DNA of 63,920 bases, filler included, from Dicyema japonicum (taxonomy: Eukaryota; Animalia; Dicyemida): the NCBI GenBank assembly GCA_011109175.1. It is 7 parts of 7 records of this genome, joined end to end, with 100 filler letters (N's around TTAATTAATTAA, not from the genome) between each part and the next. Parts side by side here need not be neighbours in the genome. Positions count along the whole stretch, not along the records: positions 7,157 to 13,633 come from RDEW01000150.1; 6 more parts are not named here. One strand, 5' to 3'. The position numbers and the translations under genes were made by a program. Positions 1-63,920 of this stretch are shown piece by piece (positions within the stretch are counted from its first letter, which is position 1; each line of letters begins with the position of its first letter). Under the pieces are notes generated by a model that saw nothing but the letters and a program-made list of their open reading frames with translations, did not search any database and was not told where the DNA came from.

Positions 1-522
1 TGCTTTGAAGCGTGCAATGGCAGAGGCACTGGGGTACTCCCGCTGTAGGTGGCCTAAAAGGTCATTATCCTCGAAGTCCCGGGGGACCCGAGGAGCAGGA
101 CTCTTACCTGCCTTACCTTGCGTTCAGTCCTGACAAGCCGATGCATGCCAGGACCGAACGGGCTGGACTTTTCCAGCTTCAAAGGGAGCTGGAAAAGTCC
201 TCCTCCTTCTCCCACCCAAGCAGGAATTGGGTGGGCTCCCTCTTCAGGACTCTATACCGCCTAGATGGCTGTATCGAGTCAGAGTCCTAAAATTTTTACG
301 ACTGAGGCCTTTCACTTTTGGGAAAGACCTCAAGTCGTGCCACTACGCCGAAGGTAATTCTACCCCGGCGCGAGCGGTCTTCTTTGGGTGTAAATCCACC
401 TGCGCAGACGCACACCAGTGCCTAAATGACGGCTGCGGCACGTTTGGGTTTCCCCACGGTACGCCAACCGTCCTCGGAAGCTACCTTAAGTCATTTCGGT
501 TGTTGGGGCGATGGAGGTGACA
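1..522 (-). mobile_element. GC-rich, densely structured LTR-like segment (runs off window start)
   Basis: Sharp GC-rich block beginning TGTCAC at 522 on the minus strand (LTR-type TG..CA terminus). Serial hairpins, e.g. GGACTTTTCCAGCT/AGCTGGAAAAGTCC and CCCACCCAA/TTGGGTGGG. No second LTR, PBS or recognisable ORF in the window. Confidence 0.35.
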
Positions 523-1382
523 TAGTCGTTATAGCCTGAGTTGTACACGCCTTCGTCGCACTCGCTGGGATTTATTGCTGGATTTTGGTTGTTTTGATTT
601 GCACGTTTGGTCTGGATATCTTTTACTTGTTTTTCGATTTCTTTATAAAAATCAACCACACCAGACATAATGCGCAATTTACGTTCTGATCTTCATCGTC
701 AAAAGCCATTAGACCTTCAAGTTGTTGTGTATTTGGCAGAAAATCACTTCCATAATTCATAAAAATGCTAAATGGTCCGTGTATTGTGGTTCCATGGACC
801 TTCTTATTATAGTCATAAGTAATTTTTTAAATACTGTCGATATCTCTTCAAAAATTCTCATTCGATGCACTAGTTGAAGATATCTTGTTTTTAATTGATT
901 GATTAACTATAAATTAGTAATTTCCTTTTCCACTTGGCCTTTGTATCCACGTGCGCGTAGTCTTCCACATACGTGATGTATATCAAATTCATCTCATAAT
1001 TCGTTCATATAGGAATTGTTAAACTCTTTTCCATGGTCGGTTATAACCTCAATCATTGTTGCTTTAGTTTCTTCCTCTTCTATACAAAAAATCAAAGTAA
1101 AGCAATTGTTCTTTCGAATAAATGACTTTCCGTCAGAGTATTCAAATTTTTTGGTGAATTCTGAATCTATGCTTTAGTCTTTTTTAATCACTTCATCAAA
1201 CTTTTGATTTTTTAATTTTTAGAAGATTTGCTTTTGAAAGTATTTTTATGCTGAATTTAATTAATTAATTATTACGATAATATGATAAAAAATAAAACCA
1301 ATTTTTATTCTCTAATGAAAATAAATTATTCTATCCATTTTTTATTTTAATATACGCACCCGGTCCGCTCAAAACCGTGACA
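523..1382 (-). mobile_element. Decayed Ginger/GIN-type (gypsy-integrase-related) element
   Basis: Minus-strand translation with stops: IEVITDHGKEFNNSYMNEL*DEFDIHHVCGRLRARGYKGQVEKEI (DDE integrase core, SDNGxEF-like) and KVHGTTIHGPF. Putative terminus TGTCACGG at 1382. Confidence 0.55.
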
Positions 1383-2817
1383 ATAAATTAACTACTTTGT
1401 TAATTATTACAAATTTATGATACAATTTTTATATAAAAAATAAACTCAAGCATTTCTAAATCAGTGGAAAACAGTCAATAGAATTTTTGAATCAGTCTCA
1501 TATTTTTAACAGAAATGTTCTTATTAATTACGTTTTTAAATCAAAAAGACCTTTCAATCTAACTTGCAATCGTTTCTATTTTTATTTCTTTATTATATAC
1601 ATTTTATCGACAATTTTTCCAGATGCTGCTCCTTATTCGATACAAAAAATTTGTTTTTGTTAAACTTTAAACAGATTTTTTGATCAAAATAAACTTTCCA
1701 TCCAAGAAATTATTCCATTGACTACCTAATGACTAGGGGTGATAAAGTTAATAAAGTTAAATTTTAATATTTTATATAAAAATTAAAAAAACTGTTTTCA
1801 CTATTTTTAAACATTTTATCTTTATATTTTAAAAACTAATAAAGTTAAAAGTTAAAAAAATTAAATTGTAGGGTTAATTTTTTTAACTTAATTTTTTCCA
1901 TTTTTCAACAAATTATTATTTTAAAATAATAACAATGAGTTATTTTGTAGACTATGTTTAACGACAGTGAATTGCACAAAAAGTATCTTGTTAACCTCTA
2001 CAGTTGTCTAAGAAACATAAAATTTCCGCTGGTAAGGATTTTTCGATGATATAATAGATCGTTTGACTCTTTAAAGTTACTTATTAGGTCCCATTCAGCA
2101 AATTGATTCTGCACCTACAAAAAATATTATAGCCTCAAATTGTGATGATTCGATCCGAAATCTTATGGTCGAAAGGATAATTGTATGTTTCATATTTCTG
2201 ATGTTGAGGTATATGATGGGCGGTATTGTTTTAATTCATGTACGATTTAGCAGGGAAAATTTTAAAAAATCTATATCCTAATCTTTCATGATGATGATGG
2301 GCGGTATCCCATGTCAATTGCGTCGCCAATATTTTACATAATTTTTCAATGGAGGTGAGAAAATCTTATCCAGAGGTTGATGACGTGATAGCTAGCGTAC
2401 AAGCTGCTATTAGGAAGAACCAAAAGCGACAATTGTTGTTTTCAGGAAATTGTAATTCGCCAAAAGTCGTACTGGTTAAAAGCTGCATCTTATTATTCAA
2501 AATTTTATCTCAGTGATTCATATTTTTGAGTTAATTGAGAACGAAAATTTTACTAACTTCTACGGAGAGTGAAAAATGATAGATTAGTACAAAGTTTATG
2601 TGTAATTTCGCATAGCTATTCACACATTCCAGGTTGTTATTAAATAGTAATTCATAGAAAAAATATTCAAATTTGAAAGTTCAAATTTTAGTCATTAGTA
2701 ATTTGTAATGACTAAAATTTTTCATATCACAAATCTTGAGTTTTTGAATAGAAAAACCTTAATTAAATTGAAATGTATTTACAAACAGTATTTAATCAAA
2801 ATACTTTTCAGAACCTA

Positions 2818-3482
2818 TACATGAGCATCGCCAAGGTAAAGTATCTTGGTGTGGTTTGAGAGTCCAGCCTCATTAATAACACTTGAAACGAGAAAGTGTT
2901 TAGTGGAGGGTTGCGTAGTAGGGCAGCAATTTTGAGCAAAACTCGCCTCAATGCACGGAACTTATTTCATGCCTTGAACGAGTACGCGATTTCACTGCTA
3001 AACTACTACGTTGGCCTGATCGAATTCGAGCCGAGTGAGTACGATGAAATGGACCTTATTGTCCGAAGAGTACTCCGAGAGAATCACGTCCACGTGTTGG
3101 CAAGCAATAAGGAGAGATTATACTTGTCATTCCGTGTGTGATGACATGGATGGACTGGTCACTAAATACCACGAGGGTTACTTAAAACAGTTGGGTGTAG
3201 ATAAGTCTTTACAGGCTAATGTGCATTGAACTATTCGTATGAGAACTCGGGAGAGTATCTCGTTTGATGCTCGCCGATTCAGTCCTTTCCTGACATTTAG
3301 TCAGAGAGAGACGCTGAACTGCACTTTCTCGGAGGTCTACAGAGCCAGAGAGGATGAGGAAGAAGAGGAAAGGTGCGTGGAGTGCCATCCTCTGTTCACT
3401 TCGAAAGCTCTGGACTTAGTTAGGAAATTAATTAGTTAATTGTTTTCTTTTTATAAAGCTAAATCTACATGAGCATCGCCAA
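2818..3482 (+). mobile_element. 5'-truncated, internally deleted RLE-type (R4/NeSL-like) non-LTR retrotransposon with 17-bp TSD
   Basis: Perfect direct repeat TACATGAGCATCGCCAA at 2818-2834 and 3466-3482. Inside: KVKYLG, LNARNLFHALNEYAISLLNYYVG..KERLYL fused to the C-terminal DMDGLVTKYHEGYLKQLG and ESISFDARR. Confidence 0.8.
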
Positions 3483-4363
3483 CTTCAATTATTAAAAGAG
3501 TCACTTGAAAAATTTCCGCAGAAAATTAGAGTTACAGAGTTTATAAATTTCTAAAGTTTAAACTTTATTTAAAGTGTAAAAAGTTGAAACCAGTGAATAC
3601 AACATAATAAATCAGTTTAATAAATCAATATATTTTTTAATAGTAATAACTCATGCGCTTTACGGTCCGTGCTCCTCTAATACTTGCGCCCGTCAGCAAA
3701 TACCGACACTAGGTGGGTGGTGCTTATCCATTTATCTGTGAGTGGTGCTCTCTGACGCTTATCTGGGCATTTCAGCGAATGCTTAAAACTTGCTTTTAAA
3801 ATGTCTTTCATCGTTACTCTTTTGTTGTTTGGCAGCTTTTGCTACATATCAAACACAGATAAGGTAACATCACTGAAAATGAATTTTCTACTGCAAATTT
3901 TCTTTTTTAAATCATTCAAGTTTCAGCAGTGAGCACCCGTTAGTGTTACGAACAAATGAAGATGAAGATTGCTGTCGGTGATATGAATTTATTTAAAAAC
4001 ATTATTTAATCGAATCAACTAAAACACATGAAAATCGTGCACCCAAATGAATTCATGAAAGCAAAAGGAAAAAAGCAACATTCCATGTTTTACATCATGA
4101 CAATCAGGAGCCACTATATGGAAGCTGAAGACCCCCAGGTTGCCGATATCCGATCTAGAGTGCTTACAGTAACATTAAAACAGCGCATAGTAAATAAATA
4201 GTTTCTAAAACATCAAAGGTTATTAAGACTACCCTTACTTAACTGCATCTTTGGAGAAACGGTGGACAAGCTCAATGTTAATAATAATAAGGCACTTTTC
4301 CGCTAACCGAGGCACGTAAAACTACGCACGTGCAAGCCACACAGTTTTGCAACACAAGAGAAC

Positions 4364-4642
4364 AAGTTAAGTTAAGTTAAGTTAGCCGTATTCAGCCGAT
4401 TCCGGGCCATTGGCGATTCTGTTGATCAAATTCCTCCACGAAACCCTGTCCTTGACGAGCTCTACAATCACGAGAAAATCATTGTCCGGCTTATTTTAAC
4501 GACCTGTGAAGACAATTTAATTTTGGTCTTCCTTGCTTTCTCTTTCCGGTGAACAAAGATTGCAAGATCAACTTGAATGAGAACAAGTTAGTAATTCTAA
4601 TTAATCCGAATTGAGAATGGGGTCCATGCTCAATATTAATCC
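4364..4642 (-). mobile_element. RTE-clade LINE 3' end with (TAACT)n tail
   Basis: Translation ..GKRKQGRPKLNC.. (GRPK C-terminal motif). Tail seen as (AAGTT)n at 4364-4385 on plus. Related copy at 6692-7056. Confidence 0.72.
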
Positions 4643-4674
4643 NNNNNNNNNNNNNNNNNNNNNNNNNNNNNNNN

Positions 4675-6412
4675 GTTCGACCGACGGGGTGGGTCCCCCC
4701 CAAAGCAGCCTCCGTCTGTCTCACACTCCTCACCGATGCTGCCACGACGACATGCTCCCCCACGTCTCCAGTTCGCTCAGCAGTGGATTGCAATGACAAT
4801 TGAACATGCGAGAGGCCGCCGTCATGTCATTCGGTCGTGTCTGTGTATCAGTTTAGGCTGCGTCGTCCGGTTTGCCCCCAACATTGCCCCCTACGCTGCC
4901 CGCGTCCTCCCCTCTTCCTCACACTCGCCAACTACCGACCACAGATGTGGCAGTCAGGGACACCGTCGTCTGGGTGCTCGGCCAGTTGTGCGAGTACGTC
5001 CCCCGACTGCGTGCTCCCCCACTTGCTCGATGGCATTGCCCCACACACTCCGCTTGTGTCTCACCCACGAACAACGAGTGGCCACCAATGCCTGCTACGT
5101 TACCATCCCCATTCACCCCCCAGGCACTCTCCAGTCTTGCTAACACTGCCGACAATCCTCGCCCCACTTCCACTCTCTCTTCCAGGCAGTCTTCGCCCTC
5201 TGCACTACACACTCTCAGTCTCCCTTCTCTCGTGTACTACGAGACTCTCATCTGTTTCATCACCCACGCCCCCAACATACTCCCTTCCCACGACATGTCT
5301 TGTGTCCTCGCCCATTATTTCCCTCCCATCGTACAATACCTCCAACAGACCTTCCAAGCTCGTCCCTGCCCAAATGGACATGATATACCACCTACAGTCA
5401 CTCCTCTGTGCACTTATCAGAGTACTCCTCCCCATCACCACAAGAGCATTGTCCTCCTCCTCCCCCTCAACTCGACGGGAGTTGCCAACTGTGCATTCAC
5501 ATGCTCTCACCTTCCTGTCTCCTCGCCACCAGGATGTCCACGAGGACGCCTTTACGCCCTCTCTGCTTTCGTGGACTGTACTCCCTCCTTACCACTCCTA
5601 GCAATGGGCAACACCCTCACTCCTTCCTCGCCCTCCTCCCCGCCTTGCTCAATATCCTCCGACCGGACAACTACGAGGAGGTTCCCCACTGTCCCCATCC
5701 CAGGTGTTGTTGGCGGGTGTCGCATTGGTCGGCGACATCAACTCGGCTGTGGGAGACCAGTTCGTGCCCTACGCCAACGCCGCCATGTCCAGTCTGTGGA
5801 ATATCCTCATCGTTGGTGTGTCTCATTATTCCCCAGAGTCCCAACACGTCTGACAAACTCAAGGCAGTCATTTTGTCCGGCTTCGGGGACTTGGCCTTGT
5901 CACTGGGGATCAGTTCGCCCCATTTGCCACCCTCGTCCTCGACACACTCCAATCTGCTGCCTCCGCCTCCTTCGACCAAGTGCCCCCTTCCCTCATGTCC
6001 AGTCCACCCAGGAAGGCCTCGCTCTCCTCTCCCAGACACACGAAGCCTGCATCCAGGCCTACACGGGAATTGTCCAGGGACTTGCTGGTGCTTTGTTGTT
6101 TAACCACCAGCATCCCACTCTTCCCTCGTCAAACCCCACGTCCCCTTTTTGTTGGAGTTTTTGAGTTCGGTGGCCGCCAACTCTGTCATTTACGACATTT
6201 CCACTTTGGACAATGTGTGCGGACTATTGGGGTGTGCCCACGTTGTCAGTGCTAGGGACATGTTGGGCATGTTTTCCACACAAACTCGCTCCCTCTTTGC
6301 CGTGGACTGCGTCAAGGAACTGTTGACGAACGAGCGACTGACATGCACCCCGAATGGGAAGAAGACTGTCAATTGGGTTAAGAAACAGTTAAGAAAGGCG
6401 AATAAGGCGTAG
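4675..6412 (+). CDS. KPNB1: Importin subunit beta-1, C-terminal ~60% (5' part lost in gap; several apparent indels)
   Basis: Motifs VRDTVVWVLGQLCEYVP, HLQSLLCAL, VHEDA, LKAVILSGFGDLALSLG, EACIQAYTGIVQGL, KKTVNWVKKQLRK*. Introns 4834-4856, 5099-5123, 5681-5703, 5812-5836, 5980-6002, 6088-6110 (23-25 nt). Stop TAG 6410-6412. Confidence 0.9.
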
Positions 6413-6691
6413 GTTTGTCCCCCAGTGCTGAGTTTGTAGTTTGAGTGTGCTTGACTGTGTATGATTGTTCTTTGTTTTGTTTGCTTGTTATTCAGTGGCC
6501 ACCAACGGGGGACTATTGGAGTAGACATGTCGGTAGTCTACATTATTGTCCTGTATGCTACCAACATTTCTCCTCCTGCTTATTCTTTCCGTTGGCCCAT
6601 TAAGTATGTCTACTATTCTGACCCCTGCTTTGTTGCCCACAGTTGTCTGTAGTCAATAACCAATTTATGTGTCAAAACCAATTTATGTGTC

Positions 6692-7056
6692 AAGTTGAGT
6701 TAGCCTTATTCTACCGATTCCGGCCATTGGCGATTCTATTGATCAAATTGTTCCACGAATCCCTGTCCTTAGCCAGCTTTACAATCTCCGAAAAATCATT
6801 TCCGGTTGTTTCAACGACTTGTGATGTCCAACTTAATTTTGGTCTATTTTGTTTTCTTTTTCCAGTAAACGCAGATAGCAAGATTTTCTTTTTTATATCA
6901 TCCCCCCGAAATACGTGTCTAAAATAAGATAATCGTTGATTTCATATTTTCTCCACAAGCGACAATGATGGTTTAATTTTTGCAAGAACTTTGTCATTTT
7001 ATACTTTGTCGTACCAATTTACTTACAAAAGTTTACGCTAGCACCATAATTCTAAT
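6692..7056 (-). mobile_element. RTE-clade LINE 3' end (same family as 4364-4642)
   Basis: Shares GTTAGCC..CCGATTCCGG(G)CCATTGGCGATTCT..GATCAAATT..CCACGAA.CCCTGTCCTT with the 4364 copy. Confidence 0.72.
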
Positions 7057-7156
7057 NNNNNNNNNNNNNNNNNNNNNNNNNNNNNNNNNNNNNNNNNNNN
7101 TTAATTAATTAANNNNNNNNNNNNNNNNNNNNNNNNNNNNNNNNNNNNNNNNNNNN
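7057..7156. other. Artificial scaffold spacer
   Basis: N-run, TTAATTAATTAA (7101-7112; stop in all six frames), N-run; 100 bp total. Confidence 0.97.
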
Positions 7157-7545
7157 CGTGAGTTAACCCGAACTGATGAAAAATGGAGATACTGTAAAAA
7201 ATTGGAGTCGTTGCTTGGAGACCCTGAGGTTATCACCAACAGGAAAATGTTGGCCGTCGCGGCCTTTAGAAAAATGGGAGCAGTATGGATTCGTCGTGAA
7301 CAAATCAGCACACAATTACGTGTAAGACTATGCAATGCCTTTGTAAAACCGGTTCTAATGTACAATGCTGCAACCTCGGGAGTCTCGCAAGCCTGGATAA
7401 ACTAGATTCCTTCCACCGTAAACAACTCAGACTGCTGCTTGGCATCAACTGGCCAAAGAAAATAACAAACAAGAACTTATAAAAATATAAAAAGACATCA
7501 TTGAATCTGAACTATTTCTGCCCAGAAGTGAACAACTCGTTCCGT
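7157..7545 (+). mobile_element. RTE-like LINE fragment (post-RT region)
   Basis: LAVAAFRKMGAVWIRR..RVRLCNAFVKPVLMYNAATSG..LDSFHRKQLRLLLGINWPKKI. Shares AACTATTTCTGCCCAGAAGTGAA with the 21505-21755 segment. Confidence 0.72.
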
Positions 7546-7715
7546 TCAGTTTATTTGCAAAGTTTTTCAACATTATTATAACGCCCACAAAGAACCTTTT
7601 TAAATTTTATTTAATTTAAATTTTAAAAATATATTATTGCGTGACGTGGGCATTAATCTGACCAATAATACGCACTTAAATAAAAAAAATAATGTTAGAA
7701 ATATTGTAAAAAAAG

Positions 7716-8125
7716 TCAGTTATCTTTAAAATAGTCAATTCCTGCCTGATTAAAAAGTCCAATGTGCTAGAAAGTAAGACACAGAAATTAAACTGGGAGA
7801 TCCCTGAACTCCTGGTTGTAATCAAACCCCATCCCCACGATGAATCTGTCAGGAATACTAAACCCCACGACTATAAATAGACAAATAGTAATAAAAACAG
7901 TCTGAAGGCATCGTCGGTTTTGCCAGTCGTTTAGAAATAAAAAACGCAGTTTTTACAGAGAGGCGATCATACTCAGCCAGGACCTCCTTTAACTTAATTA
8001 TAGTCCTTCCAGTATCCACAATGTCTTTAAGGATAAGTACATCGTCAATTTGAAATGTATTAATTATTTCTACATAAATATTTTTGTATATCTCAGATTT
8101 ACTGTTGATTGGTTGCCACACCAAA
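7716..8125 (-). CDS. HPRT: Hypoxanthine-guanine phosphoribosyltransferase-like, 3' half (5' part not identified)
   Basis: [17 protein letters not shown] (PRPP loop), then intron 7871-7898, [15 protein letters not shown](F)[10 protein letters not shown] with one missing base, intron 7767-7793, [16 protein letters not shown] (TGA 7716-7718). Confidence 0.75.
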
Positions 8126-8653
8126 GCGATTAAGTAGAATAACTGGAGTCCTACATATCCGCATTGTGGAGGTAGATTCTAAAAATTCATTTCATTACCA
8201 ATAATTTCAAAAACTAAAAAAGCAGAAAATAGATTTACAGGGAATACTCGAACGGAAAGTCTGCATTTGACTGTGACTACTGTATGTGGCACTAACTAGG
8301 AATAAAAAGTGGATATTGCATTAATTAAAAAAAGGAAATAATATAAATGAACATCCGATCACATTAGTGTTAATGCTGGGCATATTAAAAGAATTTCTGT
8401 TTAACAAGACTGTGAGAAATAATTAACTGAAATCCTTTTTATTTTACACAAAAGCTGACCATTTCAGGATTAAGGCACCAACTCTTGACCCTGACTACTG
8501 CATGTAACACTAATCAGAAATAAAAAGTGGAACAGGGAAATATTGGAATGAATAATCAATCACATTAATTTCAATGCAGGGAAAATTAAGTGGAACAAGG
8601 AAATATTAAAATGAATAATCCAGTTAGTTAATTAGCTACATCGAAATATTTTA

Positions 8654-9479
8654 TCAGGTACACTCATCTCTGCATATCATATTCCTTGAAACTGGGTTGA
8701 CGCAGGGGTTGCAATCTATTGTGAGTAAACTAACCTACCAAATGCTTCCTCCGTTTTAAGCATTGCCCTCCATGGTTGATTTGCTTGTATTTTAATACTT
8801 TTGTCAGTTAAGCTGATATTCAGAGAATCAAACGAGTTTGTCGATGTCGTAATCCTTATATAAGAATATTTAAGTATACATTGTGGGTTGGGAACCCTTA
8901 CTGAATATACACATTTTCTGGTTCTCGAAAATACTACACAGTGAGTAATTTAAAATACCGAATGGTTGGGAGATGACTGAATTTTGGCAACTGAAAAGTG
9001 GCATTTTGTGGCATGTAACTTTAATGTTAGAATAAGATTTTTACAGATAATCTAAACTGACTAGATGTGCAAACGCGTCTATATCCACGTAACTCATGTC
9101 TTTACAATATTTCAGATGTCTAATGATTCAAAATATTTGAATGTACATTAAGAATAAGTTATCCAACCCATCAAATGAGTTGTTTAGTATTCTCTTTAAC
9201 GAGTCTCCAGAACAGACACTGGTATTAATGAAATGTTGATTACAATTTCTCCAAGTTGATTAAATTGGAGAATATTTCTCCATTGGGAAATGTAACGCTT
9301 CCATGAATTTTAATATATGATGTATTTTCCTCAACATGTTCTCCATTGAAAGCACAGTCTGACAACTACCTTATTTAAATTAAGCAAATCTTTAAAATCT
9401 CGTTTGTCAAGTTACAGTCACGTTGGATCACTACGTGAACAAAAAGTAGGACAAGTGCAAGCATTAGAATTAAGGTCAT
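8654..9479 (-). CDS. Secreted LRR protein resembling the glycoprotein-hormone-receptor (LGR type A) ectodomain, about 205 aa, no transmembrane domain
   Basis: Manually spliced open frame, 618 nt, 8 exons. Introns 9359-9415 (least certain), 9219-9243, 9120-9146, 9019-9044, 8934-8958, 8855-8879, 8716-8738. Protein: MTLILMLALVLLFVHVV..IFSNLINLEKFVCSGDSLKRILNNSFDGLDNLFLIHLKYCKDMSYVDIDAFAHLVSLDYLYMPQNATFQLPKFSHL..EAFDCNPCVNPVSRNMICRDECT*. Confidence 0.75.
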
Positions 9480-9512
9480 ATTTTATTGTGAATAACTCAT
9501 TGGTTAGACATT

Positions 9513-9990
9513 GAATTAATATATTTATTAAACTGTATTTGTTAATATATATTACTTTGCATTTATTTTCCGAGTTTTATTTTTCCCCGTTCTGAATCCG
9601 TTTTGACTTGGCGACAAGTATTGATCAACTGATTTTGATATGCGATTTAATGTTATATTCGAAAAAGTTTTTCGCAACATGGTCAAAAGCATTTTGAAAA
9701 TCTACTGTGTGTTTGAGGAAAGCTGGAATTCTGCGGGCTGTCAATTTAAAGAAAACACATATTGCCACGANACTTTGCATTTATTTTCCGAGTTTTATTT
9801 TTCCCCGTTCTGAATCCGTTTTGAACTGGCGACAAATATTGATCAACTGATTTTGATATGCGATTTAATGTTATAATCGAAAAAGTTTTTCGCAACATGG
9901 TCAAAAGCATTTTGAAAATTTACTGTGTGTTTGAGGAAAGCTGGAATTCTGCGGGCTGTCAATTTAAAGAAAACACATATTGCCATGATC
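9513..9990 (-). repeat. About 250-bp near-identical duplication across a single N, containing an RTE-like RT fragment
   Basis: ACTTTGCATTT..CACATATTGCCA repeated either side of N9771. Minus frame LLTMLRKTFSNITLNRISKSVDQYLSPSQNGFRTG. Confidence 0.6.
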
Positions 9991-10188
9991 GCAGGATTCT
10001 TAACACATAAGTATAATTTATATGATAATACCTTTGAAACGAATGTACGGAAACTTAAACAAGTTCAAATTGAATGGTTATGATGAAAATTAACAGCAAA
10101 TCTCTTCATTCTATGTTATTCAAATGCTTAAAAGACCCGACTACTGACATTGCATCATCTTCGGGATGGCTTGCAAAAGGGAATAATA

Positions 10189-10250
10189 TGTGACATGGGC
10201 AACGCGTTACGCATGGGCAACGCGTTACGCATGGGCAACCGGTTACATTT
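10189..10250 (+). repeat. Putative TGT-type DNA-transposon terminus with three 18-bp tandem units
   Basis: TGTGA followed by (CATGGGCAACGCGTTACG)x2 and CATGGGCAACCGGTTACA. Related two-unit terminus at 24127. Confidence 0.45.
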
Positions 10251-10473
10251 TTTGACCTTGTAGACGTCAAAATAAAACCCTTTGATTATCACAAATATTA
10301 TTTTTATGCACTAATTATAAATTTTGACTATGCCTTGTATTGATTTAAATTAGTTTTTGTTAATGTACTTAAATAATTTTAAAAAGTTATTTTTTTTTAA
10401 TGTTGGTTAACCTAAACCTATTGCAACATTTTTAGCGTGCTAGATTTATTTCTTATACTGGCTTCTTATAGAG

Positions 10474-10987
10474 CAGTGTTTCTTAACCTTTTTTGACCGG
10501 GGACCACTTTAGTCTGTTGAATTGTCCTGGGGACCACACGTAACAAACAATTTAATAAACAAACTAACAAAATTAAAAAATCATAATATTTAGAGTTAGT
10601 TTGAGTACATTTTTTAGTTCAAATGGCAGAGTTTTTGTAGCGAGTGCATATTTATGAATGCCGCAGTGTTTCGTAATTAAATGTGGTGCTACTTCTTTCA
10701 AAATTAAAAAATCATAATATTTAGAGTTAGTTTGAGTACATTTTTTAGCTCAAATGGCAGAGTTTTTGTAGCGAGTGCATATTTATGAATGCCGCAGTGT
10801 TTCGTAATTACATGTGTTGCTACTTCTTTCACCAATGTGACAAAACCAGAACGATGTCCTATCATAGCTGGTTACCCATAATTTTTTTTAGTCATAAAAA
10901 TTAATTGACTTAAAAATATTTCTGGGGACCACCTAAAATTTTCTGGGGACCACCATTGGTCCCCATGGACCACGTTAAGAAACACTG
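10474..10987. mobile_element. Non-autonomous hAT element (MITE-like deletion derivative)
   Basis: 14-bp TIR CAGTGTTTCTTAAC at both ends and perfect 8-bp TSD TTATAGAG (10466-10473, 10988-10995). Internal duplicated transposase scrap KHCGIHKYALATKTLPFELKNVL on minus. Confidence 0.92.
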
Positions 10988-11018
10988 TTATAGAGGATAT
11001 GTCAAAGATTCTTTAGAG

Positions 11019-11229
11019 CAGGGGTTCTCAACCTTTTTTTACTCGTCGACCCCTTGATTTTTTTTTCGACCCCCTTAAAACTTTTTTATATAAAACAGAC
11101 AACTATAAGTAAAATTAGTTAACTAATCATCTAAAATGAATTCATTGTTAATAATCAAACAAAAAAACTCGATGTTAAGTTAGTATCTGAGTATAAATCT
11201 ATAATAAAAAACAATTAAATACCAATGGG
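11019..11229 (+). mobile_element. hAT terminus fragment
   Basis: CAGGGGTTCTCAACC after CTTTAGAG with CGACCCC subterminal motifs; cut at N11230. Confidence 0.6.
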
Positions 11230-11230
11230 N

Positions 11231-12865
11231 CCTAAAACCAGGTTTTTTTTCTCGCGGCACATATTAGTTAGAAATGTTTTTTTAATTAATATATTCAAGA
11301 AACTTAACAAAAAAATTACAAAAAGTAATTATGATAACTAATGAGACACTTGTGCTTGTTTATGTGTACACAAAATTTCCAGACGGGGACGAATTTGCGA
11401 CAAACATACCCGGAGGTCATTTTCAATTGACAACAACCTGTTTCTGTTTTTTGATTTAATGTCGACGAGACAAGAGAAAGCTTGTTCACACTTATATGAT
11501 GTTGAAAACTGAAGCAATATTTTTATTGCTTTTTTAAAAATTGAAAGACAAGAATCTTTAATGGAANTACACAAAATTTCCAGACAGGGACGAATTTGCG
11601 ACAAACATACCCGGAGGTCATCTTCAATTGACAACAACCTGTTTCTGTTTTTTGATTTAATGTCGACGAGACAAGAGAAAGCTTGTTCACACTTATATGA
11701 TGTTGAGAACTGAAGCAATATTTTTATTTCTTTTTTAAAAATTGAAGGATAAAAATCTTTTATGAAAATCCAAAACATATCTGTCGACAATTCATCAAAT
11801 TTCATTTTTAATGTGCGGTCATATCGAAGTTGGCAAAGCTCCTTCTCTTCTGTTAGAGTAAGTTGATAGTCACATGATTCTGAGAATGGATTTCTAATCC
11901 AATCATATATTTCAATATTAAGGGAAGGAAAATAATGATTAATGCTCTTTTCCAATTATTCTAGATGAGATAAAATACAATCACTAATCTCATTATCAAC
12001 TAAAATATTCTTATCTTTGTATGTATAATACCTTGTATGCTTTGCAATAATGGGAACATTTCTATTCTTTAAGTTTAACATGATTCTTTTAAATATTCAG
12101 TTTTTGTTTAGATCCAAGAATTTTATCAGTTGAGGTTAACACATTCTCAAAATTTTTTTGTAAAAACTTATTTAAAGAATTTTTATGTTTAAATATATCC
12201 GTTAAATACGCCAACCTATTAAAATATTATCAAAAAACTATTCAGAATTACCTTAGTAACCATTCTTTATTTTCGAAACATGAAACAAAATAAATTTTAT
12301 TTATGTGTCAAAAATATTGGCACATTTCTTTTTTTAGTTCATATCCTGTGCCTAAAATTTTCCTTCGGCTAATTCATTTGATGTCTGTGTGGAATAATAG
12401 AGTAGTATGTTCTTTATCAAAATCTTGACACAAATTTTTAAATGATCAAAAAAGAAGAGGCCTTTTTTTATTAAAATTGATCATTTTGATAACGTCGGTA
12501 AGAACATTTTTTAGTTCTTCTCCGAGAGTTTTAAAAACCAGTACTTCTCTGTGAATGAAGCAATGTGTTGTGACAATTTCATGATTTTCTTGTTTTGCAA
12601 AAGCGACAAATCCATTGCTAGATCCAACTATTGAGGGAGCACTATCTGTGCAAATTCCAATACAATTTTTCCATGATATATTATTCTGCTCGAAATATGT
12701 GGATACAAGATTGAATATATCTTTTCAATAGTGTGATTCTTGCGGTTTTTAGATATAAGCTCAGAATATAAATAATTTTTAATTTTAAATATTAAAAATT
12801 TCGCGGCACCTAAACCAGATCTCGCGGCACAAAAAGTGCCGCGGCACCCCGGTTGGGAATCGCTG
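11231..12865 (-). mobile_element. Decayed hAT (Charlie/Buster; ZBED8/FAM200-like) transposon
   Basis: ORF 11338-11955 ..ILLQFSTSYKCEQAFSCLVDIKSKNRNRL (hAT dimerisation domain). Upstream CIGICTDSAPSIVG and THCFIHRE with stops and frameshifts. TIR CAGCGATTCCCAACC at 12865 with GCGGCAC subterminal repeats. Confidence 0.88.
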
Positions 12866-13189
12866 CTCTAGACGTTACATATTGATNGAATAAATGCGTA
12901 TTTTTTTTTTATTAGCCAAAGATCCAAACCACCAATTCAAACTCATAACTAGCTATTTTAATTTTTTTAAAAGTTTTTAAAAATTAAATTAAAATATTAT
13001 TACACAAATATAAATAATTTTTAATTTTAAATATTAAAAATCTCGCGGCACCTAAACCAGATCTCGCTTAAAAAAATATGCTCATATATAAATTTCGACT
13101 TTTTATACTCATTTCTATATTCAGACGCTTCAATGATTTAATTATTATTTTTAATTAGTTAATATCATTAAACCAGTTAGGTACTCGGA

Positions 13190-13633
13190 GGAATTGCCAG
13201 GGAGCAAAGGAGCAGGCATTGGTCAACAAGTGCCTCGCGAGAGCCCACGGAAACTCACTAGTGTCGATGTGGGTGGATGTGAAGAAGGCATATGACTCGG
13301 TTGACCATGCCTACCTCGTTGAGTGCCTGCGAAGACTCAAGTTGCCTTCGTGGTTTATCAAATTTGTTGGAACTGTGATGGACAGGTGGAATGTGCATCT
13401 ACACTACAACAAATGCGATATAGGCGGGGTTAAGCTAGAGAGGGGCATATTACAGGGCGACAGCATGTCTCCATTGCTGTTTGTCCTCTGCCTAGAACCG
13501 CTGAGTAGAGTCCTCACTGCCCAATACGAACAAATGTCGATCGAGCATGATGGAGGGTGTTTTAGCACCAACCATCTCATGTTCATAGACGACATTAAAC
13601 TGTTCGCTCGGTCTTCAGAGATCCTCCACTCAA
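13190..13633 (+). mobile_element. RLE-type (R4/NeSL-like) non-LTR RT fragment
   Basis: GAKEQALVNKC..WVDVKKAYDSVDH..RGILQGDSMSPLLFVLCLEPLS..NHLMFIDDIKLF; cut by spacer. Confidence 0.88.
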
Positions 13634-13733
13634 NNNNNNNNNNNNNNNNNNNNNNNNNNNNNNNNNNNNNNNNNNNNTTAATTAATTAANNNNNNNNNNN
13701 NNNNNNNNNNNNNNNNNNNNNNNNNNNNNNNNN
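13634..13733. other. Artificial scaffold spacer
   Basis: N-TTAATTAATTAA(13678-13689)-N, 100 bp. Confidence 0.97.
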
Positions 13734-14442
13734 CTCTTGAAAAGGGAAGAGTATATCGACTGATTATGGTTGCACTTATTACGCATTACTTTGAATTCAA
13801 TGATCAGCCTTCCCCCTGAAATAATAACCACTGCTAGGGAATCTTAGAGAATATGGCTCGCATATAAGTATTTATTATTTTTATATTCAGAGTGAGGACA
13901 TTTCAGATATCAATGTTATTAAACTACAAAGGCAAAAATGAGGATGGTTATTAAAGTACAGGATATTGCTAAAGGTAACTCTGCTCTTTATGAAAACTCA
14001 ATGAGCTTATATCCAAAGGAATTAAGAAGAGAATACAATGAATTTGACTCATAGTTGGTTAATCAAATGTTAGTTTGTGTAATATAAAGCATGTATTCAA
14101 TAAGTAATCACACTGGAAATTAAACCGACACAAATTCCTATCGTTCATATAACTAAAAATCAAGTTATAAATCTTCTGCAGAAGCTTTGCTTACATGTGT
14201 CAAAGTTATCACTTTCCCTTAAATTTCCAGATTTCACAACCATCAGAGTATCTACCTTCAGGTCGGGAAGAGTGATCATTACTCTCTGGATCTGTTACAA
14301 GAAGACTCATAATAATTTCCCATTTTCCGCTAAATATTTTGAAATCTTAGTACCGATAAACATTGAAAGAATTTACAATTGTGATTTTTACGGAGTATTT
14401 ACCGTTTTTTGTCAAAAAAGAATTACAGAATTATCAATACTA

Positions 14443-14600
14443 AATGCGGATCATAGCGTTGTGCAATGAGGACTGATGGCCTCTAGTTCAAATCCCGCTG
14501 CTGTATATTGCGGTTGAAGGTTCCACGTATCTACGATGCTTTGGCTTGACGAGTGACGCCGTAATCAGTGAACATATCACTGCGGAACGGGTCGTCTACA
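14443..14600 (+). mobile_element. Possible tRNA-derived SINE-like element
   Basis: B-box-like AGTTCAAATCC, weak A-box-like TAGCGTTGTGC and a GAGG/CCTC stem, in a GC-elevated island. Does not fold into a full cloverleaf. Confidence 0.25.
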
Positions 14601-17600
14601 AAGGACATACACATAACAAAAAGAAAAAGAGGTGAGAGCATTTTTTGGTTTTCCTTGTACGATTAGTTATCATAACTGTTCTTTCCTTAAATGGCTCTGT
14701 TTTAATGTGCTGTTAAAAATGCTGATCATCCATTATGGTACAGGAAACCTAATATTTATACGGAAAACCTTGTAATTCTCAAAAATAACAAATATGATAG
14801 CATCATTACCTAATCTTAAACTGACCTTCTATCAAACTACGGCTGAAAATTGTCCTGTATCGAAATGACTAAACACCATAGCTAAAAAAACATTTTTTGA
14901 CTTGAAAATGTTAGTCGTTATAAATTTGTTGACGAATCAGCGACAAGAAGTCTAACAGGTAGATTAAAACCAATGTCAGAAAAGACAATAACGCACTGGT
15001 AAAGACTCAAATCAACTCTAAGCAAATGAAACGTGACTTCAAAAGCGTAAAAAACAGGAAATGAGCTCAACTATTAGCAAAACAACTTTAGTGATCGAAG
15101 GAGTCTGAATCAATTAAGAAATCATCCATGCACGTGTATAACTATAACATATGATTCTATGTTGGTAATAGCAACTTTAGCTTGTTCTAAAATAGTAACA
15201 AAATTAACATTTTAAATACTTTGATGTGTCATTGGCCTACTAAATAGTAATAAAGCAGCCGTGTATGATTATTGAGAAAGAACAATAAAATCACAATATG
15301 GCTGAGTTACATTCATTAACAGTGGATAGTCACTAAGAGATTTATAAATAATTCACTTCGAAAGTAGTAAACTCTCAAATTGTCAAAGCACATTCAGTAC
15401 AGGTGGTGGTTAAATTTATTACCTTAAATATGATGCTAATCATAACAGTGTCAATTTTATTAAAAATTAGTGACCTTAACCTAACAACGGTTAAACGACA
15501 AATTAAAGAAGTAAGACAACTAAAGAAATAGAAGACAAATAAAGAAAACGATTATTGAATATAAGAAAAAAGCAGTTATCTTGCATCAAAGAACAGCTAG
15601 AGGTAAGATAATAAAGTTACTTCTCGGAGTCTTCGTTTTTTTATAATATTCGGAACCACACTCTCGATCTCACCAAGGATGTTAACTTGTAGTATCATTT
15701 AGGCCCAGAAACTCGTAAGAAAGTGTTAAAAGCTCAAGTACATGAGATTTTAAGCTTTGGTGAATTTATGATTTTTTAAAGATTTAAGATTTTCCTCTCC
15801 TCAAAACAAACAATTAGAGTCCCACGTGAATTCAACTGAGTAACACAAGTTAAGCATTGAGGTAAATAAAAAATTGATAAATAATTTATTTTTCAAGGGA
15901 AAATTCTTTAGAAATAATTTAGATTGAAAACGAACAAGAAGAATTATCAAACTGTGAAAAAAATGAGAAAAAAAATTTACTTAAATAGGTCATTTTTTCC
16001 ATTTGACCTATTAAACTTTTCATTAAAACTAATTATCACGTATCTCGTTGGCTATTGTTAGGGGAAATAGCATGGCCATTCAGATGCCTTAATTTAATTT
16101 TTATTCATTTTATAATAAAATTTCTTCTTTCTATTATCAATTAATTTTTTATTAATTTATTGTTAAATTTTAAAATAATTTTCATCTCACTTCATTCATC
16201 ATTGACGTGGATTAAGGAGCCAGCAATTTCTATGGAATTGTATTCCCTAATTATGACCTATAAATCCATAACGGTTTTCCGTATATCAAGTAATCAACTT
16301 CAGTTTTTAAAAAATTATTAATTTAGAAGTAATTAAGATGAAAGTAAAAAATTATCAATAATATAAATATTAAAAATTTAATTAATTTTAATGTTTTTAG
16401 GTGGTTAACCAATTTAACAATAATACATCAGCTATTGATATATATCTTTAGTGGAGTATTCTGTCGTATTTTTGTTATTGAATTTAATCTGGCTGTTATC
16501 AAAATGGTCGACGCTTAATTATTTTGGTAACTTCTAATCAAGCTGTGTTCCTTCAATAACGAGAATTCTACGATTTAATATATTCACATACGAGGTACTG
16601 TCTTCATTTTCCAAATTCTTATACAACAATCCAATATTTTTATTATTCCCTTAAACACCATATTGCGGACATCACTGTTATAGTAGAATGTTGATTGTTA
16701 TTCCTTATATCAACAGAACACCTTTAATCAGGTCTAATATTGCTACAGATAATTCTATTGACTTTAATTAATTATATGAATGCAACTCACATCAGAAAAA
16801 TTTGTGATTGCCCCTAAATGCTTGCGATTTCAAGTAAAATATTTGGAGAATATGATTATTATTTGATTTGTTTATCAAGAATGTTAACGATAAAAATTTC
16901 CAATCACAAACCTATCATCAGATCCTCTAGGAGATCGACGGGAGAAGACCATCATCTTTTGAAATTAAAATGCAGCCAATTCATATTCAATGTTTGAGTC
17001 ATCGTATGTAATCCATCCAAGCAGTATGATTGTTACTTCCAATGGACGAGATACGTACAAAGATGCTAATTTACGTGCCTGAGAACTTAAATTGGAGTTA
17101 GTTGTTGACTTGTTATAATCGAATTTTTAAATAATATTAATTATATTTTAACGAAACAACGAGTCACAAGTAATTAATTAATTAGCTAATCTCCTCTTCT
17201 TGGGGCCAACGTCAATTGTCAGTATAGATGTGTTTTCGTTGTCGCACAACCCACATTTCGAATTTTTAAATAATATTAATTTTTTTTAATAATATTAATT
17301 TATTAAATTACTGGTAGTTCTAATGCTCTCAGAAATAACTAGATGTCTTCAACGTTGATTTAACCTCTTGCGTCCTTTCTTAGAATTGAGGAACATCCGA
17401 TGAACCAATGTTGGTGTCCAATTCCCATCTGGGGAAAATTCGATAGGTTTGTTTTTATGGGAAATTACATCCCTGTGTTAATTAAATTATTCAAAAACCA
17501 AAGGTAGAGCCAAACCAATTCCTTGATCCTGACGGATTTAGCAGAGACCTCATCCAAGCACGGTGATCCTGTGGATGTTGTCCTGGAAAGCGAGGTTGAT

Positions 17601-18180
17601 TCCAGAACTAGTCTCAGGAAGCGATTGTCTCCAGGTTGATTGTAAAGATGAATCCCTTTAAAAACCGACCAGCATCCTTAGTAATGTGAATCAAACGACG
17701 CCACTAGAGAGAAGGAAGAGAAATCTCAAATCAAGTAGCCATATGGTAACACGTGGATACAACGTGAAATTCTTAACATAATTTTAAATATGTTAAATTA
17801 AGAATTAATTAAAATAATATTTTATTATCTTGGATAATTATATTAATTATAAGTTAATATAATTGTTGAATGTCGTTCATATATTTTATTGAATAAGAGA
17901 CAATTTCGATACCATTGATATTCTATCGTAGAATTTTAAGGATATACTACATCTACAATCCTAAACAGTTGATATGATCTCAGGTCGACTAGACATTTTA
18001 AATTGAAACCGTATATTTGTCGAACTTTTTTTCAGCAGTGATTCTCAAATTCTTAGTATTACCTTTTGTAAGTTAATTGCACTAGAACATTCGATATATG
18101 TGTATCAATGACACTCTTTTAAGGATGCTTTGAGCAAAGTTGCTTGAATTTAATTTGTATCCACAACCAAGTATCTAAAT

Positions 18181-20048
18181 ACCCTTTTTCAAATTTAGCT
18201 ACAATGTCTCTCTTATACTCATCTAATAAAGAATAACGTGGAGTTTAATTTATTATCTCCAATTCTCATTCTTCTTGCCAATCCCCACAGTCTTCAAATG
18301 CTCATGAAAGTAATATACACCATATTATGTCCACTGATAACTTGTAAAGTCTAATAGAAAATTATATTGATATCTGTAGATTGAAGACAGTAGTCTAAGA
18401 GACACTACCTAAATTATAATTGAAGACGAACCATAAATCACAAAGGATTCAAACCTTAAATGTTCGACATTCAAAGATACACACGAGAATATAGACACGT
18501 GTAGTTGTACATATCGATGGCTCAGATAATAAGACATGTTAAAGTTTATACTGTAAGACTCCATTGTAACAGATCCTCATCTAAGATCAGAGCAAATGGG
18601 AAAAATAAGGTTCGAAAAGAAGGGAGTAAAGTTAATATGCAGTAAACTAATTCAACTCCACTTAGGACTGAAACTACCAATTCGAATGAAAAGAGCGTTA
18701 CATTAGAGATTATCCAACGAAAAAAACAAGTCTCTACGGTACACTTGAATATGTATTGTCACATTCTAAGAATAGACAGAAGCGCATCTTCAAACGTCAC
18801 AAATAAAGACTACATCACATCATCGAAGACGTATTCAATGGTCGATAGAGATCTGAGGATGGAAAGCAACCATTTACTAACTGCGAAGACTTTAATGATT
18901 TGAAAAGTCTAGAGTCGAAGATGTAACGATTCGTAAACATAATCATCCTCTGGCAGGTATTGAATTATAGCTTATATGGGTTTACTCTATGTAACAATCA
19001 AAAATCATTGCTAAACTAAAATATTGATTATATGATGTTTACAATCATAAACTCAACAAAACCAGAATTTTAAATTAAAGGAAAGATCAGTAATTAATTA
19101 AAGCAACCGGTANCCCTTTTTCAAATTTAGCTACAATGTCTCCCTTATACTCATCTAATAAAGAATAACGTGGAGTTTAATTTATTATCTCCAATTCTCA
19201 TTCTTCTTGCCAATCCCCACAGTCTTCAAATGCTCATGAAAGTAATATACACCATATTACGTCCACTGATAACTTGTAAAGTCTAATAGAAAATTATATT
19301 GATATCTGTAGATTGAAGACAGTAGTCTAAGAGACACTACCTAAATCATAATAAAAGACGAACCATAAATCACAAAGAATTCAAACTTTGAATGTTCGAC
19401 ATTTAACGATACACACAAGAAAATAGACACGTGTAGTTGCGCAAATTGATAGCTCAGATAATAAGACATGTTAAGCCTCACACTGTGAGACTCAATTGTG
19501 AAACAGATCCTCATCTATGATCACAGCATATGGGAAAAATAAGGTTAGAAAAGAAGGGGGTAGAGTTAATATGCAGTAAACTAATTCAACTTCTCTTAGG
19601 ACTTAAACTACCAATTCGAATGAAAAGAGCGTTACAGTAGAGATGCTCCAACGAAAAAAATAAGTTTCTGAGGTACACTTGAATATGTATTGTCACATTT
19701 TAAAAATAGACAGAAGCGCATCTTTAAACGTCACAAATAAAGACTCCATCACATCATCTGAATATGGATTCAGTGGGTAGATAGAGATCTGAGGATGGAA
19801 AGCAACCATTAAGTAACTCCAAAGACCATAATGATCTGAAGAGTCTAGAGTCGAAGATGTAGCGATTCGTAAACATAATCATCTACCGGCAGGTATTAAA
19901 TTATAGCCAATATGGGTTTACTCTATGTAACAGTCAAAAATCATTGCTAAACTAAAATATTGATTATATGATCTTTACAATCATAAACTCAACAAAACCA
20001 GAATTTTAAATTAAAGGAAAGATCAGTAATTAATTAAAGCAACCGGTA
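18181..20048. repeat. Tandem duplication of about 910-950 bp across N19093
   Basis: ACCCTTTTTCAAATTTAGC..AAAGCAACCGGTA occurs twice with many scattered substitutions. No recognisable ORF. Confidence 0.85.
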
Positions 20049-20308
20049 AATGACTCATTTATTTATTTATTTAACACCCAAGACCACGGTAAAACCATCT
20101 ATCGATTATACAATCAATAACCATCAGTTTCACAAAGAAAAGAATGATTCATAAAACATTTTTGATCATACGCAATTTCTACAAGGTTATTAATTATATT
20201 TCACTTTAATAATTTATATCTTGTTTCTCTTATTTTTTTCTTTTTAACGAACATTAGAAGATATTTAGTGGACATATTTCAGATGTTTCAGGAAATTATT
20301 CTATAAAG

Positions 20309-20345
20309 CAGCGGTTCTCAACCTGGGGTCGATTCGACCCCCAAT
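20309..20345 (+). mobile_element. Solo hAT terminus
   Basis: CAGCGGTTCTCAACCTGGGGTCG..CGACCCC after CTATAAAG; no partner end found. Confidence 0.5.
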
Positions 20346-20499
20346 AAAGTATTTTAGTGAATAATTTTAGATACGAGTTATAAAGGATTAAGGGAGTAAT
20401 CTATCACTAAAGTTGAGCAGATTTGAATCTCCATGTGAAGAACTAAGTGAAATTACTCAATTTTGTCAAACAACCGAATAGAGGTTTATTTAATTTTGT

Positions 20500-21755
20500 T
20501 ATCACAGATTAGGCATTTTCATGCGAATGAAAATAGTAAAGATGAGTCGAGTCAAAGTCGACAGCAGACGTTGTATGGAGCCACAGGTGGATGTGTGCAA
20601 TTTCCAGAAACACAATGAAGAAATATCAACCCTTGAAATTGACTTATCTGACGTTATCAACTGTAAAAAGCTAATGCACATACTAGAAAGATGCAAGACG
20701 AGGATGCATCACGTATGATCAGATTTTTACTCTCCAACACATCGCTTTCAGGGCGCATGAAATTACAATTCAACAAGATTTAAAACCTACACCGGTGCAC
20801 CACACGGAGACTCGTCATCCCGGTTACTATTCATAATATACCTAGAGGCAGCTCTAAGATCTCTCCGGAAAAGAACTGTTTCACTAACGTGACTGAAATA
20901 ATCTACGCCGATGATATTGATTTCGTCTGCCAGGATAGGGATACGCTGGAAACTATACTAAAAGTGATCTCTCAAAGCTTGAAGGACTGGTCCTTGATAG
21001 TAAACCCAGACAAAGCGAAAAAAACTAGCATATCCTATTGTAAGACGAGAAACGAGGAAAAGTGGAGAACAGATGATATTCACAGGAAATTTTTGGCTAT
21101 TGCTTCTGTCAAAAAATTGTGGGTGATCCGGATGCGACGAAAGTGCATAGGCACTTGCGTTCGAATTCGGTTGTACAACTATTTTATCGAACCAAATCTA
21201 CTTTTTTGTTACATTTATAATAACTGTTATTTGTGAATTTTTCGGGCAAATCAACAAATCTATCAGGATCTAAATTAATAAACAAATTTCTTTACATTTA
21301 TGCTTATTTGCAAACAATTCCAAATGAAAAGTTAATAACGCTCTGTAGCAACTGATTTGGTAGTAAATGTTAAAGTTAAGCCTTTTTTCTTCTATGAAAA
21401 CATAAAAGGCCCTTGTTCAATTTTTGTAAAATCAAATTTTGCATCATTTAAACATTTACGTAAAATCTTTGTTAAAATATAAAGTGAGTACAGTATTATT
21501 AGCCAGATGACGCCTGCTAAAATAGCAATGGATAACTATTTCTGCCCAGAAGTGAATACCTCGTTCCGTGGAAGACCTCGCATAACTTTACCAGAGGTTC
21601 TACACAAGGAACTGACCAATGTTGGACGAAAGCTGAAAACTGGAGATGATCTGGATACGCTCGGAATAACTGCCTGTAACCGCGGAGCATGGAGGAAGTT
21701 GGTCAAGAAAATTGTGGGAAAAAAAATAATAACCTGAAGAAAAATACGGCACAAG
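20500..21755 (+). mobile_element. Decayed, internally deleted RTE-like LINE
   Basis: RMIRFLLSNT..IIYLEAALRSL..EIIYADDIDFV..LIVNPDKAK..RIRLYNYFIEP. 3' part FRGRPRITLP..NRGAWRKLVKKI at 21507-21737. Confidence 0.78.
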
Positions 21756-22399
21756 CGGAACCTTAATTAAATAAATTACATTTTTGGTTATTCGGAAGTG
21801 CTATTAATAATTAACAGTATTATTAATGTTGTATGTAACATCGATTCTTCCTTTAAATAATACTATAACGCTAGAATTCTCTCTAATAACCCACTTGGCA
21901 CTACATTATCCAATATTACTTAATTTATAATTTCACTCATTATTGATTTAAAAATGATTATACATGAATATACTGGTAGTATTATTTATTATTATATACC
22001 TATTAATTGTAGCATTCACACAACGTTATTGTTACAATTAATCAAAATTTTTATTAAAATAAAATCAAATAAATTTAATAAAATATAAGTTAATTATAAA
22101 CAGAAATTTAGGGATGATTTCACTTAATCTACTATTATAAAGATTTTGCATTTTTATTATAATTTAGAACGATTTTACTTTATAAATTACGTACTTTTGT
22201 ATTTTGTAGTCAGTACAGTAAAAGATCCTTTTTTAATTTTCAACATCATCTCTCGCGTATTTAGAGTAACTTACATAAATTACCATTGAGTCTCACAACC
22301 TGAGAATAAGGACAAATTTTATAGGATTTGTAGAGATTTAAGCATTTTATTGTCTTAAAATGATTCTTTTTATTATAATACTCAGCAATTTCCTACTAC

Positions 22400-23000
22400 T
22401 TGGGGTTTCTGATGGACAAGTAATTCAGCTCTAAACTGTTCAAATCTACTAATAACAATCTAAATGACCATCAAGCAGACCAGGAATCGAGTAATTAAAA
22501 ACGGGATTGATGATATCCCCGTAATATATTCAGAATTAGTTCCTTTACTCTAAGAAACTAAAGGATCATATTATAATTCAAATGAAGCGCATTGTTTAGT
22601 GCATCAGGTAAACCCTGCTAAATTAACATATAAAAACAATCAACGAAGCTCGACATTGATGATGTGAACTGTTTATCTGTTATCTTTATTAAGGTCTAAA
22701 TTTTACAAGTCCTCGTAGTCCCGCTCTCCCACAAATCTGAACGTATTCCCCAGATGTAATTGATCGTATATGCTTCCGATCGGATCTTTTCAAACTAGAA
22801 AACAACAATCGGATCAGGCATGTCCACTACAGCAAAAGTATATTTTTAGCAAACAGAACCTTTATCGCTACAAACGGATACATTCTTAAATCCCTCTCCT
22901 AAACGGATTTCCAAAAAATGTCAACTAGTTTGGTGTTCCCAGTTCCCGCAAGCAAATGTTCCATCCAATGCATGCGCGTCTCCATTATTCCCACTGCCAA
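22400..23000 (-). pseudogene. Mtr4/Ski2-family DExH RNA helicase remnant (motifs V-VI and downstream)
   Basis: IKVLFA..TFAVVDMPDPIVVF..RSITSGEYVQICGRAGLRGL, a 23-nt intron at 22684-22706, then DALNNALHLNYNMIL*FLRVKE (cf. Mtr4 FHLTYNMVLNLLRVEE). In-frame TAG at 22558-22560 and frameshifts. Confidence 0.65.
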
Positions 23001-24126
23001 ACGGAAGAGTCTTCATTGATCATTGCAGAAAAATCGATTGGGGACGGAAATTTACATGCCAACAGATTTTCTTATGTTTATGGAAGTGTAATATCCAGGC
23101 GACGAGGAATCACGGTCCTTGTGCGATTGTCTGACGATATATAATTCCGATTGCTTCATTTATATTTACTGGAGTCTTCTAGATAAGAGCCCGTTTGACA
23201 ATTATCTTCTGCAGTCCTTTGATGAGGATTTGTTTGGCATTGTAGGTAAAAGTAGATGTTGCGCATGACCGAGGAAGGTAATATCACGCAGTTAGTTTGA
23301 TAGTTTTTAACGCCGCAGGGGAAATACTATAACTATCATGGTTTACGTATGTTTCTACATTAATAAGGCGGTGGTAAAGAAAATTCGAAACTACGGATCC
23401 CTCAGCGATAACTATCATTAGATTCTATAGGCGATGGCAGATTCCCTGGGTATTGAGAGTAAACACGGACACATTTCTCTCAAGTATCGGATGAACTTAT
23501 CCAAAACCTGAAAAAATTAATTGGAGGCCATTTTGAAAGAGGCCATTTTGAATGGACACGGATCCTACGATCAGTTTTAAAAAGGGACGAAACATGACAG
23601 AATCCTAATTTTACTTTAACATAATTATTGTTTGCGTACAGAATTCCAAAATAATTAAAAATTTATATAAATATTATATAAAAACTTTAATTTAATTAAC
23701 AAGAATAATAAAATACCGTCACTATTTTTGAGTTTGTGATGGACAATCTAGCTTGCTCATCGTTAGTAATTTTTTTGGACAATTTAGCTTGCTCATCGTT
23801 AGTAATAACTATTTTTAGAAAAAAACTAGACAACACAATAATAATTCAAAAGAGGATGAGTTTTTATCGCGATATAACGACCCAAAGCACGAGACGGATT
23901 TTATGTCTCACACTGTGAATTTTACAGAAAGTCTCCATTCAACGGTAGTATCGGAGAAAAAGGATAAAACTATCTTAAACTACGAATTAATTGATATTAT
24001 TTCCGACGTTAATTTCTTTTATCTAAAAAGATCGATCGTAGGGAATTCTAGACAGGTCAAAAGATAGTGTGAGCATGGTTGACTATTGTCATGTTGGAGA
24101 TTTGAGTTCATTTATGGATTTTAATA

Positions 24127-24738
24127 TGTGACATGGGCGGCGCGTTACGCATGGGAAGCCTGTTACATTTTTTGTCATTGAAAAGGTTTTTTGATTATCC
24201 GACATTCAATTTTTATTCGATATCTATCGTGATTTCTATTATGTTAGATTATTTTTTATTCATAAACGTTATGATTTTTTACGTTATGACTATAAAGAAT
24301 TTTTAGCAACAAACCTAAATTTCTAGCATGATATTTAGCTTGGAAGATCATTTTGTTGTAATGGGTCATAAATGGGTTTTGTGAAAGACTGCGTGGAATA
24401 AATCTGTATAGACTCTACGTTGTAGGTTAGTACGTGTATGTAATTTTAAGAGATGCTTTGGATAATAAATTTCCCGTAATTTTCCGAGACACTGTTAATA
24501 AGAAATAGAATGTTTATATTATCAATGAAAGCTATTGTAAATGTGCAATAAATGTAAAGATCTTAAATGCACTGATTCCAAGTTAGTCATATCTCTGGTG
24601 AATGAAACCCTAATGAAGTTCGTAGCGAAATCATTACACGAGTTTTCACACTGAGGATTAAATAAAATTGAGTATGAATGTCGACAAAGATACTTCACTG
24701 TAGAGAGTTAGATCATCAGAAAAGTCATTCGAAATTGT
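24127..24738 (+). mobile_element. Left end of a decayed Ginger2/KRBA2-like integrase element
   Basis: TGTGACATGGGC terminus with 18-bp units, followed by LHEFSH*GLNKIEYECRQRYFTVES*IIRKVIRNC (integrase HHCC zinc-binding-like); cut by spacer. Confidence 0.5.
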
Positions 24739-24838
24739 NNNNNNNNNNNNNNNNNNNNNNNNNNNNNNNNNNNNNNNNNNNNTTAATTAATTAANNNNNN
24801 NNNNNNNNNNNNNNNNNNNNNNNNNNNNNNNNNNNNNN
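24739..24838. other. Artificial scaffold spacer
   Basis: N-TTAATTAATTAA(24783-24794)-N. Confidence 0.97.
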
Positions 24839-26805
24839 ACCGAAACTAGACTATCTGAGCTAGTCAGGGACAAGGCGCGACTAGAAAGCAAAAGAAGGAG
24901 GTGTTTCGAATCTGAGGACTCCCGAAGTCTAAATACAAGAATCAGCACCCTGAAGAGTCAGATCGATGAGCTGACTAAAGCTAACACAGATGCGGCATGG
25001 AAGAGAGAATGTTTAAAACTGAACAAGAAAAATCCAAAATTCTGGAAGGTATTCAAAATAATGAGCGGGACGGAGGCGAAGGGTGAGGAAATCACACTTA
25101 AATCGGTGGATGGAGCCTTTGTTCCTACTGAGGAAGTCCCGGAGGTCTTCCGCCAGCAGCTAGCAGGGATTCAGGAGGTGGACCCTTCGACAATCTTGCC
25201 TCGGGAAGTATTCGAGGATTCGACTCGAAATTCCCGCTCAAAAGATGTATTGGATGGACCCTTGTGTAGGGAAATAACCATGGAAGAGACGATCGAAGCA
25301 ATCAGAGGTTGCAAGAACAATGCACCTGGATTTGACTTCATCCCCATGGAGATGTTCAAGAAGGCACCCGGATGCCTGCTTGGTATCCTGGTTAAACTCT
25401 TCAATGCCAGTTGGGACAATGGTCACGTCCCATCTGGCTGGAAACGAACAATCGTCCGAATGATCCCAAAACCTGGAAAACCGAATACGCAGGCAGGAAG
25501 CTATAGGCCAATTAGCCTTATCTGCTCAACCTCGAAGATAATGGAAAGAATCATTTTCAATCGTTTATCGGCTTTCGTGGAGCAAAATAATATACTCGCG
25601 GAAGAACAGTGGGGATTCAGACCCGGTCGATCAACCGGTCACTGTTTCACACTTCTTGAGGAAGAACTGTCTCGGGCCAAACTCCATAAAGCTTGCCTAA
25701 CGGCGGTTTGCTTGGACGTCTGCAAGGCCTTTGACAGTGTCTGGCACTTTGGGCTGTTAGAGAAAGTGGCGGAATCGGGTGCTGGGCGGAGAACTGTCAG
25801 ATGGCTAGAGGATTTCTTGTGCAAGAGAAAATCGTTCATTCGTTGTGGAAATTTGTTATCGAAGGCCGTGTACCTGAGGAGAGGGGTCCCTCAGGGATCA
25901 GTTCTCAGCCCCTTGCTCTTCAATATATTTCTGGCCGACGTCCCGAAACCGCATTTTCCTACGAGCAAACTGATTATCTACGCGGACGATATCTTGGTTA
26001 CGGATGTCTCGATGTGGGGACCCCGACACAGACGAAGGTTGTCCTGGAGCAGACTAGAACCGTACTTGGAGGAACTTGAAATCTGGTGCAATGGTAAAGG
26101 CTTGAATCTCGCACGGGACAAAAGCACTATTTGTTGGATTTCGATGGGTCGTGACAAAAAACCGACGTTCGAAGATTACGGGAACCTGATTATATCGCAG
26201 AACCTACGCTACTTGGGAGTAACAGTAGACTCCAAAGGGTCCTACAAACTACATGTGCACGAAAAGCGGAAACAAGGCGCGAAAATCCTAAAAGGACTAA
26301 GGCGTTTCCGTCTAAGCACAGAAACGTTCCTATACGTTTTCCAGACCTGTGTTCAGCCACTATTACTTTACGGTTCGGAGGGATGGTACCAAACGGACGA
26401 AAGTGATCTTCTCACCGCCAAACTCGAGAAAACCAGACGATTTGCCATCAAACTGGCATTCGGCCTGGAGCTCAGCAGTCCGCTGCAGGACTTGCATGAG
26501 CGGAGTATTACCACGATAGACGCGATCCTGTTCAAAACCCGAGTTCGTGGAGGGAGATAAGAGCAATCTTCCGGGGCAAAACCGGAGTTGAGACCTTCGT
26601 GGTTCTCGTTCTCAAGCCCCCTAGTGCTACTCGATAGACGCGATCCTGTTCAAAACCCGAGTTCGTGGAGGGAGATAAGAGCAATCTTCCGGGGCAAAAC
26701 CGGAGTTGAGACCTTCGTGGTTCTCGTTCTCAAGCCCCCTAGTGCTACTTCCTTGGCCACTTTTCTTTTTGGGCTATTGTATCAATAAACCATATTCTTC
26801 TTCTT
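24839..26805 (+). mobile_element. Jockey/I-group LINE, RT domain and 3' end (open 499-codon ORF 25061-26560)
   Basis: NAPGFDFI, IPKPGKP..SYRPISLI, QWGFRPGRST, LDVCKAFDSVWH, GVPQGSVLSPLLFNIF, IYADDI, RYLGV. Ends CATATTCTTCTTCT. Confidence 0.92.
26514..26749 (+). repeat. 118-bp perfect tandem duplication at the LINE 3' end
   Basis: CGATAGACGCG..AGTGCTACT at 26514-26631 and 26632-26749. Single copy in the related element at about 30840-30960. Confidence 0.9.
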
Positions 26806-27087
26806 NATATTTGTGCTAATTTATCATTACAGTTCACTTACTCGGAAAGATAAAATTCGAGTTGATATTGTATTAGGTAGGAACGGTCCTTGTTTTTGAG
26901 GAAGCGGAGCTTATATTCATTATGAAGATCGTATGGGTCCATTCTCAACGATTACAATTACAAAAGTGACGTTAATCTGGACTATATATCCCGTATTGAA
27001 ACACGTGAAATTTGCACAGTAGTAAGTCAAATTACGTGGGTTAATTTAGCTCTTGATACTAATTTTAACTTCTAATCATTCTAATTA

Positions 27088-27426
27088 GTGTTTTCTCGTA
27101 ATCAGTTATTAGGAAGCAANATTCCTAAACTCAAGTTTAATGAAATTGATGAGAAACTGGTAGCGTGGATTAACCTAATAGAGTCAAAGGGAGCAATTTT
27201 ATCGGTTTCAATAATCATTTCAAAGGCTCTTAAATTTGGAGAAAATGATGGAGCATTTAAAGTAAGCCGTGGATGGCTAGAAAAGTTTAAGACCCGAAAT
27301 GGTCTTAAGCTAAGAAAACATCACGGCGATATAGGGTCAATTAATCATAATGAAAAATCCATTACTGATTTCAACGAATTGATGATCACGAACTTACATT
27401 TCTCAAATCAAAAATTCAAATATTGA
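27088..27426 (+). mobile_element. pogo/Tigger transposase fragment (CENP-B HTH)
   Basis: IDEKLVAWI..GAILSVSIIISKAL..FKVSRGWLEKFKTRNGL. Repeated at 31376-31714. Confidence 0.8.
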
Positions 27427-27451
27427 TGATCACGAAAATATTATGAAAATA

Positions 27452-28708
27452 CAGTGAATACTCCCAAATTCGCCATATTTGGTTCCGTCATTTTTGCGGC
27501 GAATTTCAGAATATAATCAATAATTTTTGAGTAACAATTTACAATTATAATATCGAAAGGCACTCAGCTACTGGCCGCCGAGAGAATTGAGAAACTGTTC
27601 CCCCTCAGTACGGCTATTGAGACACGCTCAAAAAGCCAACTGAGCTCTCGGGGGTCGTTTCCAATTTTTTGAATGTAATCCCAGAAGCATTTTTTTGTGC
27701 GAAGTACGAAACCGAACTCGAGAAACTCTAATTCCCCTTATTCAGAATTATGTTCGTACAGGATNACTGTAATATGAAACAGAGCATTGATAGTCATAAT
27801 TTTTAAAACATCTTGGCATCTTTGGTTTTCCAATAAAAACAGGCTTTAGTTTGTGGTTCCCAGACATATTTGCACACAACATCACTGATACCCGATCCTT
27901 AAAACCTTTATATCCGCCAAACTGAGTCTTGCAAATACTTTTAGATGGGATAAGTTTGTAGAAAATCCCTGTTTCATCAAGGTTATAAATTTCATAGGGA
28001 GTATACGACTTCGATACATTTTGAAATTCATTTAAAAATCCTTCGATGTCAACTTGTTTATCAGTTTTCATCTGTCCATGCAATTTTCTCAGACGGAATT
28101 CATGTCTTTTTTTAAATTTGAACAAGAATCCGGTAGAGTTCTTAAAATTATCGAGAGAAAGATCTCGAGCAAAAATTTCGGCCTTGCTGGATATTAAGGC
28201 ATCATTTAGTAATCCACCTTAAAACTTTAAAAATATTAAAAATACATTTCGATTTCATCTGATCCATCTACTCGACAAGCTTTTCATCAAGTTCCGGATA
28301 TTTCAGCTGTTTTAACTTTTTTGTAGAGGAATTGACACTTTTATATTGTACGAAAATCCTTTCGTGCATGTTCAAAATATCTTTAATTGTCCTCCTCGAA
28401 ATATTTATTTTGAACAAATACGAAAATCTATCAGCAATTCTCTGACAGGATAACAGTTTATTTTCATCTTTATAACGGAAAATTTCAATTTTTTGTTGAA
28501 TTGTAAGTCGCGTGTAATTACTACTAAACCCACGTTTCGCTATGCTTTTTAAAAATGTATTATTTATCAAATTTTTATTTAAAAATTTTGAAAAATTGTG
28601 GCGAATTTCAGGATTGGCGAATTGCCATTAAAACTAGAATTTTTTTTAAAAAAAGGCGAATCTAAGAATTGGCGAATTTAAGAATGGCGAATTTGGGAGT
28701 ATTTACTG
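27452..28708 (-). mobile_element. pogo/Tigger element A, internally deleted
   Basis: TA TSDs and TIR CAGT(G/A)AATACTCCCAAATTCGCCA. Minus ORFs RLTIQQKIEIFRY (psq HTH) and IYNLDETGIFYKLIP..KDRVSVMLCANMSG. Confidence 0.92.
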
Positions 28709-28770
28709 TATTAGAAAATCAAATAAAAAAGATAAAATTTATGATTTCTTTGAAAAATAATTTTATTATA

Positions 28771-30171
28771 CAGTAAAGTCTCTCGAATCCGCCAATTATA
28801 ACTAATAAATTCTCCAATCCGCCATTTTCTCTAAGAAAATTTCTCGAATCCGCCAGATTTTTGTTAACGAATCCGCCATGGTTCTCAATTTTAAATAATT
28901 TTTTTAATTAATTTTACAGGTAAATAATTAATTTATTAACACGTTTTCATTGTTTATTGTTGTTTTCATGAAACGTAACTGTACACGATTAAAAAACAAA
29001 CAAAAAATTGCCATTTTAAAGTTCATTGAATCGAATATTGCATAAAAATTTCAGAAATTTTTTCCGAAAAATATAATGTACCTATTTCTCGTAGATCTAT
29101 TGATGATCTGAGAAATAAGAGAGGAAATGTGTTGAATAACTTAAGATCTGACATTTCTCGTAACTTGGATTAATTCAATGGATGCTAAAGGAGCTATTTT
29201 GAACGATGAAATTATTACTGAGAAAGCCAAAATATTTGCTTCGAAACGAGGATTCAATGATTTTAAAGGAAGCGAGGGGTGGCTTGTTAAATTTAAAAAG
29301 AGGAATGGTTTGAAGTTACGAAATATGCATGGAGAATCTGCAACTTTAAATTTTGNATTATTACTGAGAAAGCCAAAATATTTGCTTCGAAACGAGGATT
29401 CAATGATTTTAAAAGAAGCAAGGGGTGGCTTGTTAAATTCAAAAAGAGGAATGGTTTGAAGTTACGAAATATGCATGGAGAATCTGCAACTTTAAATTTT
29501 GACCCTAATGTGGTATCAAATTTTATTGAATTAATCAAAAATAAAATCGATCTCTACGGTGTTCAAAATGTTTATAATGCCGACGAAACTGGCTTATTTT
29601 ACAAAATGATACCGTCCAAAGTATTCACACATTATGCATGGAACAAGATTGATAGTTCCTTAATATTCAAATGCTTCACACACGCAAAATGGATTCAAAA
29701 CATTGAAAGTATAAATTATGAAAACCCTGTCATTGAAAATTACGAATATATTCTAGAAAAAATGAACATAAGTGATCCTTTAGAAGAGAAACTTTATATC
29801 GAAATTGATTACAATGAAAATGAAGAATTTGATTTGAATGATTCCGAGACAATAGAACAAGAAATTGATAGTGAAGAACCCCTAGAGGAAAGTCAGAAAG
29901 GTGTAACTTTTAACGAGGCTTTTCAAGCTTTAAATAAATTAAAAGAGTTCTATAATCAAGTTGAATTCTTCGATGTCGTAAATCTCGAATCCATTGAAAA
30001 GCTTGGAACTTCAATGATTCGAACTCTAAAAAAACAAATCAAAAATTACTGATTTTTTGTTATAAATAATTTTATTGCTTTACATTATTAATGGATGAAA
30101 AATCAATACGTTACTCGAATCCGCCAGATTTTGCCGATCCCCGAAATTGGCGGATTCGAGAGACTTTACTG
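28771..30171 (+). mobile_element. pogo/Tigger element B, internally deleted
   Basis: TA TSDs and perfect TIR CAGTAAAGTCTCTCGAATCCGCCAAT. ORFs FKGSEGWLVKFKKRNGL and VYNADETGLFYKMIP. Confidence 0.92.
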
Positions 30172-30424
30172 TATTTATTATTTATATAAATGAAATTTTA
30201 AAGATTGTATAGATTTTAAAGATTGTAACTTTGAATTAGAATTGATTATTTAATATTTAAATTGTCTCTCGAATCCGCCGATTTTGGGACCGGTCCTAAA
30301 ATCCAATATTTACTGTAATGTAATTATTAACATTTACTGTAATTATTAAATTTTACTGTAATTATAAAATCAAACATTCAGGTGGTTTGAAAATAATATT
30401 GCGCTGCTAGAGTGATTTAAAACT

Positions 30425-31012
30425 GAACCGTACCTGGGAGAAATATAAATGTGGTGCAGGGATAAAAGCTTGAGTCTCGCACGGGACAAAAGCACTATTT
30501 GTTGGATTTCGACAGGCCGAGAAATCTTAATTATATCGTGGAACCTACACTACTTAAGAGTAACAGTAGACATCACCGGGTCCGACGAACCACATGTGGA
30601 CGCAAAGCGTAAACAATGTGCGAAGATCCTAAAAGGACTGAGGCGTTTCCATCTTAACACGGAAACGTTTCTTCACGTTCAGCCTCTACTAACATATGGA
30701 TCGGAGGGCTGGTATCAAACGGACGAAAAGGACCGTCTAATCGCCAAACTCGAAAAAACCAGACGTTTTGCCATCAAACTGACTTTCGGCCTGGAGCTCA
30801 GCAGTCCGTTGGAGGACTTGCATGAGCCGAGTATTGACACGATAGACGCGTTCCTATCGAAAACTCGAATTCGTTGACGGAGATAAGAAAAATCTTCCGG
30901 GGCAAAAATGCAGTTGAGACCTTCGTGGATCTCGTTATCAAGCACCCTAAGCGCTAATTCCTTGGATATTTTTTTTTTTGGGCTATTGTATTCAACAAAT
31001 CATATTCTTCTT
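30425..31012 (+). mobile_element. 5'-truncated, diverged copy of the 24839-26805 LINE
   Basis: ARDKSTICWIS..AKLEKTRRFAIKL; same 3' end CATATTCTTC. Confidence 0.88.
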
Positions 31013-31096
31013 ATGAAAATAGTCAAGTTATTATAGTTTTATAATAAACTAGCTCAGCAGCTCGCTTCGCTCACCGCGACCTAGCTCCTGCAAAGG

Positions 31097-32661
31097 ATTT
31101 GTGCTAATTTATCATTACAGTTCACTTACTCGGAAAGATAAAATTCGAGTTGATATTGTATTAGGTAGGAACGGTCTTTGTTTTTAAGGAAGCGGAGCTT
31201 ATATTCATTATGAAGATCGTATGGGTCCATTCTCAACGATTTCAATTACAAAAGTGACGTTAATCTGGACTATATATTCCGTATTGAAACACGTGAAATT
31301 TGCACAGTAGTAAGTCAAATTACGTGGGTTAATTTAGCTCTTGATACTAATTTTAACTTCTAATCATTCTAATTAGTGTTTTCTCGTAATCAGTTATTAG
31401 GAAGCAANATTCCTAAACTCAAGTTTAATGAAATTGATGAGAAACTGGTAGCGTGGATTAACCTAATAGAGTCAAAGGGAGCAATTTTATCGGTTTCAAT
31501 AATCATTTCAAAGGCTCTTAAATTTGGAGAAAATGATGGAGCATTTAAAGTAAGCCGTGGATGGCTAGAAAAGTTTAAGACCCGAAATGGTCTTAAGCTA
31601 AGAAAACATCACGGCGATATAGGGTCAATTAATCATAATGAAAAATCCATTACTGATTTCAACGAATTGATGATCACGAACTTACATTTCTCAAATCAAA
31701 AATTCAAATATTGATGATCACGAAAATATTATGAAAATACAGTGAATACTCCCAAATTCGCCATATTTGGTTCCGTCATTTTTGCGGCGAATTTCAGAAT
31801 ATAATCAATAATTTTTGAGTAACAATTTACAATTATAATATCGAAAGGCACTCAGCTACTGGCCGCCGAGAGAATTGAGAAACTGTTCCCCCTCAGTACG
31901 GCTATTGAGACACGCTCAAAAAGCCAACTGAGCTCTCGGGGGTCGTTTCCAATTTTTTGAATGTAATCCCAGAAGCATTTTTTTGTGCGAAGTACGAAAC
32001 CGAACTCGAGAAACTCTAATTCCCCTTATTCAGAATTATGTTCGTACAGGATNACTGTAATATGAAACAGAGCATTGATAGTCATAATTTTTAAAACATC
32101 TTGGCATCTTTGGTTTTCCAATAAAAACAGGCTTTAGTTTGTGGTTCCCAGACATATTTGCACACAACATCACTGATACCCGATCCTTAAAACCTTTATA
32201 TCCGCCAAACTGAGTCTTGCAAATACTTTTAGATGGGATAAGTTTGTAGAAAATCCCTGTTTCATCAAGGTTATAAATTTCATAGGGAGTATACGACTTC
32301 GATACATTTTGAAATTCATTTAAAAATCCTTCGATGTCAACTTGTTTATCAGTTTTCATCTGCCCATGCAATTTTCTCAGACGGAATTCATGTCTTTTTT
32401 TAAATTTGATCAAGAATCCGGTAGAGTTCTTAAAATTATCGAGAGAAAGATCTCGAGCAAAAATTTCTGCCTTGTTGGATATTAAGGCATCATTTAGTAA
32501 TGCACCTTAAAACTTCAAAAATATTGAAAATACCTTTCGATTCCATCTGATCCATCCACTCGACAAGCTTTTCATCAAGTTCCGGATATTTCAGCTGTTT
32601 TAAAGTTTTTGTGGAGGAATTACCACTTTTATATTGTGCGAAAATCCTTTCGCGCATCTTC
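31097..32661. repeat. Near-identical second copy of 26809-28373 (pogo fragments); probable assembly duplication
   Basis: Sequence match including single Ns at equivalent positions (27120/31408 and 27765/32053). Confidence 0.88.
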
Positions 32662-32761
32662 NNNNNNNNNNNNNNNNNNNNNNNNNNNNNNNNNNNNNNN
32701 NNNNNTTAATTAATTAANNNNNNNNNNNNNNNNNNNNNNNNNNNNNNNNNNNNNNNNNNNN
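32662..32761. other. Artificial scaffold spacer
   Basis: N-TTAATTAATTAA(32706-32717)-N. Confidence 0.97.
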
Positions 32762-33756
32762 ATCGAAAATAAATCCTGTGCTTCACGATTAAAATCTTTG
32801 GCCCAGGAGTCAGACTCAAAAAATATCCCATCTAAAAGAATTTTCACATACATTTATAAACCAAAACGTTCGACATTGGCAAAAAACTTAGTCCGACAAA
32901 AATTATCGCCAAAGCCCTTAATTCATAACAAGGTGAGCGGAATATGTCAGATTCTCCGACATGTGCACACAAATTTCTCAATAAACTGTTCATGCTCCCT
33001 GGCAATCCAACTTCCGGACAAACAACGGACACAACCATGATATTGAAATTGGAACAATTCACAAGGCGGCAAATATTTGCCCACGGTGGTTATTTCTTAC
33101 AGAAAACAAATAAGATATTCCGAGAGAGTTTGGAACATGTGAAGGTGATTTATAAAATTTTTGACATTTACGAGACATTTTTATCAGCTCGTCCTTTTTA
33201 TCACTTTCCGCAAGCCTTAGAATAGCCGTTGGAGTTAGATTAGATCTTGTTATGAGGGATCCAAGATAGCAGAGGCACAAAATATGTATCATTTCGACAT
33301 TTTTCTTTTTATAAGTTCGGGGAATTCAGGTACTTCTATATTCGAGAGATATCGGACACTTAGATTGTATACGACATTCTAAAAATATTAAAACGAACAA
33401 ACTTTAGTTTATCTGAACAACCAATTTTTATTAAATCATTAGTAATTATTTTTAATAAAAAATTAAATTCTTGAATCAATTCTTGAAAAACTGTCACTTG
33501 TGGTGTTTCTGGAACATATTTTAAAGAAAATGATTTTATAATGTTTCCCCTTTGAGTTTCATTTCCTTCATTACAAGATTCATTCAAGCGGACTTTCTTG
33601 TTTATAAAATAGACTCATATACCTGTGACTGTGAATTACAGTTGCTACAATATAAAAGTCCATCTAGATCCTGAAACTCTCCAGAACCACAAACTGTACA
33701 CTCCATATAAAATTTTATTTTTATTTATAATATTTTATTAAATAATTTATTTAAAT

Positions 33757-34146
33757 ACTAGCTCGGTAACTCGCTTCGCTTCACCGAGTCGAGGACATGC
33801 TTGTTGTTTTTTAACCAAAATCCAGAAAATTTTTTTTAATTTTTTAGGACCTATCATGTGAGTCGAAGACATGCTTGTTGTTCATTTTAACCAAAATCCA
33901 GAAATGTTTTTTAATTTTTTTGGGCGGGAAGGTTTTAAGGACCTCATCATCGAGGATATTCTTGATATGTTAGATTTTTGGGGTGGAAGTTCTCGGAGGA
34001 CGTCATCATTTTGGACTTGTTCCCCATTATTGGCTAATTATAAGGGGAAAGGATTTTGACAATTTATCTGTATTTTGCTAATTTGAAGTTTGGTATGCAT
34101 ACACACAGACAGACACACCACACTATACCATTTTATTATTAAGATT
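33757..34146 (+). mobile_element. Non-autonomous Helitron/Helentron-like element
   Basis: 5' ACTAG with hairpin CTCGGT..CGCTTCGCT..ACCGAG; 3' CATACACACAGACAGAC..TTTTATTATTAAGATT. Related short 5' end at 31048 (ACTAGCTCAGCAGCTCGCTTCGCT). Confidence 0.6.
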
Positions 34147-34206
34147 TGGCGAAGATCTCATGGGTATTGTCATAAGCTGTTAATTTGTGAATCGGTTTTA
34201 AATTCN

Positions 34207-36522
34207 ACTCCGTCAATCATTAGTAAGGACAGATGACGGCATGTCTGAGTATTCTGCCAACTACGAATAAACGGACACCACAAACTCGATTGAGGGCGAC
34301 CATGAACTGGGAAAAGGGACAGAATTGCTGAGGAAGGTGGACATATGAATGTAGATGCCGTCGAATGGGCGATACTCTATACTCTCAGCAGGCACAAGAG
34401 ACCCGATGGCGGCCATATAGAGTATGTGAGCCGTCTGCTTAAGGAAGACAGTCTCACTCCCACTTTCATTGCGCACACTGATGACGTAGATGGGCTGCAA
34501 ATCAGCAGTCACCGTGTCGTTCGTGATCACGTCCTGGTTGGTTGAGTCCAGCAGTGGGTGTCTATGTCAGTCATACTCCTCCAATCTCCCTCTTTTTATT
34601 ATTAGACGAGACCCGTCGCCCAAACTTGACAACTTTGGACGGAATATTTGAATTCGCGGGCGACGTCAGCAAAGGATAGGAGGCTGAGTGGTTAATAGAA
34701 CGGGAACCAGTCAAGTTCTGCGAGTGGAGGTAAAAGTCGAATGAGGGAGTGAGCATTGAGAAGAGTCTTGTCCTGAAGAGAGAGGAGAATGTCGTACTCA
34801 CTGTCACATATGGTGAAGTAAATATCCCCATACACATCGTCCAGCACTCCAATCACCAACCAGCCTTACTCCGAGTCTGAGGGACTTGTAGTGCGCCCCT
34901 TCTCGGTGGCGAATTTCAGTTCGAACCCATCCGAATGTGCCAGTATTTCCTCATTCTCGTCCGTGAAGGGGAGATTGAGTAGAATCCCACCTATCGTGTG
35001 GAGGACTGACTCACGTGCGGGAGGTACACCACTTTGCACTCGGATATGCAAGGTGGGAGTTCCGATAGCTCTTTCATGGCGACTTTGGTCCATGACAAAG
35101 GACAGTTGGGAGTGGTCGTGTTTCACTGCAATGAACCAGAACAGTACATTCGTCCAATGCACCCGAATAGTCCCCACGGATGAGAAACACGCCTGTCTGG
35201 TTGTCCGATTCCGCCTGATCAATGTCCAGCACACATTCAAAGATTTCCCACAGTTTACTCAGGCCTCCAACCAAGTCAGTGCTCCCCGAGGACACCACGT
35301 TCTCTCTCCAGCACCCCACAATGTCATCACACACTGATAGTTTTGATGGCAGTTGCTGACAAATATTTTTTATTGTTACTGCAGCTTTTAAGGTCTACAT
35401 CACCGGATTGGACAAACCCTGTATAAATTTGTCCAATCGGCGCGGGAACAATGACCCGATTTCATTCTTTCTAGAACATTCTAGAACGAATAGAATTATA
35501 AATACAATTGGTGATGAAATGCGTTTCAATTGTGCTCTAATTTGGAAAAGACAGGTTGACTGTGATGAGAGGCGAAGAATTCGACCATATCATATCGTTG
35601 AGAGAGGAGCTGGCAGTCACTGGAGGCTGTCTCATCATAAAACGGAGTCTTTTAGTGCCGACTGATGACTGGCACCGATTGAGCAGTCCTGTGATGAAAT
35701 TACTATTAAAAATGACCAAATAAGCCGAAAGATTCCTTAAAGGCATTCCCGGCCTTGAAGGCGGATGGATGAGTCCTCTTTGAAAAAATGCCCAAAAGTC
35801 TAAGACTCAAAGAAGGGACTACTCGTAGGCCTCCTGGTCAAGGAAGTGGAGTTTGCCCTATTCGTGGGGGAACCAGACTTACAAGGAATACATTTTGAGA
35901 GTATATTTCGGAGGGTGTCCATCCATGTTGGCCAGACTGTGTTTTAAATTAGATTGGAGGAACCCAATGAGTGCCCGATGGCCCTGATCTGGTGGTCAGG
36001 CCAATGGGCAACCATGTTAGTGCAGTCGAGGTTGATCATGGAGGACAGTCTCCGCTCACTCCCCACCAGCCCGTCCTCCAGACTGACATTGCACAGTCGG
36101 GATATGCCTGTGTGGTAGTCTAGGGGGTATTGAGGGCACTCCACCATATTCGTGCGGACTCACCCACGTGATGCGACACGACTCGCCCGGAATTTCCTCA
36201 TAACTTTGAGCTTATACAATTACTATGAAAACTAACCAAATTGCAGTTTTTGATCTCATCTGACAATTTTTGAGGAGTTCTCGAACTGAGAACAATTTGA
36301 GTTGGTCCTGTTTGTTGTAGTACTTGAATAATCCCCTCTTTATACTTTGCATTGTATTGACGTAATCTGCTTCCTCTGGCATGTCCGCAATCCAATTCAA
36401 AGATTTGGAATTCAAATCATAAAAGGAGCCTCCAATTTTGTTGTGATCGTAGCATATTGATAGCACAATCTATTCTCTCATTAATATAATACTTCGAGAC
36501 AAGATAAGTTGCTTTCCGTCAT
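34207..36522 (-). CDS. MSH5: MutS homolog 5 (meiotic MutS-gamma subunit), 3' end cut at N34206; indel-rich
   Basis: MTESNLSCLE|IVLSICYDHNKIGGSFYD; LSSMINLDCTNM; HPSAFKAGNAFKESFGLF|GLLNRCQSSVGTKRLRFMMRQP; VLHTIGGILLNLP; FLKQTAHILYMAAIGSLVPAE; FMVALNRV. Introns include 36470-36492 and 35689-35716. Confidence 0.88.
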
Positions 36523-36789
36523 CCACTCCACTATTTACCACCACTAAAATATCAACAATATTTCGCGCTTAAATTCAAATTATTTTACATTTGCAGTCAG
36601 AAATTCAGTTATCTTTAAACTTAATAAGATAATGTTTCAATGCAACTTTTCTCTCACTTTTATTACAAAAAATATTGAATTAGCCAAATGAGCCATCTTG
36701 ACATGCAGTAAATAAATATTGAATCTAAGATTCATTCGCAATAGTATAGTTTATTTTAGATTAATAAAATTTAATTTTTAAATATTAAT

Positions 36790-38100
36790 TGGTTTTTTAA
36801 ATGACGGCTTTTCGTGGAGCAGTATCTTGGTTCCAGCTTCTCTCTGCTGGAAGGTCAATAAATGCTTGCGCTGTCGACTGTTCAATGAAATATATAAAAT
36901 TTAAAGGCAGGCCTGTGCAATACACTGCCAAGCCATCTCATTTACGAGAACATAAAACTATTTCCTTCACCACGGCAACAAAAATAATCAAATAACTTGT
37001 TCGATTAATATAATAAAACTGTTGTGAACTAATTCCCCAATCTTTTGAATTTTCACAGCAAGTTTGCACACTACTAAGCAGTAAGGATTGGCGTCAAATA
37101 TATACATCCTGTCAGGAGAAAGACCTCAATTGGAACTTAAATGAGATAAAAATGATGGAAAGTTGAAGATAGAAAATGACAGCTAAACTTGGGACGAGAT
37201 GACCCACAATCCGCTGGGGGACTATAATATTCGAATGTTTGACAGAACAATCAGAAAGAGCTGCCGGACTCCCACAAGTGCGGGTGTGACTAATCCGTGA
37301 ATGTGTGGAGTATGCTGAAGGGAATATCATTCGCTGGGCAAGTGCCTGAGTTGATGTACGTTATCTAGCAAAATACGGAAACTTTGTACTCATTGCAAGA
37401 CAGCCAAGTTCACTAATGAACAAGGGATTAGAATTTGGGGAGATATTGAATGAAGATTACATTTTTTAACTTTAAATAAAATAATACTTTCATAAACGTG
37501 TTATTGTTGTTGTTAGTATCTCTTAGTCGATATGCAGATAATTGTAAAGGGAGTTGAAAAATCATTTGTGGCCAATGTCGACCAGCAGGGCACAATTCAG
37601 GATCTAAAGGTCTGATTTAAAATTATATAATACTTCCAGAAATACCTTTCTTCTCATTATAAGCTTGATGGGTCTGAGCAGTGTTGTTCTCCAACAGTCA
37701 CGTGTATATTGACAATGACAAACTTTGCGAATATCCCACAAAATCGGTTAACCTGCTGCTAAAGTGCCATGGAGGTTTGAATGTGGTGGTTGGTAGATCA
37801 CAGGTCGTCAGCACGGATCACTCATGCACGTCGGAGAAGTGCGGAATCGGACTCCCAGGTGGACGCCAATTGTCATGTTTTAGATTCCAAAGGCAGAGAA
37901 GAAACGCAAAAAAACTGGTCGTTGTCACAGGAGAGAACAGTACAATAAAAGAGTCAAGTGCGTCAAGATTTCCACGATGAGAAGAGTGGGACCCAACTCT
38001 AATGCTAATAAAAATAATTCGAGTTTTTGGGAATTTTTGATTAATTTAATTGCCCTTTCTGATTGAGTTGGCAGTCTTGGGGGATGCTAGTAGATGAGCC
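36790..38100 (-). CDS. WDR34: WDR34/DYNC2I2-like WD40 dynein-2 intermediate chain (disrupted frame)
   Basis: HRGNLDALDSFI..LCLWNLKHDNWRP (cf. [23 protein letters not shown]), GTLAAG*PILWDIRK, SSTFHHFYL. Boundaries approximate. Confidence 0.5.
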
Positions 38101-39572
38101 GAGAAGAGCGGGTTCATTATTTGACTTGTAATCTTTCTCTGCATCCCACCAACTCCCGTTTTCATGAGTATGTCAGGAATCGCTTTTATTACATAGGAGT
38201 TACTTAAAGAACTAAATTCGGAGTAATCGCATTTGTATAAGGACCACTCCCTTGTATATCTATCGAAGTAATATTAGTCATACCATTAAAATTGGTAAAT
38301 GCCAATCATCACCTGAATCCACACCAACAAAAAGTAAAGAAATTAGGCATTTTTGCAAAGTTTACGACGAAAGAGAAGAATATGGGTTTCTACAAATAAA
38401 GACAGCATAAATGGACTTGGCCTATATATCATGTAATGTGCCCACCCGCAACTCTGCTTTACCCAAAAGATGTCCATTCTCATTCTGTGAGTAGTCTCGT
38501 GTGAGGAAATCTGGACGAGTTGGGAGTCTGACATGTCTATCGCAAGTTACAATAAATTACAAGATACCTACATCAGTTGAGTTTAGTAGATGGTTATAGA
38601 GGGATTGGGGAATAAACAAGTTACCGCAAATCTTTTCACTTGTGTTGGATCCCTCAAGTGGGAATAATTCCCCGAATAGAGAAAACAAACAAATGTAGGT
38701 CACCGACCTCGATATATGCATATCCGGTTGTTGTTCTTCACAGAGTGTCGTATTCACCCATGACTTGGAGGCAGCATTCTGGGAAAGTATTTCTGAGTCA
38801 AATTGTTTAAGGAACATTAAAGAGCATGCTTTCGGAAATATTCCTGGCTAACACAATTAATAAGGATTGCCAATCATCGAAAAATGACAGACACCAATGG
38901 GAGAGAACAGAGGACACACAAATTTTGATTCATTTAAAAACGCCCAAAGAATTTCCGCGAATGTAGCGATCGAAAGTCTCAAAAGAATCATTAAAAATCT
39001 ATCTTTCTATTCTAATTGATCAACACTAATTATTAATTATAAATTACTGAAATAATTAGTGGCGTCCTTTTGTTTAAATATAAAAGAATAAAATATTTGT
39101 GTGGTTGTGTTTGGGCATCGACTTAATTGATGGGCCTAATTGGGAAATTCAAAGTAGAGCCATGCATTGACGACCAAATGAGTTATTTCAATTCACTGAC
39201 AATATCCAAGACTGGTGTGTCAGAGTATATTCAATAGTCTCAATTATAGAACAGTCGCGGTGCTGTCGTGCAAAGTTACCAGCCAACGGGAATGTTCATT
39301 CTTTCCTCAGGCAGTCTCCTCTGGTAAGACTGGAGTTTGTCTGCATTTCTTCCCCCATGTAGTTGTGAGGAGTGGAGGGTTAGAGGAAATATTTAAGCAC
39401 CAAAATGGGGACGAGGTCATAATCGAGGACGTGGTGCTACAAAACGAGGACAGATTGTCGAATGCGCCATGCAAGTCAAGCTTGTAATAAATTGTAATCA
39501 TTTTGCTTTTATTGTAGGCTGAAGAATTCCGGGTGTCCACTGACGAGTTGTTGTTGTCGTTGTGAACAGAAT

Positions 39573-40020
39573 NCTTTCCATAGCGGTTTTCGTGAAGGAA
39601 GATCGTCTTCTGACATTGTTTTGAGCTATAGATGGCGATGCTTCACTACTCAAAAGTTCAAAAATACGACAAACATTCTCTGAATCGATATTTCAAGAGC
39701 TTTTGACTCGATCAATCGTCAAAAATTGATAGATGTCTTTGCAGAATTCCTTGACGAATCTTCTACTCGGATGATCAGGGCACTCTTATTAAAAATCGAT
39801 CTATCAGTCAGGGTACGAGACATTTGAAAAAACATCGGGAACACCTCAAGGAGATCTGTTATCTCCTATGCTTTTTATCATATATCTGTAAGCTGCAGTG
39901 AGAGAATTAGAACCATACTATGAAAGATGGATCAATATAGCAGCATACGCAAACTAAATGGATTTTGATATTTTTGACAGGAATTCTCTGGGTAGCCTAT
40001 TGGAGATGATGGCAAATAAA
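39573..40020 (+). mobile_element. Decayed RTE-like RT
   Basis: SGFREGRSSSDIV..IDISRAFDSINRQKLI..GTPQGDLLSPMLFIIYL* with stops. Confidence 0.75.
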
Positions 40021-40046
40021 TTCTCTGAGTGATTCCTCAATGTAAN

Positions 40047-40376
40047 CACCTTGATGATTCTATAAGTTCGGAAGAAAGGGCACGAAAACGAAGATATGCC
40101 AAAAAATTCAGTTTCGGCGAAAACGCCATCTACATTGCTAAAAATTGCTCAAAGTTGCGTTTCTTTAGTATCGAAGACGCTGAACTTAGGTTAAAATTCA
40201 TTGAATTTGCGTATGAAATGATTCTGGCTGACCAGTGCGACGATCGCGGAAATAAGGTAGTGGCCGACCTCTGCGGTCAGAAAAGATGTGAGGTCTTTTA
40301 TGTGCCTGGGTTGCGAGCCCTTGAGCCTGCCATAGTTGCTTCTCCCAACGTTTTAATTGATTCCCTTCAAATCTAA
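40047..40376 (+). mobile_element. Decayed gypsy/Ginger-like pre-integrase segment
   Basis: EERARKRRYAKKFSFGENAIY..LRFFSIEDAELRLKFIEFAY; remembered resemblance only. Confidence 0.35.
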
Positions 40377-41012
40377 ATGAGATTGTTGATTTTTATAGTT
40401 TGATTTTAGTAAATGACGTTCTAAGCAAGACTTTAGTGAAGAATCGACGAACTTTTAGAAAAATTAAAAATAGTCGCAACTCGCAGAAGAGAAGGTTATA
40501 TCATTAAGGGAGTAAGTCGACTACAATCAAGACAGGAAAGATAGAGACTGAGTGGAATTTTGTGTGTGGCCAATCCCAGTAATGTCTCACACATTCCATG
40601 ATTTGGACGTCAGGGAGTTGTTCATGGTGAGAATCAACCAATTCAATTCAAGTTCATGGCTTTTCAACATAAGTTCATGGAAACTAATTTTTGCACAGGT
40701 GAGTTAAGCGAGCACCTCTTCAACATACTTGTGATCAGCAGCTTCTCTTTCTTGACTTCTTGTTTTATTTCATTGGAAAGTGAATTGTATTGAGATTCTG
40801 ATTTAAGAAGAAAAATTAGTTTCAGATCCTCCACGAACTTGAATTTGTTGCTTCTCACCATGGCATGGTCGCTGAACACAGAAATGGCACGGAGGTTGAC
40901 AACTACCAANNNNNNNNNNNNNNNNNNNNNNNNNNNNNNNNNNNNNNNNNNNNNNNNNNNNNNNNNNNNNNNNNNNNNNNNNNNNNNNNNNNNNNNNNNN
41001 NNNNNNNNNNNN

Positions 41013-41345
41013 AAGACTTGGCCAAGACCTTAGCCATAACCCTCAAAAGCAGACCTGGAGGGGGAAGATGAGGTACTTTAGGGCCTCGTACTGTGCATAG
41101 CTGCTGACAATATTGGAGAGAGAACAGAGAGAATATTTGTACAGTTGTGCTCCTCCATTCCGTTCGTTCAGAAAAATAATTGTATAAATCGACCCGAATA
41201 GAAATGGGAATATTTTGTTAATAAAAACAAGGAATTGCACGTTTTCAAACTTTTTTGTATCAGAATAATTTGTAAGTGGTTGGCTTGCAGATTCGTAGTT
41301 GTGAGTTATTATTGTCTCCTGCATGAGCCCCCATATTAAATAGGA
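41013..41345 (-). CDS. SLC35B2: PAPS transporter 1 (SLC35B2/slalom), N-terminal part; cut by gap
   Basis: IWGLMQETIIT..KFENVQFLVFINK..GAQLYKYSLCSLSNIVSSYAQYEALKYLIFPLQ|VLAKS with a 26-nt intron. Confidence 0.85.
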
Positions 41346-42416
41346 AATCTAATTAATTAATATTTAATTAGTTCACTATTAATCCAAAACTGCAGATAAT
41401 AAAATTTTTTATTGAATTTTTTTGTTCGCTTTGTGTGTCATATTGATCCACAATTTTCTCGGCCAGAATGGGCTTTTCGTATTCTGAATTTATAAATTCA
41501 ATACATTTTCCAAAAAATTTAATTTCTGAATTTTTTATATTTTATTTTTTACTAGTCAGATTATATTTTTTAGATAAATATGAGATTATTAGCAATGGAG
41601 ATAAAAACAATAAATACTCCACTAGTTTTACACAAAGTTGTCCCAGTGACAACAAAGATTGATCCATTTAAAATTCTTTTATACATATTTTAAAAAATTA
41701 ATATTTTAAATATTTTATTTATATTAAATTTATTATTAAATGAATTTTTTTTAACGTATCAAGAATATCCTACAAAACGTGAAAGCGACGTGTTTTGACT
41801 ATCTTTCCCTAATTGTCAATTATATTTTGACTTTCAGTTAAAAAAATATATTTTTTAATATATATTATAAATTAATTAATATATTTAAATATTATAAATT
41901 AATTATTTAAATATTTGATTGATGTGGGACGTTCAATGTCGAGAAATAAGATATATATAAACGAACTAAAGAAATCATTAGATTTAACGAAATGCCTTAA
42001 AGTAATAAACATGAACTGATGTAGTACATGCAAGTAATGGTCTCAGAAAACATAGAAAGCACAATGAGGGCTTTAATAAAAGAAGAAATGCTTATTTGCG
42101 GAGTAGAAATGGTGGCCTTCTCCCATTCAGGAGCACATCAGGTCATTCAATGGCAAAGGAAGACTCCCCTCGAATATCGACAAACATACAATGTTCTTCA
42201 TGTTGATTATACTTATTAGGAACTCAAATGGGGCTATAAATTGGAGGATTTTGTTCTTGTATATTTTAATTTGACCGACTTTTGTGATATTATAAATAAC
42301 AACAACGAGGTCGAAATCATTGTTGAACAATTTAAATANAAATGAACAACAAGCAGGTCCCCAACTCACATGATGAGGTCCTTTAAACCTTCCCTAAAAA
42401 GTTCCTAAAAAGTTTC

Positions 42417-43100
42417 TTGTTTTCAGAAATGTTAGTTTTTCAAGACATGAATTGCGTCTTCAACCAAAAGGAAATTCTTTACTTATCTTCTTTACTTGAT
42501 TACGAAAATACAGGAGAGTTTAATTACAATCAGTGTGAAAATGGATTTTCTTTAATAAAATATGAGATAATCAAATTATTTTTAGTTATTTTTACGGAAA
42601 CGTATTGCTTGAAAAAATTGGATCTTCTAAAAAAGAGTTAACTTCTAAAATTGTATCATCTTCTCACAAGGAGCTTAAGCCTTGTGAAAAATGTGGGATT
42701 CTAGTTCAAATTGAAAAATTAAATAATGCACAGTTATTTTTAAGGTTGAAGGATTTTTAGATATATCAACTTAAAATGTATCCTTGTGACATTTGCAGAT
42801 ATTGAATCTCCATTTCACCACATAATTAGTGCGTTGCCTACATACTCAACTATACAATACGTAATATCGAAAATTGTGGAAGATTTAAATTTGTCCAGCA
42901 TTAAACTTTTAATATACAGCGACCTTTCAAAGTCTAACATACTTGGTACGAGTTTAACAATCTCTGACTGTGGGTTAATTGGAGGAAGTTTCTTTTATCC
43001 AACCGAGTATACGTTATTTTACGACTTTGATGTTCCCTTCATCGAATGCCCAATAGTAAATTATATGATTGGATGGGAACTAAATAATAATAATTTTTAA
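42417..43100 (+). CDS. Unidentified gene with CxxC motifs and a possible ubiquitin-like C-terminal exon
   Basis: KPCEKCGILVQIEK and YPCDIC fragments. ORF 42786-43100 ..TYSTIQYVISKI..LLIY..SLTISDCGLIGGS has a UBL-like pattern. Gene model not resolved. Confidence 0.3.
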
Positions 43101-43132
43101 TTTCAATTTTTGTCATCGTTTATATTTTTTAA

Positions 43133-44530
43133 TTGGGTTTGTTATTGTTTGCCCTTGCCGTGGATTCTATTGCCAGGCTAAATGAATCACCTCTAAATCT
43201 TTGGTATCTCGACGATTGTACCTTGGGCGGTCCGCCTGATGTTCTGTTGAGGGACCTAGCTTCTCTTAGTCCGGCGTTATCCAACATTGGTCTGGTCATT
43301 AACTCCAGCAAGTCTGAGATTGTCAATCTTTCTGTCGAGCCATCCCTGTTTAAAGACTACTTTTCTTGTTTCTGTGGATTCTTTTCTCGGTTGAGACTGA
43401 CACCTCTGTCTGATCTGGAAATTTTGGGGTTTCTGATTCTCGCAGACTCAGCTACACGAATCCTTCTCACTAAGAAGAATCTTATCGCATCCCTTTGTGA
43501 AAAACTTACTGTCATTGATCCTCACCCTTCATTCTACATCCTCAAGAACTATCTCTTGATCCCAAAAATCATCTATATCCTGAGAAGCTCCCCTTGTTTC
43601 TATGTTACGCACGTTCTGGGATCTTCTGATTCCTTGGTTCGGAGTTCTGCGGAGAAACTTCTTAATATACATTTCGATGATATTGGTTAGTGTCAGGTTA
43701 AACTTCCTGTGAGTCACGGAGGTCTGGGCCTCCGTTCCAGTCTTGATTTGGCTCTTCCCGCCTTTCTTTCTTCGGCTTCTGGATCATATCTTATTGTCCA
43801 AAAGATTCTGGAAAAAACTACTGAATCATCATTGGACTCTGATATTTATCAGGCCCTTGCACTATGGAAACAAACTCATTCTGAACTCCCCTCCGATGTC
43901 ACTTCCCAGCGGGATTGGGACGAAATTTTTTTCCGTCGATCTTCAGCTCACTTGGAACCGCTCCTCGACCAACACAGACTGGCCTGTTTCCGTACCGCCT
44001 GTCAGCCATACTCAGGCTCCTGGCTTAACGTTCTCCCTTCTCCGCTTTTGGATACTGTCCTCGATAGGGACTCACTCCGTTTGGGTATCTGCAATCGCCT
44101 CGGACTTCCTGTTTGCAGACCTCACCCTTTCCGTTGTGGTGATAAAGTTGACGCCTTTGGGCTCCATCCTCTCTCTTGCAGAATGAGTGCCGGCCGATTT
44201 CCTCGGCACACTGAAATCAACAGAATAATCCACAAAGCCCTGGAAAAGGCAGGTTTCCCCTCTGTTCTTGAACCGACGGGTCTTGTCCTTGAAGAGGCAA
44301 AACGTCCCGACGGCTGTACGCTATTCGCTTTCGAATCCGGGAAGCAGCTTGTTTGGGACGTCACTTGTGCTGACTCTTTCGCAAAGGGAGCCATGAATTC
44401 CACCGCTTGTCGGCCTGGTTCGTCTGCCGAGAAGGCTGAATCCATGAAACTGTCGAAGTACAGTCATTTCTGCGAGCGCTTCTGCTTCTGGGCTGTTGCC
44501 GTCGAGACGAGCCGGTTTTGTCTGATGTTC
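43133..44530 (+). mobile_element. CRE-clade (RLE) non-LTR retrotransposon, truncated at both ends
   Basis: LLFALAV..LWYLDDCTLGG (RT); one in-frame TAG at 43688-43690; GGLGLR, CRCG-like CRPHPFRCG..HPLSC..RH..RPDG..WDVTC (zinc knuckle and RLE). Confidence 0.88.
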
Positions 44531-44599
44531 GATTAATTAGAAACTTACACATATTGTTTCCATTTTGTATATTTAAAATTTTTGATTTAATTCCTATTT

Positions 44600-45040
44600 A
44601 TTCACAGAAATGTATAATTAACAGATTTCTTGAAAGATATCAAGCGGAAGATTGTGTCTTGGAATTGACCTGACCAGAGCTTTCGACACTGTCCGTCGGG
44701 GAAAACTCATTGAAGTGCTTGAAAGTTTTCTGGATAAGGACTCGGTTATTCTGATACGGATACTCTTATCAAACACGAGGTTACGAGTGCGTATCAGAAA
44801 ATGTTTGTCACGGGAAATTATTTCAACAGTGGGCACACCCCAAGGAGATTTCCTTTCCCCAGTATTGTTTGCAATATACCTTGAATCGGCTCTGCAAGAC
44901 CTCCGGAAGTATTACAACTATGATTTTAAGGAGATCGTGTATGCCGATGATGTCGACGTTATCTCGACTGGCACTTGGCATCGGACAGGAGGGGATGGGA
45001 AAGGCTAATTGAAAGGATTGTTCAGACGCGGCACAAATAG
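44600..45040 (+). mobile_element. RTE-like LINE, RT fragment fused directly to the 3' end
   Basis: GIDLTRAFDTVRR..GTPQGDFLSPVLFAIYLE..YADDV, then SDRRGWERLIERIV. Confidence 0.8.
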
Positions 45041-45059
45041 TATTATAGTTTATATGATC

Positions 45060-45340
45060 CTATGTAGTTAAGACTGTGTCTGAGAACTGACTGAATTTCG
45101 TTACTGTTGGCGAAAGCAAGCACATTGGATAAGTGATCAAGAGCACCCTTTTGGTTTCCTTAAAAATGATTTTGAGTTGATTGATTTGCCTCCAAACAAG
45201 CTTCTCAGAGCTGGATTTCGTCAAAACAGAATTTCTAGTGTTTGCTTCAACACCACTGATTGTATGTAGGTCCGAATTCTTTTTCAATAGATAAGTGTCA
45301 ATATAGCTCTTAAAAAACATGAAGACTACCAAATCCCATA
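45060..45340 (-). pseudogene. TOMM20: TOM20-like mitochondrial import receptor remnant
   Basis: KFCFDEIQL*EACLE..GNQKGALDHLSNVLAFANSNEIQSVLRHSL (cf. FFLEEIQLGEELLAQGEYEKGVDHLTNAIA). TGA at 45205-45207 plus frameshift. Confidence 0.45.
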
Positions 45341-46855
45341 GTTGAATTATTTTGACCTATGAGTCACAGAGGTCTTCAGCCAAAAAGTCGTACTTCATCA
45401 TTTTGTGAAGATATAATTGAATGTACTTCGTATCCTTTATATTTCTTAACTTGGCTGATTCTATACTTTCTACAGATATGGAAGTGAATGCAGCTCATCA
45501 CCTCGTTATTTCTTCTGACATGATCGCTGTTAACCATTTTTCAACATTGCCAAAGACTCATATTTTTTTGTTCTCATAGAGTGGTTGCACAATGCTACCT
45601 TGGTTGAAGAAAACAGATTTCTATTTGATGGTAGACAATATAATGCTTTTTTTCCAAAGCCAACCTCTGATCTATCAAGCATTTGAATAGTAGAGAATGC
45701 ACTGGCTTAATTTAATTCTTTTCATTAAACGATCAAAGGATTTCTAAGCAGTTTTTGTCTGAGAGCAGTTTTTGTCTGAGACTTAACACCGATATTTTCT
45801 TTGTCTTCAATTTCTGATTTCGAATCTAGAAATCTTTTGATCGTTGATAATTTTCGACTCAAGGCGCCCAAAAACTGAAATAACATCAATTTACTTTTGA
45901 AGACAATTGACTTTAATTTTCTTTCAAGATTTTTTAAATAACACATATTCAGAGTTTGGTTTTGTTTTGCAAAAATTAATTATTCTTCTAATACTAATTC
46001 ATAACAATCGAAAAAAATTCAATTCGAAAATCGAACTTATAAAAAGTAAAAAAGACACGATTTTTAAAAGAAATCTATACTAGTGCTTGAGTGATTAAAA
46101 ATTAATAAAAATGAGTGTGTCTGGATTGAAAATATGTCAGATTATTGCGTATTTAGATATTAATCTGAGATGGTTCTAAATCAATTGTAGCAATGAATGT
46201 ATTTGTTTTGAACATTTGGTTAGTTTTTCTTACTATACGAAGAATAACAAACTGAGAATAGCGAGAACCAATAAAAAAAAATAAAGACGAATATTAACAA
46301 CAAGCAGGTAATAAATTACCATAAAAGAAAACTTCATAATTTATTGAGTGGAAATAATCACCGATTTATGTTAGGTTCAATTAATTATTTCTCACAATAA
46401 ATATTTTAGTTGCCAAAAGTCAATTTAAAAAAGGTCTAGCTCGAAAAGCCGTCAAATAATCGTTTTGAAAACAGAAAACTATACTAAGGTTTTCCAATAA
46501 AATTAAATGAATCTAATGAAAACGTGGTTAAAATTAATTAGTTTATTTTAAATATTTAACTTTAAAATAATATAAAAATAAGAATTAAGCTTATAAAAAT
46601 TATAAATTATGGAAAAACATAATAATATGTTTTTAATTAAATAAAATATACATTTGAAACCACTGCTCAATTTTCTGGTGTGTTACATTTAATTATTTTA
46701 TTCTATAATTTAAACTTCATATATTGTTAAAATTATAGAGTTTTATTAATTATTTATTATATATTTGTTTTAATCACTTATTAAAATAATAAATAATGTT
46801 TCAAATATAGTCTATCGATCAGAATTCTCCTAAACAAGGCATTTTTATACTTCCA

Positions 46856-47574
46856 ATGAAAAATGATGCTTTTGAGAAAAGAAAAACGAGCAAGGTATTT
46901 GAAGATTCGTCTCCAGTCCGACCTATTCTTTCAAAGAAACATGTTTATTCCGAAAGACTAGTTCCTACAGCTGAACCATCAGAGTCCATAGATTGGTATT
47001 CAAACGATGATTTTCCCGATTTATCCGAAACAGTTGATGAAAACTGCGAATACGCAAATAATCAAGTTTTCCAGGAACTTTTGGCCAATGAATCAATAAA
47101 CCGTTCTCAAGTAACAACACCTCGGAGCAGAGCCGGAATGCTCGAGGAAACGACAAACTACTTCAAGTTCAAACGTGATCGGAAAAATACTCAGCACTCA
47201 TTAATTCACAAATGTGATTATATTTCTTGGAATTTTTTGGCGCTCACTGAAAAAAGTCGACGTTTGCTTGAAAGTGCTATTGAAAAGCCGCGAAAAATTC
47301 CAAAATCGCCTTACAAGACTTTGGACGCCCCCGATCTTAAGGATGACTTTTATCTCAGCCTTGTTGATTGGTCTCCGTTTGATAATTTGGCTGTGGGACT
47401 TGGAAGTGCAGTTTACATTTGGAATTCAAAGAGCTCTGCAGTTATGAAACTTTGTGAGTTGGACTCCCCAGAGACAGTCGCCGCAGTTTCTTGTTCTCCT
47501 GTCGAAAATGTGGTTGCTGTGTCCACAAATCAGGGGAGAATATCAATATATTCTATGGAAGAGGCACGTGAACT
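46856..47574 (+). CDS. FZR1: Fizzy-related/Cdh1 APC/C co-activator, 5' half; cut by spacer
   Basis: RKIPKSPYKTLDAPDLKDDFYLSLVDWS..LAVGLGSAVYIWN..KLCEL (FZR1-type rather than CDC20-type). Confidence 0.88.
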
Positions 47575-47674
47575 NNNNNNNNNNNNNNNNNNNNNNNNNN
47601 NNNNNNNNNNNNNNNNNNTTAATTAATTAANNNNNNNNNNNNNNNNNNNNNNNNNNNNNNNNNNNNNNNNNNNN
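47575..47674. other. Artificial scaffold spacer
   Basis: N-TTAATTAATTAA(47619-47630)-N. Confidence 0.97.
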
Positions 47675-48539
47675 AGAATCGGAAGTACGCTCTTCTTGCA
47701 AAAGAATTGAAAATAATGCATCGGTCAAAATCCATGTTATTTCTTATGACATGGGATTGTATCGCCACTAACCCTATATCCATGCATATATACAAGGAAC
47801 TTTGCTCAAGTGAACATGGAGAGTGTATCACTTGACGCACGTGGTGGGAATTCTATTGTGCAACCTACAATGCAAGAGAATATTGGTAGAATTTGAAAAA
47901 AATCTAAAAAAGGCACGTGAAATAAGATAGTTTGTCTGAATTGTTCTTTTTGGATAATAAAAGTTTACTAATTTAAACTGAGTCTTTAGATTATCGAATA
48001 ATTTATAAGTAACAACAAACTGATTCCTCTTTTTGAGGTTCAAAGACAACAAAAGGAAAAAAATAGTATAGATGGTGATTTCACACAGGAAATAACTTCG
48101 GTCTCTCTAAGGACTAAAGTGGTCAATGCGGATGTTTATAAAAATAGAGGGATGAAGTCCCCACAGCTGGTAACGCAATATAAATCAACCTTCAGATCTA
48201 AGGAGATGTACATGTTGATGTGATAAAGTTGATGACGAAGGATATTTGTTGTCATAATATTCACATGGGTGGCTTGATTGATGCCTATGGGCATCCTGTT
48301 TTTTTTACGTGTTTCCATGGTAACAAGAAATCAGTTGCTAGATTTAACAAAGAAGTTATTTATTTTTTTAATATAAAAAAAAAAATTTAACAATTAAACA
48401 AATATCAGTTGAGGAAGCCTGCTGCGTGGATTGCGAACGAGTTCCTCGGAGTATGGCTATTCCAATCTTTGTCTTAGCCATAACCCTTCTCGTTGATCCC
48501 TTTTCTTTCTGGCAAGCAATCCTCCGAGTTCTCAGCCGT

Positions 48540-49080
48540 CATTGGACCAAACGGCTCCCGATAATTCGGTCGCAACAGGAGTAAATCGGTTAGCGATCCC
48601 CGAGACAAGAATATTTCTTGATTTTTAAATTCTCCGCAGTCGAAGCAGCTGCTCCAGGTGTCTGAACCGATTTAAAAATGTTTGTGCTTGAGAACGTGTC
48701 TATGCAAGTTGCGTCCCAGACCAAAGATCTTCCAGACGTGAAGGGGAAAGGGGTCATCCCGTCAGGTCTCTTCCCATCTCCTCGATCAAGACCCACTGGT
48801 TCAAGCTGTGCTGGGAAGCCTGAAGCCTTCAGAGCTCTGACGATCACATCATTCATCAGAGCAGCATGACGTGGTCCCCTTCCGGCGCTTCTTCTGCAGG
48901 ACAGCGGTGCAATCCTTTCGCATCGACTGTTTTCCCGCATCGGCATCGGTGCTCCTGGCAAACGTCTAGTCCCAGCCTTTTCCGATTCCAATCCTTAAAG
49001 TATCGTCGTCCAAAAAGTCCCGAGGTTTGGGCAAGGTATTGCACCAAGCCATGCTCCACTTGAAGCTGACACTAAACAAG
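48540..49080 (-). mobile_element. CRE-clade RLE fragment (second family); copy at about 50790-51360
   Basis: [49 protein letters not shown]. Confidence 0.88.
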
Positions 49081-49127
49081 CCAGACGATGTTGATTTGCT
49101 TCTTTTTTAAGGTCTTCCAAAATTTTG

Positions 49128-49368
49128 ATATACCCATCCTCCCACTCATGTGGATTACATTACTTAGACAGTGGTTCTAAAATATAAGACTCGATTATTT
49201 ATCAGTCTTTAATTATTCATGACAATGAGCTCCTCGAGGACCATCGCCCCCTGATCACAAAAATCACCCCCCTGACAAAAAAAATCGCCCGAAAGGGGGC
49301 GATTCGCCCCTCGTTGAGAACCACTGGTCTAAGTAATGTAATCCACATGAGTGGGAGGATGGGTATAT
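49128..49368. mobile_element. Element bounded by ~51-bp inverted repeats whose inner part is a hAT-type TIR; copy at 51405-51644
   Basis: ATATACCCATCCTCCCACTCATGTGGATTACATTACTTAGA(C)CAGTGGTTCT and its reverse complement at 49317-49368. Inner CAGTGGTTCT / GTTGAGAACCACTG. Confidence 0.8.
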
Positions 49369-49439
49369 GATGCTTAAATTTGAGTCTAAAGCAGCAATAT
49401 ATGAGAACATGACAATCCTAGGAGTCAAAACAAACCCAC

Positions 49440-50135
49440 TTTGGTACCATTGTCACACGTCTAGCCTCTGAATATGACCTTAACAAAAAAGAGAGTCTTA
49501 ATGTGAATGAATTGATCAAACTACAAAGTGGTACTTTAATTAAAAAGATTTTCACAGTCGTTTCTTTGATATCCTTAAGAACCCTCACGAGGATGTGAAT
49601 GTATCTTCAGTATGGGCCTTGCATTGAAACATAAGCCCTCAGTCGAGTGGGCTTATGACTTTCCTACAGGACATATGATGCGGTGCCATACCGTAGAACA
49701 TTGAGCCATTAAGTGCGGCAACATGCTAAACCACGACCTCGTATGAAGGCATAATGAGGTTGTGAGGTATATCCGCTTAATTCTGTACAACAAATATGAG
49801 ATATCACATTCCAGTAAGTTGCAGACTTATAAAGTGCAGTCTAATGTCGAGAATGAAAGTTGCTGTACAGCACATTAAGTTAGACATTGTGCTTTATGGT
49901 AGGTTATCGGGGGGCATAACTATCATGGAAGTGGGCATTACACACGAAAAACAATAGTAAACAGTGGAGAATCGGAATTAAGCTCTTCTTGCAAAAGAAT
50001 TGAAAATAATGCATCGGTCAAAGTCCATGTTATTTCTTCTGACATGGGATTGTATCGCCACTAACCCTATATCCATGCATATATACAAGGAACTTTGTTC
50101 AAGTGAACATGGAGAGTGTATCACTTGACGCACGT
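49440..50135 (+). mobile_element. Decayed R4/NeSL-like RLE element, C-terminal region; partial copies at 47675-47830 and 51720-52076
   Basis: Frameshifted zinc-knuckle/RH-NEV-like segment and LMTWD..TNP end, similar to the 2818-3482 family. Confidence 0.6.
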
Positions 50136-52670
50136 GGTGGGAATTCTATTGTGCAACCTACAATGCAAGAGAATATTGGTAGAGTTTGAAAAAAATCTAA
50201 AAAAGGCACGTGAAATAAAGTAGTTTGTCTGAATTGTTCTTTTTGGGTAATAAAAGTTTACTAATTTAAACTGAGTCTTTAGTTCATCGAATAATTTATA
50301 AGTAACAACAAACTGATTCCTCTTTTTGGGGTTAAAAAAACAACAAAAGGAAAAAAATAGTATAGATGGTGATTTCACACAGGAGATAACTTCGGTCTCT
50401 CTAAGGACTAAAGTGCGGATGTTTATGAAAATAGGGGGATGAAGTCGCCACAGTTGGTAACGTAATATAAATCAACCTTCAGATCTAAGGAGATGTACAT
50501 ATTGATGTGATAAAGTTAATGACGAAGGATATTAGTTGTCATAATATGTCACATGGGTGGTTTTGATGCCTATGAGCATCCTGTTTTTTACGTGTTTCCA
50601 TGGTAACAAGAAATCAATTGCTAGATTTAACAAAGAAGTTATTTATTTTTTTAATATAAAAAAAAATTTAACAATTAAACAAATATCAGTTGAGGAAGCC
50701 TGCTGCGTGGATTGCGAACGAGTTCCCTCGGAGTATGGCTATTCCAATCTTTTGTCTTAGCCATAACCCTTCTCGTTGATCCCTTTTCTTTCTGGCAAGC
50801 AATCCTCCGAGTTCTCAGCCGTCATTGGACCAACGGCTCCCGATAATTCGGTCGCAACAGGAGTAAATCGGTAGCGATCCCCGAGACAAGAATATTTCTT
50901 GATTTTTAAATTCTCCAGTCGAAGCAGCTGCTCCAGGTGTCTGAACCGATTTAAAAATGTTTGTGCTTGAGAACGTGTCTATGCAAGTTGCGTCCCAGAC
51001 CAAAGATCTTCCAGACGTGAAGGGGAAAGGGGTCATCCGTCAGGTCTCTTCCCATCTCCTCGATCAAGACCCACTGGTTCAAGCTGTGCTGGGAAGCCTG
51101 AAGCCTTCAGAGCTCTGACGATCACATCATTCAGAGCAGCATGACGTGGTCCCCTTCCGGCGCTTCTTCTGCAGGACAGCGGGTGCAATCCTTTCGCATC
51201 GACTGTTTTCCCGCATCGGCATCGGTGCTCCTGGCAAACGTCTAGTCCCAGCCTTTGTCCGATTCCAATCCTTAAAGTATCGTCGTCCAAAAAGGTCCCG
51301 AGGTTTGGGCAAGGTATTGCACCAAGCCATGCTCCACTTGAAGCTGACACTAAACAAGCCAGACGATGTTGATTTGCTTCTTTTTTAAGGTCTTCAAAAT
51401 TTTGATATTACCCATCCTCCCACTCATGTGGATTACAACTTAGACCAGTGGTTCTAATAATATAAGACTCTATTATTTATCAGTCTTTAATTATTCATGA
51501 CAATGAGCTCCTCGAGGACCATCGCCCCTGATCACAAAAATCACCCCCCTGACAAAAAAATCGCCCGAAAGGGGGCGATTCACCCCTCGTTGAGAACCAC
51601 TGGTCTAAGTAATGTAATCCACATGAGTGGGAGGATGGGTATATGATGTTTAAATTTGAGTCTAAAGCAGCAATATCTGAGAACATGACAATCCTAGGAG
51701 TCAAAACAAACCCACTTTGGTACCATTGTCACACGTCTAGCCTCTGAACATGACCTTAACAAAAAAGAGAGTCTTAATGTGAATGAATTGATCAAACTAC
51801 AAAGTGGTACTTTAATTAAAAAGATTTTCACAGTCGTTTCTTTGATATTTTTAAGAACCCTCACGAGGATGTGAATGCATCTTCAGTATGGGCCTTGCAT
51901 TGAAACATAAGCCCTCAGTCGAGTGGGCTTATGACTTTCCTACAGGACATATGATGCGGTGCCATACCGTAGAACATTGAGCCATTAAGTGCGGCAACAT
52001 GTTAAACCACGACCTCGTATGAAGGCATAATGAGGTTGTGAGGTATATCCGCTTAATTCTGTACAACAAAATATGANNNNNNNNNNNNNNNNNNNNNNNN
52101 NNNNNNNNNNNNNNNNNNNNNNNNNNNNNNNNNNNNNNNNNNNNNNNNNNNNNNNNNNNNNNNNNNNNNNNNNNNNNNNNNNNNNNNNNNNNNNNNNNNN
52201 NNNNNNNNNNNNNNNNNNNNNNNNNNNNNNNNNNNNNNNNNNNNNNNNNNNNNNNNNNNNNNNNNNNNNNNNNNNNNNNNNNNNNNNNNNNNNNNNNNNN
52301 NNNNNNNNNNNNNNNNNNNNNNNNNNNNNNNNNNNNNNNNNNNNNNNNNNNNNNNNNNNNNNNNNNNNNNNNNNNNNNNNNNNNNNNNNNNNNNNNNNNN
52401 NNNNNNNNNNNNNNNNNNNNNNNNNNNNNNNNNNNNNNNNNNNNNNNNNNNNNNNNNNNNNNNNNNNNNNNNNNNNNNNNNNNNNNNNNNNNNNNNNNNN
52501 NNNNNNNNNNNNNNNNNNNNNNNNNNNNNNNNNNNNNNNNNNNNNNNNNNNNNNNNNNNNNNNNNNNNNNNNNNNNNNNNNNNNNNNNNNNNNNNNNNNN
52601 NNNNNNNNNNNNNNNNNNNNNNNNNNNNNNNNNNNNNNNNNNNNNNNNNNNNNNNNNNNNNNNNNNNNNN

Positions 52671-52770
52671 CCAGACCGCTTCCCGCACGTCTTTCTTGCG
52701 GTGGGCCAATTTCCCTCCGATTTCCTTTAGGAAAAAGGCTGTAATACCTTCGGCCGCACCAGACGTCTAG
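52671..52770 (-). mobile_element. CRE-clade RLE C-terminal fragment
   Basis: TSGAAEGITAFFLKEIGGKLAHRKKDVREAVW. Confidence 0.6.
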
Positions 52771-53911
52771 ATTGTTGATTATTAATGTTAATTTTTTATT
52801 AACTCCGGATACACCGAGAAAGAAATTAAAGTAAACAACTAATTAAGTGTATTCAGTTTCCACTTCTACAGAAACAGAGTCCATCCGGAATCAACATAAG
52901 GGGTAAAAGGCGTCCATGTTTGCAGTTGTGAAAACCCCTCCAGTGGAGTAGGGGAGAGCAAACGATCCTTTTTCGTGCCGGCCTGTGGAACACATGACAC
53001 CACTCTAATAGGAAGAGAGAAGAGGAACAGACGAACAAAACATAAACTTCAACCAATTGAACAAGGGAAGAGAAAGAACAAGGGAAACATTGTAACGGAT
53101 TGTTTCCAAATTAGGAAATTTTTCAAACAAATTAAGTGACGAGTCAATTTATAAGATAAATTCATTGAAAGTTGCTCTTCAATATTTCCTAAAGATGGTC
53201 GACAATTATAAATACATAAATGCTTAATGGACGGTTATTTTATAAACCAAAAACCATTAATAAATTCCTTAATATTTTTAGAATGATAAATTGTCGCGAT
53301 TAGTTGTTGGTCCGTCTCTTACATCGATACAAATCTGGTCGAAAAATTCCTCACAGCTATGTGGGTTTTTCGAATCTGAAGAGGCGTCTTGCGCTCAACC
53401 TGTATCAGGAGACGCCCAGTGCCTGGTCGAGATACAAAAAGGATCTCGTTCTTCCCTACTTCACTGGAGGGGTTCCCGGCGGATGTGAATGGACTCGTTT
53501 TTTTTGAAAGGACACGTCTTAACCCGATCATGGGAACTGGATTTTAATTAATTCTTAACCTCTTTGCGGTAAATTTATGGTTATTGACGAAAATTGTCAA
53601 TCCCAGTATTTATTTTATTTATTAACCTCAGCTTAAAATCTTTGGTAAGCCCAGAACAAACAGTCACAACTAATTAATCCAAGAAATGAATCCAAGAAAG
53701 TCTGCTCGTACCAACCAAATCAATCCTCGACAGGCTTCCGCTAGAGAGGTGGATAAGTAGGTCCGCTCTCTTCCATTTTCATTACACGTCCTACTGCCGC
53801 GAATTAACTTCATTCTTTGGGGAAGAGTTTTATAATGGTAATCTTCACAGTGGATCCCAGTATATGACCTCACTAAGCAGACAATTTTAATGTCATGGCA
53901 ATTAAATATAT

Positions 53912-55343
53912 TTATTGAATATAAATAGATGATGAAACAGTTATTAATAAATTCTCAAATGATGCACATGACTGTCTCAGTTTCTCTACAAATGATTTAT
54001 TCGAGCATAAGGCCTCTTCCAAGTAATAACTTGAAGTTTTTCGACAAACAGAAATGAAGGTTATCAAAATTTTTTCATCCTCTCCCATCGAACAAATGAC
54101 CATCGATTTGTCACTTAATGACCTCATCTGTACAGATCCGTCACTCAGTCCCATTATCAACAGGCCGGGCAATTTTTTATAGTACACTATATGGGTAGGC
54201 ATCTCCTTGAAGTCCTTTTCTCCGTTGGATTCAGTTTTTTCTTTGTTTTTGTGTTTCTGTGGAATTTTTAGAACAGCGTTACATTTTTGCTGAAATATGA
54301 AGCAAAACGATAAGCCATTTTAAGATTTGAGGTCCACGTCTTTAGTTGGTCCTGACAACTATCCAAATTGAATGTTGCGATATCCCCTTTGTCGGAGCAG
54401 AACCATACGAATGGTCTTGAATTATTTAGAAGCAAAATCAACCCATATTCTGGTTTATATGCGAATGTATTGCTATTTATCAGCATAGCGATAGTCCCAT
54501 CTGATAATTTGTATATAAATCCATGTGAGTAGTCATGCAAACTTTTTACCCACGTGACCTGTACATTTTTGACTGATTTGGTGCTCTTGTAGAATTTACT
54601 TCCCGCAAAATTATCGGGAGTTGCATCCACTAATCGGCCAACCACTGCTAACAAATTCAGTCTCCTATTGTAGAGTGAACTCTTTGATATCAAATTGTTC
54701 CCCCCAACACTACAGCCTGAATCTTTCTAATCATCGTTTATAAGTCGAAACCTCGTCAATTATGCAAGTTGATTCACTGTGTTTGGAAAATTCAGAATAA
54801 TTCGAAAATAGTTTGCACGTGCTTTCATAATTAATACATTAATGTACTTTGATGGTCTGAATCTGATATCGGATATTGACGGTCGTCTACTCGGCTCAAT
54901 TGATAACAGCTTTCTCAACAAAGCCTGTAAATCGACGGGAATTGATTTGTGCATTATGTAGCATCCCTTTTTTATTTTACTGTATGTTAGGTCCACCGTT
55001 TTGCACTGGAATGGAGGATGCCCCACCAGAAATGCATAGCTATTTAAGTTGGTTATAAAATAATACAGAATACATCCAAGAGACCAAACGTCTGCCGGAA
55101 AAGTGTAGCCTATCTTATTGAGTATTTCCGGGGCAATATAATTCGGGGTACCACAAACTTTACTACGAACATAAATCTATAATGCACAATTTCAGTTCTT
55201 TTGGCTTTATTTTTATGGCAAGGCCAAAGTCTGCGATTTTTACGACGTTTCCCCTGAACAGAATGTTACTCAGTTTCAAGTCTCTGTGAATAATTTCCTT
55301 AATGTGAAGATATTTGACTCCTAAGCATAACTGTCGCATAATT
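53912..55343 (-). CDS. PLK: Polo-like kinase (kinase N-lobe lost in gap) with two divergent polo boxes
   Basis: [51 protein letters not shown]1 [20 protein letters not shown]; PB2 [11 protein letters not shown]. Short introns. Confidence 0.9.
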
Positions 55344-56057
55344 NNNNNNNNNNNNNNNNNNNNNNNNNNNNNNNNNNNNNNNNNNNNNNNNNNNNNNNNN
55401 NNNNNNNNNNNNNNNNNNNNNNNNNNNNNNNNNNNNNNNNNNNNNNNNNNNNNNNNNNNNNNNNNNNNNNNNNNNNNNNNNNNNNNNNNNNNNNNNNNNN
55501 NNNNNNNNNNNNNNNNNNNNNNNNNNNNNNNNNNNNNNNNNNNNNNNNNNNNNNNNNNNNNNNNNNNNNNNNNNNNNNNNNNNNNNNNNNNNNNNNNNNN
55601 NNNNNNNNNNNNNNNNNNNNNNNNNNNNNNNNNNNNNNNNNNNNNNNNNNNNNNNNNNNNNNNNNNNNNNNNNNNNNNNNNNNNNNNNNNNNNNNNNNNN
55701 NNNNNNNNNNNNNNNNNNNNNNNNNNNNNNNNNNNNNNNNNNNNNNNNNNNNNNNNNNNNNNNNNNNNNNNNNNNNNNNNNNNNNNNNNNNNNNNNNNNN
55801 NNNNNNNNNNNNNNNNNNNNNNNNNNNNNNNNNNNNNNNNNNNNNNNNNNNNNNNNNNNNNNNNNNNNNNNNNNNNNNNNNNNNNNNNNNNNNNNNNNNN
55901 NNNNNNNNNNNNNNNNNNNNNNNNNNNNNNNNNNNNNNNNNNNNNNNNNNNNNNNNNNNNNNNNNNNNNNNNNNNNNNNNNNNNNNNNNNNNNNNNNNNN
56001 NNNNNNNNNNNNNNNNNNNNNNNNNNNNNNNNNNNNNNNNNNNNNNNNNNNNNNNNN

Positions 56058-56253
56058 GAAATATCAGCCAGGAAGCACATTGAGTGTGAGAGTGAGGTGC
56101 AGAGGATGGTGAATACTCAGATGGAGAATACAAGGTCGTTTGATATGAGGGAGAGGGCCCATCGTAGGAAAGTGATGGCGCTGGAAGATCAGGTGGTGAT
56201 TGTAGTTATTTTAGGTGGAAGAATTGAGACGAGAGTTGGGGAGAAAGAAGTGA
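56058..56253 (+). CDS. CROCC: Rootletin (ciliary rootlet coiled-coil) 3' terminal fragment
   Basis: EVQRMVNTQMENTRSFDMRERAHRRKVMALEDQ|VEELRREL (cf. RERAHRQRVRGLEEQV). 22-nt intron 56193-56214; TGA 56251-56253. Confidence 0.6.
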
Positions 56254-57329
56254 TTTACTAATAAATATATTTTATAACACTGGTTAGAAAAATCTAAATT
56301 TAACTAATAAATTATTTGCATTGACATTTTTTCCCGCCTAATATATTGACTGGTGCACTGCTTCTTTAGCAGGCTAGAGGTTTGCTGGTTGGAAGGTTTC
56401 TCCTTTCTTAATACACTTGGAGACATTGAATATCTCAACGTTTGGATGAGAACACCTCAGATTTGTAAATCTCTATAGTTCGATTTCTGAATAAATGAGA
56501 TATATCATCTTAAAAATTGAAGATTTAGCTATTTGATTTAGCCTAAATCTTTTTACTATAAATTCAAGATCTTCTGCCCAAAATTTGCTTGGATCGAGTC
56601 TTGAATTCTTCACTTTTTTCGACTGTTTCATTGTCGAGACTCACTAAACCCATTATTTATATAAAGAGAATTTCTGTGATTTATAGTTATCAAGGTCCTT
56701 AATATGAAGAATTTTCTAATTAATTTCTTCGATAAGTATAATTTATTAAATAAAGTAAACCGAGTAAATTAAGTAATTAAGTGGATTTTAATCTTGATCT
56801 CTGGTAATACATCTCCACATCAGAGTCAGTCAAAATATATCAGTGAGATTTCCTCAAGGCATGTCAGTTCCACAAGTTAAGAGGTAGCAGAGGTGTACGT
56901 ACTTATAATAATAATACCATAGTTAACGGTTATACCGAACTAATTAATCACGTGATCCCACCACACTTAGCAGAGACCTCCACTTAGTCCGATGCTCCGC
57001 CACGACGCGACATAAGCACGTGTCGACCAAATGACAGGATCTTCGTAGTCACGTTCCAAAGGGACTGCGTATCGTGGATTCTTGCTGCATTGGAGCCAGG
57101 TCTCTCCAGAAGTCCATCGTTAAGTAATTTTTGAAAATCTTTTTCGGCTAGCATCGATTTTCAAAACATTTGTCCAAAAAATGAAGGAAACCAAATACCA
57201 CTACGAGCAACTTTATAAACAATTAATATATATTTAGTATTTAAATTTTAATTTTCATAAAGAATGTAATATTATTTATAAATAAAACTAAATTAGATCA
57301 AAGAACTCGTCCCGTTATCATTACAATTC

Positions 57330-57734
57330 ATGGCTTTTATGACGTTGTGGTTCACCAAGAGGTGTCATTTGGTTGTGCCTGTGCCCTACACAGCACACAT
57401 GAAAAAGAACCACATCTTTTCCCTATCGTCTCTCTTCAAGGAGATCTCGATGGCGACCATTGAGCGGGCACGAAGCTTTCGCTCCCAAGAATCCCTCCTG
57501 ACATCCGGTGACATTGAACTAAACCCAGGGCCGCAGAATAGACCCATCAGAATCTTACAACTTAACATCAATGGAATCACCTCGAAACATACCGAATTGG
57601 CTGAGTACTTGGCTAAACACCGTATTGACATTGCCCTTCTACAAGAGTCACGTTTGTCTGCCTTCTCCCAAACACCAAAATTCAAAAACTACTCTTTGCT
57701 CCGTTCTGAGCGATCAAATGGATCTCACGGTGGT
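57330..57734 (+). mobile_element. LINE ORF2 start: 2A-like peptide followed by APE endonuclease
   Basis: LLTSGDIELNPGP (DxExNPGP, 57510-57533) then IRILQLNING..IDIALLQESRL..RSERSNGSHGG; cut by spacer. Confidence 0.88.
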
Positions 57735-57834
57735 NNNNNNNNNNNNNNNNNNNNNNNNNNNNNNNNNNNNNNNNNNNNTTAATTAATTAANNNNNNNNNN
57801 NNNNNNNNNNNNNNNNNNNNNNNNNNNNNNNNNN
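57735..57834. other. Artificial scaffold spacer
   Basis: N-TTAATTAATTAA(57779-57790)-N. Confidence 0.97.
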
Positions 57835-59190
57835 CTAGTTCAAATCCAGAGAACTATAGGCCAATAAGCCTAATATGTAGATATCGAAAATTATAGAAAA
57901 AATCATTTTCAACAGATTATCAAAATACGTTGAAGACAACAATTTTCTTCTCGATGATCAGTGAGGTTTTCGTCCCACTAGAGGTACTGGAGATTGTTTC
58001 TCAATATTATCAAATTTTATATGTGTTGCTAAAAAGAATAGAGAATGTTATACGGCCGTATGTCTAGACATGTCAAAAGCTTTTGATAGCGTTTTGCATG
58101 CTGGGCTGTTGAAAACTTTTTTAAATTTTAATGTTGGGAGCAAAGCTCTAGGGTAGAGAATCTTTTATACGTGTTGGAGATCATATATCGAAGAAAATTT
58201 TGTTAAAAAGAGGAGTTCCACAAGGGTCTGTCTTAAGTCCCCTTTTATTCAATTGCGTTATGTGTGATATCCCGAAGTTTGAACACCTAAATTCGAAAAT
58301 GCTAATATATGCCGATGATATTCTTTTGCTCGATCTTAGTATTAATAGATCGATTTCTTGGAAACGTGTTTCGACACATGTCGAAATAATTAAATGCTGG
58401 TGCCGAGATAAAGGTTTATCCTTATCTCTTGAAAAATGTACTGCTTCATGGATTGTGAATTACAAGAACAAATCAAAGATTTGTATTGATATCGGAGCGA
58501 TCAAATGCATGGAGCAGTTACAATATCTTGGTGTTTGTGTGAACTCGAAGGGTNTGTTTCGACACATGTAGAAATAATTAAATGCTGGTGCCGAGATAAA
58601 GGTTTATCTTTATCTCCTGAAAAATGTACTGCTTCATGGATTGTGAATTACAAGAACAAATCAAAGATTTGTATTGATACTGGAGCGATCAAATGCATGG
58701 AACAGTCACAATATCTTGGTGTTTGTGTAAAATCGAAGGGCTCGTTCATTAGTTATATCAAGAAAAAGAAGAAAAAAGCTACGGCAATGTTGAAATCTCT
58801 TCTACGTTTTCAATTGAGTCCAGAAACTCTTCTTTATGTGTATACAGCTTGTATAGAACATTCTTGATTTATGGCTTCCAAGGATGGTTTGAAAGTTATG
58901 AGAGAAGTTATGACATGAGACAATAAATAAATTTTAATTTAATCGACTGCATCTCCGAAGCTACTCAAGAAAACTAGGAATAATCAAATCTATTNAGTCC
59001 GGAAACTTTTCTTTATGTGTACACAGCTTGTATAGAACATTCTTGATTTATGGCTTCCAAGGATGGTTTGAAAGTTAAGAGAGAAGTTATGACATGCGAC
59101 AATAAATAAATTTTACTTTAATCGACTACATCTCCGAAGCTACTCAAGAATACTAGGAATAATCAAATCTATTTCTGCTGGCATTAAGAC
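57835..59190 (+). mobile_element. Decayed Jockey/I-like RT (related to the 25061 family)
   Basis: NYRPISL, LDMSKAFDSVLH, GVPQGSVLSPLLFN, IYADDI, YLGV. Duplicated pieces across N58554 and N58995. Confidence 0.85.
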
Positions 59191-60000
59191 CCATTTCAAG
59201 CATTGACATTGTTATACAAACAATTAATTGAGCCATCAGTCAGCTTCTTTCTATTATTGGAATGTATTGGAATTGTATGAAATAGTCACTGTTCGAATGA
59301 TGAAGTTTTATATATTCCCAAACTTTCCCATCCACCAGTTAACATATTTTTGAAACAATAGAGATTTTGTAGAATATAATTCCCTCAATTTCATAGGAAT
59401 CAACCTTGCGAATAATTTTAACGGATCATGCTCATTCTGACGTAATCTCCACTGAATATGGCAAGTAGTGAAAAGCAAAATTATGTGAATTGGAGGATAA
59501 AGCTAATAATGTCACAGAAATGTACTTTCGTTATAATAATATAAAACAAAATTAAAACTCCAAAATGAATAAACGATCTTCCGCAGTAAAGAGTGTCTCC
59601 AAGGATATCAAGGCCCGTATAATAAAGCAATGGGTAAATTAAAGGATCATATAAAACATTGAATTGTATCCTTAACGTGTTTATCCCAACATTTCAAAGC
59701 AAACGTGAATATAAGAAGAAATAAGAAATTCATAGAATAAATTAGAACAAACGCGGAAGAATAGTTTTGCTTGGTATCACAATGATGTTTCAAGGAATAG
59801 GGCAGTGTTGCATGTAATATTTATCTTCATTTTTTGGACCAATCACAATTTACAAACTCAAAATGGAAGAGAATTGGCAAAATTTAAAATATATCAGTAC
59901 GTTCTATATAAATTCTTCATAATTAAAAGCACTGTAATGAAATGAGGTATCAAAGGATTATTTGATAATAGTTTGATAAATCTACCACTTTAAATTATGA

Positions 60001-60415
60001 AGAAATATTAATATAAAGAAATACAAAAGCAACATTGCCCCACAAGAAACACAATCATAACGTGTATAATAAATTTTATTAATATGGTTGTCCATATTAA
60101 AATATAAATTTTTAAATTATATATGGGGTTTCCTGGTCATTAACGTCACTTTCCTGACCAGAAATATTAATATAAAGAAATACAAAAGCAACATTGCCCC
60201 ACAAGAAACACAATCATAACGTGTATAATAAATTTTATTAATATGGTTGTCCATATTAAAATATAAATTTTTAAATTATATATGGGGTTTCCTGGTCATT
60301 AACGTCACTTTCCTGACCAATAGCGTCACTTTTTTGACCAATCGCGTTACTTTCCTGACCAATAGCGTCACTTTCCTGACCATTAACGTCACTTTATATA
60401 CCAATCGCGTCACTT
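60001..60415. repeat. 159-bp tandem duplication followed by a 21-bp minisatellite
   Basis: 60001-60159 repeated at 60160-60318. About six units of GACCAATAGCGTCACTTTCCT at 60291-60415, starting at GGGGTTTCCTGGTC. Confidence 0.85.
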
Positions 60416-60573
60416 NCAACGCTTGATAAATCATATTTAGGTCAAAATTCCGCATTTTTGATGAAAATGACAATTTTAAAGGTCTTAAATAATATTCATG
60501 GTTATAGATTTCTCGGAGTAAGAAAAAAGTGCCTGTTGAGTAATTAACTTAGAAAACCCCTTTAAAGGAAATA

Positions 60574-61793
60574 ATGTCGACCAACACAATCAGGCTACGG
60601 AAGGGAGTCCCAAAGGAAAGAATTCTCTCCAGAGCAATATCCATGAGGGAATTAGAACGGAGAAATGTAAGATCTTTTAATTATAGATGTAGGTCATTTC
60701 TGAGCTAATAAAAGGAGACCAAAATCTAATCAATGACCTGGAAAACGTAGAAAAAGTAATTTTCCATCAAATTCGTAGTATGGGATGAAAATGATGTATT
60801 CATTCACTGGAGAAATCTGCACTGGAATAGACGTAATATTCAAATTTGCGAGAATTGTAAGACCATTCCACGTGGGTTGGATGTGAGGTTAGTTTATTAG
60901 ATCTGGTTAATCGATTGAAACAAAAAGGCGGAAACGTTGGAGAGATATTCCTGAAATGGGTGCCATAATTACATAAATATTAGCTTTCCACACTTGACAT
61001 GTACGAGACCTACGCCAGAGATTTGGTTGAGACTAAAATATACTATGATTTCTTCAAACAACATGGAAAGACCTCCATGATTATAAATTATTGGCCAAAG
61101 ACAGAAGAAAGTCGAAGACTGGATTTATGGTCCTTTATAGGTCTTCTAAAACAAATTATGTTTAGATGCCCCCCGAACCAGACTGATGCGATATCCTTTG
61201 CTTTTAGAACGACTGACTACTTTGGTTTATAATTACTGACTCACAGACTAGACTGACTCACAAATGGAGAAAAACAGACTTAACCTGGCTATTTCTCAAA
61301 TTAAAGTAATGCTAGAAAAATTCAACCTACTTCATGGGGAACAAATGGTCAATTCGATTCTTTCCCGGTTAGTGGTCCCCAACGGAATGTTAAATGTTAA
61401 TTTTCCGTTTTACTTTAGGAAGTCAAAGTTATTCTAAATGCCCAAACCTTACTGTATTCTGACCAATTAAGTAGTCCCAAAGGAACTGTAGCTGTGAATG
61501 TATATGTCTAGAAATTACAGTGCTTCCTGTTCGATAATGTTCTTATTTTCACTAAAGAGAACTCCTCAGCCCACAAACTCGTCTATGAATTAGCCAAATA
61601 CCCAATATTGGTTGACCAAATGGGCGTGCAAGATATTTTATTCCTTAGAACTATCAAAGGTCAAGTGAGACTTATTCTAGGCTCAACAACCAATGCATTC
61701 AGAGTTTATGATAACAACCTCTCAGTCGTCGTCCAAGCGGGAGACTCCAGGCAGAAGTCATGTTGGCTTGAGCAACTCAGTCAGCTCATTTAA
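60574..61793 (+). CDS. NET1: NET1/ARHGEF3-like DH-PH RhoGEF
   Basis: SELIKGDQNLINDL, SRRLDLWSFI|DAPRTRLMRYPLLL, CFLFDNVLIFTK..YPILV, VVQAGDSRQKSCWLEQL*. Short introns; some indels; start codon tentative. Confidence 0.78.
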
Positions 61794-61849
61794 CTAGAAC
61801 TAACAACTAACAAAAAGAAATCGGTTCATTTGGTTAAATATACAAACTC

Positions 61850-62490
61850 AGGGATTAATTGGTAATAAAATATTAAAGATGAATGAAATAAACATAGCAG
61901 GCTGCGCTATTCTTGGCCAAATTGTCCCATAGTAGACGAGATTAGTGTTGATTTTCAGTCGAAGCTGTCTGAAATTAAAAACTAGTTAAAACTTGCAGTA
62001 AGGATTTCGTCCATAATTGACTCTGAGCAGAAAATAAGTCCTAGCAATCATGCAGGCGATTAGGGAGGAATGACCACTAAAATAGCACAACAAATAAACC
62101 AAATAAAGCTGAATATGCAAAATGGCATTAAACAGAGTTCAACAATCGCACTAGCCTGAAGCAGAAAAGCCACGTGGGGAGTAAAGTAGTAAAACTGATG
62201 GTAAATCTGGGCAAACGTGCAATATTGTTGCAGAGTGACGATTATTCTAATGATAGAGTAAACGACAATAGGGACTAGAAGAACTGAAATAAGTAAAACT
62301 CAACCCGCAAAGGGATGAAGGCAGAGGAGACACAAAACGTAAAGAACATAATGATACGAGTCCTCCTGTGAGAGAGAGTAGAAGGAAGGAACACTAAACT
62401 GAAGAGATGGAACTCTTTGATGAAGACGGAGAAAGCTTGAGGCGATGAAGTATATAAGGGATCGATAGTATCGAACCTCTGCCTCATCAC
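61850..62490 (-). CDS. Unidentified multi-pass membrane protein candidate
   Basis: Hydrophobic stretches in several frames (FHLFSLVFLP, IMFFTFCVSSAFIPL, LCLMPFCIFSFIWFICCAILVVIP). Model not resolved. Confidence 0.3.
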
Positions 62491-62727
62491 TCCCAAATAA
62501 TCTTAGACTGAGTAATATATTGTAAATAAGTGCAATAGAACAAATAAATTTGACTGAATCAATTTTGTTAGACCTTACAAATGACTAAATTTATTCCACA
62601 ATTTAATACAAATATAAGCATAGAAAATTATTATCAATAATAAATGTCCAGATATCACTAAATTATTTTGAATTGGAATATCAAAAAAATAATAGATTTA
62701 AATTATTTTAAATATTTAATTGAACTA

Positions 62728-63849
62728 ATGGAACGAATTTTAATTTTTAGTGGTTCTTCTTGCAGCAACTTTGCCCAGAGAGTATGTAGGCAACTAAACG
62801 TTGAACGAGGAAATGCCACTCTGACAAAGTTTATGAACGGTGAAACAAGGTTTGATCCTTTAAGTTGAGAACAGGGTAACTATCCACGAGTCTGTCAGAG
62901 GAAAGGAGGTATTTATTCTTCAAAGTGTAAGTGGGGATGTTAATGATAATATTATGGAAATGCTAATAATGATTCATTCCTGCAAAATATCTTCATCACG
63001 GAGGATTACAGCCGTGATTCCGTGTTATCCGTACGCTCGACAAGACAAGAAAGAGAAAGTAAGTGTATTCTCACTTGCAGAGTAGGGCACCGATTACTGC
63101 CAAGCTGATCGCAAACATGCTTTGTGTGGCTGGAGCAGATCACATAATAACCATGGATCTTCACGCTTCTCAAATTCAGGGATTTTTCAATATCCCCGTG
63201 GACAACCTTTATGCCCACCCAACTTTCGTTAAATATGTGGAGTCGTACATAAAGGGAGATTTAGTAATCGTCTCTCCTGACGCTGGTGGTGCCAAACGGT
63301 AAGCTTTATTGTTAATTATTTTTATGCTTAATCTCACATAATTGACCTCATTTCAGGGCTTCCTTGTACGCGGAATCATTAAAGGCTGATCTTGCGATTA
63401 TCCACAAGGAAAGAAAGGATCCAAACAAAGTTAATAATATGGTTCTTGTGGGCGATGTGAGTGGAAAAACTGCTGTTATTGTTGACGATATTGCTGACAC
63501 GTGTGGGACTCTGGTTATGGCTGGTCAAAGGTCTGTCTTGGTCTTCATTACAGACTCGAGGAGGCTGGAGCGAGAGATATCTATGCACTGATCACTCACG
63601 GAGTTTTCTCAGGACAGGCTATCGACAAAATAGAGCAATCCTCGATAAGGAAGGTCATCATTGTTGACACCATTGAGATGCCCCAACATGTGTTGTGTTG
63701 TTCTAAGATTGAGGTAATAATTGTAATAATTTAAGTGTTTGACTGTAAGCAATGTTTTTGCTGAGGCGATTCGTCATATTGTGGCCAACAAATCCCTCAC
63801 TAATATATTCAAACAAGTCCCTCCTATCTTTAATGGAAATCATAATTAA
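62728..63849 (+). CDS. PRPS1: Ribose-phosphate pyrophosphokinase, complete and intact
   Basis: [11 protein letters not shown]|[55 protein letters not shown]. Introns 62850-62874, 63059-63080, 63299-63356, 63531-63553, 63714-63735. TAA 63847-63849. Confidence 0.96.
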
Positions 63850-63920
63850 TTTTAAATAACATTAATTTTTCAGATTTAATAACTTTAATGTTTCATTTTT
63901 ATTTCAAAGCTACAAATATT

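Follow-up and report, generated by a model that had tools for sequence, protein, structure and literature searches.

A genuine-looking gene for a small LRR protein, predicted to be secreted and split by very short introns, in a Dicyema japonicum assembly

The window that we have analysed comprises 63,920 nt of the Dicyema japonicum assembly GCA_011109175.1, in which seven parts are joined end to end with fillers of 100 nt, and the piece of interest (positions 7157-13633, RDEW01000150.1) carries on its minus strand a gene that looks genuine and had so far been invisible, coding for a small, apparently secreted LRR protein without a membrane domain. The gene model, which has been rebuilt from the splice-site strings, runs from an ATG at 9479-9477 to a TGA at 8656-8654, and an in-frame stop is located two codons upstream of the ATG. 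Its eight exons (9479 to 8654) sum to a frame of 618 nt, i.e., 205 codons plus the TGA, which is exactly the exon number and the hidden frame that the initial annotation of this locus had proposed. On the same strand, the LRR gene is followed by a gene resembling HPRT, so that the following features can be listed for the two genes:

9416-9479, minus strand: exon 1, 64 nt; the ATG and a 17-residue hydrophobic signal-like segment; ends in phase 1
9359-9415, minus strand: intron 1, 57 nt, GTA...AG, phase 1; in frame, with two stops and Cys in its translation
9244-9358, minus strand: exon 2, 115 nt; a short N-terminal stretch, one Cys, an NTS sequon and the first LRR unit
9219-9243, minus strand: intron 2, 25 nt, GTA...AG, phase 2
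9147-9218, minus strand: exon 3, 72 nt; one LRR unit
9120-9146, minus strand: intron 3, 27 nt, GTA...AG, phase 2
9045-9119, minus strand: exon 4, 75 nt; one LRR unit
9019-9044, minus strand: intron 4, 26 nt, GTA...AG, phase 2; branch-like motif CTAAC
8959-9018, minus strand: exon 5, 60 nt; a short LRR unit with an NAT sequon and an LP motif; the 3' end depends on the model
8934-8958, minus strand: intron 5, 25 nt, GTA...AG, phase 2; branch-like motif TACTCAC; partly coding in an alternative model
8880-8933, minus strand: exon 6, 54 nt; lowest in LRR likeness and in certainty among the exons, aligning poorly with the other units
8855-8879, minus strand: intron 6, 25 nt, GTA...AG, phase 2
8739-8854, minus strand: exon 7, 116 nt; the last LRR-like unit or units, an NIS sequon and an NQPW stretch; ends in ...EEAF
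8716-8738, minus strand: intron 7, 23 nt, GTA...AG, phase 1; branch-like motif TACTCAC
8654-8715, minus strand: exon 8, 62 nt including the TGA; C-x2-C-x9-C-x3-C tail, without a hydrophobic tail
7788-8124, minus strand: 3' part of the HPRT-like gene; exon 8124-7899, intron 7898-7871 (28 nt), exon 7870-7788

The introns of the LRR gene measure 57, 25, 27, 26, 25, 25 and 23 nt, six of them falling within the narrow band of 23-27 nt. All seven begin with a GTA donor and end with an AG acceptor, and in three of them a branch-like CTAAC or TACTCAC has been found 8-12 nt before the AG. Their phases in order are 1, 2, 2, 2, 2, 2 and 1; the run of five consecutive phase-2 introns and the exons of 72 and 75 nt, both of which had already been pointed out, are all present in the rebuilt model. 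Among animals, introns shorter than 30 nt have been reported only in D. japonicum and in myxobolid myxozoans, and in both of these the splice signals are reduced to 'GTa' and 'AG' (PMC13644364). The introns described here fit these reduced signals as well as the reported sizes. Because they are only 23-27 nt long, the LRR gene is invisible to ORF-based tracks, and it neatly illustrates what such tracks miss.

Regarding the certainty of the model, the first four and the last two exons are identical in all three models that we have considered, whereas the middle from exon 5 to exon 7 has at least three frame-compatible solutions. In alternative model A, a single 20-nt intron (8937-8918) takes the place of introns 5 and 6, which results in a frame of 645 nt and nine Cys, and in alternative model B an exon 6 of 21 nt is combined with a 58-nt intron to give a frame of 585 nt. 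The 618-nt model is preferable to both, since its two introns in this region have, at 25 nt, the usual size and its Cys count is even. Intron 1, which has double the usual length and the appearance of decayed coding sequence, may be the relic of an N-terminal cap.

The neighbouring gene has been of value for judging these introns. The HPRT-like gene shows a Pfam Pribosyltran match (E 5e-7), and removal of its 28-nt GT...AG intron joins ...KPTMPSD to a further stretch of 25 residues and restores a continuous sequence of 13 residues across the junction, which we take to be the conserved HPRT C-terminal motif. The protein itself is presumably highly divergent from animal HPRT, a word search with the HPRT ORF has found no orthologous locus, and the gene probably extends to about 8500. 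As the 28-nt intron is supported by homology, introns below 30 nt characterise this genome and are no product of the LRR model. The HPRT-like gene bears equally on what may follow the LRR gene. From the stop of the LRR gene to the HPRT ORF there is an AT-rich spacer of ∼530 nt with dense stops in all three frames, and on the minus strand from 8654 to 8125 no frame contains a hydrophobic 19-aa window (Kyte-Doolittle of at least 1.8). A 7TM region cannot follow, as the HPRT-like gene already starts within ∼530 nt on this strand, and the stop-dense spacer, the missing hydrophobic segment and the neighbour gene together support the reading of a stand-alone protein without an anchor. The initial annotation had described a complete, stand-alone gene, in which a stop follows the CNPC motif and no TM exon is visible downstream, and this description has held in both respects: the signal-like start, the LRRs, the Cys-rich end and the stop have all been found. 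Within the spacer, at 8527-8640, we have further observed two diverged copies of a ∼57-nt element, which could be 3' UTR or promoter sequence.

The protein starts with a hydrophobic segment of 17 residues (residues 2-18), which marks the most hydrophobic 19-residue window in any frame of the piece 7157-13633 (Kyte-Doolittle 2.61), in agreement with the signal-like N-terminus that had been suggested. The segment has no basic n-region and is followed by a weak possible V-x-Q cleavage site, and a single Cys (residue 23) stands between it and the first LRR. The predicted mature protein contains eight Cys, four of them scattered and four gathered in the C-terminal C-x2-C-x9-C-x3-C cluster, whereby the ending EAFDCNPC..C..C* is present as originally read. 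Four N-x-S/T sequons have been counted in the protein, and its C-terminus carries neither a hydrophobic tail nor an anchor.

Four of the repeat units, encoded by exons 3, 4 and 5 and by the end of exon 2 (its last 24 residues), align in register and share an invariant F and L. They show the arrangement of the 'typical' class, namely tandem units of 20-26 residues with an LxxLxLxxN/CxL core that is followed by xxLPxxxFxxLxx. A 21-position profile of these four exon units has matched 21 PDB sequences at E up to 10, all of which are LRR ectodomains; the best match is a lamprey VLR (E 7e-4), and the others include TLR4-VLR hybrids, TLR3 and LRRC15. These matches are direct evidence for LRR modules in the exons, and the modules belong to the 'typical' extracellular class. 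Of the earlier estimate of about four LRRs, the LRR nature has thus been retained and the number has not, as by eye there are five to six units, most of them encoded one per exon.

Searches with smaller parts of the gene have been far less productive. Pfam has returned no family even at E 10 for five in-frame exon translations, the C-terminal 20 aa and two ORFs over exons 2 and 6, and phmmer against the PDB has given no match for exons 2, 4 and 8 and chance-level matches of exon 7 to NDUEG3 and YojF. With exon 2, a HMMER search of the representative library has produced four matches, to repetitive SAM, MORN, CHRD and Calx-beta proteins, none of which is an LRR protein and none identical, and the ESM Atlas has yielded no usable match. 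Rfam has matched nothing on the piece 7157-13633. Since no homologue has been found for any exon searched singly, selection on the gene receives no support from conservation.

Short GT...AG introns can be selected freely in AT-rich DNA, and for this reason the chance of threading such a frame had to be measured. When GTA donors and introns of 20-60 nt were allowed, a frame was threadable in 2 of 200 dinucleotide shuffles of the locus (1%), and with any GT donor 14 of the 200 shuffles needed six introns or fewer. As a natural control, 454 windows of 823 nt have been taken from both strands of the piece 7157-13633: the LRR locus threads with 178-208 nt of intron in total, and elsewhere threading needs 273-360 nt. 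The only other threadable stretch (12482-13600, minus strand, with six or seven GTA...AG introns amounting to 273-360 nt) lies antisense to the RT ORF and is probably a by-product of it. In the LRR gene, the exon boundaries recur at one and the same position from repeat unit to repeat unit, a register that counts against chance because chance threading would not give it. It is unlikely that the LRR gene has been threaded by chance.

These measurements bear on the reading that the locus is decaying or has never been functional, being either the pseudogene remnant of a longer LRR gene or an open frame that results from the free choice of introns in AT-rich DNA. Such a locus would leave every exon without a homologue in the exon-by-exon searches and the middle of the model ambiguous, it would fit the in-frame, Cys-bearing intron 1, whose two stops resemble a degraded N-cap, and it finds some encouragement in the few shuffles and the one other natural stretch that are likewise threadable. 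We nevertheless consider it unlikely, as GTA threading succeeds in so few of the shuffles and no other stretch of the piece achieves it with an equally low amount of intron, as all seven donors are GTA and six introns keep to 23-27 nt, and as the boundaries are in register with an LRR unit whose profile reaches E 7e-4 against PDB LRR proteins; the signal-like start, the even Cys count and the clean stop point in the same direction. Separately, a processed pseudogene with indels has been ruled out on the basis of the GTA...AG ends, the narrow size band and the in-register positions of the introns.

We regard it as reasonably probable that the locus is a real and intact gene of an ultra-short-intron animal, most likely a dicyemid, and that it encodes a secreted LRR protein of ∼205 aa which lacks an anchor and captures a protein ligand. 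In this protein, the N-terminal signal sequence would route the chain into the secretory pathway, and the five to six LRRs of the remainder may fold into a short, curved solenoid that would carry N-glycans and be capped at its C-terminal end by the small group of four cysteines. Having no transmembrane segment, no GPI-type tail and no 7TM domain, the product would be released as a soluble protein-binding module, with the concave beta-sheet face of the solenoid as the putative site at which a protein ligand is captured.

In its general architecture, in which a predicted signal is followed by a few LRRs of 22-25 residues with the pattern xxLPxxxFxxLxxLxxL and by a Cys cap, the protein resembles the VLRs of lamprey and hagfish, the repeats of TLR ectodomains and LRRC15, and no other class has given significant PDB matches with the exon-unit profile. 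Unlike the VLR-type proteins, it has no four-Cys LRRNT cap, no stalk and no anchor, and its repeats are encoded one per exon. Its C-terminal cluster is much shorter than the LRRCT of those proteins and does not have the NPWxCxC spacing, so that C-x2-C-x9-C-x3-C misfits an LRRCT. Judged from these sequence features, the likeness appears to be one of repeat class and not a family relationship, and we have treated the protein as a generic extracellular LRR protein of the 'typical' class.

A more specific identity had been proposed by the initial annotation, which read the gene as the ectodomain of an LGR or glycoprotein-hormone receptor. Such an ectodomain would have been freed by the loss of 7TM exons or by the duplication of ectodomain exons, and, in soluble form, would bind cystine-knot hormones or act as a decoy for them, with the hormones of the host as a possible target. 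What speaks for this origin is above all the layout of the gene. The ectodomains of LGRs and glycoprotein-hormone receptors (FSHR, TSHR, LHCGR, LGR4-6) are put together from exons of ∼72-75 nt that each hold one repeat and are separated by introns in phase 2, an arrangement found in the genes of FSHR, LHCGR and TSHR as well as in the LGR genes of the sea anemone (cnidarian) and the fly (insect), and the LRR gene is alike in this respect: its exons of 72, 75, 60 and 54 nt, most with an LRR unit of their own, are bounded by five phase-2 introns at a fixed position of the repeat, and the register is kept. LGR hinges further contain a CCAF-type box after the last LRR and an F-N/K-P-C-E box before TM1, and the 'EEAFDCNPC' at the end of the LRR region, an 'AF..NPC' stretch, loosely recalls the AFNPCE form of the latter. 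A soluble LGR ectodomain is known as well, namely the splice variant Lgr4-ED (PMC4154783), and the organism is probably an endoparasite.

One LRR per exon of ∼72 nt, with the same phase throughout, has also been reported for Slit and other human LRR families of the S/T class (PMC6642158) and for the ROCO genes of the brown alga Ectocarpus (PMC3341825); this layout, which permits exon duplication, is not exclusive to LGRs. The LRR gene shares the exon layout with these genes and differs from them in that Slit and ROCO are large multidomain proteins, whereas the present one has just 205 aa, consists of a putative signal, LRRs and a Cys tail only, and is interrupted by introns of 23-27 nt. The resemblance at the end of the LRR region is a loose one: 'AFDCNPC' matches 'AFNPC' only when a two-residue insertion is allowed, it is followed by 15 residues and the stop, and no CC pair of the CCAF type is present. 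Lgr4-ED, in turn, is a product of splicing, whereas the stop of the LRR gene is genomic and no 7TM exon lies nearby.

Four features define an LGR (PMC4079206, PMC9545775): a Cys-rich cap at the N-terminus, 7-18 LRRs, a hinge that bears conserved boxes, and a 7TM domain of the rhodopsin type behind the ectodomain. Compared with this build, the LRR gene ends at the TGA (8656-8654) with no hydrophobic segment as far as 8125, it has five to six LRRs against the 7-18 of canonical LGRs (PMC9545775), it lacks a hinge, and only one Cys precedes its first LRR in place of a cap, further Cys-bearing in-frame sequence being confined to intron 1 with its two stops. In the searches, single exons have drawn blanks, and the 21-position profile, built from the four exon units of the LRR region, ranks VLR, TLR and LRRC15 first, with an LGR4-VLR chimera (E 0.63) below the VLR and TLR entries as the only LGR entry matched in the PDB, and contains no FSHR, TSHR or LHCGR chain at E up to 10. 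The manual alignment that had been put forward in favour of the hormone receptors amounts to ∼30% identity (about 12/40 and 5/11), nearly all of it at generic LRR consensus positions; the shared positions are mostly L, I and F and the 'AF..L..L.YL' skeleton that is common to most extracellular LRRs. The assignment to the hormone receptors is not supported by these comparisons. We consider descent from an LGR doubtful, a lead and not a result.

Still more improbable is the far-reaching version of this idea, in which a dicyemid gene has arisen from LGR ectodomain exons and its secreted product binds cystine-knot hormones of the octopus host in the renal sac, as a decoy made by the parasite; the candidate ligands would then be of the GPA2/GPB5, bursicon or norrin/R-spondin type. 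The decoy reading draws only on the gene layout and a short motif and is possible but unsupported; if it were true, a receptor ectodomain turned hormone decoy would represent a new kind of host manipulation. The gene set of D. japonicum is very reduced, with about 5,000 genes (PMC6736024), and the LRR gene, provided that it is real, contributes to this set a small LRR protein for secretion; in a parasite of this kind, secreted binding proteins are candidates for making contact with the host.

It is very unlikely that the protein is instead the ectodomain of a membrane protein, held by an uncleaved type-II N-terminal anchor or by a transmembrane exon gained through alternative splicing past the stop: the hydrophobic segment without a basic n-region, its weak V-x-Q site and a candidate 26-nt GTA...AG intron across the stop codon would allow for it, but the hydrophobic run is just 17 residues long, use of the candidate intron leads to a new stop two codons on, the minus strand from 8654 to 8125 has no hydrophobic segment in any frame, and the HPRT-like gene lies directly downstream.

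The surroundings of the two genes are of interest with regard to the source of the DNA. A LINE reverse-transcriptase fragment (13084-13633, plus strand) occupies the right edge of the piece, and its nucleotides 13171-13631 show 94% DNA identity over 461 nt to the Octopus sinensis contig VCDQ01004311.1; the octopus counterpart lies at 4518-5564 of the octopus locus L001, and against an annotated octopus protein the fragment reaches 97% identity over 33 aa. The D. japonicum that has been sequenced had O. sinensis as its host (PMC6736024). The octopus-like LINE has either been transferred as a transposon between host and parasite or is host DNA that has been joined into the assembly, and between it and the genes with tiny introns there are single Ns only and no gap. 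The possibility that the LRR locus itself is an octopus gene has been ruled out, as a 28-nt HPRT intron and introns of 23-27 nt are unfit for a cephalopod; the one octopus gene seen for comparison, in L001, takes up 2.9 kb for 304 aa. A dicyemid origin is the most likely one, and a myxozoan origin is less probable in view of the octopus-like LINE. The earlier supposition of an endoparasite is very probably correct, given the introns below 30 nt and the LINE that matches the octopus host of dicyemids.

Three tandem duplications of two copies each have additionally been found at 9554-9985, 10568-10831 and 11367-11764, with periods of 218, 131 and 201 nt and 95-97% identity between the copies; they could be real or could be artefacts of assembling a heterozygous sample. 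The last of them repeats part of an ORF for a hAT dimerisation domain (11338-11955, minus strand), for which a word search has given matches at 64% identity or less. At the opposite end of the piece, a second retroelement fragment (7157-7500, plus strand), which has no nucleotide match to the octopus locus L001, adjoins the 3' side of the HPRT-like gene, and it translates into what looks like the C-terminal portion of a LINE reverse transcriptase.
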